From Piromyces finnis finn (Eukaryota > Fungi > Neocallimastigomycota): a stretch of DNA of 64,000 nt. The stretch is taken from contig MCFH01000035.1 in NCBI GenBank assembly GCA_002104945.1, positions 496,001 to 560,000 on the forward strand. Direction: 5' to 3'. Below, in pieces: positions 1 through 64,000 of the stretch (positions are counted from its first letter, which is position 1; each line of letters begins with the position of its first letter). The position numbers and the translations under genes are program-made. The notes under the pieces were generated by a model that saw only the letters and a program-made list of their open reading frames with translations, ran no database searches and had not been told where the DNA came from.

Positions 1-2848
1 CTTTTTTTTTAATTATTAGATTTTTTATAATATTATAAATCAATAATAAATTAGTATTATTGATTAAAGTATTATAATAAAATTACTAATATTTGTATTT
101 TTTTTATATAGATGTTAATCTAGACGTATAGTAAGCCTTTATGGTATAAAATTTTAAAAAATTTTAGTAAATAAGAATATTTTTTATAATTAGTAAATAA
201 ATATATCTTTATTGAAAATTTTTAATGTTTTAACAATAAAGTATAAGTGAATTTAATTAAAATGAATAAAAACAAGGAAAGTTTGTTCTACTATATAAAG
301 TATTCTATGAATTATATTAATGCATTGAAAAAAAAATCAAGGATAAAATAAAAAAACACCCAAATTTACTATTTCTTATAAAGTTTATTGATATTATTAT
401 ATCAAATAAGTTATTAAAACAACTCATTTTTACATTTTTGGATAATAGTATTTTCATTTCTTTTTCTTCCTGTTTATACTTTAAGTCTAGATTATTTTTT
501 TTTTTATTATCCAATGAGTGCCATTATTTACTTTTAAACTTAGTTTATTCCATTTATTTTTTCTTTTTTATATTACAAAAATAAATATAATATTTTTTGT
601 ATACAATACTTTTTCTTTCTATGAATTACTTGATATAGAAAAAAAAAGTGGTCAAAACATTTTATTATTTAGAGATTATTTAGTTATTTAGTAGTCATCT
701 TTTCCTAATAAAATTTATAGGTAGTGATTTCTACAAAAAAAAAAAATAATGTAATGAAATGTAAAGAATATGTAATTTAAAAAAAATAATTTAAATGTAT
801 TATCCATATTATCATATTATAATATAATTGGTCGATTAATTATTCTTGAATAAACTAAATATATAGTATTAATAAAAAGGGTTCTTTGTTTTAACAAAGT
901 TTAGTACAAGATGAGAGTGATATTTACCTTCTTGAGAAGAGAAACTTTGATACATAATGAATAGAGTTTATAATAAAAATTTTATATTATTTAAAATTTT
1001 TAGTTCTTTCAACATAAAAACTAACCCTTTTCATAAAAGAATTCTTTATATAATATATTAGAATATATATATTATAACGTTTTATACCAATCAATCAATA
1101 CTATTAAGGAAATTCTGTATTTTAATTACAAAATTTATATATAAATATTATATATATTATACTTTATTATAAAATATACAAAATGGGAAATGTTTTTTTT
1201 TGCCTTCTATAACGAAGTTAATAATTTACTAAGATACTTAAGGGATTAAGGGATGATATTTTAGAAGTCAAAATAAAAAACAAAAAACAAATTATAAAGT
1301 TTTAATATTGATTCTATCTTACTATAGAATTAGTTTTAATAATTTGTATACTTTAAATTTTAAATTTATTGTGTTGGAACTGTCATTTTTATTTTTCAAA
1401 CACCATTCGTATTTCTGAGTTTTGAAAGATATAGTTTTCTTAACTTTATACTATTATAATATGAATTCATCACCCGACAAATTATACTTTATTATATTTA
1501 ATTTCTAATATGAATATGTAATAGTTATTTGATTCCTTTTTTTTTTTAAAAAAAAAAAATTCTTAATTTATTTTACTTTATTGAAATATATTTATATATT
1601 TCTTTATATTGTAATTATATTGTAATAAATACGATAAAATGAAAAAAAAAAAAAGATATTTTAAAATTTTAGACAATATTAAGATATATAATCATTAAAA
1701 ATAAATAAAAGAAAAAAAAAGGTTTATTATTGTTACTTTATAATTATTTTATAGTAATAATAATTATTAATATTCCATACCATTACCTAATTATGCTGAG
1801 TTTTTGAAAATTAGTTTATGGAGTAATTTTATTTAATATTTATTATTGTTTTTTTATATAGTTTTTATAATATGTTAATAAAAATTAGCACATTTCATAA
1901 TAATGTAAACCTTTTTAAAAGACAATATAAGTTTTTAATAGACAATGCAGTTCAATATAATGTGAATTTATAAAATATATAAGTTTAATTAGGATTCATG
2001 AATTGAATAGATAACATGCACTTATTTAATTATTTTATTGGATTTTGTATATTAAGAATATAATGTAAATATATCATTTCATTTTGGTTTATAACGTTTG
2101 AAATATTGTTTATATTATTATATTATTTAATCCAATGAAATAAATGAACGGAGGTTAGATAATTTTTATTGTTATTTTAATTTTAAAATAACTTATTCAA
2201 CACAAAAGTAAGAGTTATTTATTAAATATTATATTTAGAACAAAACAAAAAAAAAAGCTGAAGAAAAAAACAAAAAAATTATTTTGAATAATAGCATTAA
2301 TAATAAAAGTAATAAAGAGAAAACATAATAGTATTATTCATTAAAATAAAAACAACAATTACCTATTAGAAAAAAAAATAAAATAAACCTAGTTATAATT
2401 AATTCTATAAAACTTGTATTAAAACTTTACAAAATTTTGTAAATGAAAAATATAAAAATTATATATTTTTATATAGAGAATTGTAAAATAATATATTGCA
2501 TTATATTGTAATATATAATATAATTTATTTAATAATTTAAACGAAAAGTAATTCTGTATTGTTAAATTAAAGTGTGTATGAATCATCAAAAAAAAAATTA
2601 AAAAAAAACTTGATTGATTAATCATACATTCCTAAGATTTAAATTTAAATTATTCGTTGATAGAAATATATAATTTTTTTTCGTATAAATAGATAATGTT
2701 TTTTACATTTTTTTTATTCTTTGAAACGCATTAACTATTATAATATTATTAGTCTCATTAAAATTACAAAAATATATACTTTTTTTTATTATTTACATAA
2801 TTATTACTCATATCTTATAAATTTTCATTCATAATTATCTTACCAAAA

Positions 2849-4228
2849 ATGTTTTTAAAAAATTTATTTACCATTCTCTGTTTCTTATCTTTTTCATCAG
2901 TTATTTTTGCCAATGCAATAAACCAAGGTGAATGCGATGAAATTTTAAAATTGAGTGGTATTGAAGGCTGTACTCCTAATAAAGATGGCTCTATTGACAC
3001 AGTTAATATAGGTTCAACTGAATTTACTCAAGATTCTATTAATAAACTTAGCAAATATGATATTAGAAATATCACTATTAGAATGATTACCATAGCTAAT
3101 GTCACTAATTTTGAACCAATTAGTAGTATTACCAACCTTCATTCAATTAATATAGAATCAGATGTAATCAAGCAAATTCCAAAGAATTTCATTAAATATT
3201 TAAAACATCTTAAATCTTTAAGAATCCTTCATATTGAGTTAAATCAAGAAATTATTGAAGAAGTTTCAACTTTAGCTGATCTCGAAAAATTGATGTTTAT
3301 TTACTGTAGTTTTGATAGTACTCTTGATTACAACCCATTAAAGAAATTATCTAAGCTTGAATTATTAACAATGGAAGCCTATGAATATCATCATCATCGT
3401 TATAACAAAAGATTTACTGAAATTCCAGAATTTATTTTTGAATTAAAGAATTTAAAACAACTTACTATTGGTGATCATGAAATTACAAAGATTCCAGAAA
3501 AATTATCAAACCTTAAAAAACTTGAAGTTCTTAATTTAAGTGCTAATAAGATTGATGATGTCCTCCCAGAATCCTTAAACACATTACCAGAACTCAGAGA
3601 AATTTATCTTCAATACAATGTAAACATTAAAGGTAAAACTTTAACCAATGCTAAACTTGAAAGTTGTAGATACGATGATAGCTATACTTTATGTAAAGCT
3701 AAAGATATGACTTGTTTAGAAGGTTATTACTTTGAAAAATGTTCTGATATGGATAATGAAAATTACACTACTAATGGCCAATGTGGTAATGGCAATGGCA
3801 GATGTCCAGATGGTTTTTGCTGTAGTAAGGATGGCTGGTGTGGTAAGACTGAATCTCACTGTTCCATTCTTAATGGATGTCAATACCAATTTGGTACTTG
3901 CAAGGGTGAATCAAATCAAGAACCACAAGAACAAGAAACAAGCAATGGTAAATGTGGTAAGGGAATTGGAAAATGCCAAGAAGGTCAATGTTGCAATAAA
4001 TATGGTTACTGTGGTAAAACTGATAATCATTGTTTAGTTTCACATGGATGTCAATCTGAATTTGGAACTTGCCATTTAGACAAAATTAGCGTTGATGGTA
4101 AATGTGGTCCTTTAGATGGAAGATGTCCAAATGGTCAATGCTGTAGTAAATATGGTTGGTGTGGTAGTGGTAGTAATTACTGTGATGCCGGTTGCCAATC
4201 TTTATATGGTAAATGCAATGGAAATTAA
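2849..4228 (+). CDS. Secreted leucine-rich-repeat protein with three C-terminal chitin-binding (hevein/CBM18-like) domains
   Basis: Intronless 459-aa ORF. Hydrophobic N-terminal signal peptide, LxxLxxLxLxxN-type repeats (e.g. LKKLEVLNLSANKI), then three CG...C...CCSKxGWCG...C...GC modules. Confidence 0.88.
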   Translation: MFLKNLFTILCFLSFSSVIFANAINQGECDEILKLSGIEGCTPNKDGSIDTVNIGSTEFTQDSINKLSKYDIRNITIRMITIANVTNFEPISSITNLHSINIESDVIKQIPKNFIKYLKHLKSLRILHIELNQEIIEEVSTLADLEKLMFIYCSFDSTLDYNPLKKLSKLELLTMEAYEYHHHRYNKRFTEIPEFIFELKNLKQLTIGDHEITKIPEKLSNLKKLEVLNLSANKIDDVLPESLNTLPELREIYLQYNVNIKGKTLTNAKLESCRYDDSYTLCKAKDMTCLEGYYFEKCSDMDNENYTTNGQCGNGNGRCPDGFCCSKDGWCGKTESHCSILNGCQYQFGTCKGESNQEPQEQETSNGKCGKGIGKCQEGQCCNKYGYCGKTDNHCLVSHGCQSEFGTCHLDKISVDGKCGPLDGRCPNGQCCSKYGWCGSGSNYCDAGCQSLYGKCNGN

Positions 4229-5211
4229 GATTAAAGTAAAAGAAAGTATAGTAAATATAATGAAACTTTTAAAAAGAGAAAAAAATTTAAAATAAACAAA
4301 ATCAAAATAAATATAAAAGAATTCAAATGGAAATAAAATATAAGATATTATAATTCCTTGAATCATTAATATCTTATGAAAAAAATTCTCATTAATTAAA
4401 GAAAGAAATCTTTAATAGAAAATAGAAATCCATATAGTCATAATTAGGCATTGTATAATAATATTTTATATAACTAAAAATGATTTTTATTTTCTATACG
4501 CTATATGTATATTATAAGAATATTGTATTATTATTATATAGTCTTTATATAATATAATACAATAATACAATGTTATAATTACATGCAATTACAACACTAA
4601 AGCTCATCTTATTTAAAAAATAATAGTATTAAGCATATTTATATTTTTTTTGCTATTCATGTTATATTTTAAACATTATTATTATCAAAAAATTTCTATT
4701 CATAGAAAAGTATATTTGAGCTAATTCTGCTAAATGTAATTTTCATATAAGCACTTATTAAATATTATTCATAATTAAAAAAATCATTTTATATTAATAC
4801 ATTATAAATATCCATTAAATATTTCTATATTTATATTATTTTTTATAATAATATCGTTTTTACTATGACTATATTAAAAGCTAATATTATTATAAAATAT
4901 TTGAAATAAAAAATCTAATTAAAGAAAATTATAAAAGAAAACTTATCCATACATGATTCATTAATTGTTTTAAAGAGTAAAAAAAAAGGTGTCTATTTTA
5001 TTTTAACTATTTGCTAATATTTGTGTAAAGATAAAAGTTTATCAATGTAGTTGTTTGAATATTATGTTAAAGATTTCAAACAGTGGTATTATAATTTTTA
5101 ATTAGGTTAATATTAATAATAACGAAGGTATCTAATATATGATATTAAGTATTAATATATTATATATAATTATATTATTTATATATAAATAATAAGTATA
5201 TTATGTATAAT

Positions 5212-5457
5212 CCCTCTTGGGAACGTGCCTTCATTTATTTAATAAATGTAGTTTCTCAAGGGGGTCTACTCATGCTCATGGTACTGAGAGAGTAGAAAGA
5301 ATTAAATCCAAGTATTGCGCAATGGATGCTTGGTGCCCTCTTAGGAATGTGCCTTCATTTATTTAATAAATGTAATTTCTCAAGGGGGTCTACTCATGCT
5401 CATGGTACTGAGAGAGTAGAAAGAATTAAATCCAAGCATTGCGCAATGGATGCTTGG
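5212..5457 (+). repeat. Two tandem 124-bp monomers forming the LINE 5' end
   Basis: Units start at 5212 and 5336 (CCCTCTT[G/A]GGAA...) and differ at 4 positions. Copy 2 has one unit starting at 11195. Confidence 0.92.
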
Positions 5458-6103
5458 TTAGTCTTCAAGGGAAAATTATTAGGACTAAGCTCATGGTACT
5501 GAGCGATTAAAAAACATTTTATTCATCAAATTTAAGTATTTGATGAATAAGTGAATGTTTGATTTTTCAGGTAAGTTTGTATAGTATTTAATTAGAAGAG
5601 TAATACATTTTGTTGCTGTATTTTTTCTTTTATTCATGTATTCATGTAGTACTACTCTTCTCTTGTAAGAATCCAATGTAGTCAACTTTAGCATTTGCAT
5701 TGTACTTTTATATTCATGTAGCTATTGTTGTATTGTTTCTTGTAAGAGACTGATTCACTCTACATCATGTAAAAATACTATTCACAAGCTTTCTGGTGTC
5801 GACATTCTTGATTCAAATTTTTTACCAATTTAAATATTTAATGAAAAGTAAAGTCAAACAAGTTTAGTGTCAAAAAGCGATTCGAATTTACTAACAACAA
5901 ACCAAAACTAGAATTTTTAAAGAAAATTTACAACTAGAATTCAAAAAATAAGAAACTTTAAACAAAGCATCGTAACAATTTTTGTACTATCCAGTACTTT
6001 TAAGAAGAGAGAGAGAGACAGATTTTTTTCCATATACGTTATATTTGTAATTTTTATTAGTATTTATTTTATATTCAATATTTTTTAATTAGAATTTATT
6101 ATC

Positions 6104-9100
6104 ATGTCAGTCCTTTATATTAAAGATAAGAATTATATCAGACGTGGTACCCGGTCTTATGGTATCCCCTTAGATGATATTCGCTCCTTCTTTATCCGTG
6201 GTATTCGATCATGGTCAGTAAATATGCTATGGGAAAAACTCGAGGTTATTCTAGAAGATAAATTTAATTCAGTTATTAGTGTTAAATATTTTCAAACTTT
6301 CAATGATCACTTTTTCTTAGTCAAGGTTCATGGTTCATCAAAAGATTGTATTAAAATCTTACACATGTTAAAGAAGAAACTTTCAGTTACCTCAATTTCC
6401 TTTTCAGCTCGTAGTAGAAGGAATCACAAATACACTTTTTCCACTCTCAAACGTAAAATTTTAGTTTCTAATAAACATCAACATTCTATTCAACAATCAT
6501 TTCAACAATCAGTTCAACAATCAGTTCAACAATCTCATCAACAATCCGATCTTCAACGAGATCTTCAACAGGATCTTCAACAAGTTTCCCATCATGAAAA
6601 TATTCCAGATCTACAGCAAACACAATTTCAATCTCAACATTCAACAATTAATTCTAATAGTTCTATCAACTCTGATAACAGTTCAATAGTTGATAGTTCT
6701 TCAGTTTCACAGCCATCTAGTAATAGTTCTACTTATTCCTCTGATGCATCATCCATTAATAACGATGACTTTAATAATAATAATAATAGCAACGATTCTT
6801 CCTCATCCAACAAGCCTGATAACTTTTCTTTTTGTCTTAGTTGGAACACCAATGGGTGGAATCATGAAAAGAGAGATAGTATTAGCTATTTCACAGCTAT
6901 TTTCAAACCATTATTCTTATGTTTCCAAGAAACTGGTAATGGTTCTGGATCGAATACAGATTATCCTTGTCGTGTTACTTTGCGAAACTATAGACACTTT
7001 TTCAAGAAAGCTGACGAATCAGTTCCGGGAATGAGAGGTTTATATTTAGGTTTTCACAATTCGTGTCAAGCCTCACTTGAAAACTTCTCTGGAAAGTATA
7101 TTATTTCTATTTATACTTTTAGTCTCTGGAATAGATTCAAATGCTCGATTGGAAATGTTTATATGCCTCATAGTCATCACAACATCTATGTTGATCATGC
7201 AAAGTTAGAAGTTCGCTTGTGGTTACAAACTCATTCATCCCATCCATCGATTCTTGTTGGTGATTTTAATATGTCTAAAGTAAAATTATCCAACTGGTTA
7301 TCAACTAATGGATTAGGAGATTGGGAAATTCTTCCGCTTAGAGGGTCTACTATCTCTTGGACTCGAGGTGAACAATCTTCCGACATTGACCATGCTCTTA
7401 TCAATTCGAAGATGAAAGATCTTATTCACTCAGGATCATTTATAAATAATTTTTATCCTGTATCAGACCATAAGCCACTTCTTATTAATGGTAAAATTAT
7501 TCCTATGGAAGATTTTTCTAATGACTTTAACGTTCCTAAGAAAATTCTGAAATGGAATAGATTAAAATGTATTGAGGAAAAGGAATCTATTCTCAGTCAT
7601 AATAAATTCCAAATACTTTCAGCAAAATTCAACGATCCTAATGTTTCTACAGATGATCTTTCCAAAGAATTTACTTCAACTGCTTTTTCAATTGCAGACG
7701 AGCTCAGTATTACCTCAGCAAATAATGTTATAAAGTCTTCATTTCATATTTCACAACAAATTTTTAATCTCCAAAAAATCAAAATGAAGTTGTATAAGAG
7801 ATTTAAAAAAGAAAGAATTTATGATATAGATGAATTTATTAAAAGAATTAAAATCTACCGTAAGCTCATTGATTACATCCACAAAAGATGTAATGAATTT
7901 AGGAAACAAGAATATCTTCATTGGATTAAAACAGGATGTGAGTATATGAAGAGTCATAATCCTAAGAAGGCCTGGAAATGGATCAAGAAAACTGCAAAAA
8001 TTGGAAAAGATTCTTTCTTTATTGCTCAACCAATTAAAAATAAAAATGGAGAGTTAGTTGTTGCTACGGAAGAACAACTAGATGTGTGGCATGATCATTT
8101 CGAAAATCTTGCATCAGATCCAAGTGGCGTAAGTCTTGATTTGGAGCATTGGTATGAAGAACCAACGAATAAACGTTTTTCACTCCCTATGCTTGATGAA
8201 TGGGATATCAACCAAGATATTAGTATTGATGAAGTCAAGTCAGCTATCCTCTCTACTCCGAATTATAAAGCATCAGGTCCGGATGGTATTCCAATTGAAT
8301 TTTACAAAGCATTAATTCCATCAAGTAATGATTCTAATAATGCTACAGATAATAATTCTTCCGGTAATACCACTTCAGATAATGATTCTTATGGTTTAAA
8401 TTTTATTCTTAAATTATACAACCGTATTTGGGATGGAGACTTCCCCAACTCATGGAATGAATCCAGTATTGTTTCTATTCCTAAGAAGGGAGATTTGACA
8501 GATTGTGATAACTATCGAGGTATATCACTTATCAATAATGGTATTAAGTTGATTTCCAAAATTGTCACCACTAGAATCTCAGAATATGGTCTAAAGAATA
8601 ATTTCATTAGACCTGAACAATTTGGTTTTCGAAAAAAGGAAGAAAGTATCAGTCTTTTCATTTCAATCCAAGAAATATGCCGTAGACGTCAATTAGATAA
8701 TAAAGAGACATATTTGGCCTTTTTAGATCTCAGGAAAGCATACGATTCAGTCCCAATCGGTAATATTCTCCATAAATTAGATTGTTTAGGAATCCGAGGT
8801 AAGAGTTTACAATTCATCAAAAATTTATATTTAACATCTAAGGCTAATGTCAAATTAGATGGACAATTCTCGAAATCTTTTGATGTGAAGAAAGGAGTCC
8901 GTCAAGGATGCCCTCTTTCTCCTATTCTCTTTAATCTCTTTATTAATGATATATTTAAAGAGTGTGAAGATCTCGGAGTCAGTTTAGGTGACACTCGATG
9001 CTGTGGTGGACTTTTTGCAGATGATATAGTTATTTGTGCTCCAACAAGAGGATGCTTAAAAAAGATGCTTAGAAGAGTTAATGAATGGGCCTTGTATAAT

Positions 9101-10630
9101 GAAATGGAATTTGGTATCCAGAAATGTTCAACGATGGTGATTCGTCCTGAATCAATAGAAAATCAGAACAAGAGAGATCCAACATTTTACTTAGCAGGAC
9201 AACCCATTCCAACTACTGATTGTTATACTTATCTTGGTGTTCCATTTGATAAGAATCTGTCCCTTAAACCAGTAATTAAAGCTCTTAATAACAAGGTTTT
9301 GAAAGGACTTTTCTCAGTCAGTAAATTCTTAAGAAATCCTAATATTCCTATTCCCTTCAAAAAGCTAGTACTTAACTCACAAGTGATTAGCAGAGTTTCA
9401 TACTTTGCACCATTACTTGGATCCAACAAAGCCAGGTCTAGGATTGCACAGAAGCATGTTAACAAAGGAATACGATGGGTTGCCGGAGTTCATAAAGCTG
9501 TATCGTTTATATCTTTATACTCTATCTCAAAAGATTTGAATATTCCTCCATTGTCAGCCAAATGTGCATTAGCTCAGGTTAGATGTTTTAACAAATGGAA
9601 AAACTCAAATTGTATTATCTCACACCTTGTCAATTACATTCCTAAATTTAGAAAATACACGTGGTGCAAATCAAGTAGGACACTTGATAAAAAACTAAAG
9701 AAACATGGAGATGTTAAAGCAGTTAAAAACTTTTATTGGAAAGATCTCAAAGGGAATTCAATCAAAGCGCAATATTATGATGATAATAAGTTTATTGATA
9801 CTAAAGATTTTATTAAATTATGTTATGAGTACCCAGAGTTTGCCTATGGCTTCTACTGGCTATTGAAAGCAAGAAGCGGATACAAGTTGGATGCTAGAGT
9901 TGCCAAAGCTGCCAAATTTGTTGATCCAGTTTGTCCTAACTACTGTCCATGTTGCAAGTGTGGAGATCAAAGTATTAAACATTGGTTATTAGATTGTCCA
10001 ACATTTAGAGATATCCGTATTAAACATTATGATTCCATAGTCCAGCTATTAAATTTTTTCAGTCAACGTAATTCCAATAGTCCTATCAATAATAATGAAA
10101 TTGATAATATCAGTAGAGATAGTAATAATATTAATAGTAATAGTAACAATAGTAATAATAACAATAGTAATAGTAACAATAGTAATAATAACAATAGTAG
10201 TAATAGAAATAATAATATTAGTAATGATAGCAATAGTGAAGATAATAATTCTAATTTAGATAGTAATTTAGTTAATGATAGTAATAGTTCTAATAATCCG
10301 GTGAATATTAATGTGTATGATTATTCTAGTGTGTGCAGTAAAATATTTAAATTCCTTCTTGGGGGAAGAAGTTTTAACAATATTAATTACAATTCAAGGG
10401 AATGGAAAGAACTTTGTAAGCGTCAGATTCAATCTGGTACTAACGAAGGAACACCATTCTTGACGGTAACCGCGGAACTTCTAACCAAAATCATGCCTTT
10501 TGCTATTGGCCAGCAATGGTCAATGTTCAAAAGGTTTGAAGCAACATCCAAGAGCGTCAATGCTGAAGAAACAGTAAGACAGGCCAGGAGGGCCAGCGCA
10601 ACCAATGGAGATCATAATTTTGTCCCATGA
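6104..10630 (+). CDS. LINE polyprotein: N-terminal extension, apurinic endonuclease, reverse transcriptase, C-terminal Cys/His zinc knuckle
   Basis: APE motifs SWNTNG, FQET, VGDFN, IDH, SDHKP. RT motifs GPDGIP, NYRGISL, QFGFR, LDLRKAYD, GVRQGCPLSP, FADD. C-terminal CPCCKCGDQSIKHWLLDC. Uninterrupted 1508 aa. Confidence 0.95.
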   Translation: MSVLYIKDKNYIRRGTRSYGIPLDDIRSFFIRGIRSWSVNMLWEKLEVILEDKFNSVISVKYFQTFNDHFFLVKVHGSSKDCIKILHMLKKKLSVTSISFSARSRRNHKYTFSTLKRKILVSNKHQHSIQQSFQQSVQQSVQQSHQQSDLQRDLQQDLQQVSHHENIPDLQQTQFQSQHSTINSNSSINSDNSSIVDSSSVSQPSSNSSTYSSDASSINNDDFNNNNNSNDSSSSNKPDNFSFCLSWNTNGWNHEKRDSISYFTAIFKPLFLCFQETGNGSGSNTDYPCRVTLRNYRHFFKKADESVPGMRGLYLGFHNSCQASLENFSGKYIISIYTFSLWNRFKCSIGNVYMPHSHHNIYVDHAKLEVRLWLQTHSSHPSILVGDFNMSKVKLSNWLSTNGLGDWEILPLRGSTISWTRGEQSSDIDHALINSKMKDLIHSGSFINNFYPVSDHKPLLINGKIIPMEDFSNDFNVPKKILKWNRLKCIEEKESILSHNKFQILSAKFNDPNVSTDDLSKEFTSTAFSIADELSITSANNVIKSSFHISQQIFNLQKIKMKLYKRFKKERIYDIDEFIKRIKIYRKLIDYIHKRCNEFRKQEYLHWIKTGCEYMKSHNPKKAWKWIKKTAKIGKDSFFIAQPIKNKNGELVVATEEQLDVWHDHFENLASDPSGVSLDLEHWYEEPTNKRFSLPMLDEWDINQDISIDEVKSAILSTPNYKASGPDGIPIEFYKALIPSSNDSNNATDNNSSGNTTSDNDSYGLNFILKLYNRIWDGDFPNSWNESSIVSIPKKGDLTDCDNYRGISLINNGIKLISKIVTTRISEYGLKNNFIRPEQFGFRKKEESISLFISIQEICRRRQLDNKETYLAFLDLRKAYDSVPIGNILHKLDCLGIRGKSLQFIKNLYLTSKANVKLDGQFSKSFDVKKGVRQGCPLSPILFNLFINDIFKECEDLGVSLGDTRCCGGLFADDIVICAPTRGCLKKMLRRVNEWALYNEMEFGIQKCSTMVIRPESIENQNKRDPTFYLAGQPIPTTDCYTYLGVPFDKNLSLKPVIKALNNKVLKGLFSVSKFLRNPNIPIPFKKLVLNSQVISRVSYFAPLLGSNKARSRIAQKHVNKGIRWVAGVHKAVSFISLYSISKDLNIPPLSAKCALAQVRCFNKWKNSNCIISHLVNYIPKFRKYTWCKSSRTLDKKLKKHGDVKAVKNFYWKDLKGNSIKAQYYDDNKFIDTKDFIKLCYEYPEFAYGFYWLLKARSGYKLDARVAKAAKFVDPVCPNYCPCCKCGDQSIKHWLLDCPTFRDIRIKHYDSIVQLLNFFSQRNSNSPINNNEIDNISRDSNNINSNSNNSNNNNSNSNNSNNNNSSNRNNNISNDSNSEDNNSNLDSNLVNDSNSSNNPVNINVYDYSSVCSKIFKFLLGGRSFNNINYNSREWKELCKRQIQSGTNEGTPFLTVTAELLTKIMPFAIGQQWSMFKRFEATSKSVNAEETVRQARRASATNGDHNFVP

Positions 10631-10866
10631 TAAAATTTTGATCTTTGGCTCGGTGTCCCATTGGAAGTCAAATACAATTATTATACTTTAGTATGATAGT
10701 GGCTTTCTTACTTTAATTAAAATTACTAGAATACATTATACCCAATTTTTATTCATTTGTGTTTATTTAAACATATTTTTTTTTATTTTTATTTTATTTT
10801 AATTTTTATATTACATGTATTATAATTTTAATTAAATTAATAATAAAGTTTAAAATATTTGATGCC

Positions 10867-10930
<64 letters not shown>

Positions 10931-11194
10931 TATGTATAATAAATTTAAGAAAAAAAATCAAAAAGATCCATCATCCAAAAAGCAATAAAGCTCTATGTTA
11001 ATAGTTAATAACAGTAATATCAATAGTAATAACAATAGAAATAATCATAATATTTAAATATAATATAATCCTAATTCTTTAGAATTCAAGTAATTCTTTT
11101 TATTTAAATAATAAGTCAATTGATACTAGTTTTTTTTTTTTCAATGAATATATGAAAAAAAAATTTTAAATTTCTTGTTGAGACAATAGTAATA

Positions 11195-14100
11195 CCCTCT
11201 TGGGAACGTGCCTTCATTTATTTAATAAATGTAGTTTCTCAAGGGGGTCTACTCATGCTCATGGTACTGAGAGAGTAGAAAGAATTAAATCCAAGTATTG
11301 CGCAATGGATGCTTGGTTAGTCTTTAAGGGAAAATTATTAGGACTAAGCTCATGGTACTGAGCGATTAAAAAACATTTTATTCATCGAATTTAAGTATTT
11401 GATGAATAAGTGAATGTTTGATTTTCAGGTAAGTTTGTATAGTATTTAATTAGAAGAGTAATACATTTTGTTGCTGTATTTTTTCTTTTATTCATGTATT
11501 CATGTAGTACTACTCTTCTCTTGTAAGAATCCAATGTAGTCAACTTTAGCATTTGCATTGTATTTTTATATTCATGTAGCTATTGTTGTATTGTTTCTTG
11601 TAAGAGACTGATTCACTCTACATCATGTAAAAATACTATTCACAAGCTTTCTGGTGTCGACATTCTTGATTCAAATTTTTTACCAATTTAAATATTTAAT
11701 GAAAAGTAAAGTCAAACAAGTTTAGTGTCAAAAAGCGAATCGAATTTACTAACAACAAACCAAAACTAGAATTTTTAAAGAAAATTTACAACTAGAATTC
11801 AAAAAAAGAAACTTTAAACAAAGCATCGTAACAATTTTTGTACTATCCAGTACTTTTAAGAAGAGAGAGAGAGACAGATTTTTTTCCATATACGTTATAT
11901 TTATAATTTTTATTAGTATTTATTTTATATTCAATATTTTTTAATTAGAATTAATTATCATGTCAGTCCTTTATATTAAAGATAAGAATTATATCAGACG
12001 TGGTACCCGGTCTTATGGTATCCCCTTAGATGATATTCGCTCCTTCTTTATCCGTGGTATTCGATCATGGTCAGTAAATATGCTATGGGAAAAACTCGAG
12101 GTTATTCTAGAAGATAAATTTAATTCAGTTATTAGTGTTAAATATTTTCAGACTTTCAATGATCACTTTTTCTTAGTCAAGGTTCATGGTTCATCGAAAG
12201 ATTGTATTAAAATCTTACACATGTTAAAGAAGAAACTTTCAGTTACCTCAATTTCCTTTTCAGCTCGTAGTAGAAGGAATCACAAATACACTTTTTCCAC
12301 TCTCAAACGTAAAATTTTAGTTTCTAATAAACATCAACATTCTATTCAACAATCATTTCAACAATCAGTTCAACAATCTCATCAACAATCCGATCTTCAA
12401 CAAGATCTTCAACAAGTTTCCCATCATGAAAATATTCCAGATCTACAGCAAACACAATTTCAATCTCAACATTCAACAATTAATTCTAATAGTTCTATCA
12501 ACTCTGATAACAGTTCAATAGTTGATAGTTCTTCAGTTTCACAGCCATCTAGTAATAGTTCTACTTATTCCTCTGATGCATCATCCATTAATAACGATGG
12601 CTTTAATAATAATAATAATAGCAACGATTCTTCCTCATCCTCATCCAACAAGCCTGATAACTTTTCTTTTTGTCTTAGTTGGAACACCAATGGGTGGAAT
12701 CACGAAAAGAGAGATAGTATTAGCTATTTCACAGCTATTTTCAAACCATTATTTTTATGTTTCCAAGAAACTGGTAATGGTTCTGGATCGAATACAGATT
12801 ATCTTTGTCGTGTTACTTTGCGAAACTATAGACACTTTTTCAAGAAAGCTGACGAATCAGTTCCGGGAATGAGAGGTTTATATTTAGGTTTTCACAATTC
12901 GTGTCAAGCCTCACTTGAAAACTTCTCTGGAAAGTATATTATTTCTATTTATACTTTTAGTCTCTGGAATAGATTCAAATGCTCGATTGGAAATGTTTAT
13001 ATGCCTCATAGTCATCACAACATCTATGTTGATCATGCAAAGTTAGAAGTTCGCTTGTGGTTACAAACTCATTCATCCCATCCATCGATTCTTGTTGGTG
13101 ATTTTAATATGTCTAAAGTAAAATTATCCAACTGGTTATCAACTAATGGATTAGGAGATTGGGAAATTCTTCCGCTTAGAGGGTCTACTATCTCTTGGAC
13201 TCGAGGTGAACAATCTTCCGACATTGACCATGCTCTTATCAATTCGAAGATGAAAGATCTTATTCACTCAGCATCATTTATAAATAATTTTTATCCTGTA
13301 TCAGACCATAAGCCACTTCTTATTAATGGTAAAATTATTCCTATGGAAGATTTTTCTAATGACTTTAATGTTCCTAAGAAAATTCTGAAATGGGATAGAT
13401 TAAAATGTATTGAGGAAAAGGAATCTATTCTCAGTCATAATAAATTCCAAATTCTTTCAGCAAAATTCAACGATCCTAATGTTTCTACAGATGAACTTTC
13501 CAAAGAGTTTACTTCAACTGCTTTTTCAATTGCAGACGAGCTCAGTATTACCTCAGCAAATAATGTTATAAAGTCTTCATTTCATATTTCACAACAAATT
13601 TTTAATCTTCAAAAAATCAAAATGAAGTTGTATAAGAGATTTAAAAAAGAAAGAATTTATGATATAGATGAATTTATTAAAAGAATTAAAATCTACCGTA
13701 AGCTCATTGATTACATCCACAAAAGATGTAATGAATTTAGGAAGCAAGAATATCTTCATTGGATTAAAACAGGATGTGAGTATATGAAGAGTCATAATCC
13801 TAAGAAGGCCTGGAAATGGATCAAGAAAACTGCAAAAATTGGAAAAGATTCTTTCTTTATTGCTCAACCAATTAAAAATAAAAATGGAGAATTAGTTGTT
13901 GCTACGGAAGAACAACTAGATGTGTGGCATGATCATTTCGAAAAGCTTGCATCAGATCCAAGTGGTGTAAGTCTTGATTTGGAGCATTGGTATGAAGAAC
14001 CAACGAATAAACGTTTTTCACTTCCTATGCTTGATGAGTGGGATATCAACCAAGATATTAGTATTGATGAAGTCAAGTCAGCTATCCTCACTACTCCAAA

Positions 14101-16736
14101 TTATAAAGCATCAGGTCCGGATGGTATTCCAATTGAATTTTACAAAGCATTAATTCCATCAAGTAATGATTCTAATAATGCTACAGATAATAATTCTTCC
14201 GGTAATACTACTTCAGATAATGATGCTCATGGTTTAAATTTTATTCTTAAATTATTCAACCGTATTTGGGATGGAGATTTCCCCAACTCATGGAATGAAT
14301 CCATTATTGTTTCTATTCCTAAGAAGGGAGATTTGACAGATTGTGATAACTATCGAGGTATATCACTTATCAATAATGGTATTAAGTTGATTTCCAAAAT
14401 TGTCACCACTAGAATCTCAGAATATGGTCTAAAGAATAATTTCATTAGACCTGAACAATTTGGTTTTCGAAAAAAGGAAGAAAGTATTAGTCTTTTCATT
14501 TCAATCCAAGAAATATGCCGTAGACGTCAATTAGATAATAAAGAAACATATTTGGCCTTTTTAGATCTCAGGAAAGCATACGATTCAGTCCCAATCGGTA
14601 ATATTCTCCATAAATTAGATTGTTTAGGAATCCGAGGTAAGAGTTTACAATTCATCAAAAATTTATATTTAACATCTAAGGCTAATGTCAAATTAGATGG
14701 ACAATTCTCGAAATCTTTTGATGTGAAGAAAGGAGTCCGTCAAGGATGCCCACTTTCTCCTATTCTCTTTAATCTCTTTATTAATGATATATTTAAAGAG
14801 TGCGAAAATCTTGGAGTCAGTTTAGGTGACACTCGATGCTGTGGTGGACTTTTTGCAGATGATATAGTTATTTGTGCTCCAACAAGAGGATGCTTAAAAA
14901 AGATGCTTAGAAGAGTTAATGAATGGGCATTGTATAATGAAATGGAATTTGGTATCCAGAAATGTTCAACGATGGTGATTCGTCCTGAATCAATAGAAAA
15001 TCAGAACAAGAGAGATCCAACATTTTACTTAGCAGGACAACCCATTCCAACTACTGATTGTTACAATTATCTTGGTATTCCATTTTTATAAGAATCTGTC
15101 CCTTAAACCAGTTATTAAAACTCTTAATAACAAGGTTTTGAAAGGACTTTTCTCAGTCAGAAAATTCTTAAGAAATCCTAATATTCCTATTCCTTTCAAA
15201 AAGCTAGTACTTAACTCACAAGTGATTAGCAGAGTTTCATACTTTGCACCATTACTTGGATCCAACAAAGCTAGGTCTAGGATTGCTCAGAAGCATGTTA
15301 ACAAAGGAATACGATGGGTTGCCGGAGTTCATAAAGCTGTATCGTTTATATCTTTATACTCTATCTCAAAAGATTTGAATATTCCTCCATTGTCAGCCAA
15401 ATGTGCGTTAGCTCAGGTTAGATGTTTTAACAAATGGAAAAACTCAAATTGTATTATCTCACGCCTTGTCAATTACATTCCTAAATTTAGAAAATACACA
15501 TGGTGCAAATCAAGTAGGACACTTGATAAAAAACTAAAGAAGCATGGAGATATTAAAGCAATTAAAAACTTTTATTGGAAAGATCTCAAAGGGAATTCAA
15601 TCAAAGCGCAATATTATGATGATAATAAATTTATTGAAACTAAAGATTTTATTAAATTATGTTATGAGTACCCAGAGTTTGCCTATGGCTTCTACTGGCT
15701 ATTGAAAGCAAGAAACGGATACAAGTTGGATGCTAGAGTTGCCAAAGCTGCTAAATTTGTTGATCCAGTTTGTCCTAACTACTGTCCATGTTGCAAGTGT
15801 GGAGATCAAAGTATTAAACATTGGTTATTAGATTGTCCAACATTTAGAGATATCCGTATTAAACATTATGATTCCATAGTCCAGCTACTAAATTTTTTCA
15901 GCCAACGTAATTCCAATAGTCCTATCAATAATAATGAAATCAGTAGAGATAGCAATAACATTAATAGTAATAGTAACAATAGTAGTAATAATAATTACAA
16001 TAGTAATAGTAACAATAGTAATAGTAACAATAGTAATAATAGAAATAGTAATAATAACAATAGTAGTTATAGAAATAATAATACTAGTAATGATAGCAAT
16101 AGTGAAGATAATAATTCTAATTTAGATAGTAATTTAGTTAATGATAGTAATAGTTCTAATAATCCGGTGAATATTAATGTGTATGATTATTCTAGTGTGT
16201 GCAGTAAAATATTTAAATTCCTTCTTGGGGGAAGAAGTTTTAACAATATTAATTACAATTCAAGGGAATGGAAAGAACTTTGTAAGCATCAGATTCAATC
16301 TGGTACTAATGAAGGAACACCATTCTTGACGGTAACCGCGGAACTTCTAACCAAAATCATGCCTTTTGATATTGGCCAGCAATGGTCAATGTTCAAAAGG
16401 TTTGAAGCAACATCCAAGAGCGTCAATGCTGAAGAAACAGTAAGACAGGCCAGGAGGGCCAGCGCAACCAATGGAGATCATAATTTTGTTCCATGACAAA
16501 ATTTTGATCTTTGGCTCGGTGTCCCATTGGAAGTCAAATACAATTATTATACTTTAGTATGATAGTGGCTTTCTTACTTTAATTAAAATTACTAGAATAC
16601 ATTATACCCAATTTTTATTCATTTGTGTTTATTTAAACATATTTTTTTTATTTTTATTTTTATTTTTTAATTTTTTATTACATGTATTATAATTTTAATT
16701 AAATTAATAATAAAGTTTATAATATTTGATGCCGTT

Positions 16737-16762
<26 letters not shown>
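11195..16762 (+). mobile_element. Full-length LINE, copy 2 (same family)
   Basis: Same 5' start (CCCTCTTGGG), same 3' UTR, poly(A) at 16737-16762. TSD TTTTAAATTTCTTGTTGAGA at 11164-11183 and 16763-16782. 11 extra nt (11184-11194) at the 5' junction. Confidence 0.95.
11960..16496 (+). pseudogene. LINE polyprotein split by a +1 frameshift near 15083-15087
   Basis: ORFs 11960-15091 and 15072-16496 together match the copy 1 protein. CCATTTGATAAG in copy 1 reads CCATTTTTATAAG here. A homopolymer sequencing error cannot be excluded. Confidence 0.8.
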
Positions 16763-16769
<7 letters not shown>

Positions 16770-17209
16770 TTTCTTGTTGAGAGAAGTGTGTAGTGTTATT
16801 TTTATATAATTCATACTTTAAAACTTCTTATACTTTAGATTATCATTTTTGTATATATAAACCTCTATCTTATATTATTGGTACCTTTAATAATTAAAAT
16901 AAATATTTATGTTAATACCATTTAGTCACCACAATTTTTTTTTCAATGTTACTTTTAAAAATTTATTTAAATTTTATATTTAATTAAAATCTTTGTAATA
17001 TAAGAATGTTAAATTTTTTTTTTTTTATTATTATTTTTTTTAATTTTAAAATTCCTTGATTTTGGAATAAACATTTTTTTTTTTTTTTTTAAGAAATTTT
17101 AAAAAAGAAAACAATTTATATTACAAGATATATTAAAACCTATTATTTATAGGAATCATCATAATATATATTGTAAATAAAGAATCTTTTATTAATATTC
17201 ATAAATATT

Positions 17210-17879
17210 ATGTCTGAAAAAAGTAAATTTATTAGAAAGTCAACCATTTTATTTTATATATATTTAAATTACAAATAAATAACAATGACTGATAAATATT
17301 ATTTATAATGTAATTATCTATTTATAATGTTTTATAAAGTTATTGTACGTTTTCGGGCTGTTGGTGATGCACCATTATTAAAATCACCTGTATTTAAAGT
17401 TGATGGCAATAAAGAATTTAGTACACTTATAAATGGACTAAAAATTAAACTTAAGCAGTGTTCAAATTTGGTAAGTTTACTTTTTTTTGTCATAATAAAG
17501 TTTTATTCATTTATTTGATATTGTTCGTTAAATATCTATATTTTTAAATTAATAATTAAATATAATTTTACATTTCATTTTTAGCATTTTTATATAAATA
17601 ATAGTTTTTCACCTTCGCCTGACGAAATTATCAACAACTTATATAAAGTAAAATAAAATAAATAAATAAAAGTAAAAATTAAATAAAATAAAAAGAATAG
17701 CTAGTTATATTAATTAATATAGATATATAGATATAATTTAATATATTTACTAAAAAAATAAAATGTTTTTTATCTAAACATTAAATTTATTATTTCTATT
17801 CTGCAAAAAAAAAAAAAAGTGCTTTGGTTCTGGTGGTGAATTACAGGTCAATTATGCTAATATGCCTGCCTATGGTTAA
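17210..17879 (+). CDS. ATG12: Ubiquitin-like autophagy protein Atg12 (4 exons, about 88 aa)
   Basis: Exons 17210-17222, 17340-17470, 17585-17647, 17820-17879 with GT-AG introns. They give IVRFRAVGDAPLLK...FYINNSFSPSPDE...LQVNYANMPAYG*, ending in the conjugating Gly. Confidence 0.9.
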
Positions 17880-18501
17880 ATGGAATATAAATATTTTTTT
17901 TTTTCATATTTCAATTATTCGTAATATTGAAATTATATACCAAATTTCTTTTATAGAAAAAAAAAAATTAAAAAAATGTTTATTTAAGAACTATATATAT
18001 ATAAAACAACTATCTTATTTTTGTTGTAATTACTTAATATAATAATACATATTTATAAAATTTTATAAAGATTCCAATATATTATAAATATCTATTATAT
18101 ATCAAAAGAATTAAAAGAAGAAAAATAAAAAAGAAACCTTTGAAAATAATCCTTTATATATATTTTAAATAAAAATAACAAAACAACGAACTTATTAATA
18201 TTAGGTTAAATGGATATCTATAGTAATAAAATTAAGTAATCCTAAAATATAACAAATAAAATAATAATATAGTTTTACTAGTATAGAGTATATGGAATAA
18301 TTATTTTTTTTTTTTTTTTGAAAATTTTTTTTTAAATATTAATTAGAGTATAAAAACTGTAAATTTAATTATCCTAAAAATTTTTAATTTTTATCATTCT
18401 TTCTTATTTTATTGTGTGTGTTAACAATAAATATTGAAGATAGAAATATATATATATATAAAAAAAAAAAAGAAGTAGTAAAATAAAATATTGTTAAACA
18501 T

Positions 18502-19335
18502 ATGTATGGAAATGATAAAGATATATTAGAAATAATAAAAAGGAATGATATAACTCTTCTTCAACAATTTATTTTAGAAAATAATATTTCTTTAAATGAT
18601 ATAGATAATTATAATAGTTTTCATATTTTAGCATATGCTATAGAACAAAACGTATCTATTGATATAATTCAAATCATCATTAAACAATGCGAGGGAAAGA
18701 ATATTAGTTACTATGAAAATGAGTTTTATATTGGTATTCAGGATTCTCCTCTTTTTATGGCCATTTCAAAAAATAATTTTAGAGTTGCTTCTCTTTTAAT
18801 AAAAAGAAATCTAGATATTTTTAGTGACAATTTTGAATTCATTTTAAACTATTTACTAGAATATAATTTGTTAAACAAAAAAAATTTGAAATATCTTTTG
18901 ACAGTTGTTTCAGACGCCAATATATGGGATAATTTTATATTGGAGTTAATTTTGTCTTCTATCGATAAGAATACCAAACAGATTGTTGGATTTTTGAAAA
19001 TCATTTTTAATTATTATATTTTTAATAATACTTTTATTTTAAAACTTTTAACAATATATAAAAATAAGAGGTCATTGACGACTTCTCAATTAAGTTCTAT
19101 TATTACTAGTAATAATAACAGAGTTACAGTTAGAGATAATTATTATAAAGAAGCTATTTGCTATGGTGCTGAATCTCTAATTGAAATTTTATTAAAATAT
19201 GATAAAAGAGAACATAATATTCTTTTAAAAAAAATTAATGAATATAAAAAAATAGAGACTATAATGGAAGATGGTTTAAAGGACGAGAGACTTTTTTATG
19301 AGGAATTATTAGGAGGAAGGATGAATTTTTTTTAA
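18502..19335 (+). CDS. Ankyrin-repeat-like protein (paralogue 1)
   Basis: 277-aa ORF with SPLFMAISKNNFRVASLLIKRNLDI, an ankyrin-type repeat. Similar to 20134-21162. Confidence 0.7.
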   Translation: MYGNDKDILEIIKRNDITLLQQFILENNISLNDIDNYNSFHILAYAIEQNVSIDIIQIIIKQCEGKNISYYENEFYIGIQDSPLFMAISKNNFRVASLLIKRNLDIFSDNFEFILNYLLEYNLLNKKNLKYLLTVVSDANIWDNFILELILSSIDKNTKQIVGFLKIIFNYYIFNNTFILKLLTIYKNKRSLTTSQLSSIITSNNNRVTVRDNYYKEAICYGAESLIEILLKYDKREHNILLKKINEYKKIETIMEDGLKDERLFYEELLGGRMNFF

Positions 19336-19584
19336 GTAGAAAATAATAAATACAAACACAATAACTTTTTTAATTCAATAATTAGTTAACATCATCATAT
19401 ATAATGGAATAGAAGATATATATATATTTATTTTTTATTTATTGAATATTAATTATTAAAATTTTGAATAACTCATTAACATCGGAACTTTTATAGAGTA
19501 AAATATGTTTCAAAAAATAATTTTTTTAAATATATATAAAATATATCATATTATTTTATGTTTATATCTTATTTAATATACCTC

Positions 19585-19617
<33 letters not shown>

Positions 19618-20133
19618 TTCATCAATTTCATATTTTATAAATAACTAATTAAATGGATATATAATTTTTTTTATTATGTAAACTATATTTTTTTTAAGTT
19701 TTTTAAAAAGGCATGATTTAGAAAAAAAAATAAAAGCATATATATATATATGTATTTTAAAAAAAAAGGATGTATTTATTATATATTCTTTTTTTTTTAT
19801 TATATATTTTATCTTTTAATAGTGAATACTCATTACCTTTAACCATTTTAATTTTTATCTTATTTTATTAAAGATATACCTTTTTTTTAATACCATTATT
19901 AAAATTCTAACAAATAAGATTTAAGAAAAAAAAAATTAATAAATTAAATGTAGATATAACTTTTGAAAAGTATTCATGAGATTTAAAAAATAAAAAAATA
20001 AATTTGAGATTTGTAAATAGTGTACATTCATTTCATTTATTATTTAAATAAAAAAAAAAAGTTTTTTTTTTTTTAACAAGGTTTTTATTGTTAATAATAA
20101 TATTAATTTATATCAAAATAATCATTGTAATAT

Positions 20134-21162
20134 ATGAATAAAGCTATGGTTGAAATGGAAAATGATTTTATCACTCTTATTAATAAAAATAATGTAACAG
20201 ATTTAAAAGAGTATTTTAAGGAAAAAAATTTTACTTTAAATGAATTTTATGACTTGATTGAAAAAAACAAACAATCAATAAAACAGTATATAAAAAGTTA
20301 TAATGATGCCTCACATGACATAATAACATTTTTAAAAAAATTTGTGGAAGAAAAGAGAAAAATAATAATTGAAATTTTAAAAAATGATAATTTAACAGAG
20401 CTTAAGCAATATATAATAGAAAATAATATTTCACTAAAAGCCTATAATACCAAAGATTTTGATCTTTTACTTACTTCTATTGAAAATAATGTTTCAATGG
20501 AAGTCATAAATTATATTATTCAACAATGTCAATATACCACTTTTAATTATACTGTAGATAATCGTTCTATAAATATCTTACAAAGAACACCACTATTTTC
20601 AGCTATTATAAAAAACAATTTCCCAATTGCAAAATTACTAATAGACCATGGTGCTGATATTAATAGTAGTAATGGGGATATACTATACTATTTATATTAT
20701 TTAGACTTGATGGAAACAAGAAATTTAAAGTTTATACTAAATCATGGAATAAAATTAGATAATGTTCTTGAATTTATTTCCTTTATGATAAAAGATTCTC
20801 CATATACTATACAAAATATACCAGACCTTTTGAAAGTCATTATATCTCATTATATATATAGTAATTCTCTTATTATGACATTTCTCTTAAAATATAAAAA
20901 CAAAATACCCTTATCTACATATAAAATTCAAGAAGAAATAGAAAATGAGGTAAATAAAGTTATTAAAGATCAATTTTATAGAGAAGCTGTATATTATGAA
21001 TTTGAAGATGGAATTAAATTGTTTCTCGGAAGTGATGTTAGAAATAAAACTGAAATTTTTAATAAAATAAAAGAATATAAAAAATTTGGTACTTATTCCG
21101 AAGAAAATGAAGAAGGAAGTGATAAAGAAGAAGAAGAAAGAGAAGAAATAAATGAGAATTAA
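20134..21162 (+). CDS. Ankyrin-repeat-like protein (paralogue 2)
   Basis: 342-aa ORF with TPLFSAIIKNNFPIAKLLIDHGADIN. Shares FIxENNISL and other blocks with paralogue 1. Confidence 0.75.
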   Translation: MNKAMVEMENDFITLINKNNVTDLKEYFKEKNFTLNEFYDLIEKNKQSIKQYIKSYNDASHDIITFLKKFVEEKRKIIIEILKNDNLTELKQYIIENNISLKAYNTKDFDLLLTSIENNVSMEVINYIIQQCQYTTFNYTVDNRSINILQRTPLFSAIIKNNFPIAKLLIDHGADINSSNGDILYYLYYLDLMETRNLKFILNHGIKLDNVLEFISFMIKDSPYTIQNIPDLLKVIISHYIYSNSLIMTFLLKYKNKIPLSTYKIQEEIENEVNKVIKDQFYREAVYYEFEDGIKLFLGSDVRNKTEIFNKIKEYKKFGTYSEENEEGSDKEEEEREEINEN

Positions 21163-21713
21163 TATAAATACCTGAAATATAATTAGTTATTGAATATGGT
21201 TTAAAGGAAAAACTTTTATAAGAATCATAAACTTTTCTTTTTTTTAAAAAAAATACCCTTTTCAATTGATTAAATATTATTCTTTCTTGTAAAAACTAAA
21301 CATTTTGAACATAGCCAAATATTTATAATAAAATTTGTAAAATTTTAAATTTTAAATTTTAAATTTTAGATTTTAAATTTGAATTTATTAGTACTATATC
21401 AATTCTTTATATATATGTAAATGATTGATGCAAATATTCCCTTTTTTTTTTTAATTATTCATTTAATATAAAATGTTTATTCTAAAGTTTTCGGAAATAA
21501 TCTTAATTTTAGGGTTTTTCTATTCCCACCACCATTTTTATTTTCCTCTACAATACAATTAAAAAATATTTGAAAATTTTGATATTAAAATTAAAAATTT
21601 TGTGGAAAATAGAACTTTATGTTTATTAAAAATAATAATAATAATTTATTGGTTAAAAAGATGTGAGAAAAAATGAATTTGTTTGATGAATGAACCATAA
21701 AATCAAATCAAAA

Positions 21714-21747
<34 letters not shown>

Positions 21748-22866
21748 GATAGATATATAGATATATGAATCAAAGTCTGAAAAAGAATTGCTTAGTAGAA
21801 GCAGTAATATCATTATATTCCTTTTTTTTTTATCTCTATTATATATAAAACAAGTAAAAAAAAAAAAAAAAAAAAACATTTTATTTATTATAATATTTTA
21901 AATATTTTTTTTTCTATTTATATTATTTATAAACTATCTTTTAATTAAATGAACTTTTTTAGTTAATTATTTATTTATATATAGAAATAAAATTTAGAAA
22001 TTTAATTTTTTATTATGAAGAATGAACTAATAAAAACAAACCTTTTATTATTATTATCATTATTATTATGTTACTTTAAAATAAACTTTTTTTTCTCATT
22101 TTTCTTTTTTTTTTTAATAGAAGGTTAATTTTTAATATAATTTATTTACTCATATAATAATACATTCATTTAATTACTTAATATATGATAGTAATTTATT
22201 TAATCTAATATTAATAAATTTATTAAATTAATTTAAAATTCAATAAATAAAAAATAAAAATAAAAAAATTATAATTAAAGATAAAAAGAATAACAATACT
22301 AGAAGAGAAGGGATTTTACTTTGATTTCATTATTATTATTCATATTTTCAATCATTATAATATATTTTAATTAAAGAAAAAAAATAAATATATTCATTAT
22401 TCATCTAATAAAAATAAAGAAGAAAGCAAATCTTTAAATTTTGTTTCATTTGGCTAAATAAATTGATTTAACCAATATATATATAATTATAAGTTTTTTT
22501 TTTCTTTTTTTTTTAAAAAAAAAAAAAATCAATTATAACAGAAAATATCTTTTTAATATAAAATATTTAAAAAGAGAGAAATACACATAGTAAATATTTT
22601 TTATAATTTAGTTATTTCGAAATTTCTTTTAATGATAAATATATCCATTAATAAATAAATTTAGTAGATTGGGTTACATAATTTCTTTATATTATTATTT
22701 GTTTATAAAAAATACTTTTTTTTTTTTAATTCCAAAATTTAAAAAATTGTATATATTTTATCGTATAAATTTTATCTATTAAATTATTCAGCATACTTTA
22801 TAAAGATAACTATTATATAAGAAAAAAAAATAATATCAACTATATATATATATTAATAAGAGAAAG

Positions 22867-25800
22867 ATGAATAATAGATTAAAAATTAATTTAATAAAAG
22901 AAAGAACCTTACAAAGAAAAAATGAAATAGAAGGAAAACAAAATTCAAGTGCTGAAACAACAATTTTTTCAAATAATAATAATAGAGTATTTTCCCCAAC
23001 CCAAAATAATAAAGAACAATACTATCAAGAATTTAATCAATACCCACAAAATGTTGATACGAACTTACTAAATAGACCTTCAAATAATATTAACGAAAAC
23101 TTTGTAAGACCAGAAGGTCAAGAAATAACCAGTCCAATGCAACCCATTAATCCTTATGAAGCATATTCTTATCAACAACAACAACAGCAACAACAACAAA
23201 TTTCATCATTCACAAATAAACCTACAGTAAGTATATCAACTTCATTTTTCACTTTTAATTGAATTAAAAATTACATTTCATAACATATTAAGAATTAGAA
23301 TTTATATTTAATACTTATAATAGTAACGATAATATTTAGAATACATTATATTCTCCTAAAAAATAATAATAATAAATTAAATTAATAATAGATAAATAAA
23401 TATAGACAAAAATAATTAAAGTATAGTAAAAAAAAAAATTACTAATTAAATTTATTTTAAATTTACAATTATATTATATTATATTATATTATATTATATT
23501 ATATTATATAAATATATATTATTGAAAAAAAAATCATTATATAATAATAATAACAACAATAAAAAAGGAAACATCAAATATAAAGCAACAGCGACAAAAA
23601 GCAATTGCTACATTAAGAAAAAGGGTAGAAAAAAACTCACCTATTGAATCTCCACCTGGACTTACCACAAATGTATTTCCACAAAATAATTCTATGCAAA
23701 ATATGGATAAAAATATATTTGATAGAACCAATAATGTTGTAAATATACCAATAATGCCCATGTCTAATAATGGTATTTTTGAAAAAGAGTTCACTTATAA
23801 TAATTCAGCACAACAAAATTCAAATCAACAATATATAATTAATAATGATAACCCAGTTTATTTGGATACTAATAATGTAATGATTCAACAAAATCTTATG
23901 CCTTCTTCTCCTATCACAAATAATAATGAATTGAAGAGTAAATTTGACAATAAAAATCCTTTGGCAATATTATCAAGAAGAATTGAGAAATCAAAAATGG
24001 ATCATCAGGAAAAGAATAAAATGGAAATAATGGATCAAAGAAAGCAATCTCTTCAAATCCTTGAAAATCGTACGAATGAACGTATGTATAATCATAATAC
24101 CAATAATACAAATGATAAAGCATTCGATTTTTTTCAACAACACAAAAATAATGCAATGTATACTCCACAAAAATATTCACCGCCTTTAAATAATGGTATT
24201 AATAATGGATTTCAAAACCCAACCCTCTATTCAAATCAATTAAATGGTATTGAAAGAAATGATTCATTTTCGTCTAATTCATCTATTCCTCGTGAAGGAA
24301 GTGGTGATATACCAACTTCTCCATATGATCAATATTCATCATTTTCTATGAATTCTCGAGTATCCTCTGTTGATAGTTCCCGCATGTCATCCTTAATGCT
24401 TCCTGAAGCTAATAATATGGCAAGATATTCCTCACTATCCTCATCATCAAGATTTGGTTCTAATAATTTTATAGAAGAGCCTCAACTTTTTAATAATGAC
24501 TACAATTCATTTTCACCTCAATTGTATTATCAACAACAGCCGTTACCTAATTCATCAAAGTCAATTATTCCTTCTCAGCGTGTTCCTGCACAACGTGTTT
24601 CCTCATTAAATTATTCTCAAGATGATATTCCTCAATTAGGTGCTATTGGTAATCCAATCAATAAAATAAATAATTCATCGAAATCGAATAACATTAGCCC
24701 AATAGCAACTACAACTACAACAAACCTATTAAATCCTATCCTTAATAATTCACCTGTTGAACCTGAACAAAATATACGACAGAACGCTATTAATACATTA
24801 TTAAGACGAATTAAGAATAATGATGGAATGACATCTCCAACTAATATAACTTCTTCACCTTCTCAAAGAATAAATGCAGATAATATATATAATAACAATA
24901 ATAGCAATAATAATTATAATAATAATAATCATTCATATGGTACTTTAAATCATTATAGTAAGTAATATTAAATTTCAAAATAATAGTACTAATAGCATAT
25001 ATTATTGTAATGTAATTAAATATAATTTTAAATTTAAGTTTTTAATTCATATTAAATTATTTAAAAAAAAATATTAATAACTATTATATTTTTTATACCA
25101 AAATATTTGTTTTATAACCTTTCATTCTATTTTTTTATTAATTCTATCGTAATATAATATTACTTATTTCTTATTAATATTTGGTAACCCTATACAAACC
25201 GATACCATCACGTCTGTTTAAATAAAAAAAATTCACTCTACGTATACTATTAATCTACATTATTTTAAAAATAAAAACAATATAATTTCTTTTTTCTTTT
25301 TAATTACAAATAGACAATAACAATATTAGTAATAATAATGATAATAAAGAGGAAGATAACAATAAGAAACATGATGAAATTAGAAAAAATTTGTTTGCAA
25401 AATTAAATAATAGAATAAATATCGCAAATAAAGAATCCTCATCCTCACCACTACGAAAACTTTCCAATGAAAATAGTCCAACACAAAATAATAGTAATGG
25501 TATCAACAATATTAGTTCAAATGAAAATATGACAAGTGAAGAAAAAGCAAAGGTTCGAAAATCTGTTATAAATATTATTGGTATGAGAACAAAAAAGAAT
25601 GAATCGAATCATGAAAACCCTCAAAATAATATTTTAAATATACCATTAAAACCTTTCGAAAGAAAATTTATTTGTAAGCTCAAAGTCAATCAAATTTTAA
25701 ATTTGGCAATGGCTAAAAAACGTTATATTTTTGTTTTTAACGATGCTTTATTTTTATGCAAGGGTATTCGACAAGATCATGTTGTAAAATATCAAATTAA

Positions 25801-27736
25801 AAATATATTTGAAACCAAGAAACTTCGCTTCGCAATGAAGGGTGATGATACTATTTTAGAGGAACAATATTTAAATAAAAATCCCATAGTGAAAAAAGCT
25901 GTAAGCCAATTTGCCGTAAATCCGATCAAATCATTACGTTTTCTTTTCCAAAAAAAGTTACTTCATTGCTCTTCAATATCCATTGCCTTATTCCTTCATT
26001 GTATGCCTGGAATTAGTAAAAGACAGTTAGGTTTTTTCATTGGTATGCCTGAACACAGTGATATTTTAGAAGCTTTTATCGATGCCATTCCATGTCAAAA
26101 TGTTCGTTTAGATCAATCTTTAAGATTATTTTTGAAAACCATTCGACTTCCATCCGATAATGATATCATTAATCGTATATTTTGTTGCTTTGCTAGAATA
26201 TGGTATAGCCGTAATGAACATGTTGTTTCATTTGATTATATCATGACCTTAAAATTAGTATTCACTTTAATTTCCTTAAATGCTGAATTACATCCACCAA
26301 TTCCAGTAGAAGAACTTGAAATCTATTACAATTCAGACAATGTTGAAAAAATTAAGCAATCCTTCTTCCATCGTTTTAAAAATAATGAAATGATTTCCGA
26401 GGATTTAGAAAATGAAGAAGATGATAATAGTGAGCCAATTAGTACCAACAATACTGATGAACAATACTATATTCCAAAACAACTTTTAGAGGATATGTAT
26501 GAGAGTATTCTAAAAGAAAAAATTGAGGTTGCACCAGATAATATTTCTCTTATTAAACAAAGTCAAGATGCTCTTAAAGCTACCTTTAGCTATATACCAA
26601 AGAGTTCTCAAACCTCAACTGAATATATACCCTCTTCCTCTCAATTATTAGAATTTCCACCAAAACTTTATCAAAATGAAACCTCTGGTGTTATTACTGT
26701 CACCCTTCCGCATCCTAATCCATATATACAAATTAATATTAACACTCAAGAGCTAAAAGTTACCCCTGATGTTCTTACATTTGAAAACTCAAATCAAGCC
26801 GAATTTACTGTGACAGCATCTAAAACAGTTGGTAGAAAATTATTGATTTTTACAAAGCGTTTAACTGAGGCTGCATCTCAACTTCCTTTACAAGCCCAAC
26901 GCACCATTCTAGAAAGCTACTCTAATATTGATTCTAAGTGTATTAAAGTTGAACCAGCCTTCATGAAACATTCATTAATTTTAGAAACACTTGATGTTCC
27001 TGATGGAGGTGAAAAGATGAGTCCTCTTTTAAGTGGACATTTTCATCAAGAAAATGAAGAACCTCGAATGAACTTGAAAAAATATATTTTTACAGTGGAT
27101 AGTGATAGAAAAGTCAACGAATTTATTCAATCTACCAAAAAATATATTGGTAAAGTTAATGAGGAAGATACTACGTTTGATAATACGAAAAAGAATAGTT
27201 TGATGGGTGGTACAGCACTAGAGGAGACAGGTGAAGGAAATGCTGTTCCTGGTAAAAACGATTTTCTAATGCCACCCGGAAAAGATGAACCAACAAAGCT
27301 TATTTCTCGCTCCAATTCTGTGGATAATTTTTCTGTATTAATGTATTCTGATGAAATAAATTTAAATGAGGAAGATCAATCCTTTATTTCTCGTTGTAAT
27401 GAAGCCGTTCCCCGAAACATTGTTATTCTTCGTGAATATTTCCTTCCTAATGATAGAAAATTTAATACTATTGGTCGTTCTCTCTCTACCTTAAAAATTA
27501 CTGATATGGGTAGTCATGGATATCACTATAATAATGATGTCAATAGTTTAAGACATTATTCTGCTACAGGATCTGTTGACAGTCTTCATGATGATACTGA
27601 AGACAATGAAACTAATATTCCTGAAAGGACATATTCTACCACTGCTCAATCTAAACCTCTTCAAGCATCTAATGAAGAAAAATCATATGAAGAAAGTCAA
27701 TTTATTAATATTATATTAAATCAACTTTTAATATAA
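22867..27736 (+). CDS. Sec7-domain (Arf-GEF family) protein with long low-complexity N-terminus and PH-like segment (3 exons, about 1390 aa)
   Basis: Exons 22867-23226, 23568-24957, 25314-27736 join in frame via GT-AG introns. Sec7-like stretch FAVNPIKSLRFL...GISKRQLGFFIG...LDQSLRLFLKTIRLPSD...IFCCFARIWY. Confidence 0.78.
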
Positions 27737-28811
27737 TAATATATTATCAAATTATTTTATTAAAAAAAAAAAAAAAAAAAAAAAAAGGAAAGAAAGAAAT
27801 TGAAACTTTAAAAAAAAAAACAAATATATATAATAATACATATTTAAAAAAAAATAAAACAATAATGTTTGAAATTTACTATTTTAAATGAGAATAAAAT
27901 AAATCAAATTAAAATAGTTATGTTAAAAAGAAATAAGTTATTTTATTTTTTATAATATTTTTTTATTATTATTAAACCATCTTCTTTAACATTTAATACC
28001 AACAATAAAAATATTTCTTTTTTTTTTTTTTAATATACAAATTGTAAAAAATAATAAATAAATAAAAATTAAAATAAAATAAAAATATATTTATAAAATT
28101 CAAAATTAAAATCTTTATTTCTTTTAATTATTATTTAACTGTTCTACAATTTTTTCAATAGGTAAAAAATTTAAAAAATTAAAATTATTAAAGTTTATAA
28201 TTTCATTTTTTTAAAAAGAAAAAAAAAAAGTATTAATAATAATATAATTAGTAAAAAACAATGACAGTGAAAGATATTTTTATATCTTATATGTAGTGTA
28301 TGTAAATTTATTGAATAATATATTATAAAGATGAATTTTTTTTTATAAAGGAAAGAAATATAAAGGCCATTTATTTTATTTATATTCCCAAAAATTTTTT
28401 TAAACTTTTGTGCAACTTATGAAATTATACTAATATATCACTTAAATATTTTCTATTTAATATTTTTTTTTAAAAAAAAAAAAAAAAGTAATTTATCAAA
28501 TTCGAAAAATATACCAGTTATTTTTAAAGAAACATTATAATAATATTATTTAAAGATTTTTATTTTTACTTCAAATCTCAATAGAATTTTATATATATCT
28601 ATAATTTTAAAAGATATATATATTTTTAATAATAGAAAAATTATTATTAATAATTTGAAATCCAAATTTCAACTATCTTTTAGCGGCTTTTCAACATAAA
28701 AATTACACTTTTTTTTTTCTTTTCATTTTTTCTTTTTCTTTTTCTATATTTATTTTTTTTCCTCATTTTATCTTTCATATTATCCAACTATCAAATATAT
28801 AATATTAAACA

Positions 28812-31547
28812 ATGGAAAAATATCAGGTTTCTATATATAATTAATAATTAAAATTATAAAATTTTGAAGATTCATGAAATTCAAATTAACTTTTTTCCTT
28901 CTTTTTTTTTTTTTTTTACCTAATAAAAATTATTTTATTATATATTTTTAAAAAATGAATCAATATCACCTTATTATATTTAATAACATATAACACTCAA
29001 CATTTCATATAAAATCCTCTATATATTTTAAATACATTTTATTTATATTAATTATTTAATAATAATTTCATTATAAAAAATGGATGAATTATTTTCTCTT
29101 AAATGATGTTTTATTAATATTTTCAATAATTTATATATGCTGGAACTATCCATATACTAATAATATCAATTACATTATATTGTCATTTTTATCATATATA
29201 TTGAATATTTATTAATTGTTTATAAATATATATTGATTATCAAATAAAATTTAAATATAACAAAAATTAAAATTAAAATGACCTGATTCAAATTCTTATA
29301 AACAAAAATAAAAAACGAAAATAAATAAACATTGGAACCTACACTGTAAAATAAACAAAAAAAAAAAAAAAAAGAAAATTGAAAAAATTGGTGAAGGTAC
29401 CTATGGTGTTGTATATAAAGCACAAAATAAAGAGACTGGTGATATAGTAGCATTAAAAAGAGTAATAAAATATTTTTTTTTATTTTTGAATTGAACTACT
29501 TTTTAATTTTTTTTTTTTTAATACTTATTTAGTAGGAAATTCTAACTATTTTAATTACATTTTTCAATTTTATTTTCTAATAGATTCGTCTTGATAATGA
29601 AGAAGAAGTAATTATATTAAAGATTTTCAATACACATTTCCTTTAAATTACTATTATTATTATTATTATTATTATTATATTTTTTTTTTTTTTTTTTTTT
29701 AAGAAAAAAAAACCTATGTGTATAATATTAAATCATTGATATGTTATTATTCATTCTTACTTAACACAATTTTTAGGGAGTTCCATGTACAGGTAAAACA
29801 TATTATTATTGTTATTAGTATGTATATATATATATGTATATCAAAGTATAAATTAGTAAAATATCTAATTAATAATATTAATAATACAAATAGCTATTAG
29901 AGAAATCTCACTATTGAAGGAATTGAAACATCCTAGTATTGTAAAGTAAGCTTATTGCTATATTTGCTATATTTAATAATAATAAAATTTTATTAAATAC
30001 AATATTTACATAGTTTCAAACAAAATTTTTCAAGTAAAAATATTCAATAATTATTTACTTTTTTATATATAAATTTTTTTTATTTAATTACAAAAATAAA
30101 GGCTATATGATGTAATACATACAGAAAAAAAGTTGACATTGGTTTTTGAATACATGGATTTAGACTTAAAGAAATCTTTAGATATGAATAGTGGTGAAAT
30201 GGATCCTTACACTATGAAAGTAAGATATATAAATATTAGATGATATATATAAAAGAAAATTAAATATTAATAATAATAACAAGTAAATAAATAAATATTT
30301 AAAATATACATCTCTTAATATTACTATTATATTTTTTATTGTTGCTATACTAATATTGTTAATATTATTATTGTATTTCAAAATTTAAAACTTTAAATTT
30401 CAAAAAATATAAAAGAAATTAATGTATCAATTATTAGAAGGAATTGCTTATTGCCATGAACATAGAGTATTACATAGAGATTTAAAACCACAAGTAAATA
30501 ATCTTAAATTGTTTATGATTATATCAGTTTGGAAAATTGATAATATAATTAATTTCAACAAATATATAAAAATAATAATGAATAACAATTTTTTATTTTA
30601 ATATAATACCATCTCGATATTTTATAGAATTTATTAATAAATAAGGTATTTTATACTTATTTACATGATATATATTTTAATAAATAAAAAAAAAAAAAAA
30701 ATCAAACTATAATAAAATACTAATTGTATTGTCTATTAAATACATGATTATATAAATTCAAACATTAGAGAGGTGATTTAAAACTTGGTGATTTCGGTTT
30801 AGCTAGAGCCTTTGGTGTACCTGTTAGAAGCTATTCAAATGAAGTAAATATCGAATTCATATTTATATTAACATATTTATAAAAAGTCAATTTTTTATCT
30901 CTTATACCTTTTATTAATTTATAATATATTTAAACTTATTCATGATAATATAGGTCGTAACGCTATGGTAAATAGATATTCTCATTATTTTTTTATATGA
31001 AAACTATATAAATGTTATAAAAATATTTATATTTAATTGCATATATTGCATATACCTATAAAGGTATAGAGCTCCGGATGTTTTAATGGGGTCTAGACAA
31101 TATTCAACATCAATTGATCTATGGTCATTAGGATGTATTATGGCTGGTGAATATAATAATAATAATAATTGTTCAATAATAGAAATAATAACTTAAAATA
31201 TATCAACAATATTAAATAAAATAATTATTAATTTTTTTAATTATTTAATATATATATATATATATATAAGAAATGGCTACTGGTAGACCATTATTTTGTG
31301 GAAGTTCTATTAGAGATCAACTTATGAAAATATTTAAATATCCTTTTTTTTTTCAATTAATAGTACTATTATAATTAAATAAAAACAGATAATTATTAAA
31401 AAAAGTCGCTTTTCAGTATTTATTATTTTCTTTAACTTTTATTTTCGTTCTTACAGTATTAGGTACACCAGATACTACCGTATGGCCTAAGGTTACAGAA
31501 TTGCCGGATTGGAGGGTAAAATTTTAAAGTGGCATTAATTTTCTTTT

Positions 31548-31586
<39 letters not shown>

Positions 31587-31865
31587 TTAGCCTGATTTTC
31601 CTGTTTACCCAAAAATGGAGTTAGAAACATTATTCCCAAGATTAGATTCACTTGGTATTGATTTATTGAGTAGATTATTAGAATATCCTCCAGAAAAAAG
31701 AATTAGTGCTGAAGATGCTCTCCATCGTAAATAGACATATTTATATATTTGTATATTAAACAATAGTTTTATATATATTTAATATTATAAATTCAAACAT
31801 CTTAAATAATTTATTCATTTGTAATATAAATTTATTTAGATCGATATTTCCATGATTTAAAATAA
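28812..31865 (+). CDS. CDK5: Cyclin-dependent kinase of the CDK5/Pho85 group with PCTAIRE helix (15 exons, 289 aa)
   Basis: Exons 28812-28826, 29375-29461, 29584-29607, 29777-29792, 29894-29945, 30102-30219, 30416-30493, 30628-30645, 30769-30843, 30954-30967, 31064-31146, 31271-31337, 31455-31515, 31591-31726, 31840-31865 sum to 870 nt. Motifs [53 protein letters not shown]. Orthology (CDK5 versus Pho85) is inferred by eye. Confidence 0.88.
31338..31454 (+). other. U12-type (minor spliceosome) AT-AC intron
   Basis: 5' site ATATCCTTT, branch-like TTCTTTAAC at about 31428-31436, 3' end TTAC. Removing exactly this interval restores LMKIFK-VLGTP in frame. No GT donor is available at the junction. 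Confidence 0.9.
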
Positions 31866-32001
31866 AAATATTTATATATTAATAAATATATAAATATATA
31901 ATTTTAAGATTTTATATAACAATATGCTAATTATCTTTCCCATTTCATTCAAGGCATTAAATATAGATATCGATTTACAATTATTCAATAATAACATAAC
32001 C

Positions 32002-32041
<40 letters not shown>

Positions 32042-33710
32042 GTTAATATATAATAAAAAATTAAATATCAAATCACGTTTTTTACCATTTAACATTTAAT
32101 AATAATCACACTAATATAATATTTTTAATATATTATTCTATATTCTGTAAAATTATTAGCTTGCTAATAAAACTTTTTTTTTATCTTTTTTTTAATATAT
32201 ATTTAAATTCAAGCTAATTATTATAAAATTAAATAAAATCATTTAACCCTGATAAAAGTATTATTTTAGAAAATATTTAAGTTTATTATTCTTCTTTTCA
32301 TTTTATAATTATATTTAATAGTATATTGGGATTTTCTTTTTAAAAAAAAAAAAGTCTAATTATTATACTACTTTTAAAATTAAATTTACTATTCAAATAC
32401 TTAAAAAAATCTAATTTATAATTTGATTTTATCTTTATCAAAATAATTAAATGATTGTTTTTGTTAGCAACCTTTAAATATTCCTATATTCTTTCTTATT
32501 TTATATAATATTTTATTAAACTCCCTCCTCTCTCATTATTTCTTTTTATATAAATAAATTTAAGCATTGCTATCCTAAAAGATTAGAAATATTAGATAAT
32601 TGTTTAAATATAAAATTTATCCAGGTTAGAAAATGTAGTTGTAATACACATAAATATTTTGATTTTATATAATAAATTTACATAAAATCTAATATAGGTT
32701 AAAAAATAAGAAATGATCAAATAAAAAAAAAAAATACAATATATCCTTTATTCATATATAATATGTTTTCTATATATACATAACAAAATGTAAAAAGTTT
32801 AAATACTTTTATAATTTATGATATATATTATAAATTATAAATCACATATATAAAATATATATTAAGTTTAAAAAAACTTTAAATTAATTAATGCTTAAAT
32901 AAATCATTAGTTTATTGAAAATAAATAACTTGGCCCTTTATTAAAACCAAAGCTTCATTTCTTTTTTACAACTCATAATAAAACAAAATTTTTTAAGATT
33001 TTTATTAATTAAAAAAATAAAATATAAAATTTTTATAGTTTAATTTAGTATTTGATTTATACCAATCAAACATTTACTAAAGTTTACTCATTTTATTTAA
33101 TTAAAGATATTAATTGAAATGAAAACTATATAAATAGGTGTAATTTTTCTTTATTACTTTTTTTAATCATTAATCCCTAATATTTCTGCAGAACGAGTAA
33201 ATCTTTCGCCTTTTACTAAAGATTTCCGTGTAGAATTATTATAATATTGGGAATATAGGAATTTTTGGAATTTTTGGAATTTTCTTCAAAAAGAAGAAAA
33301 AAATTATATTTATTTAATTTAAAAATTGTGAAAAATAATATTAAAAATTGTATTCTTTATAAATAAGTTAAAAGCAATAAAAATTATTTAATTGCTCTGA
33401 AAATGAAAGAATAAAAAAAAATAACTTTAATATGAACAAAAAAAGTCAATTTAGTTTTTTTTTTGATATTAAATTGAAATTTATTTATGTATTTATGATT
33501 ATTTCAACTTTTTTATATTTAAATTTTTATTATTTATTTATTTTAATTGCAATTTTTTTTAAAGACTTTAACTTTTTTATTTTTTTTTTTATATAGATCA
33601 AAAAATATTATTACAATCTTTTTTTTTTTCTTTTATTATTTACTAATAAAAAAAAAAAACATGAATTTAGTTTTCATATTATCGTACATAAGTTGTTATG
33701 TTTAATTATT

Positions 33711-35854
33711 TCAATCAAATGATTTATCATTTTGCTTATTAAAGGATTTTATTTGATTGAGTTTGTTATTCCAGTAGTTAACTCTTCTAAAATCACGATT
33801 TTCAAGTTCATCTATTATCTATTATATATTATTATTATCATTATTATTAATATAATAATTTAATATTATATAAATTAATAATTTGATAAAATATTCTTAT
33901 TTATTTAATTAAATGTTTAATATCTTACTTTTAATAAGTTTTGGTATCCCTCTTTTGTTGGGTCTTTACGATATTTCATTTCACATATTTCATAATACAT
34001 ACTTAATGGAAAGATACATGTTTTGTCATCCTTTAATTGAATACATAATTCTTCAACATTTGGATAGTCTAAGAGAGTTTTTTCATTTAACTTAATAATA
34101 CTTTTTGAAGTTAAAGAAAATAATAATTTTTTTTTATAATTAATGAATTAATATATCAACTATTTTTTTTTAAACATTTTTTACAATAATTTAAATATTA
34201 TAATTCATTACCCTTTTAAATAACTCCATGGACATTTATTATTTGGTAATACCTTAATTTTTTCAATGGCATAACTAATTTTGAAGATATTTATGAAAGA
34301 TAAAAAAAAAAAAAGAAAGAAAATAAAAAAATTATTATATTTACATTTTTTAAAATAATTAAAATAATTATATAAATATAGATATTATGTATACTATAAA
34401 TATATCTTTATATTAATTTATTACTTTATTTCATTTTCTGCATCACTATCTAAAAGAATTTCTGGACGGTTATTATAGAAAAACATTCTTTGGTTCCAGG
34501 CTGAATTATTTCTAATGTCTTCTAATAAAAGCTCATCAATATATTCAAGTTCACTATTATTAAATAAATTGAAACGAGTAATTAACCATTGTCTTCATTA
34601 AATATATCAATTCATTAAATATGTTAAAAAGGAATATGTATATAACATTTATTCAGAATATAAAGGGAAAAAATTTAATAAGATTTTTAAATTAATTATT
34701 TTGATATGTAATATATATAAATTATATAATTCCTGTTTTTAAAATATAAAAGTTATATAATACATAATAATTAAATAATTAGATATTAAAAAAAAAAAAG
34801 TTCATACCGATATGCCCATGCATGATAATTTTTCGCATCATATTCAAGAACAATTTTTATTAAATCCATTTCTTCTACAGGATCATTTAAATTGTCTACC
34901 ATAACTTGTCTATGATGCCTTTTATATATTGTAAATTAGAATTATTTTATATATTATTATGATTTTTGAATTATTTTTAAAATATATACATAAAAAGGAT
35001 AAATATAATATTTTAAAAGGTTAATATTAATAATAATTATAATACTAAAAACTATAAATATACATTATTTTAATATTTTAAATATAATTATAATTAATGA
35101 ATGATCCATTATTAAAAAATTTTCATACCAAATTTGATAAGATTTCATGGTATCGAAAGTAGTTTCTTCCATTTTTTGTAATTCTTCTCTTAAATCATAA
35201 TTAAGTTGAAGAAGGATATCTTGTCTATATTTCCTACATTTATATATACATTTGTATTATACATGAATTTATGCATATTTAATGAATTTGTTATATAATT
35301 TTATACACTAATTATAATGTAAAATTTAAATATAATAATATGAAATTTGATTTCATGAAAATAAAAATTTATATATATTTCCAACAATTCCAAATGTATT
35401 GTTTAAATACAAAAAAATATAAATTTCGAAATTATGTATGCACCATATATAATAATGAGCTGGATTATATCCAATTAAAAATTCAGTAAGTTCAAGAGCT
35501 CTTTCACTAATTTCTTTCTTCTTAACAATTGCTCTAAAAACATCCATGGCATCAGTATCTTATTATTTTTATTATTATTAAAATTCAATTTTTTAAATAT
35601 ATACACATAGATATATATATCCCATTAAAAAATATGGTTAAGTATCATATTGAAACTATAATAGCATTTTTAAAATGTTTTATTATTAATGAAGAAAAAA
35701 AAAAAATTCAAAAATGGTTACATTCTTTATCATAATTAATAGAAATTAATCTTGGTTTTGATTCATCATATTGTGGAATAGGTTCAATATCTGACCATTC
35801 TGGTCTTTTACTATATAATACAAAGGTTTCATTATTTTGTTCTTGTTCGGCCAT
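33711..35854 (-). CDS. RAM2: Protein farnesyltransferase/geranylgeranyltransferase-I alpha subunit (RAM2/FNTA), multi-exon
   Basis: Spliced translation gives [84 protein letters not shown] and a C-terminal RRVNYW. All introns GT-AG. Confidence 0.9.
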
Positions 35855-36359
35855 TTTATTTTAAATATACTTAATATGTTTAATAAAAAATATTAAATAA
35901 AATTTAAAAAAAATCAAAATTTATAATTATTCATTTACATAATTAAATAATTTAATAAATAAATAAATAAATAAATAAATAAGTGTATGAATTAATAAAC
36001 AAATAAATGAATGAATGAATGAATAACATTATATAATGTATGTATCAATAAAAATTAATAAAGAAAATAAAATTATTAATATTTAATTTTTATGAAAAAT
36101 GCTTTTATAGTTATGAAAGCATTTTATATATATATAATAAATAGAATAAAAAAAAGTATAATAGTTTAAGATAAAAATATATATTAAAAACTTAAAAAAA
36201 CACTTTTATATACTATATTATATTTATATTTATATTTCGTTTATATTTATTATAATAATGTTTTAGAAAAGAGTTTATTAATATAACCATTTTTATTTTT
36301 TAAAAGATTTTTATATTTATTATATATTTAGCATAATATATAAAAAACTTCGTTTTTCC

Positions 36360-36713
36360 TTAGTCAAATAATAATCCTGTTAAGGTCAATATAGTATTAT
36401 TTTTAATTGCTTCTCTTGCTTCCGCTATTATTGTAGATTTTTCTTTTCCAACTTTTATTTTTATTTTAAAATATAATTAATAAATAAAAAAGAATAATTT
36501 TATTATTAATCAAAACTTAAAATATTAATTATCAATTTTCATAGAACTTACATCTTAAATTTGCTGCCTTGTGAATGATTTTATTTACTTCCTTTAATGA
36601 ATTAACTAATTGCTCATGATTTGAAGTTCGTTTTGAATATTCTAAGAATATATCAGAGTTTAAGTTATTTATAGCATGATAACCTTTTCTTAAATTTTGA
36701 CTACAACAGATAA

Positions 36714-36750
<37 letters not shown>

Positions 36751-38424
36751 CAGTATATAAATTAAATGAATAAAAGTAATTTCAATTATTAAAAAATATT
36801 TTTTTATCCTCTTACATGTCATTAATTTCTTTAGAATCTTCTGCTAAAATGAAAAATTTAACTAATTGATCTGAAAGTGATGCTATTTCAGATGTTAATT
36901 TCATTCGATTTACATTATATTCTTCTATATTCGATAATATTTCAATTAATTTCTGTTTTTCTGATGGGAAATTTCTTAAAACTACCGAGATATCAGATGG
37001 TTCTAGTACTGATATTAAATGCTGAAAACATCTACCAGCTATTTCAAGATTTTCTGTGAATATGGTTATAGATATGTTCTAAATAAATGTATATATTAAT
37101 ATTTAATAAACGTATGTTATATTTAATAAAAAATTTGAATTACTTATTAATATATAAACAAATTTGTGTATGTGATAATTACTGAATTGTCTGTTAAAAT
37201 TGCATTAATTGACATTTCTGATCCATCTAATAGGTATATAAAGTTTCCTCTTATACTATTAAAGGATTCCATCAAATCATCATTATCTTTTATTAAAAAA
37301 TAGGTCTTTATCCACCACACAATCTTTTTATTTAATTAAATAAAATAATGAAATAATTTATAAATATAATATACAAATATTGTGATTTAAGTAAACATTA
37401 TTATACATAAACTAGTATATATAAAATAAAGGCATACATCTGTCATTTTACTATTGACAGTGAATTTCAAATTTGATTTTCCTTCCTTTTCCAAATTTTT
37501 CACTGCTTTGAACATAATAAATTCTGGAATTATTTGTTTTTTAAGGAATACACGATTTGTATTTGTTTCTCTTTAAATATAATATAGAAGTTAAAACCAT
37601 AAAATCAACATTATTATTGTTAGATTTTTATTATAATTAGTAGCAGTAGTAGTAGTAGTTTTGTTATTATATTTTAATTACTTTGTTTGAATTTGACATA
37701 ATAATCTTATTAGAATTTCACCGCCTATTTCATGAACAAAATTCAATGGTATTCGATAAGGTGGTGTCATTTTTGTTACTTTTGGAAATCTAATTTATAT
37801 GTTATTATTATAGAAAAACATAGAAATAAAAGAATGGTTATAACATATTGTTTTCTTGGTAAAACAATTATTGATGAAAAAAAACTTTCAGTAAATTTAT
37901 TTTAATATATTTTACATTGTAAAAGTATTATCTTCAAATAAGACATCTGAAGTTACATTGACAACTTCAATAATAGCATTTTCTTTTGGTGTAATTAATA
38001 ATACAATTTGGCCAATTAAATTTTTATTGTCTACAAATTCTTGAATAATTTCAATAGTTGCAAAGGAATCCAGAATCATATCTTTTGATAATACAAATGC
38101 ATTAGATGAAATTGTTAATGATCTTTCTTTTAATGTTTTATATTCTAAAAGCAAGTCCTTTATTGATTTAAAACAATATGTAGATTAATATACATTAATA
38201 TTAATTATTAAATAAAACATTTTATATATCTTATATTTTCTTAAATTTTAAACGATGTTTTGTAAATTGAATTATTTTACTTGTTTTCTCTTGGTACATT
38301 CATATATTTTATTTTGATAATCTGTATTATAATCATAATTAATTGTCTTCTTATATATTGTAACTTTTTTCCCCACAAAATATAAAAATATAAAAACATA
38401 TTTAATTAGATACTACGCTGATGA

Positions 38425-38466
<42 letters not shown>

Positions 38467-40186
38467 TTTATTTATCAAATATACCTTTTCCATCCATTGA
38501 TAATTCAATTAAGCTATATTCACCATTATTTGAAAAATCCCCATAAACAAAACCAGCTATTGGATTATGACTTGTTGTGGTATTGGTGATACCGGTATTA
38601 GAATATAAAAGTTTTCCATCCTCAATATCTCTTATTTCAATAAGTCCATTATTATAACCAATACATAATCCATTCGCAATTTTTTTAGGACTCATATAGA
38701 AAATTTTAAATTTAATTAATGAAAAAATATTATGATTGTAATAATAATATGAGCTAATATTAAAAAGTTTTTCAATATTTACTATATTAATGAATTTATT
38801 GTATATTTTGTTCTTACAGACCAAATCTTTTTAAAGTTTGAATAAACACCAATTTCTCCATTTTCCAGTGAATATCTAATATATTATTTCAAGATAATTA
38901 TTATTGTTTTTGATTAGCATTATGTTTTCTATTTGAATTTTTAAATCAAATTTTTAGCTAAATTCTACGATATTAATATTTATATAAGTCCTTTATTTCC
39001 ATTAATATTTACCCAATAGTATTATGATGTAATGAACATAAATGTGTAATTAATCCTTGTTCTGGTATTTCACATATCATTTGATCATTTTTAAAACATC
39101 GTATATACGAATCTTCTGAACTCACATATAAAATTGGTTCTCTTTTATAAAGAATATTATAAATTTAAAATCATTAATATATATATACCAATATAACAAA
39201 TGACTAGTAATGAACAATCAATTTCCTATAAAATTCTAATAGCATTCATAATATTCAAAAAAGAACAAATTTATTTATATAATTATATTTTTATTTTACT
39301 TTTTATTTTTTTCTATTACAATATTTGAAACGACGTCTCCAGTAGTAATCCAATATACTTCATCTCCATGATAATCAAATCCCTTTTTATAAATATTTTG
39401 TAATATTTATTTATTATGAATAAATTATTATTAATAACTTTTTTTTATTATGTTTGTTTTGTATTAAAGCTTAAAGCTTCTTAATAAGATTTTAATTTTT
39501 ATTTCCGAAGATAATTCAAAAGTTAATTTTATATTTTCTGGACGTACTTGAACTAAACAGTTTTCTCCAACTAGGATATAAGGTGTCTCTGAATTAGATA
39601 CATATCCTGAAGAAACAGCAGTTATTTCATCTGATATTTCCTGATAAAATAAATCTGAATTATTTTCTACATCATACCTTTGATGTTAATATAAATATTT
39701 ATATAATATTTATTTGAATATTAATAATAATAAATATTAATTATTTTTTTTAAAAAAAAAACAATTAAACTTGATTTTAACTTTTTGTGAAAATTAATTA
39801 GAATTTATAAATGTTAGAAAAACCTACAAAAGTAGTTTATTTTTTGTTCCAATGATTAATAAATCTTTATTAATATCTGGGTCTAATTGATTACAAGCTA
39901 TTGAGGTTACTTCTTGTTCCATGTCAATTAACTCTATAAATTCATCTTCTGAACCCCTCAAGTATGGTGAATATTTATAAATTTTCCCACCTAATGAAAC
40001 AAATACAATTGAAAGATTTACGCCATCAACTACATATGATTTTTAAAAATATAATATTTGTTAGATATTTTATAAAATGTGTAAATAATTATTTTTATTT
40101 ATTTTTTTAAATAGTATAACTTATTCTATCTAATTAAACTATGGTTTCATTCTAATATTTCTTTTCTTTTTTTTTTTTCTTTCTTA

Positions 40187-40253
<67 letters not shown>

Positions 40254-40420
40254 TGTATTGTGATATATATATTATGTATCTAAAAGTAACGTTCTGATAA
40301 TACTGTTATTTTGAAAAAAAAAAAAAGATATATAGAAAAATATAATTTACATTTCCCTACGCAGCATAGATTTTTCTTTATTTTTATTTCAAAATCTTCA
40401 GTAAAAACTTTTGAGAGCAT
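36360..40420 (-). CDS. BBS2: Bardet-Biedl syndrome 2 protein homologue (BBSome subunit), multi-exon
   Basis: Spliced translation gives MLSKVFT...VGKFDG, LLLYDVENNSDLFYQEISD, GFDYHGDEVYWITTGDVV, SSEDSYIRCF, GYSLENGEIGVY and a C-terminal IAEAREAIKNN. These recall animal BBS2 blocks (AYDVYNNSDLFYREV, FWTVTGD, GSEDFDIRVF). Some internal boundaries are approximate. Confidence 0.82.
40188..40253. repeat. (ATT)n microsatellite, about 22 units, in BBS2 intron 1
   Basis: Direct reading. Confidence 0.9.
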
Positions 40421-41864
40421 TATAACATAATATTTAAAAGTATAAAAATATCTTTAATATAGTTAAATTTTAAATTAAATAAATGAAATATTATTTATAA
40501 ATTTTTAATTAAATTTAAAATTGATATTTTTATATTGTCGAAATAAATTAAAATATAAATTTAAATTTATTTCTATAAAAATAAAAAAGTTTGGTTTAGT
40601 TTAGTGGTATTATAATATTTATTTAGAAAGGTTTTATTATTTGTTTTTTAATATGTTATTTGATCTTACACAATAAATAATATCACAAAAATATATTCTA
40701 ATAAAAAATTTTGTAATATTTTTTCTATTTCTAATAAGCAATATACAGCTATAAATATTACAATAAAATAATTATTATATTATCTATTTCAAAGTTCTCT
40801 GTATTAATTCTATTTATCACATTATGTGTACATTATTTATCTGTTTACTATTATGCATTTCATATTTAATTTTCATTAATATTTTATTATTATTACATAT
40901 CATATAAATAAAAAAAGAATATATATTGTTTTGTTTTCATTCTTACATAATTTATTAATATAGAAACTAATATAATAAATATTAATAATAACTATAATGA
41001 GTTCTTCCTTTATTCAATAAAAAAGTAAACAATTTTTGAATGACATTAATATAACTTTAAAAATATTATTTAATATAACCCTCTATATATTAAAATATTT
41101 TTATTATCATAGTACCATTTTAGAAATTTTATTAAATATTTAATTTTGTCTCTATAATAAATTTACTATAAAATGATAAAATCAAAATATGCTTAATTTT
41201 ACCTAATATTAATTGGTGATATTATAACAATTATAATAAAACCTTAATATAATTATCCATACGCTTAAATATACTTATTTAAAATATTATTTCTTAAAAT
41301 TCAGTTTTTGTTTTTTTAATAATTTTTAATAGTTTTATTGAAAAAAATACATATATACATATAAAAAAGTTTTAAAACTTGTTTCCAAATTTTATTATAA
41401 ATTTATATGAAATGAAAATAAAAATTTTTGCATATAATTTAATTAATACAAATGAAAAAGTACACTATAATTAACAATTAAAATAAGTTTTTTATATTTA
41501 ATAAAATTATAATTTTTTTATAATTAAATATTATTCTTAATTACTTCTTTATATAAATTATTAAAATAAGATTTTCTGTTAAATATATAATTATATGAGA
41601 AAATTTAAAAATTATTATTACAATATTATTTCAATAAACTTAAAATATTCTTTTTTTACCCAGTTTTAAATTGTGAAAAAAAAAAAAAAAAAAAAAAAAT
41701 ATTAAAGTTATAATATAAAAATTGGAGTTAAATATAAATCTATTTTACCTTTTTTTTATTCTCATTTTCTTTTAAGTATTTTTTTATTAAAATATATATT
41801 AATACAATATAAAAAATATCAAAATAAATATTATTATAAAATAGATAAATAATTATCGAAGAGA

Positions 41865-44417
41865 ATGGAGCTTCGGAAAAATTTAGAAAAGTTATTGTTT
41901 TTAATTTTAATATTTCATTTATTCATAATAATAAAGGCTGAAAAACAAAGAATTACAATATGTATGAAACAACCTGATATGCCGAAAAATTTTCCTTCTG
42001 ATGCCTTAAATAATTATGTTAAGAAGTTAAATTACTATTTTAATGAGAGAACAAAAGATAATGAAAAGCTTAATAAATATGATATTGGTGTATATTTCTA
42101 TCCTTATGAACCTGTTGATAGAAATGGAAGATCTGTGTCAAGTACTTTTATGGTTGAATTAGGAAAAATACTTCCAAACAAAAATAAAAATAATAATTTT
42201 GATTTAGTAGTATTAGATGATAGAATTTTATTAAACGAAATAGCATTGATGGAAAGTGAATGGGTTTTAGAAAATATTAAATACAGTCATCCAACATTCG
42301 ATTTATATCATGATTTAACAAAATATGTTAATAAAGATGATCTACAATTTCATGATCCAAAAATATTAAGTGGTGGATTATTCGAAGAAAAAATATATGG
42401 AATTCCTTTCAAATATAATTTCGATGTGTTATACTATCATAATGAAAATAAATATTCAAAGGAATATAATGATACTCAATTATTATTAGAAGGTATGAAA
42501 AATAATACTTGGAATAAGTTAGTTGAATTAATGAACAATAATGCTCAACCATTAAATCTTCCATTTGGTGATGATAACGATTTATTAAATTTCGTTATAG
42601 AATATACAAGTAATCATTATAATTTAACAAAAGAAAATGATCCAGATTTCATAAAATTATTTTATAATGAAACTTCTGTTGAGTTTTATACAAAATTACG
42701 TGATTTAGTTGTATCAGTTGCTAAGAATAATGATGCAAGAAATAGTGCTCTTACTACATTAGATGAAGCATATGAAGATTTTATTGAAGGTAAATCGACA
42801 TTCTTTAGAGGAAAAGCTTCTCACAGTTTCATTTTTGAAAAAAAATATCCTAAAAATGAAATTCTATTATCTCTTCCTCCAAAATATCAATCTGCAACAA
42901 CTCATGAATATATTGTTGCAAATAAATTCAGTAAATTCGATCCCGAAATTCTCGCAGAAGTTGCTCTTATTCTTACTGATAAAGATGCTCAACTATTTCA
43001 TGCTGAAAATATTGGGAATATTCCAACATTCGATTTTAGTAAAAAGGATTCTGATACATATTTAAAAGCATATTGTGATTTTAATTCTGTCATTTGTGAT
43101 GCAATGGATAAAATGGAAAAATTATATATAAGAGATATTTTTAAATCCGATACAATGGCTCCATTTTTTGAATTCGAGTGTTTTATGCCTATCAAATTCA
43201 AAAATTATTTTATCGATAATAAAGTTGATGATGAACTAAGAAAACCATTTCAAAATTTAGTTGAATTTAACACAGATCATTTAGGTATTTATGGAACATT
43301 ATCAATTTTTATGATTTTTGGAACTGTAATACTTTTCGGTATAATTATATTTATGACATTCAAATTAAGAGAACATTCATACATCAAAGTTATTTCACCA
43401 TTATTTTGTAATTTAATTATAATCGGATGTATGTTAAATTTAATCAAAGTATTAAAATTCCTTCCACCATATTCTGCCACCAAAGTAAAAATATTTTTAG
43501 TTCTTGAAGCACTCGGAACAAATTTAATTTATATTCCAATGTTTGTAGTTGCATATCGTATATTCCGCATTTACAAAACAAAAACGTTTATGTCAAATGC
43601 TTTAAATAACAAGCGTTTGTTAATATTTGTATTTATTGCTGTTAGTATAGCAGTTATTTATAGAATAGTGATTGTTATGACAAATAGAGTTTATTATTTA
43701 GCTATTGGCACAATTAAAATGGTTCGTATTCCAAAAGGGTATTATTCAAATTATAAACTATTTTCAACAATATATCAAGTTTATCTTACAATAGTTGTAC
43801 GTATTTACATTATATAAGTTATCATAAATATTAATTATAAATATTACTGTTATATATATTATTATAATTATTATATATTATATATTATATATATTAATAT
43901 ATTATATAATTATCTCTATTATTATATCATTATATCTAAATTACTAAAATTATATCTTAATAATTTTATTAAATATATTATTTTAATATTATAGTTTATT
44001 GCACTTATGATGATGATAATTATTACTGGAAGTCGATCAAGAAAGTTTGGTGATATTTGTTATACATTTGTTATTTTCATTACAAATATATCTGATTTTA
44101 ATGTTGAACGTTTAATTGTATGGCTTAATGAAGAAAACTATCCTTTACATTTCTTTATTATCATTATCTTTGATTGCGTTCTTCACTTTATTTGCGTATA
44201 TTTCTTAGTTGGATCAAGAATTCAATTACTTTTAACAAATCCTGAATTTGACTTTGTTAATAGTTCTAATAATAGCTCAGACGATACCCAATATATTGCC
44301 TTAAGATCAAGAATTAGAAGTATGAGTATTTTAAAATTCATAAGTAGTATTGGTTCTACAGATACTAGAAAAAGCATGTTAAGATCAACTAATTCACAAC
44401 AGAGAAGTGGAATATAG
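41865..44417 (+). CDS. Class C-like 7TM receptor with N-terminal solute-binding-protein-like ectodomain, copy 1 (2 exons, about 784 aa)
   Basis: Exons 41865-43796 and 43995-44417. Signal peptide, SBP-like ectodomain (DLVVLDDR, IYGIPFKYNFDVLYYH), then seven hydrophobic helices with class C-like YIKVISPLFCNLIIIG and YRIFRIY. Confidence 0.8.
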
Positions 44418-44800
44418 AAATTGAGATTAACGCATTAATAATTAAAAGAAAATATATATTTATATGTCTTAACTAATTTTTGATAAAGTTAATACAAATA
44501 ATGTAGTTTTAAAATATTATTATTATTTGTTTCAATTAATTTTCTTTATATCTATATTATGTATTTATGATAAAATATTTTACTTCTGCTACCTACATTC
44601 TTGAAGTAAAATTTTATTAATTTAAAAAAAAAAAAAAAAATTAAATTAAAATAAATTAAAAATTTCTTTTTATTTAATAATGATATAGTTTTAATAATTT
44701 TACTTTTTGTTAAATAATATTATCTTATCCTCTTCTTTGAAATAAAATGAGTTATTTCAAAAAAAATATATATGGTTTTAAATTATTTTTTATATTAATA

Positions 44801-44832
<32 letters not shown>

Positions 44833-44881
44833 GAAATATTGCTGTAAAATAGAAATATATAAACATATCATTAATATTATT

Positions 44882-45683
44882 GTCTGTCCATGTTGCGGAT
44901 ATGACGAACAATCTTTTTACCATTGGGTATTAGAATGTTCTGTATTCTGAATACAGAGCTTCTTCACTTAGCTTTCATGACGATCTTTTTACCCTTTTTT
45001 ACAATAAATATAAGAATCAATTCATCACATACTTACTCCCCGAAACGGAAGTAAGAAAAACAATTTATAATTATATTTTTACGTTCCTTCTTGGTGGAAC
45101 TTTAGCTTATGATGAGCTTCAAATCGATAAGGCGGAACAAAGACATTTGAATGAACAGCTTTACAGTTCATGTTCCATATGTAGAGGGTCTCGCGGCTTT
45201 TCTTACTAAAACAATCCCTATCATTAGTAGCTCTATAAAGCTACTTTTTGATAGGCTTAGTAAGACACCTAACGTAATCAAGAGCGCCGACGTCGTATCG
45301 ATATGGCAAAGGAACATTTCCAATGTTCCGTACACAGGGTTCAATGTTAGTATTTCCTCGAATTCGAATGAAAACATTATGAACTCATGGGAGAGTTTAG
45401 TAGACACCACACTATCATACCTGATGTTACTTCTTTTTTTTATTTCATTTAATTTATTAGATAGGGACCAATCCCACACAGTACAAATTGCAGAGTTCAT
45501 TAAACTTTTATACAACTTAAATAATTATTTTATTTTTTTTATATTTATATTTTTATTTATATATATTTTATTATTTTTATTTATTATTTATTATATCAAT
45601 ATCAATATGTATTATCACCTAATATTATGTAATATCACTAATTAAATAAGTAAATAAATAAAAGATGTGTATTCTCTTCCTAG

Positions 45684-45717
<34 letters not shown>
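44882..45717 (+). mobile_element. 5'-truncated, decayed LINE of a related family
   Basis: Starts VCPCCGYDEQSFYHWVLEC (zinc knuckle homologous to copies 1 and 2), then FLLGG and LAAFLTKTIP. Poly(A) at 45687-45717. 15-bp TSD ATCATTAATATTATT at 44867-44881 and 45718-45732. Confidence 0.88.
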
Positions 45718-45722
<5 letters not shown>

Positions 45723-46647
45723 TAATATTATTAAGATATACATAATGTTAATAAAAAAGACTTTTAAATTTTAATATATAAATACTTTCAATTTTCTATA
45801 TCTAATGATTAGGTTAATAAATAAAAGATTAATTTACTGGCTAAAATTCTGCCAGAGATCGAATATCTTCTGGTTAAAGAGTCTGGCTAAATCCTCCAAA
45901 AATCTAGGATAAATAATATTGTTAATTAAATAATGCATAATAATAATTGACAAAAAATAAGTTTATATATATAAAAATTATTGTTAAAAAGAGTGTAAAA
46001 ACAATAAATAAAAGAAAATATAAAAACGAAATTAAATTCATCATAACACATATAAATTTCTGAATTTTATTATTACAAATACTATATGAAATGAAAATAA
46101 AATTAATTTTGCTATTTACTCTATATATGTAATTTAATTAATATAGAAAAAAAGTATACTTTAACAATTAAAATAAGTTTTTCCGATAACATTTTTTTAA
46201 TTATACTATAATTTAATTAAACTTTAAAAAGATTACAATTTTATATATAATTAAAGTATTTTAGTAATTTTTAAAATAAAAAAAAAAAAAAACTATATTA
46301 ATAAAAGCATAAAATTAAAATTAAGTTTATGTTAAATATTATTCTTTATTTGGTATATCGAGAAAATATCCTTTAAATAAACCTATTAAAATAAAATTAT
46401 CTATTAATTATATGATAATTAATGTAAATTTAAAAATTTATAATTACAATTTTATATTCATTAATGTTAAAATATTTTTCTTATTAAGTTTAAAATATTC
46501 AAATTAAATTAAATTATAAATCTATTTTACCTTTTTTTTTATTCTCATTTTCTTTTAAGTATTTTTTTATTAAAATATATATTAATACAATATAAAAAAT
46601 ATCAAAATAAATATTATTATAAAATAGATAAATAATTATCGAAGAGA

Positions 46648-49248
46648 ATGGAGCTTCGGAAAAATTTAGAAAAGTTATTGTTTTTAATTTTAATATTTCA
46701 TTTATTCATAATAATAAAGGCTGAAAAACAAAGAATTACAATATGTATGAAACAACCTGATATGCCGAAAAATTTTCCTTCTGATGCCTTAAATAATTAT
46801 GTTGAGAAGTTAAATTACTATTTTAATGAGAGAACAAAAGATAATGAAAAGCTTAATAAATATGATATTGGTGTATATTTCTATCCTTATGAACCTGTTG
46901 ATAGAAATGGAAGATCTGTGTCAAGTACTTTTATGGTTGAATTAGGAAAAATACTTCCAAACAAAAATAAAAATAATAATTTTGATTTAGTAGTATTAGA
47001 TGATAGAATTTTATTAAACGAAATAGCATTGATGGAAAGTGAATGGGTTTTAGAAAATATTAAATACAGTCATCCAACGTTCGATTTATATCATGATTTA
47101 ACAAAATATGTTAATAAAGATGATCTACAATTTCATGATCCAAAAATATTAAGTGGTGGATTATTCGAAGAAAAAATATATGGAATTCCTTTCAAATATA
47201 ATTTCGATGTGTTATACTATCATAATGAAAATAAATATTCAAAGGAATATAATGATACTCAATTATTATTAGAAGGTATGAAAAATAATACTTGGAATAA
47301 GTTAGTTGAATTAATGAACAATAATGCTCAACCATTAAATCTTCCATTTGGTGATGATAACGATTTATTAAATTTCGTTATAGAATATACAAGTAATCAT
47401 TATAATTTAACAAAAGAAAATGATCCAGATTTCATAAAATTATTTTATAATGAAACTTCTGTTGAGTTTTATACAAAATTACGTGATTTAGTTGTATCAG
47501 TTGCTAAGAATAATGATGCAAGAAATAGTGCTCTTACTACATTAGATGAAGCATATGAAGATTTTATTGAAGGTAAATCGACATTCTTTAGAGGAAAAGC
47601 TTCTCACAGTTTCATTTTTGAAAAAAAATATCCTAAAAATGAAATTCTATTATCTCTTCCTCCAAAATATCAATCTGCAACAACTCATGAATATATTGTT
47701 GCAAATAAATTCAGTAAATTCGATCCCGAAATTCTCGCAGAAGTTGCTCTTATTCTTACTGATAAAGATGCTCAACTATTTCATGCTGAAAATATTGGGA
47801 ATATTCCAACATTCGATTTTAGTAAAAAGGATTCTGATACATATTTAAAAGCATATTGTGATTTTAATTCTGTCATTTGTGATGCAATGGATAAAATGGA
47901 AAAATTATATATAAGAGATATTTTTAAATCCGATACAATGGCTCCATTTTTTGAATTCGAGTGTTTTATGCCTATCAAATTCAAAAATTATTTTATCGAT
48001 AATAAAGTTGATGATGAACTAAGAAAACCATTTCAAAATTTAGTTGAATTTAACACAGATCATTTAGGTATTTATGGAACATTATCAATTTTTATGATTT
48101 TTGGAACTGTAATACTTTTCGGTATAATTATATTTATGACATTCAAATTAAGAGAACATTCATACATCAAAGTTATTTCACCATTATTTTGTAATTTAAT
48201 TATAATCGGATGTATGTTAAATTTAATCAAAGTATTAAAATTCCTTCCACCATATTCTGCCACCAAAGTAAAAATATTTTTAGTTCTTGAAGCACTCGGA
48301 ACAAATTTAATTTATATTCCAATGTTTGTAGTTGCATATCGTATATTCCGTATTTACAAAACAAAAACGTTTATGTCAAATGCTTTAAATAACAAGCGTT
48401 TGTTAATATCTGTATTTATTGCTGTTAGTATAGCAGTTATTTATAGAATAGTGATTGTTATGACAAATAGAGTTTATTATTTAGCTATTGGCACAATTAA
48501 AATGGTTCGTATTCCAAAAGGGTATTATTCAAATTATAAACTATTTTCAACAATATATCAAGTTTATCTTACAATAGTTGTACGTATTTACATTATATAA
48601 GTTATCATAAATATTAATTATAAATATTACTGTTATATATATTATTATAATTATTATATATTATATATTATATATATTAATATATTATATAATTATCTCT
48701 ATTATTATATCATTATATCTAAATTACTAAAATTATATCTTAATAATTTTATTAAATATATTATTTTAATATTATAGTTTATTGCACTTATGATGATGAT
48801 AATTATTACTGGAAGTCGATCAAGAAAGTTTGGTGATATTTGTTATACATTTGTTATTTTCATTACAAATATATCTGATTTTAATGTTGAACGTTTAATT
48901 GTATGGCTTAATGAAGAAAACTATCCTTTACATTTCTTTATTATCATTATCTTTGATTGCGTTCTTCACTTTATTTGCGTATATTTCTTAGTTGGATCAA
49001 GAATTCAATTTTTATTAACAAATCCTGAATTTGACTTTAATAGCTCAGATGATACTCAATATATTGCTTTAAGATCAAAAATAATAGGTATGAGTATCTT
49101 CAGAAAACTTAGTTCTATTTACTTCACTTGTAATAGAAATAATACTGTAAGATCAAATAATTCACAACAAAGAGATGAAATCAGTATTGAATCATCTAGA
49201 ATTAAAATCAATAATTCATATAATAAAGTTGAAAATGAAAATACATAA
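46648..49248 (+). CDS. SBP-ectodomain class C-like 7TM receptor, copy 2 (2 exons, about 800 aa)
   Basis: Exons 46648-48579 and 48778-49248. Nearly identical to copy 1 until the cytoplasmic tail, which diverges. Confidence 0.8.
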
Positions 49249-52200
49249 TTAAATATTACTATTTTAAACATATATAACAGTGCTTAAATAATAATATATT
49301 CAAAATATTAAAAATTAGTTTTTAATAAATTATTTGATAGTTTTATTAAATTATTTCTTTATAGAATATTTCATTTATTAATCAAAAACCAGAACATCTA
49401 AAAAATAAAGATAAAATATTTATTTTTATTTATTTAAATAATATAAAATAATTATACACATATAATATACTATTTGCAAATTATTTAAAATAAAATAATA
49501 ATAGTATTTATTCCAATACATATATGATTATATAAAATAATGTTTATTATTACAGCATTAATTCTTAATATATCTTCTATAATAAAATACCATTATACCA
49601 TTGCAACATATAATTTAAAAGAAACAATACTAATAAAACAATAGTGCTCTTATGGATTTAGTATAATTTATTCCAATGATATATAAAATAATTTCTATTT
49701 TTATTTAATAGTATTAAAGTTTTCTCTTTCTTTAATAGAGTAAATAGTTATTGTTGTAAATTCGGAAATATTTAAATTAATATATTGTGATACATTTTAG
49801 ATATTTCCTTTTAAAGTAAATCATCTTTTATTTATTCCATTTTCATTAAATTTTTAAGTTCTTTAATTTCATATATATATATTTGATTATATTTATTTTT
49901 CCTTTTTTCCTTATATCAACTAGGATATTAAACCAATTAAAAAAACAATAATAAATATATATGGAAATATTTTATATATTTTATATATTATATATTACGA
50001 ATATATTTTTGATAAAAACTATATAAAATAAGATTCTTTATTCATTTAACCACTTTTATTATTTTAGTAAATATTAAAATATGACCATGACATAAGATTA
50101 TTTAATTTTATTATTATAATAAAAAAAAAGGATATGATCATATGATCTTTTATTCTCCAGTTATTTATCAATTAATAAATTAACTTTTAATCCAATCTCA
50201 TAGTAATATAATGATTCAACTATTTAGCAAAATTAATTAATAATATGTTTTTAAAATTTATATAAAAAAAATAATGATAACAATGATTTAATTTTTTATT
50301 TATTAAATTAATTTAATAAAACTTATTCGGAGAATATTTAGTTAAGAGTTCTAAAGTATATAGGTAGTTATTATTATAGACTATATATATATAATCCTAA
50401 TATTATGTAGAAAAGAATCATATACATACATTCTTTGAATAACAAATAGTACAACACATGAAAAATTAAAAATTCATTACAATAGAAAAACAAAATAAAT
50501 TATAGAAAATATATCATACATAAAGTTAAAAATATGAAACATTTTTCTTTAATATTATTCTATTTTTTATTGCTTTAAATTTTTTATAACTTATTAATAG
50601 CCTATTTATTTTATAATATTAATGTCATTTTCATCTATTTAAAATTAACATATATAAGAAAATTTAAAAAAAAAAAAAATAAAAAATACATATATAATAT
50701 AGTATAATAATAATTAATAATATATATCAAAAAAAAATTAAAATAGAAAATTAAATATCCTAATTAATTATTGAAATTTTCTTTTTTATATAGATTTTTA
50801 AGAATTTATTATAACCACTTTATATCTTAAAAAATAAATTAATCTAGTGATTATGATCGATGATCCTTTATATGGAATTTAATTAATAAAGCTTAAAAAT
50901 TAATCTTTTAAATAAAAAATTAATTATATATTAAATAAGGTTATGTACCTTGATATATATTATATAATGAATAATATTATTACGATTCATAATATGTAAT
51001 AAATTTATATTAATATTTAAATAATTTATTTATTGTAATATATTATATACTATTATATATGATTATATAAAACATATTAAAACAAAAAGTGACATGATAT
51101 ATAATTATAAAATTTATAAATATTGTAGTAAATGATAATTAACGATTCTCTTACAATATTACATTAGTAATTCTCTTTTGTAAAAGCTAAAAATTTATTA
51201 TTACCGTACTTTTAAAGGATAAATTATTATATTAAAAATAAATTGAAGTATATCTTTAAAAAATACTTTTTAATCTATTAAATAAAATAAGAAACAATAT
51301 CTTTAAAAAATATACTAAATATATTGATAATATAGATTTAAATATATTAATATTAATCAATATATAAATTAATTGTTTAAAAAATATAAATTAAAAGAAT
51401 TCATTAAAAAAATATATTAAATATATAAATATAATATGTTTAATATATATTAAAGCCATTCAACAGTATTAAATAAATTGAATTTAATATAATATATTAT
51501 TTATATTTAAATTCTAAATATTATATACAAAAAAAAATTTTGGTAAGGTTTTTTTTATCTTACATTGGTAGACATTATTTCTTTTTTTTAATATATTAAT
51601 ATGAATAATACAATATAATTTACATATTGGGAAAATAATGGTTATCTTTTTTTTTATATTAACTTTTATATTAAATTTCTATATTAAATATGATTATATA
51701 TATATTATTGTATTACAAATACAAATATATAAATCTTGTTGTTATATATTTATAAATATATAAAAATTAATTTAATATAAATTAAAGTTAACTTTTTAAT
51801 TACATTCTAATAAATTAAAATAAAAAAGATATAAACTTTATTTATTATTTAATTATTTAACTTTTACTTTTTAGATTAATCAATATGTTTTAAATTATTG
51901 CAATTGTAATGAATACAATAATAGTTAACTTGATTATATTAATATTGTTATTAATATAAATTAATACTATTTCATATATTAAAATATTTTATATAAATAT
52001 ATTATAATATATAGAATTAAACAATGTGTCATTGTTTTAATTATTTTTTAGGTAGGATTAATATTATTTATACCACTTAATTTTTATATACGCGTTTCTA
52101 TAAACTTTATTTATTATATTTTTAATGAATTATCATGTAATTTTCAATTACATCTATGACATAATAATAAAAAAATCACTTCATATAAAATAAAAAAAAG

Positions 52201-52533
52201 ATGCCTTTCATTTATATTTTTTTTTTTTATTTTTTTCTTATTATTAAATTTATTATTTTATTTTTGTTTTTTTAATACATAATTTTTTATTTAGTAAATA
52301 ATATTTTTTATTTTATTATAAAAAAATATAAAATAAAAGAAATTATTTATTATCAAAAATAAAAAAAAACAAATAAAACTTCCTGGAGAAGAATAAAATA
52401 AAATTAATAAACAATAATAAATAAAAACAATTACAATTATAGAAAAACAAATATATTTTTTTTTGATAAAAAAAATTTATTCAGTAAAATATTAAAAGGA
52501 ATAAATAATCCAAAAAATAAAAAAAAAAAAAAA

Positions 52534-55500
52534 ATGAGATCTTATTTAAAGAAAATAAGTATTTTAGCTATAGCTGCTGCTGCTGCTAGTGCTGAACTTG
52601 TTAAAAGAGATCCATACTGGATCAAAATGGCAGATGTCATTCAACAAGTTAGACCAGATTTTTACTATGGTGTTGCCACTACAAAGTCATTCTTTTCTAA
52701 CCCAAAATACAAAGATATCATTTCTACTTACAACTTACATAGTAAATATTATTGGAACTATAATTTTTATTTTGGATTGAAAAAATAAAAAATATATTAT
52801 TTAATTTAATTTATTAATATATATATTTATAATTTTTCATTTTTTTTTAAATAGCTGGTGGTAATGAATGTAAATTCTACACTATTCAAGGTACTCAAAC
52901 TTTCAATACTAAACAATGTGATGATTCAATTGCTTTTGCTAAGAAATTCGGTGCTAAATTCCGTGGACATAATCTTTTCTGGCCAGCCAACTCTCCAGTA
53001 AGTTTGAATATTTTTTATTGAAATTAATTTAAAATTAAAATATTAATATATTTTAGTTTTAAATTAATTAAATTAATTATAAATAATTTTATTAAAATAA
53101 GATAATATTGTAAAATAAAAAAATGAAATAAGTGATATTAACAATTATTTATTAATAATTTTTTTTATTTAAAGGATTGGTTCAAAAATTACAGTGATGA
53201 TATTGAAGAAGTTAAAGCTTATTATCTTGACTATGTTGCCAAGGTTTTAGACCATTACAAAGATGAAGAAGATATCATCTACTGGGATGTTGTTAATGAA
53301 TCCGTCACTGATGATTCTACTATCGATAAGTATAAGTTACGTTATGGTTCTGATAGAAGTAATGAATTCAAGGGTTGGGATACTTACACTGAAGATATTT
53401 TCACTCTTGCTCGTGAACATACTAATCCAAATGTTAAATTAATTTACAATGATTATAATGCTGAAAACAACAACGGTAACTTCAATGGTAAAACTGGTGC
53501 TGTTTACAAGTATATTAAGGAAATGAAAGAAAAGGGTATTCCAATTGATGGTGTAGGTTTACAAATGCACATTTCTTGTAACTACACTCCAAACTACGAA
53601 CAACTCACTGAATTAATTGATATGTACAAAGAAATCGGTGTTGAAGTTCATGTTACTGAAATTGATGTCAGTATGAAGAATTGTAAAACTCATGACCAAC
53701 AAAGAAAATTATATATGGATGTTTTCAGAGCTTGTTTTGATAATGAAAACTGTAAGGTTTTTACTGTTTGGGGTGCTTATGATACTGAATCATGGATTGG
53801 TGCTTCAAACGTTCCATTACCATTTGATGATGATATGTATCCAAAGGATATCTACTTTGATATGTTAGAATATGTTATGAAACAATTACCAGAAGATGCT
53901 ACTTACCCAACTCCAACTGTTACTAAGCCAGTTGCTGAACCAACTTCTGCTGAAAATGAATTAAAAAATGCTAAATACATTGTTAAGCCAGGAGAATTTA
54001 TGCTTAACGCTGCTTGGCAAGATTGGTCATGGGGTAACGATGAAAATAGTTTTGATGATGATGGTAATTATCAAGCTACTTTCCAAGAAGAAAAATATGG
54101 TGCTCTCTCCCTTCACACTGGTGATACATTCAATGCTGGTAAGCTTCATTTAGAACTTAAGAGTGATACTGAAGGTGCTCCAATCAACATTGTTGTTCAC
54201 ACTATTGAAGGTAATGAATTTGTTACTCTTGAAACTATTTCTAGCCCATCTACTGAAGAACTTGAAGCCTATGATATTGATGTTCCAGCTGTTTCTGGTG
54301 ATAACTACAACAGAATTTCTATTCAAGATGCCTGGGGTAAAGCAATTACTGTTACTGTTAACAATATTTACTTCATTCCATCTGAAGTTCCACAAGAAAA
54401 TAAACCAATCAATACTAATGGCGAAAGATACGATCTTGTTAAGGAAGGTGATTACATGATTAATCCAAAATGGCAAAACTGGTCTTGGGGTGTTGAAAAT
54501 AGCGAATTTGATGACGATGGTAATATGGTTAACTACATTGCTGCTGGTACTTATGGTGGTGTTTCCTTCAAGAGAGGAGATAGTAATACTTTTGGTAAGG
54601 GTACTTTCCACTTTAAGGCTATGGTTAACGACACTAATGCTCAAATTCAAGTATTATTCCACACTACTGCTGATGAATATGTTGCTATCGGAAGTGTTAG
54701 CGATCTTTCTGACTCTGAATTAGTCGAATACACTCTTGAAGTTGATGAACCAACTGCTGAAAAGTACGATAGATTCACAATTCAAGATGTTGCTAACAAT
54801 GGTCTTGTTCTTACTCTTAATGATGTTTACTTCATTTCAGCTGCATCTGAAGCTCCAGAAACTTCTGTTAATACTGATGGTGAAAGATACGATATTGTTA
54901 AGGAAGGTGATTACATGATTGATGCTAAATGGCAAAACTGGTCTTGGGGTGTTGAAGATAATGAATTTGATGATGATGGTAATATGGTTAACTACATTAC
55001 TGCTGGTACTTGGGGTGGTGTTTCCTTCAAGAGAGGAGATAGTACTTTATTCGGAAAGGGTATTTTCCACTTTAAGGCTATGGTCAATGACACTAATGCT
55101 CAAATTCAAGTATTATTCCACACTACTGCTGATGAATATGTTGCTATCGGAAGTGTTAGCGATCTTTCTGACTCTGAATTAGTTGAATACACTCTTGAAG
55201 TTGATGAACCAGTCGCTGAAATGTACGATAGAATTACAATTCAAGATGTTGCTAACAATGGTCTTGTTCTTACTCTTAATGATGTTTACTTCATCTCCAC
55301 TCCAGCTGAATCAGTTGAAGAACCAAGTACTACTGAACCAGTCGAAGAACCAACTGCCACTGAATCAGTTCAAGAACCAACTGAACCAGCTGTTGAACCA
55401 GAAATCAAGGGTACTAAGTATGATATTGTTAAGGAAGGAGCTGTCAATAGTGAATGGCAAAACTGGTCATGGGGTGTCAATGACAGTGAAATTGATGAAA

Positions 55501-56675
55501 ATGGTGCTATGGCCAATGAACTTAATGCCGGTGATTGGGCTGGTGTTTCCTTCAAGAGAAGTGACACTACCAAATTCGGTAAGTTCACTTTATACTTCAA
55601 GGCTATGGTCAGTGATCCAAAGGCTGTTATTCAAGTAATTCTTCACAACTCTGCTGATGAAGATGATTCCCTCAATGTTGGTAGCTTCAAGGGACTTTCT
55701 GATTCTGAAATGAAAGAATACACTCTTGAAATTGATGAAGAAGCTAAATATGACAGAATTACTATTCAAGATATCTACAACAAGGGATACACTCTTTACC
55801 TTAATGATGTTTTCATTGTTATTCCAGAACAAGAATCTGAACCATCTACTGATGAAGTTAGCGGTACTAAGTATGATATTATTAAGGAAGGAGCTGTCAC
55901 TAGTGAATGGATGAACTGGTCTTGGGGTATCAATGACAGTGAAATTGATGAAAATGGTGCTATGGCCAATGAACTTAATGCCGGTGATTGGGCTGGTGTT
56001 TCCTTCAAGAGAAGTGACACTACCAAATTCGGTAAGTTCACTTTATACTTCAAGGCTATGGTCAGTGATCCAAAGGCTGTTATTCAAGTTGTTGTTCACA
56101 ATTCCTCCGAAGAAGATGATTACACTACTGTCGGCAGTTTCAAGGGACTTTCTGACTCCGAAATGAAGGAATACAGTCTTGAAGTTGATGTCGATGCTAA
56201 ATATGATAGAATTACTATTCAAGATATCTACAACAAGGGATACACTCTCTACATTAATGATGTATACATTGTTGTTCCAGAAAAAGAAGATGAACCAATT
56301 GATGAAAACTGTTGGGCATCTGCTTTAGGTTTCACTTGTTGTAAGGCAACCAAGACTGTCGTTATGGAAGATGCTGATGGTGCTTGGGGTGTTGAAGATG
56401 GTTTCTGGTGTGGTATTGTTGAAGATACTGAAGATACTTGTTGGTCCTCTAAGATTGGTTATCCATGTTGTAAGGAAAACAACGTTATTTACGCCATTGA
56501 CTCTCAAGGTAGTTGGGGTTATGAAAATGATTCATGGTGTGGTATTTCAAAGGTTAACGAAGAATGTGAATTCAATACTCTTGGTTATTCTTGCTGTCCA
56601 GACGCTACTGTCGTTTATGAAGATGACCACAAATGGGGATATGTTAACAACCACTGGTGTGGTGTTACCTTTTAA
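52534..56675 (+). CDS. Cellulosomal GH10 endo-xylanase: signal peptide, GH10, five CBM29-like modules, three fungal dockerins (3 exons, about 1283 aa)
   Basis: Exons 52534-52741, 52855-52997, 53175-56675. GH10 motifs NECK, RGHNLFW, WDVVNE (acid/base), YNDYN, GLQMH, VTEIDV (nucleophile). Five WxxWSWG...YG/WGxxSF...DRxxIQD modules. Three CW...G..CC...WG.E..WCG dockerins. Confidence 0.92.
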
Positions 56676-57582
56676 ATAAAATATATAGAGAAAACAACTC
56701 ACTGAATTTAATTTTTTATTAAAAAAATCTTCCCATTTTGTTTTAATTTTAAAAGATTTAAATAAAATATGATTATATAATATAAATATAAATAAACTTC
56801 TAAAATATATAATATATATTCTTTATAAAAATAAATAATAAATTACTTTCTATTTAATAAAAAAGAATTTAATAATAAATATATAAAATATATATTATTT
56901 TTTTTTTTTTTAAATAAGATCCAAAAAGAAAAATAATAAGAAAAATAATAAGAAAAAATTTTTTTGGAAATACAATTAATAATAAAAAAAAAAAAGGAAA
57001 AGAAAGGAATAAAGAAAAAAACAAGCAAAAGGGAAGATAAATAAAAAAAAATAATAAACAAATAAAATAAAAATAAAAAAAACAATAAACAAAAAATTAT
57101 CATTATTAGAAGTTTTTTTTTTATAAAATTATACATAATAGATATAGAAATTATTGCAATAGAAAGATAATATTATTAATTCGTTTGGTGGTATTAACAG
57201 CTTAATAGTAATATTCAAGTGTCCAAATGTAGTTATAATATTTTACGAAATTCTAATCTAACCATTTATCCATTAATATTTTAATTCAATGGTTAATGAA
57301 ATAATAATTTAGATATAAAGAAAATGAAGAAGATCGATGATCGAATAAATGCTCTTAGTATAAATAGTTAAGGAAAAAATTAATTAAGCTTCAATTTTAT
57401 ATAAAACCTTTTTATTATTTTGATTTATAAAAAAGTTCACTTTTAAATGTTAATAAAGAATCAAATAAAATTTAAAACTCAAATTATTAACAAAAGAATC
57501 TTAAATAAATTTTTAATAAATTTTTATTATTGTCTTTACAAAATTTTTTATCAAACCTTATTTAATAATAAAATAATTCAAC

Positions 57583-60500
57583 CTATTCTCGAAACTCCTG
57601 ATAATTATTAATGTAATTCTCTTGAGAAATAATGTATTTGGATCCTTTCTTCTCAATCTTTATTCCTAGAATATAGTTAATGAGACCACTATTTGATATT
57701 TTAAATTTACTTTTAATTTTGCTTATTTCTCTCTCTATTGTATTTGTTTTTCCAACTATAACCATGTCGTCTACATATAGACCAATTATACATTTTACGT
57801 ATTTGTTTTCTTTTAACGTATAAATACATGGTTCGGATTTTAATGGTTTAAAGTTATTATTTTTCAGGAATTTATCTATTGTTTTATTCCATTGTCTTCC
57901 TGATTGTTTTAAACCATAGAGAGCTTTATTCAGCTTTCAGTATCCTCCCCCAAAGATGCTATCTCCAAGCGGAATTGTGGTGTAAATATCCATATATAAT
58001 GGAGCATTGAAGTAGGCAGCTTTTATATCAAGCTGATATATATCCCACTTAAATTTTACAGCAATAGCAATAATAAATTTTAGACTGTCAATATTTAAAG
58101 TTGGAGAATAGGTTAAGTCAAAATCAATACCTTGTTTTTGACGGAAACCTCTGGCGACAAGTCTAGCTTTAAAACGTACTATTTTATTATTGCTGTCCCT
58201 TTTAACAGCAAAAACTCATTTTGTAGATATGATATTTTCATCTTCCAAGTTTGAATCATCCATAGATTTATTGTTGTTCAGGATATAAGAATGAGAGTCA
58301 CGTGTAATATCAGGAGAATCAGAAATTTTTGAATTTAAATTTATGTTATCATTAATATCCATATTATCAGAGTTGGTAGAATTATCCTGTGTAACATTAG
58401 AATTTATGCTAGAATTATGACGTGGTTTATTTGATTTATCATCCAATAGAATGGCATCATTTTTATTTTGAATTTTTGAATCAATTTTTGAAAAATTTTT
58501 ATTAATAAAAATTTTTTCACGATGATCAGAAATTGAATTTTCAGTAAAATTATCACCAGCATTCTCGGTATAAAGAACATTTTTAGTGGTGAAGTCATCA
58601 GTTGAAGAATTATTATAATATTCATGATTTTTGATAATTTTATTTTTGTTTTTATCAGCAAGAGTTTTACCAAAACAAACGTTATCAGGACCAGGAGTTT
58701 CAGGATATTGGTATTTATTATTTTCGTTGATATTATTTGAAATTTTACAATTTTTCTTTTCGAAATTGCAATTGTCATTTGCAATTTCTTCTAAAACTTT
58801 TAAAATGTCATTTGTGAATTTATAATTATTAAATTTCGAATTTGAATTATTATTTTTATTTTGAGTGTCTTCATTCATGTATAAAGAATTTGTTTTTGAA
58901 TTGTTCATTAGATTACTTTTTGAACTTTCCTTAGTTTGAGAAATAATATTAGTCTTTTTATTACTTTCTTCCTCTTTCCTTTCAGTTTTTTCTTCTATTG
59001 TGTTGTTATATGTTAAATTTTCATCAACCAGGTCCTCGTCCATAGTACTTATATTATCTTCATTTACCATTTTTTCTTCTTCTGCTTCTTCTTCTTCCTC
59101 TTTTACTTCTTCTGCGTTATTATTGTTGTTTGTTGATTCTGAGGGGTCCTTTTTGTCGTAATTGTTAATATTATATGAATCGTTGAAAGAGAAATACGGA
59201 TCGTTTATATTTTTATTTTTATAGGTGTATTGTGCCGGCTTATCTTCACAGCATTCTATTTTCCTAGAATAGTGGATTTTAAGTTTATCACCACATATCT
59301 CCATGACGATATATGAATGATGTGCTTCAATGAACCCAAGAAATATTTCTTCCTTCGAGTTTGGCGCAAATTTTGATCTTTTTAGAGAATAGTCCTTAAA
59401 GTAGCATATGCATCCAAATACCTTTAGATATTTTAGATCGGCTTCCTCGTTCGTAAACACTTCATCAGGAATTAAATTATTGTTTCCTTGATGTAGTATT
59501 TTGTTGTAAATATAACAAGAATATTTAACAGCAAAACTCCAAAAGTCATCAGATATTTTAGCCCAATATAAAAGTGTTTTAGCAGAATTTTGAATAGTTT
59601 GATTTATTCTTTCTGCTTTTCCATTTAATTCATGTATGTAAGGAAGTGAATTTATCTTCGATATACCATTTTCCTTATAATATTTTATAATTTTACTGCA
59701 GTTATACTCTTTAGCACTATCTGTCTTGAATGTTTTGAATTTATATTTGTCAAAAGTATTATTGATATTCTTTAGTAATTCAATAATAATGTCCGGTGCC
59801 TCAGATCTTGACTTAAGAGTATAAATCCAAGGTTTTCTTGAGTATTCATCCAGCATAGTCATAAAATATTTCTTATTATTTACGGATGAATTAAACAGGC
59901 CTGAAATATCAGAGTGAATAGTCTCTAGAACTCTTCCGGCTTTAGGTACGGTCTTGTTGTGGGGAAACTTCTTTATTTTTGATATTTTGCAGTTTAGGCA
60001 AGGTGTTACTTTAATTTTATGTTGATTTAGATATTTCTTCAGATCCTTCTGGTAGAAATGGCCTAATCTCTTATGTCATATACCTAAATCATCTTCAAAG
60101 TTTGCAATGAATGGTTCATTTATCTTTTTATTAATGTTTATGAGTTTAATTTTGAATTGGTTTAATTTATTTGAATATGTTTGCATTATATTTTTATTTT
60201 CAGAGTCCTTGAAAATAAGTCTGACTTTCCCATCATCAGTAATATCTATAATGCTTCTTAAACCAACTTTAGCAAGTCTTACACCACTAATTAAATTCTT
60301 GCTAACTTTATCTGAGTACAAAACTTTTTCTAACTTATAAGTTTTGTCTTTTATCTTAAACTCATATGAACCATAACCACTAAATTCACAGGTAGTTCCA
60401 TTTGCACATCTAAGTTGGATGTGTTCTTCTGTGAAGTTTTCTAAGATATCCTTATTATTAACAATATGTTCGGCGGCACCAGTATCATAGAACCATTCGT

Positions 60501-61770
60501 TGTATTTATTTTCTCCATACACATAATCTATATTCTTTGTGTTAGGAGTGTCTTCCTCTGTAACTTCATCTTTTTCAATGAGGTAAATATTTCTTTCTGT
60601 TAGAGGTCTAATATCTTCAAATTCTACGTTAATGCCATAACTTTCATTGTCGTCATAGTCTTCGATGATATCTACTTCTTGTTCGAATTTCTTTTGTTGT
60701 TTTTTCTTGTGAACTTGCCTCCCTTGTTGTGAATTTCTCTTTTGTTTACTTTGGTTAAAGGCCTTATTGTTGTTTTTTCTTTCCATTTTGGCTTTTTGGT
60801 TGTATTCACACATTTCGGTAGAGTGACCATATTCACAGCAGATATGACAGTAAGTACGGTGGCTTCTATTTATATCTCTTCTGTTACCGTAGCTTTTATT
60901 CTTTGTTGATTTGTTTTCCCTACTAACAAAATCAACATCCATTGGATCATCAACTTCGTCATCTTCATCTTGGTCGTTGTTAATCCAATCCTCGAAGTAG
61001 GATTTGGCATTGATGTAACTTTTGACCTTCTCATAGAGCTGATCAGAAGTTTCATCTAAAGTTACGTTCAATTGGTTCTTGACACTTCGTGGAAGGGAAT
61101 TGTACATATATTTCAACTTTTCCCTTTCACTTAAGGACACTTTTTGCTCAGACATCTCAAGGAAGATTTCCTTGATTTTATCAACGGTTTTACTGACTTT
61201 GCTTACATCTTCAGTATGTAATTTTCTTAATTTCTTTAGCCAGTATTCAATGTCTGCATTAGCGTTACCGTATTTTGTATTCAACTTTTTGAATACTTGG
61301 TAACTATTGGAACTATGACCAATCTCTCTGAGGATCTTTTCATCCACATTTTGAATGATCATAAGGTAGGCATCAGCACTTAGCTTTTCAGCCGCTAATA
61401 TAATCTCGGCCTTATAAATTGACAAGTTTGCCAATTTATTGGCGTCTACAACATTGTTATCAATGTTGCTGCTTGTATTAGCGTCCTCCCCCGTAGTCTT
61501 AAAGAGGGTTTTATAAACGGACGCAAGATTGCTATTAGGACGGTAGTCGGCGGCGTCAGCAATAATCCTCATAATAGCCACATTATATTCATCTTTGAGA
61601 CTAAGGTTTATCTCAAAGTTGTCTTCTTTAATGGTTCCAACTATGTCTTGTTCAAGGTAGCTAGTTAGACCCTGTCTAGTGGCGGCTGCCTTGATTAAAA
61701 GACTCCAAGTATCATAGTTGGACTTTCCATGAAGACGTTGGTCATTGGCTAAAATGAATTGTTTGGACAT
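57583..61770 (-). pseudogene. Copia gag-pol in a single frame with three internal TGA stops
   Basis: CHICCEYGHSTEMC zinc knuckle, WFYDTGAAEH protease, HKRLGH, IHSDISG...LDEYSRK...NGKAER integrase, RFKARLVARGF, LYGLKQSGRQW and YVDD RT. Stops at 60076-60078, 58216-58218 and 57937-57939. Confidence 0.9.
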
Positions 61771-61841
61771 ATTAAAATTTTTTTTTTAATACACAAAATT
61801 TTTGTAATTTTCTTAAGAAATTTTTATTATTGATTAGAGTT

Positions 61842-61855
61842 TGAGACTCTTAATC
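61842..61855 (-). promoter_or_regulatory. Primer-binding site complementary to the anticodon stem-loop of tRNA-Lys(CUU)
   Basis: Minus strand reads CA|GATTAAGAGTCTCA. Its complement UGAGACUCUUAAUC is the typical eukaryotic tRNA-Lys(CUU) anticodon arm ending at about position 40. Confidence 0.75.
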
Positions 61856-62111
61856 TGTGAAATAAATTTAATTAATAAATAATTTTATTAAGGTTAACAA
61901 AGAGAAAAAGTTACATTGTAAACATTATAGGATGTAAGGTCATGTGACCATAGGAAATAAAATAAAATAAATAAAAAATAACTATCTCTACAACACGTAG
62001 ACATTACGTTTACAACACTTTTAATACATGTTTATGTTTTTATGAGTTAATCACGTGTATCATAAATATATGATATAAATAAATAAAATTATGTGTCCAT
62101 AAATGTTCACA
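61856..62111 (-). repeat. Putative copia 5' LTR (256 bp)
   Basis: Bounded by the inverted repeat TGTGAA...TTCACA and immediately followed by a PBS. No second LTR is present to confirm the outer boundary. TGTTG starts at 61995 or 62017 are alternatives. Confidence 0.55.
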
Positions 62112-62447
62112 ATTTTATTTACTATTAATTAATTATATAATTTTACATTATTTAATTTTTATTTATTAATTAATTATATGGAAAGTATAATTTTATTTAA
62201 TATTATACTATAATTAAAATGTAGCCCATTTCAATGTGTAAGAAAAGACGTTATTATATACTTGTATTATGATAATAATAAATATCAATAATTATTAATA
62301 ATAAATAAATATATAATAATAAATAAACTTACACAAATAATTATTTATATAATTGTAATTATATAATATTATAACTATTAGGTATAAAAATAATATAAAA
62401 TTTTTTAATATTATATATTTAAAAACTTAGAGTCTATTAAAAATAAA

Positions 62448-62529
62448 CGTCAGCTGCAGGGTTTGAACCTGCGCGGGCAGAGCCCATCAGATTTCAAGTC
62501 TGACTCCTTAACCACTCGGACAAACTGAC
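62448..62529 (-). tRNA. tRNA-Ser (anticodon UGA), no intron
   Basis: 82 nt. Acceptor stem GTCAGTT/AGCTGAC, D-loop GAGTGGTTAA, anticodon arm TCAGA-CT-TGA-AA-TCTGA, long variable arm, T-loop GGTTCAAACC, discriminator G. Confidence 0.95.
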
Positions 62530-62540
62530 TTCACAGTTCT

Positions 62541-63159
62541 TGTCAAAAAGCGATTTTTTTATTAAAGAAAAGTGTGGTAAGCACACTAGTTATATTAATT
62601 AACAAATATAATACGCTTTCCTATTGAAGGCGTAAAGCTAATAATATTTATATAAAGAAAATTAAATAATATTTTTATTTTAGCAATAACTTAATATCAG
62701 CATATATTAAGTTATTAAAAATATTAAAATTTTTAAAGTTTTAGGTTTTATAGAAGTTTATAAATTTTATTAACTTTAAGTTAAAAAATTACTAACGCTA
62801 AAGCTTCGTAATTTTTGTCAATTTTTGTTCTTTTTATACATGAACAATTTTAATTATTACATTTTTTAATTTTAATTAATTATTATCTAATTATAAAATA
62901 TTTAATTTTTATAAATTAATAATTAATATAATTATTGTAAATAGTTAATAAATTTAAAATAAAATTTTTAATAATAAAATTTTAATAATTTTAAAAAATT
63001 TAATAATTTCAAATATTAGAAATTTTATACTTTGAAATTTTTTAATAAAAATTTAAAAAATAAATTTTTTCAAATTTTCAAATTTTCAAATTTTGAAAAA
63101 ATTTTTAATTTTTTCCATGTGTCCAAATTTTTTAAATTTTTATATATGTTATTGTGACA
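62541..63159 (-). repeat. Putative gypsy 3' LTR (619 bp)
   Basis: Terminal inverted repeat TGTCA...TGACA, directly preceded on the minus strand by a PPT-like tract. The 5' LTR is outside the window. Confidence 0.6.
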
Positions 63160-63561
63160 CTGCCCGTCCTAAGGGTCGTTTCGCCGGACGACCCAAAAAT
63201 TTATGGACACTGGCACGTCATAATAATTTGGACATGGACACTTCCACGACACTTAGAAAAATTTTGAGAATTTTCAAAAAATGGAAATTCACAATTTTTG
63301 AAAAAAAATCTAAGTGTTGAAAAAGTGAAGTGTAAAAGTGTTCAAGAAAAGTTGAGAGGGTATCACGTGGATTCTTCAGAAATGGAGACTACACGTGAAG
63401 GTTAGGGAAATGATATGACTCGAGGGGAAGCGGATTTTGGGGTGCGGAAAAGGTTGCGAAATTTGAGGGTTGAGGGCAAAGGCGAAAGAGGGTGGTTGGG
63501 TAGCGGAATAGTGGTTGGTAGTTGTAGTGGTGGCGACTAGTGGGTAGCGGAGTTGTGGGTA

Positions 63562-63741
63562 GTAGGTGGGGTAGTGGCGATAGGTGGGTAGTGAAGGAGT
63601 AAGAGTGGTAGACACTAGTAGGTGGGGTAGTGGCGATAGGTGGGTAGTGAAGGAGTAAGAGTGGTAGACACTAGTAGGTGGGGTAGTGGCGATAGGTGGG
63701 TAGTGAAGGAGTAAGGGTGGTAGACACTAGTAGGTGGGGTA
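63562..63741 (+). repeat. G-rich 56-bp tandem repeat, about 3.2 units
   Basis: Units start at 63562, 63618, 63674 and 63730 (GTAGGTGGGGTAGTGGCGATAGGTGGGTAGTGAAGGAGTAAGAGTGGTAGACACTA). Confidence 0.92.
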
Positions 63742-63760
63742 CTAATAAGTGGGGTCCAGA

Positions 63761-64000
63761 TTAAGAATCTGGGACGGAATTGGTGAATTGTTGGTAAGCG
63801 CGACGTTGGTAATCAGCTAAAAGGGTGCTGTAGTAGTCATCCTTATCAATGGTGTCAGCATTGATCCAACGTTGAGATAAGTCAGTAAAAGTGACTAAGT
63901 ACTCGTAAAAATGACCCGATTTACGAGAACTAAGGATCTTGGTGATTTCATTGGAGTTGGGATGGTTGAGCAATAGATGGTGAGGAGTGGGATGATATGG
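63761..64000 (-). CDS. C-terminal chromodomain of a retrotransposon integrase (partial)
   Basis: The frame is open to the window edge. ITKILSSRKSGHFYEYLVTFTDLSQRWI resembles a chromodomain core (I..IL..R.....EYLV.W....W). Confidence 0.68.
   Translation of the reverse strand, partial: PYHPTPHHLLLNHPNSNEITKILSSRKSGHFYEYLVTFTDLSQRWINADTIDKDDYYSTLLADYQRRAYQQFTNSVPDS

Follow-up and report, generated by a model that had tools for sequence, protein, structure and literature searches.

A probable U12-type AT-AC intron at a conserved codon of a CDK5/Pho85-type kinase gene in Piromyces finnis and other early-diverging fungi

Introduction

The locus described here raises the question of whether positions 31338-31454 of a window of Piromyces finnis DNA form an intron of the minor (U12-type) class, and whether that intron is shared with other fungi and with animals. 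A preliminary description, made from the letters alone, had read the interval as an AT-AC intron in a fungal kinase gene, apparently at the site of the mammalian CDK5 AT-AC intron. The locus lies in a window of 64,000 nucleotides (G000:C162:496001-560000), which is the whole stretch of DNA that was analysed, and positions given without a locus label refer to this window.

Both minor introns and the snRNAs of the minor spliceosome have already been reported for P. finnis (Larue and Roy, 2023; PMC10639083), and 129 minor introns were described in Neocallimastix californiae (Olthof et al., 2024; PMC11347168), so that the novelty implied by the preliminary description did not hold. Because minor splicing was already published for P. 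finnis, the map of where minor splicing exists is unchanged by the present locus. CDK5 is mentioned neither in the main texts nor in the supplements of these two papers, and the intron analysed here was very probably among the introns counted earlier for P. finnis. With the published early-fungal minor introns (Rhizophagus irregularis, Basidiobolus meristosporus, N. californiae and P. finnis) it has in common the intron class, the species group and the snRNA set. What is new, as far as could be found, is the spread of this intron across fungi and the finding that the public protein model of P. finnis misplaces it; proof from transcripts that the AT-AC junction is used in Neocallimastix is also added here.

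Materials and Methods

The P. finnis gene was searched exon by exon, while full-length comparisons were made with database proteins (ORX46464.1, listed as P0258, and others). Loci of other organisms were fetched from the matches to exon 13, from those to the chytrid orthologue P0007 in a word search, and by alignment of exon pieces; when exon 13 was compared with the representative library, most matches were ORF fragments of a single exon, and a few were mis-modelled proteins. The numbers of exons 11 and 12 follow a 14-exon table that omits the first exon of the gene. The search for minor snRNAs covered the P. finnis genome (56.46 Mb in 232 contigs) and was judged by the Rfam gathering cut-offs. 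The scan of the window for introns of the [AG]TATCCT type used a branch-motif pattern too strict to flag 31338-31454 itself.

Results

The interval is located in a gene predicted to encode a CDK5/Pho85-type kinase, of which it is intron 12 of 14 (Table 1). The other 13 introns are of the GT-AG kind, with 5' ends of the GTAAxx type. The 14 tabulated exons, counted from 29381, amount to 849 nt up to the stop; the first of them (exon 2 of 15) starts at 29375, directly after the AG at 29373-29374, and not at the tabulated 29381, and addition of these 6 bases and of the 15 bases of the first exon gives 870 nt. All exon boundaries were matched by an intron-free, collinear Neocallimastix transcript contig. 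The P. finnis protein falls into a 90% cluster together with the orthologues of Anaeromyces robustus and Neocallimastix sp. 'constans', all of 289 residues, and is about 95% identical to expressed orthologues. Its assignment to the CDK5/Pho85 group is based on the matches of exon 5, which were best to Pho85 and CDK5 (37-38 bits), followed by the Plasmodium CDK PfPK5 (36.4) and CDK2 (26-28), on the name CDK5 that the orthologues carry in their source records, and on the comparison of the Basidiobolus orthologue with solved structures, where human CDK5 was the best match, only about 4 bits above other CDKs. Two other introns of the gene have an unusual composition: the first (28828-29374; 547 nt) contains a run of about 19 A immediately ahead of its AG, which is an uncommon setting for an acceptor, and that at 31516-31590 consists mostly of a (TTTA)n repeat.

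Table 1. Positions and main properties of the kinase gene, its putative minor intron, the orthologous introns and the candidate minor snRNAs.
Feature	Source	Position	Strand	Size or score	Basis or remarks
CDK5/Pho85-type kinase gene	P. finnis window	28813-31865	+	15 exons, 289 codons plus stop	ORX46464.1
First exon, ATGGAAAAATATCAG/gt	P. finnis window	28813-28827	+		sequence and Neocallimastix transcript
Exon 11 (table numbering)	P. finnis window	31271-31337	+		ends ...AAA ATA TTT AA, first two lysine-codon bases
Probable U12-type AT-AC intron, phase 2	P. finnis window	31338-31454	+	117 nt	sequence, frame, orthologues
5' splice site ATATCCTTT (U11/U6atac recognition motif)	P. finnis window	31338-31346	+		direct reading
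Branch-site motif TTCTTTAAC (best branch box)	P. finnis window	31428-31436	+	19 nt to 3' end	presumed branch A 31435
3' terminal AC	P. finnis window	31453-31454	+		TTAC/AG in all four gut-fungus sequences
Exon 12 (table numbering)	P. finnis window	31455-31515	+		begins A GTA TTA GGT ACA CCA, lysine third base
AT-AC intron, identical codon and phase	Anaeromyces robustus			126 nt	best branch box TTCCTTAAC, 34 nt to 3' end
AT-AC intron, identical codon and phase	Neocallimastix sp. 'constans'			153 nt	best branch box (Neocallimastix) TACCTTAAC, 32 nt to 3' end
AT-AC intron, identical codon and phase	metagenome relative			3' half only	best branch box 31 nt to 3' end
AT-AC intron, identical codon and phase	Acaulospora colombiana			80 nt	
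AT-AC intron, identical codon and phase	Basidiobolus meristosporus			69 nt	
AT-AC intron, identical codon and phase	Rhizophagus irregularis				
AT-AC intron, identical codon and phase	Umbelopsis vinacea				
Regions of the gut-fungus branch spacing	window and gut-fungus loci	window 31428-31454; L014 3380-3513; L015 3344-3504; L006 91-132			
Intron-free sites	Spizellomyces, Entophlyctis, Gonapodya	L010 2403-2441; L008 4895-4930; L020 near 1434			
U12	P. finnis genome			66.6 bits, cut-off 53	GUAAGGA box intact; 5' region UUGCCUCAAAUUAAUGAGUAAGGAU
U6atac	P. finnis genome	L002 1501-1649 = G000:C112:211500-211648		52.1 bits, cut-off 33	
U11 candidate	P. finnis genome	L003 1490-1615 (G000:C152:317514-317628)		38.2 bits, just below cut-off 39	
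U4atac candidate	P. finnis genome			49.2 bits, just below cut-off 53	

Direct reading of the interval gave ATATCCTTTT as its opening and TTAC as its closing letters, and thus the matched terminal dinucleotides AT...AC of the U12 type; the coordinates and motifs first proposed agreed exactly with the letters and with the exon table. The consensus [A/G]TATCCTT is matched from the first intron base, in register with the sole frame-preserving junction (31337/31455). Joining the exons here completes a split lysine codon (phase 2), restores IFK-VLGTP with K216-V217, and would produce an mRNA reading TTTAAAGTATTAGG. Near the 3' end there is a TCCTTAAC-like box complementary to GUAAGGA of U12, which differs from TTCCTTAAC by one C-to-T change, where a G-U pair with the P. 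finnis U12 is still possible; the 5' region of U12 that forms the duplex with it is UGAGUAAGGAU. The spacing from the presumed branch A to the intron end comes close to the upper limit of the common 10-20 nt range.

In the window, with a base composition of about 20% GC, the 9-mer of the 5' splice site was found 5 times, as compared to 3.2 expected by chance. This count is near chance. The significance of the motif comes from its exact register with the junction that keeps both frame and conserved residues, from the loss of frame when its donor is combined with an AG acceptor, and from its recurrence at the same codon in other genomes. The scan detected no other intron of the [AG]TATCCT type in the window, all matching sites lying inside continuous coding sequence, which, within the strict branch pattern used, agrees with the earlier reading of this intron as the only one of its kind there. 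We put the probability that 31338-31454 is a U12-type AT-AC intron of the P. finnis CDK5/Pho85-type kinase gene at about 0.9. According to the established model of U12-dependent splicing, the motif at the first intron base would be recognised by U11 and later by U6atac, U12 would pair with TTCTTTAAC so that the branch adenosine, presumably A 31435, is bulged out, and cleavage past the terminal AC would join ...TTTAA to AGTATTAGG. Splicing of the intron in P. finnis itself would then depend on the minor spliceosome.

The preliminary description had implied a working minor-spliceosome machinery, and candidates for U11, U12, U4atac and U6atac were all found in the P. finnis genome, two of them below the cut-off. 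The U11 candidate contains the highly conserved stem-loop stretch GUGCGGAAUCGAUAUCAAGAGAUUUCG and an Sm site, and its remainder is strongly conserved. The U4atac locus is also scored as U4 by cmscan (39.7 bits); the major U4 is a separate gene (89.9 bits). At its 5' end the U4atac candidate carries CGUCCUUAUCU, which can pair without mismatch with AGAUAAGGACG of U6atac in a stem of 11 bp; the major U4 does not have this complementarity. Both strands of the stem are changed relative to the Rfam consensus in a compensatory manner. This covariation provides good evidence that the two candidates would form a working pair. Among the minor-specific proteins, a family search for PDCD7 gave no match in the P. 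finnis genome, and a match to zf-U11-48K was discarded because it is a lone CHHC finger exon, indistinguishable from fingers of the TRM13 or GTSF1 type. A SNORD14-like box C/D snoRNA (L003 2162-2325, minus strand; 52 bits, cut-off 64) was observed about 550 nt from the U11 candidate.

The snRNA segments predicted to contact the 5' splice site are altered. The U6atac box for this pairing reads GAGCCGAGAGA, compared to the consensus GAAAGGAGAGA, and the change from the consensus AAGGAGAGA to GCCGAGAGA weakens the textbook pairing to positions +5 to +8 of the 5' splice site. The genome contains a single U6atac-like gene and no second copy with a canonical box. Where human U11 has AAAAAGGG with GGG, the U11 candidate shows single Gs only, its 5' region reading CCAAAAGAAAAGUUUU. 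Textbook base pairing with the CC of ATATCC would therefore be weakened, although the CC itself is kept.

Comparison with other loci revealed AT-AC introns at the identical codon and in the identical phase in seven other genomes. Wherever the 5' end was readable, these introns carried the same ATATCCTTT. The intron bodies could not be aligned among these genomes, while the 5' site and a CCTTAAC-like box are kept across four phyla. The presence of the intron at the same codon and in the same phase in Neocallimastigomycota, Glomeromycotina, Mucoromycotina and Basidiobolus indicates that it predates their split. By this comparison the CDK5 AT-AC intron is older than the separation of chytrid-grade, zoopagomycete and mucoromycete fungi, and it was lost several times: Spizellomyces punctatus, Entophlyctis luteolus, Gonapodya prolifera and a Logan contig have uninterrupted coding sequence here. 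Spizellomyces is reported to keep minor splicing (PMC10639083), and the loss of the CDK5 intron there is thus specific to this intron.

Direct evidence for the use of the AT-AC junction came from Neocallimastix, a sister genus of Piromyces. Two JGI contigs (Ga0307465_102489 and Ga0411639_03361) contain the complete ORF of 289 codons, free of all 14 introns, and both are 100% identical to the genomic exons of Neocallimastix sp. 'constans'. Over the intron site they read TTTAA/AGTT, which shows that ATATCC...CTTAC was removed; the sole ambiguity of this junction is a slide of 1 nt, which would give the meaningless ends TA-CA. The Neocallimastix transcript contig to which the P. finnis exons were compared (L012 280-2474) carries two intron-free ORFs on the same strand, 125 nt apart, one for the CDK5-like kinase and the other for a peptidase C13 (GPI-transamidase-like) protein of 399 residues. 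A peptidase C13 gene is absent directly downstream of the kinase in the P. finnis window, and the two-ORF contig could stem from transcription that reads through, from transcripts that overlap or from a chimeric assembly.

At one residue the public protein model disagrees with the AT-AC reading. ORX46464.1 of P. finnis reads KIFKLLGTP, with L217 where the AT-AC junction gives V217, and on the window DNA this implies a junction 2 nt further downstream at both ends, an intron at 31340-31456 with AT...AG ends, and an mRNA reading TTTAAATTATTAGG. The shift is the only way to obtain KIFKLLGTP and leaves length and frame unchanged. That this annotation is right, with K216-L217, is nevertheless very unlikely, since cleavage would then no longer be in register with the ATATCC motif, and the AT-AC junction is proven by the transcripts of Neocallimastix, where the flanking sequence is almost the same. 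Residue 217 is V or I in all ten other members of the 90% cluster, transcript-derived ORFs included, and for this reason the public junction was judged to be misplaced by 2 nt. According to the authors of intronIC, annotation that is off register beside strong minor 5' motifs is a known artefact that their tool corrects. The junction of ORX46464.1 is thus probably an annotation error that produced one wrong residue.

Two further readings would deny the interval its U12 character or its function, and both are even less probable. Removal by the major spliceosome, whether the interval is an uncommon U2-type AT-AC intron or is excised by way of a cryptic GT-AG pair, would suit the AG that directly follows the terminal AC (TTAC/AG) and the T-rich 3' part of the interval, a feature also seen in the U2-type neighbour introns. 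Nevertheless, the U12 consensus at the 5' end is unlike the GTAAxx of the 13 neighbouring introns, and none of the in-frame GT/GC-AG pairs nearby keeps IFK-VLGTP, each deleting or inserting conserved residues. Combination of the ATATCC donor with the AG acceptor breaks the frame, and the motif pair is kept in four phyla while the remainder of the intron diverges. These observations make a U2-type origin highly improbable. Least credible of all is a chance motif in an AT-rich genome, within a pseudogene or a mis-assembled stretch; the near-chance frequency of the 9-mer in the window would agree with it, but the 15 exons close the 289-codon frame without stops, the protein remains close to its expressed orthologues, and the motif stands in exact register at the orthologous site of the seven other genomes.

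Discussion

The U12-type reading of 31338-31454 leads to the comparison with animals. A minor intron in CDK5 is documented for both mouse and human (PMC5224493; PMC12332006), in line with the preliminary description. The forward primer of a published retained-intron assay sits in the exon for the CDK5 segment CIFAELA, some 27 codons upstream of R217, a location that agrees with the proposed site but does not prove it; the exact mammalian exon boundary of the minor intron was not found in the literature searched. The Basidiobolus orthologue aligned end to end with human CDK5 (425 bits), and in this alignment the fungal intron site falls between human R217 and L218, just before LLGTP. The fungal intron thus belongs to the same gene family as the minor intron of mouse and human CDK5 and splits the codon aligned with human R217, whereas the flanking residues differ, being K/V in the fungus and R/L in human. 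We consider it likely that the mammalian CDK5 minor intron lies at this very codon, and the fungal intron and the animal CDK5 minor intron are probably the same intron.

The protein word search with P0007 listed no animal CDK5 among its best 120 matches, all of which were from fungi and dictyostelids; test scores indicated that queries with the Dictyostelium, Basidiobolus or Rozella protein would place more than 100 fungal proteins ahead of human CDK5. Human CDK5 presumably has an isoform in UniProt without residues 105-136, a segment that would match two fungal GT-AG intron positions. This isoform would suggest a broad conservation of CDK5 intron positions.

Canonical AT-AC introns of the U12 type, such as that of human P120/NOP2, have the branch box about 11-13 nt from the 3' end. 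The P. finnis intron resembles them in its ATATCCTTT 5' end, its TCCTTAAC-like box, its terminal AC and its non-zero phase, but differs in the position of the box, which is 19 nt from the 3' end in P. finnis and 31-34 nt in the sister genera. In the orthologues of Acaulospora, Basidiobolus and Rhizophagus the spacing was 11-13 nt, as compared to 19-34 nt in the gut fungi, and in Umbelopsis it depends on the motif chosen. The degenerate box of P. finnis is nearer to the 3' end than the CCTTAAC box common to the other three gut fungi. Another difference from canonical AT-AC systems is that the U6atac and U11 boxes for the 5' splice site are altered in P. finnis. It is conceivable, but on balance doubtful, that Neocallimastigomycota have remodelled minor-spliceosome recognition, with a lineage-wide relaxation of the branch-to-3'-end spacing and altered U6atac and U11 pairing. 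The matched series of orthologues can be used for asking whether gut fungi tolerate long distances between branch and 3' end.

The CDK5 intron offers a clean marker, verified by comparison: at a single codon of a cell-cycle/neuronal-type kinase gene it has been retained in four or more fungal phyla and, very probably, in animals as well. It adds a well-documented case to the known pattern of minor introns with great age, stable positions and piecemeal loss. On the practical side, it flags the 2-nt junction error in ORX46464.1 and, in Acaulospora colombiana, a gene model broken by the AT-AC intron. This model, CAG8506424.1 (L007 4001-6636), skips the exon before the AT-AC intron, reads CIFA-GTPTEE and is also fused to a mitochondrial-carrier gene; its structure is a gene-prediction artefact around the minor intron. 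Several models of Funneliformis and Paraglomus are likewise short, with 255-266 residues.
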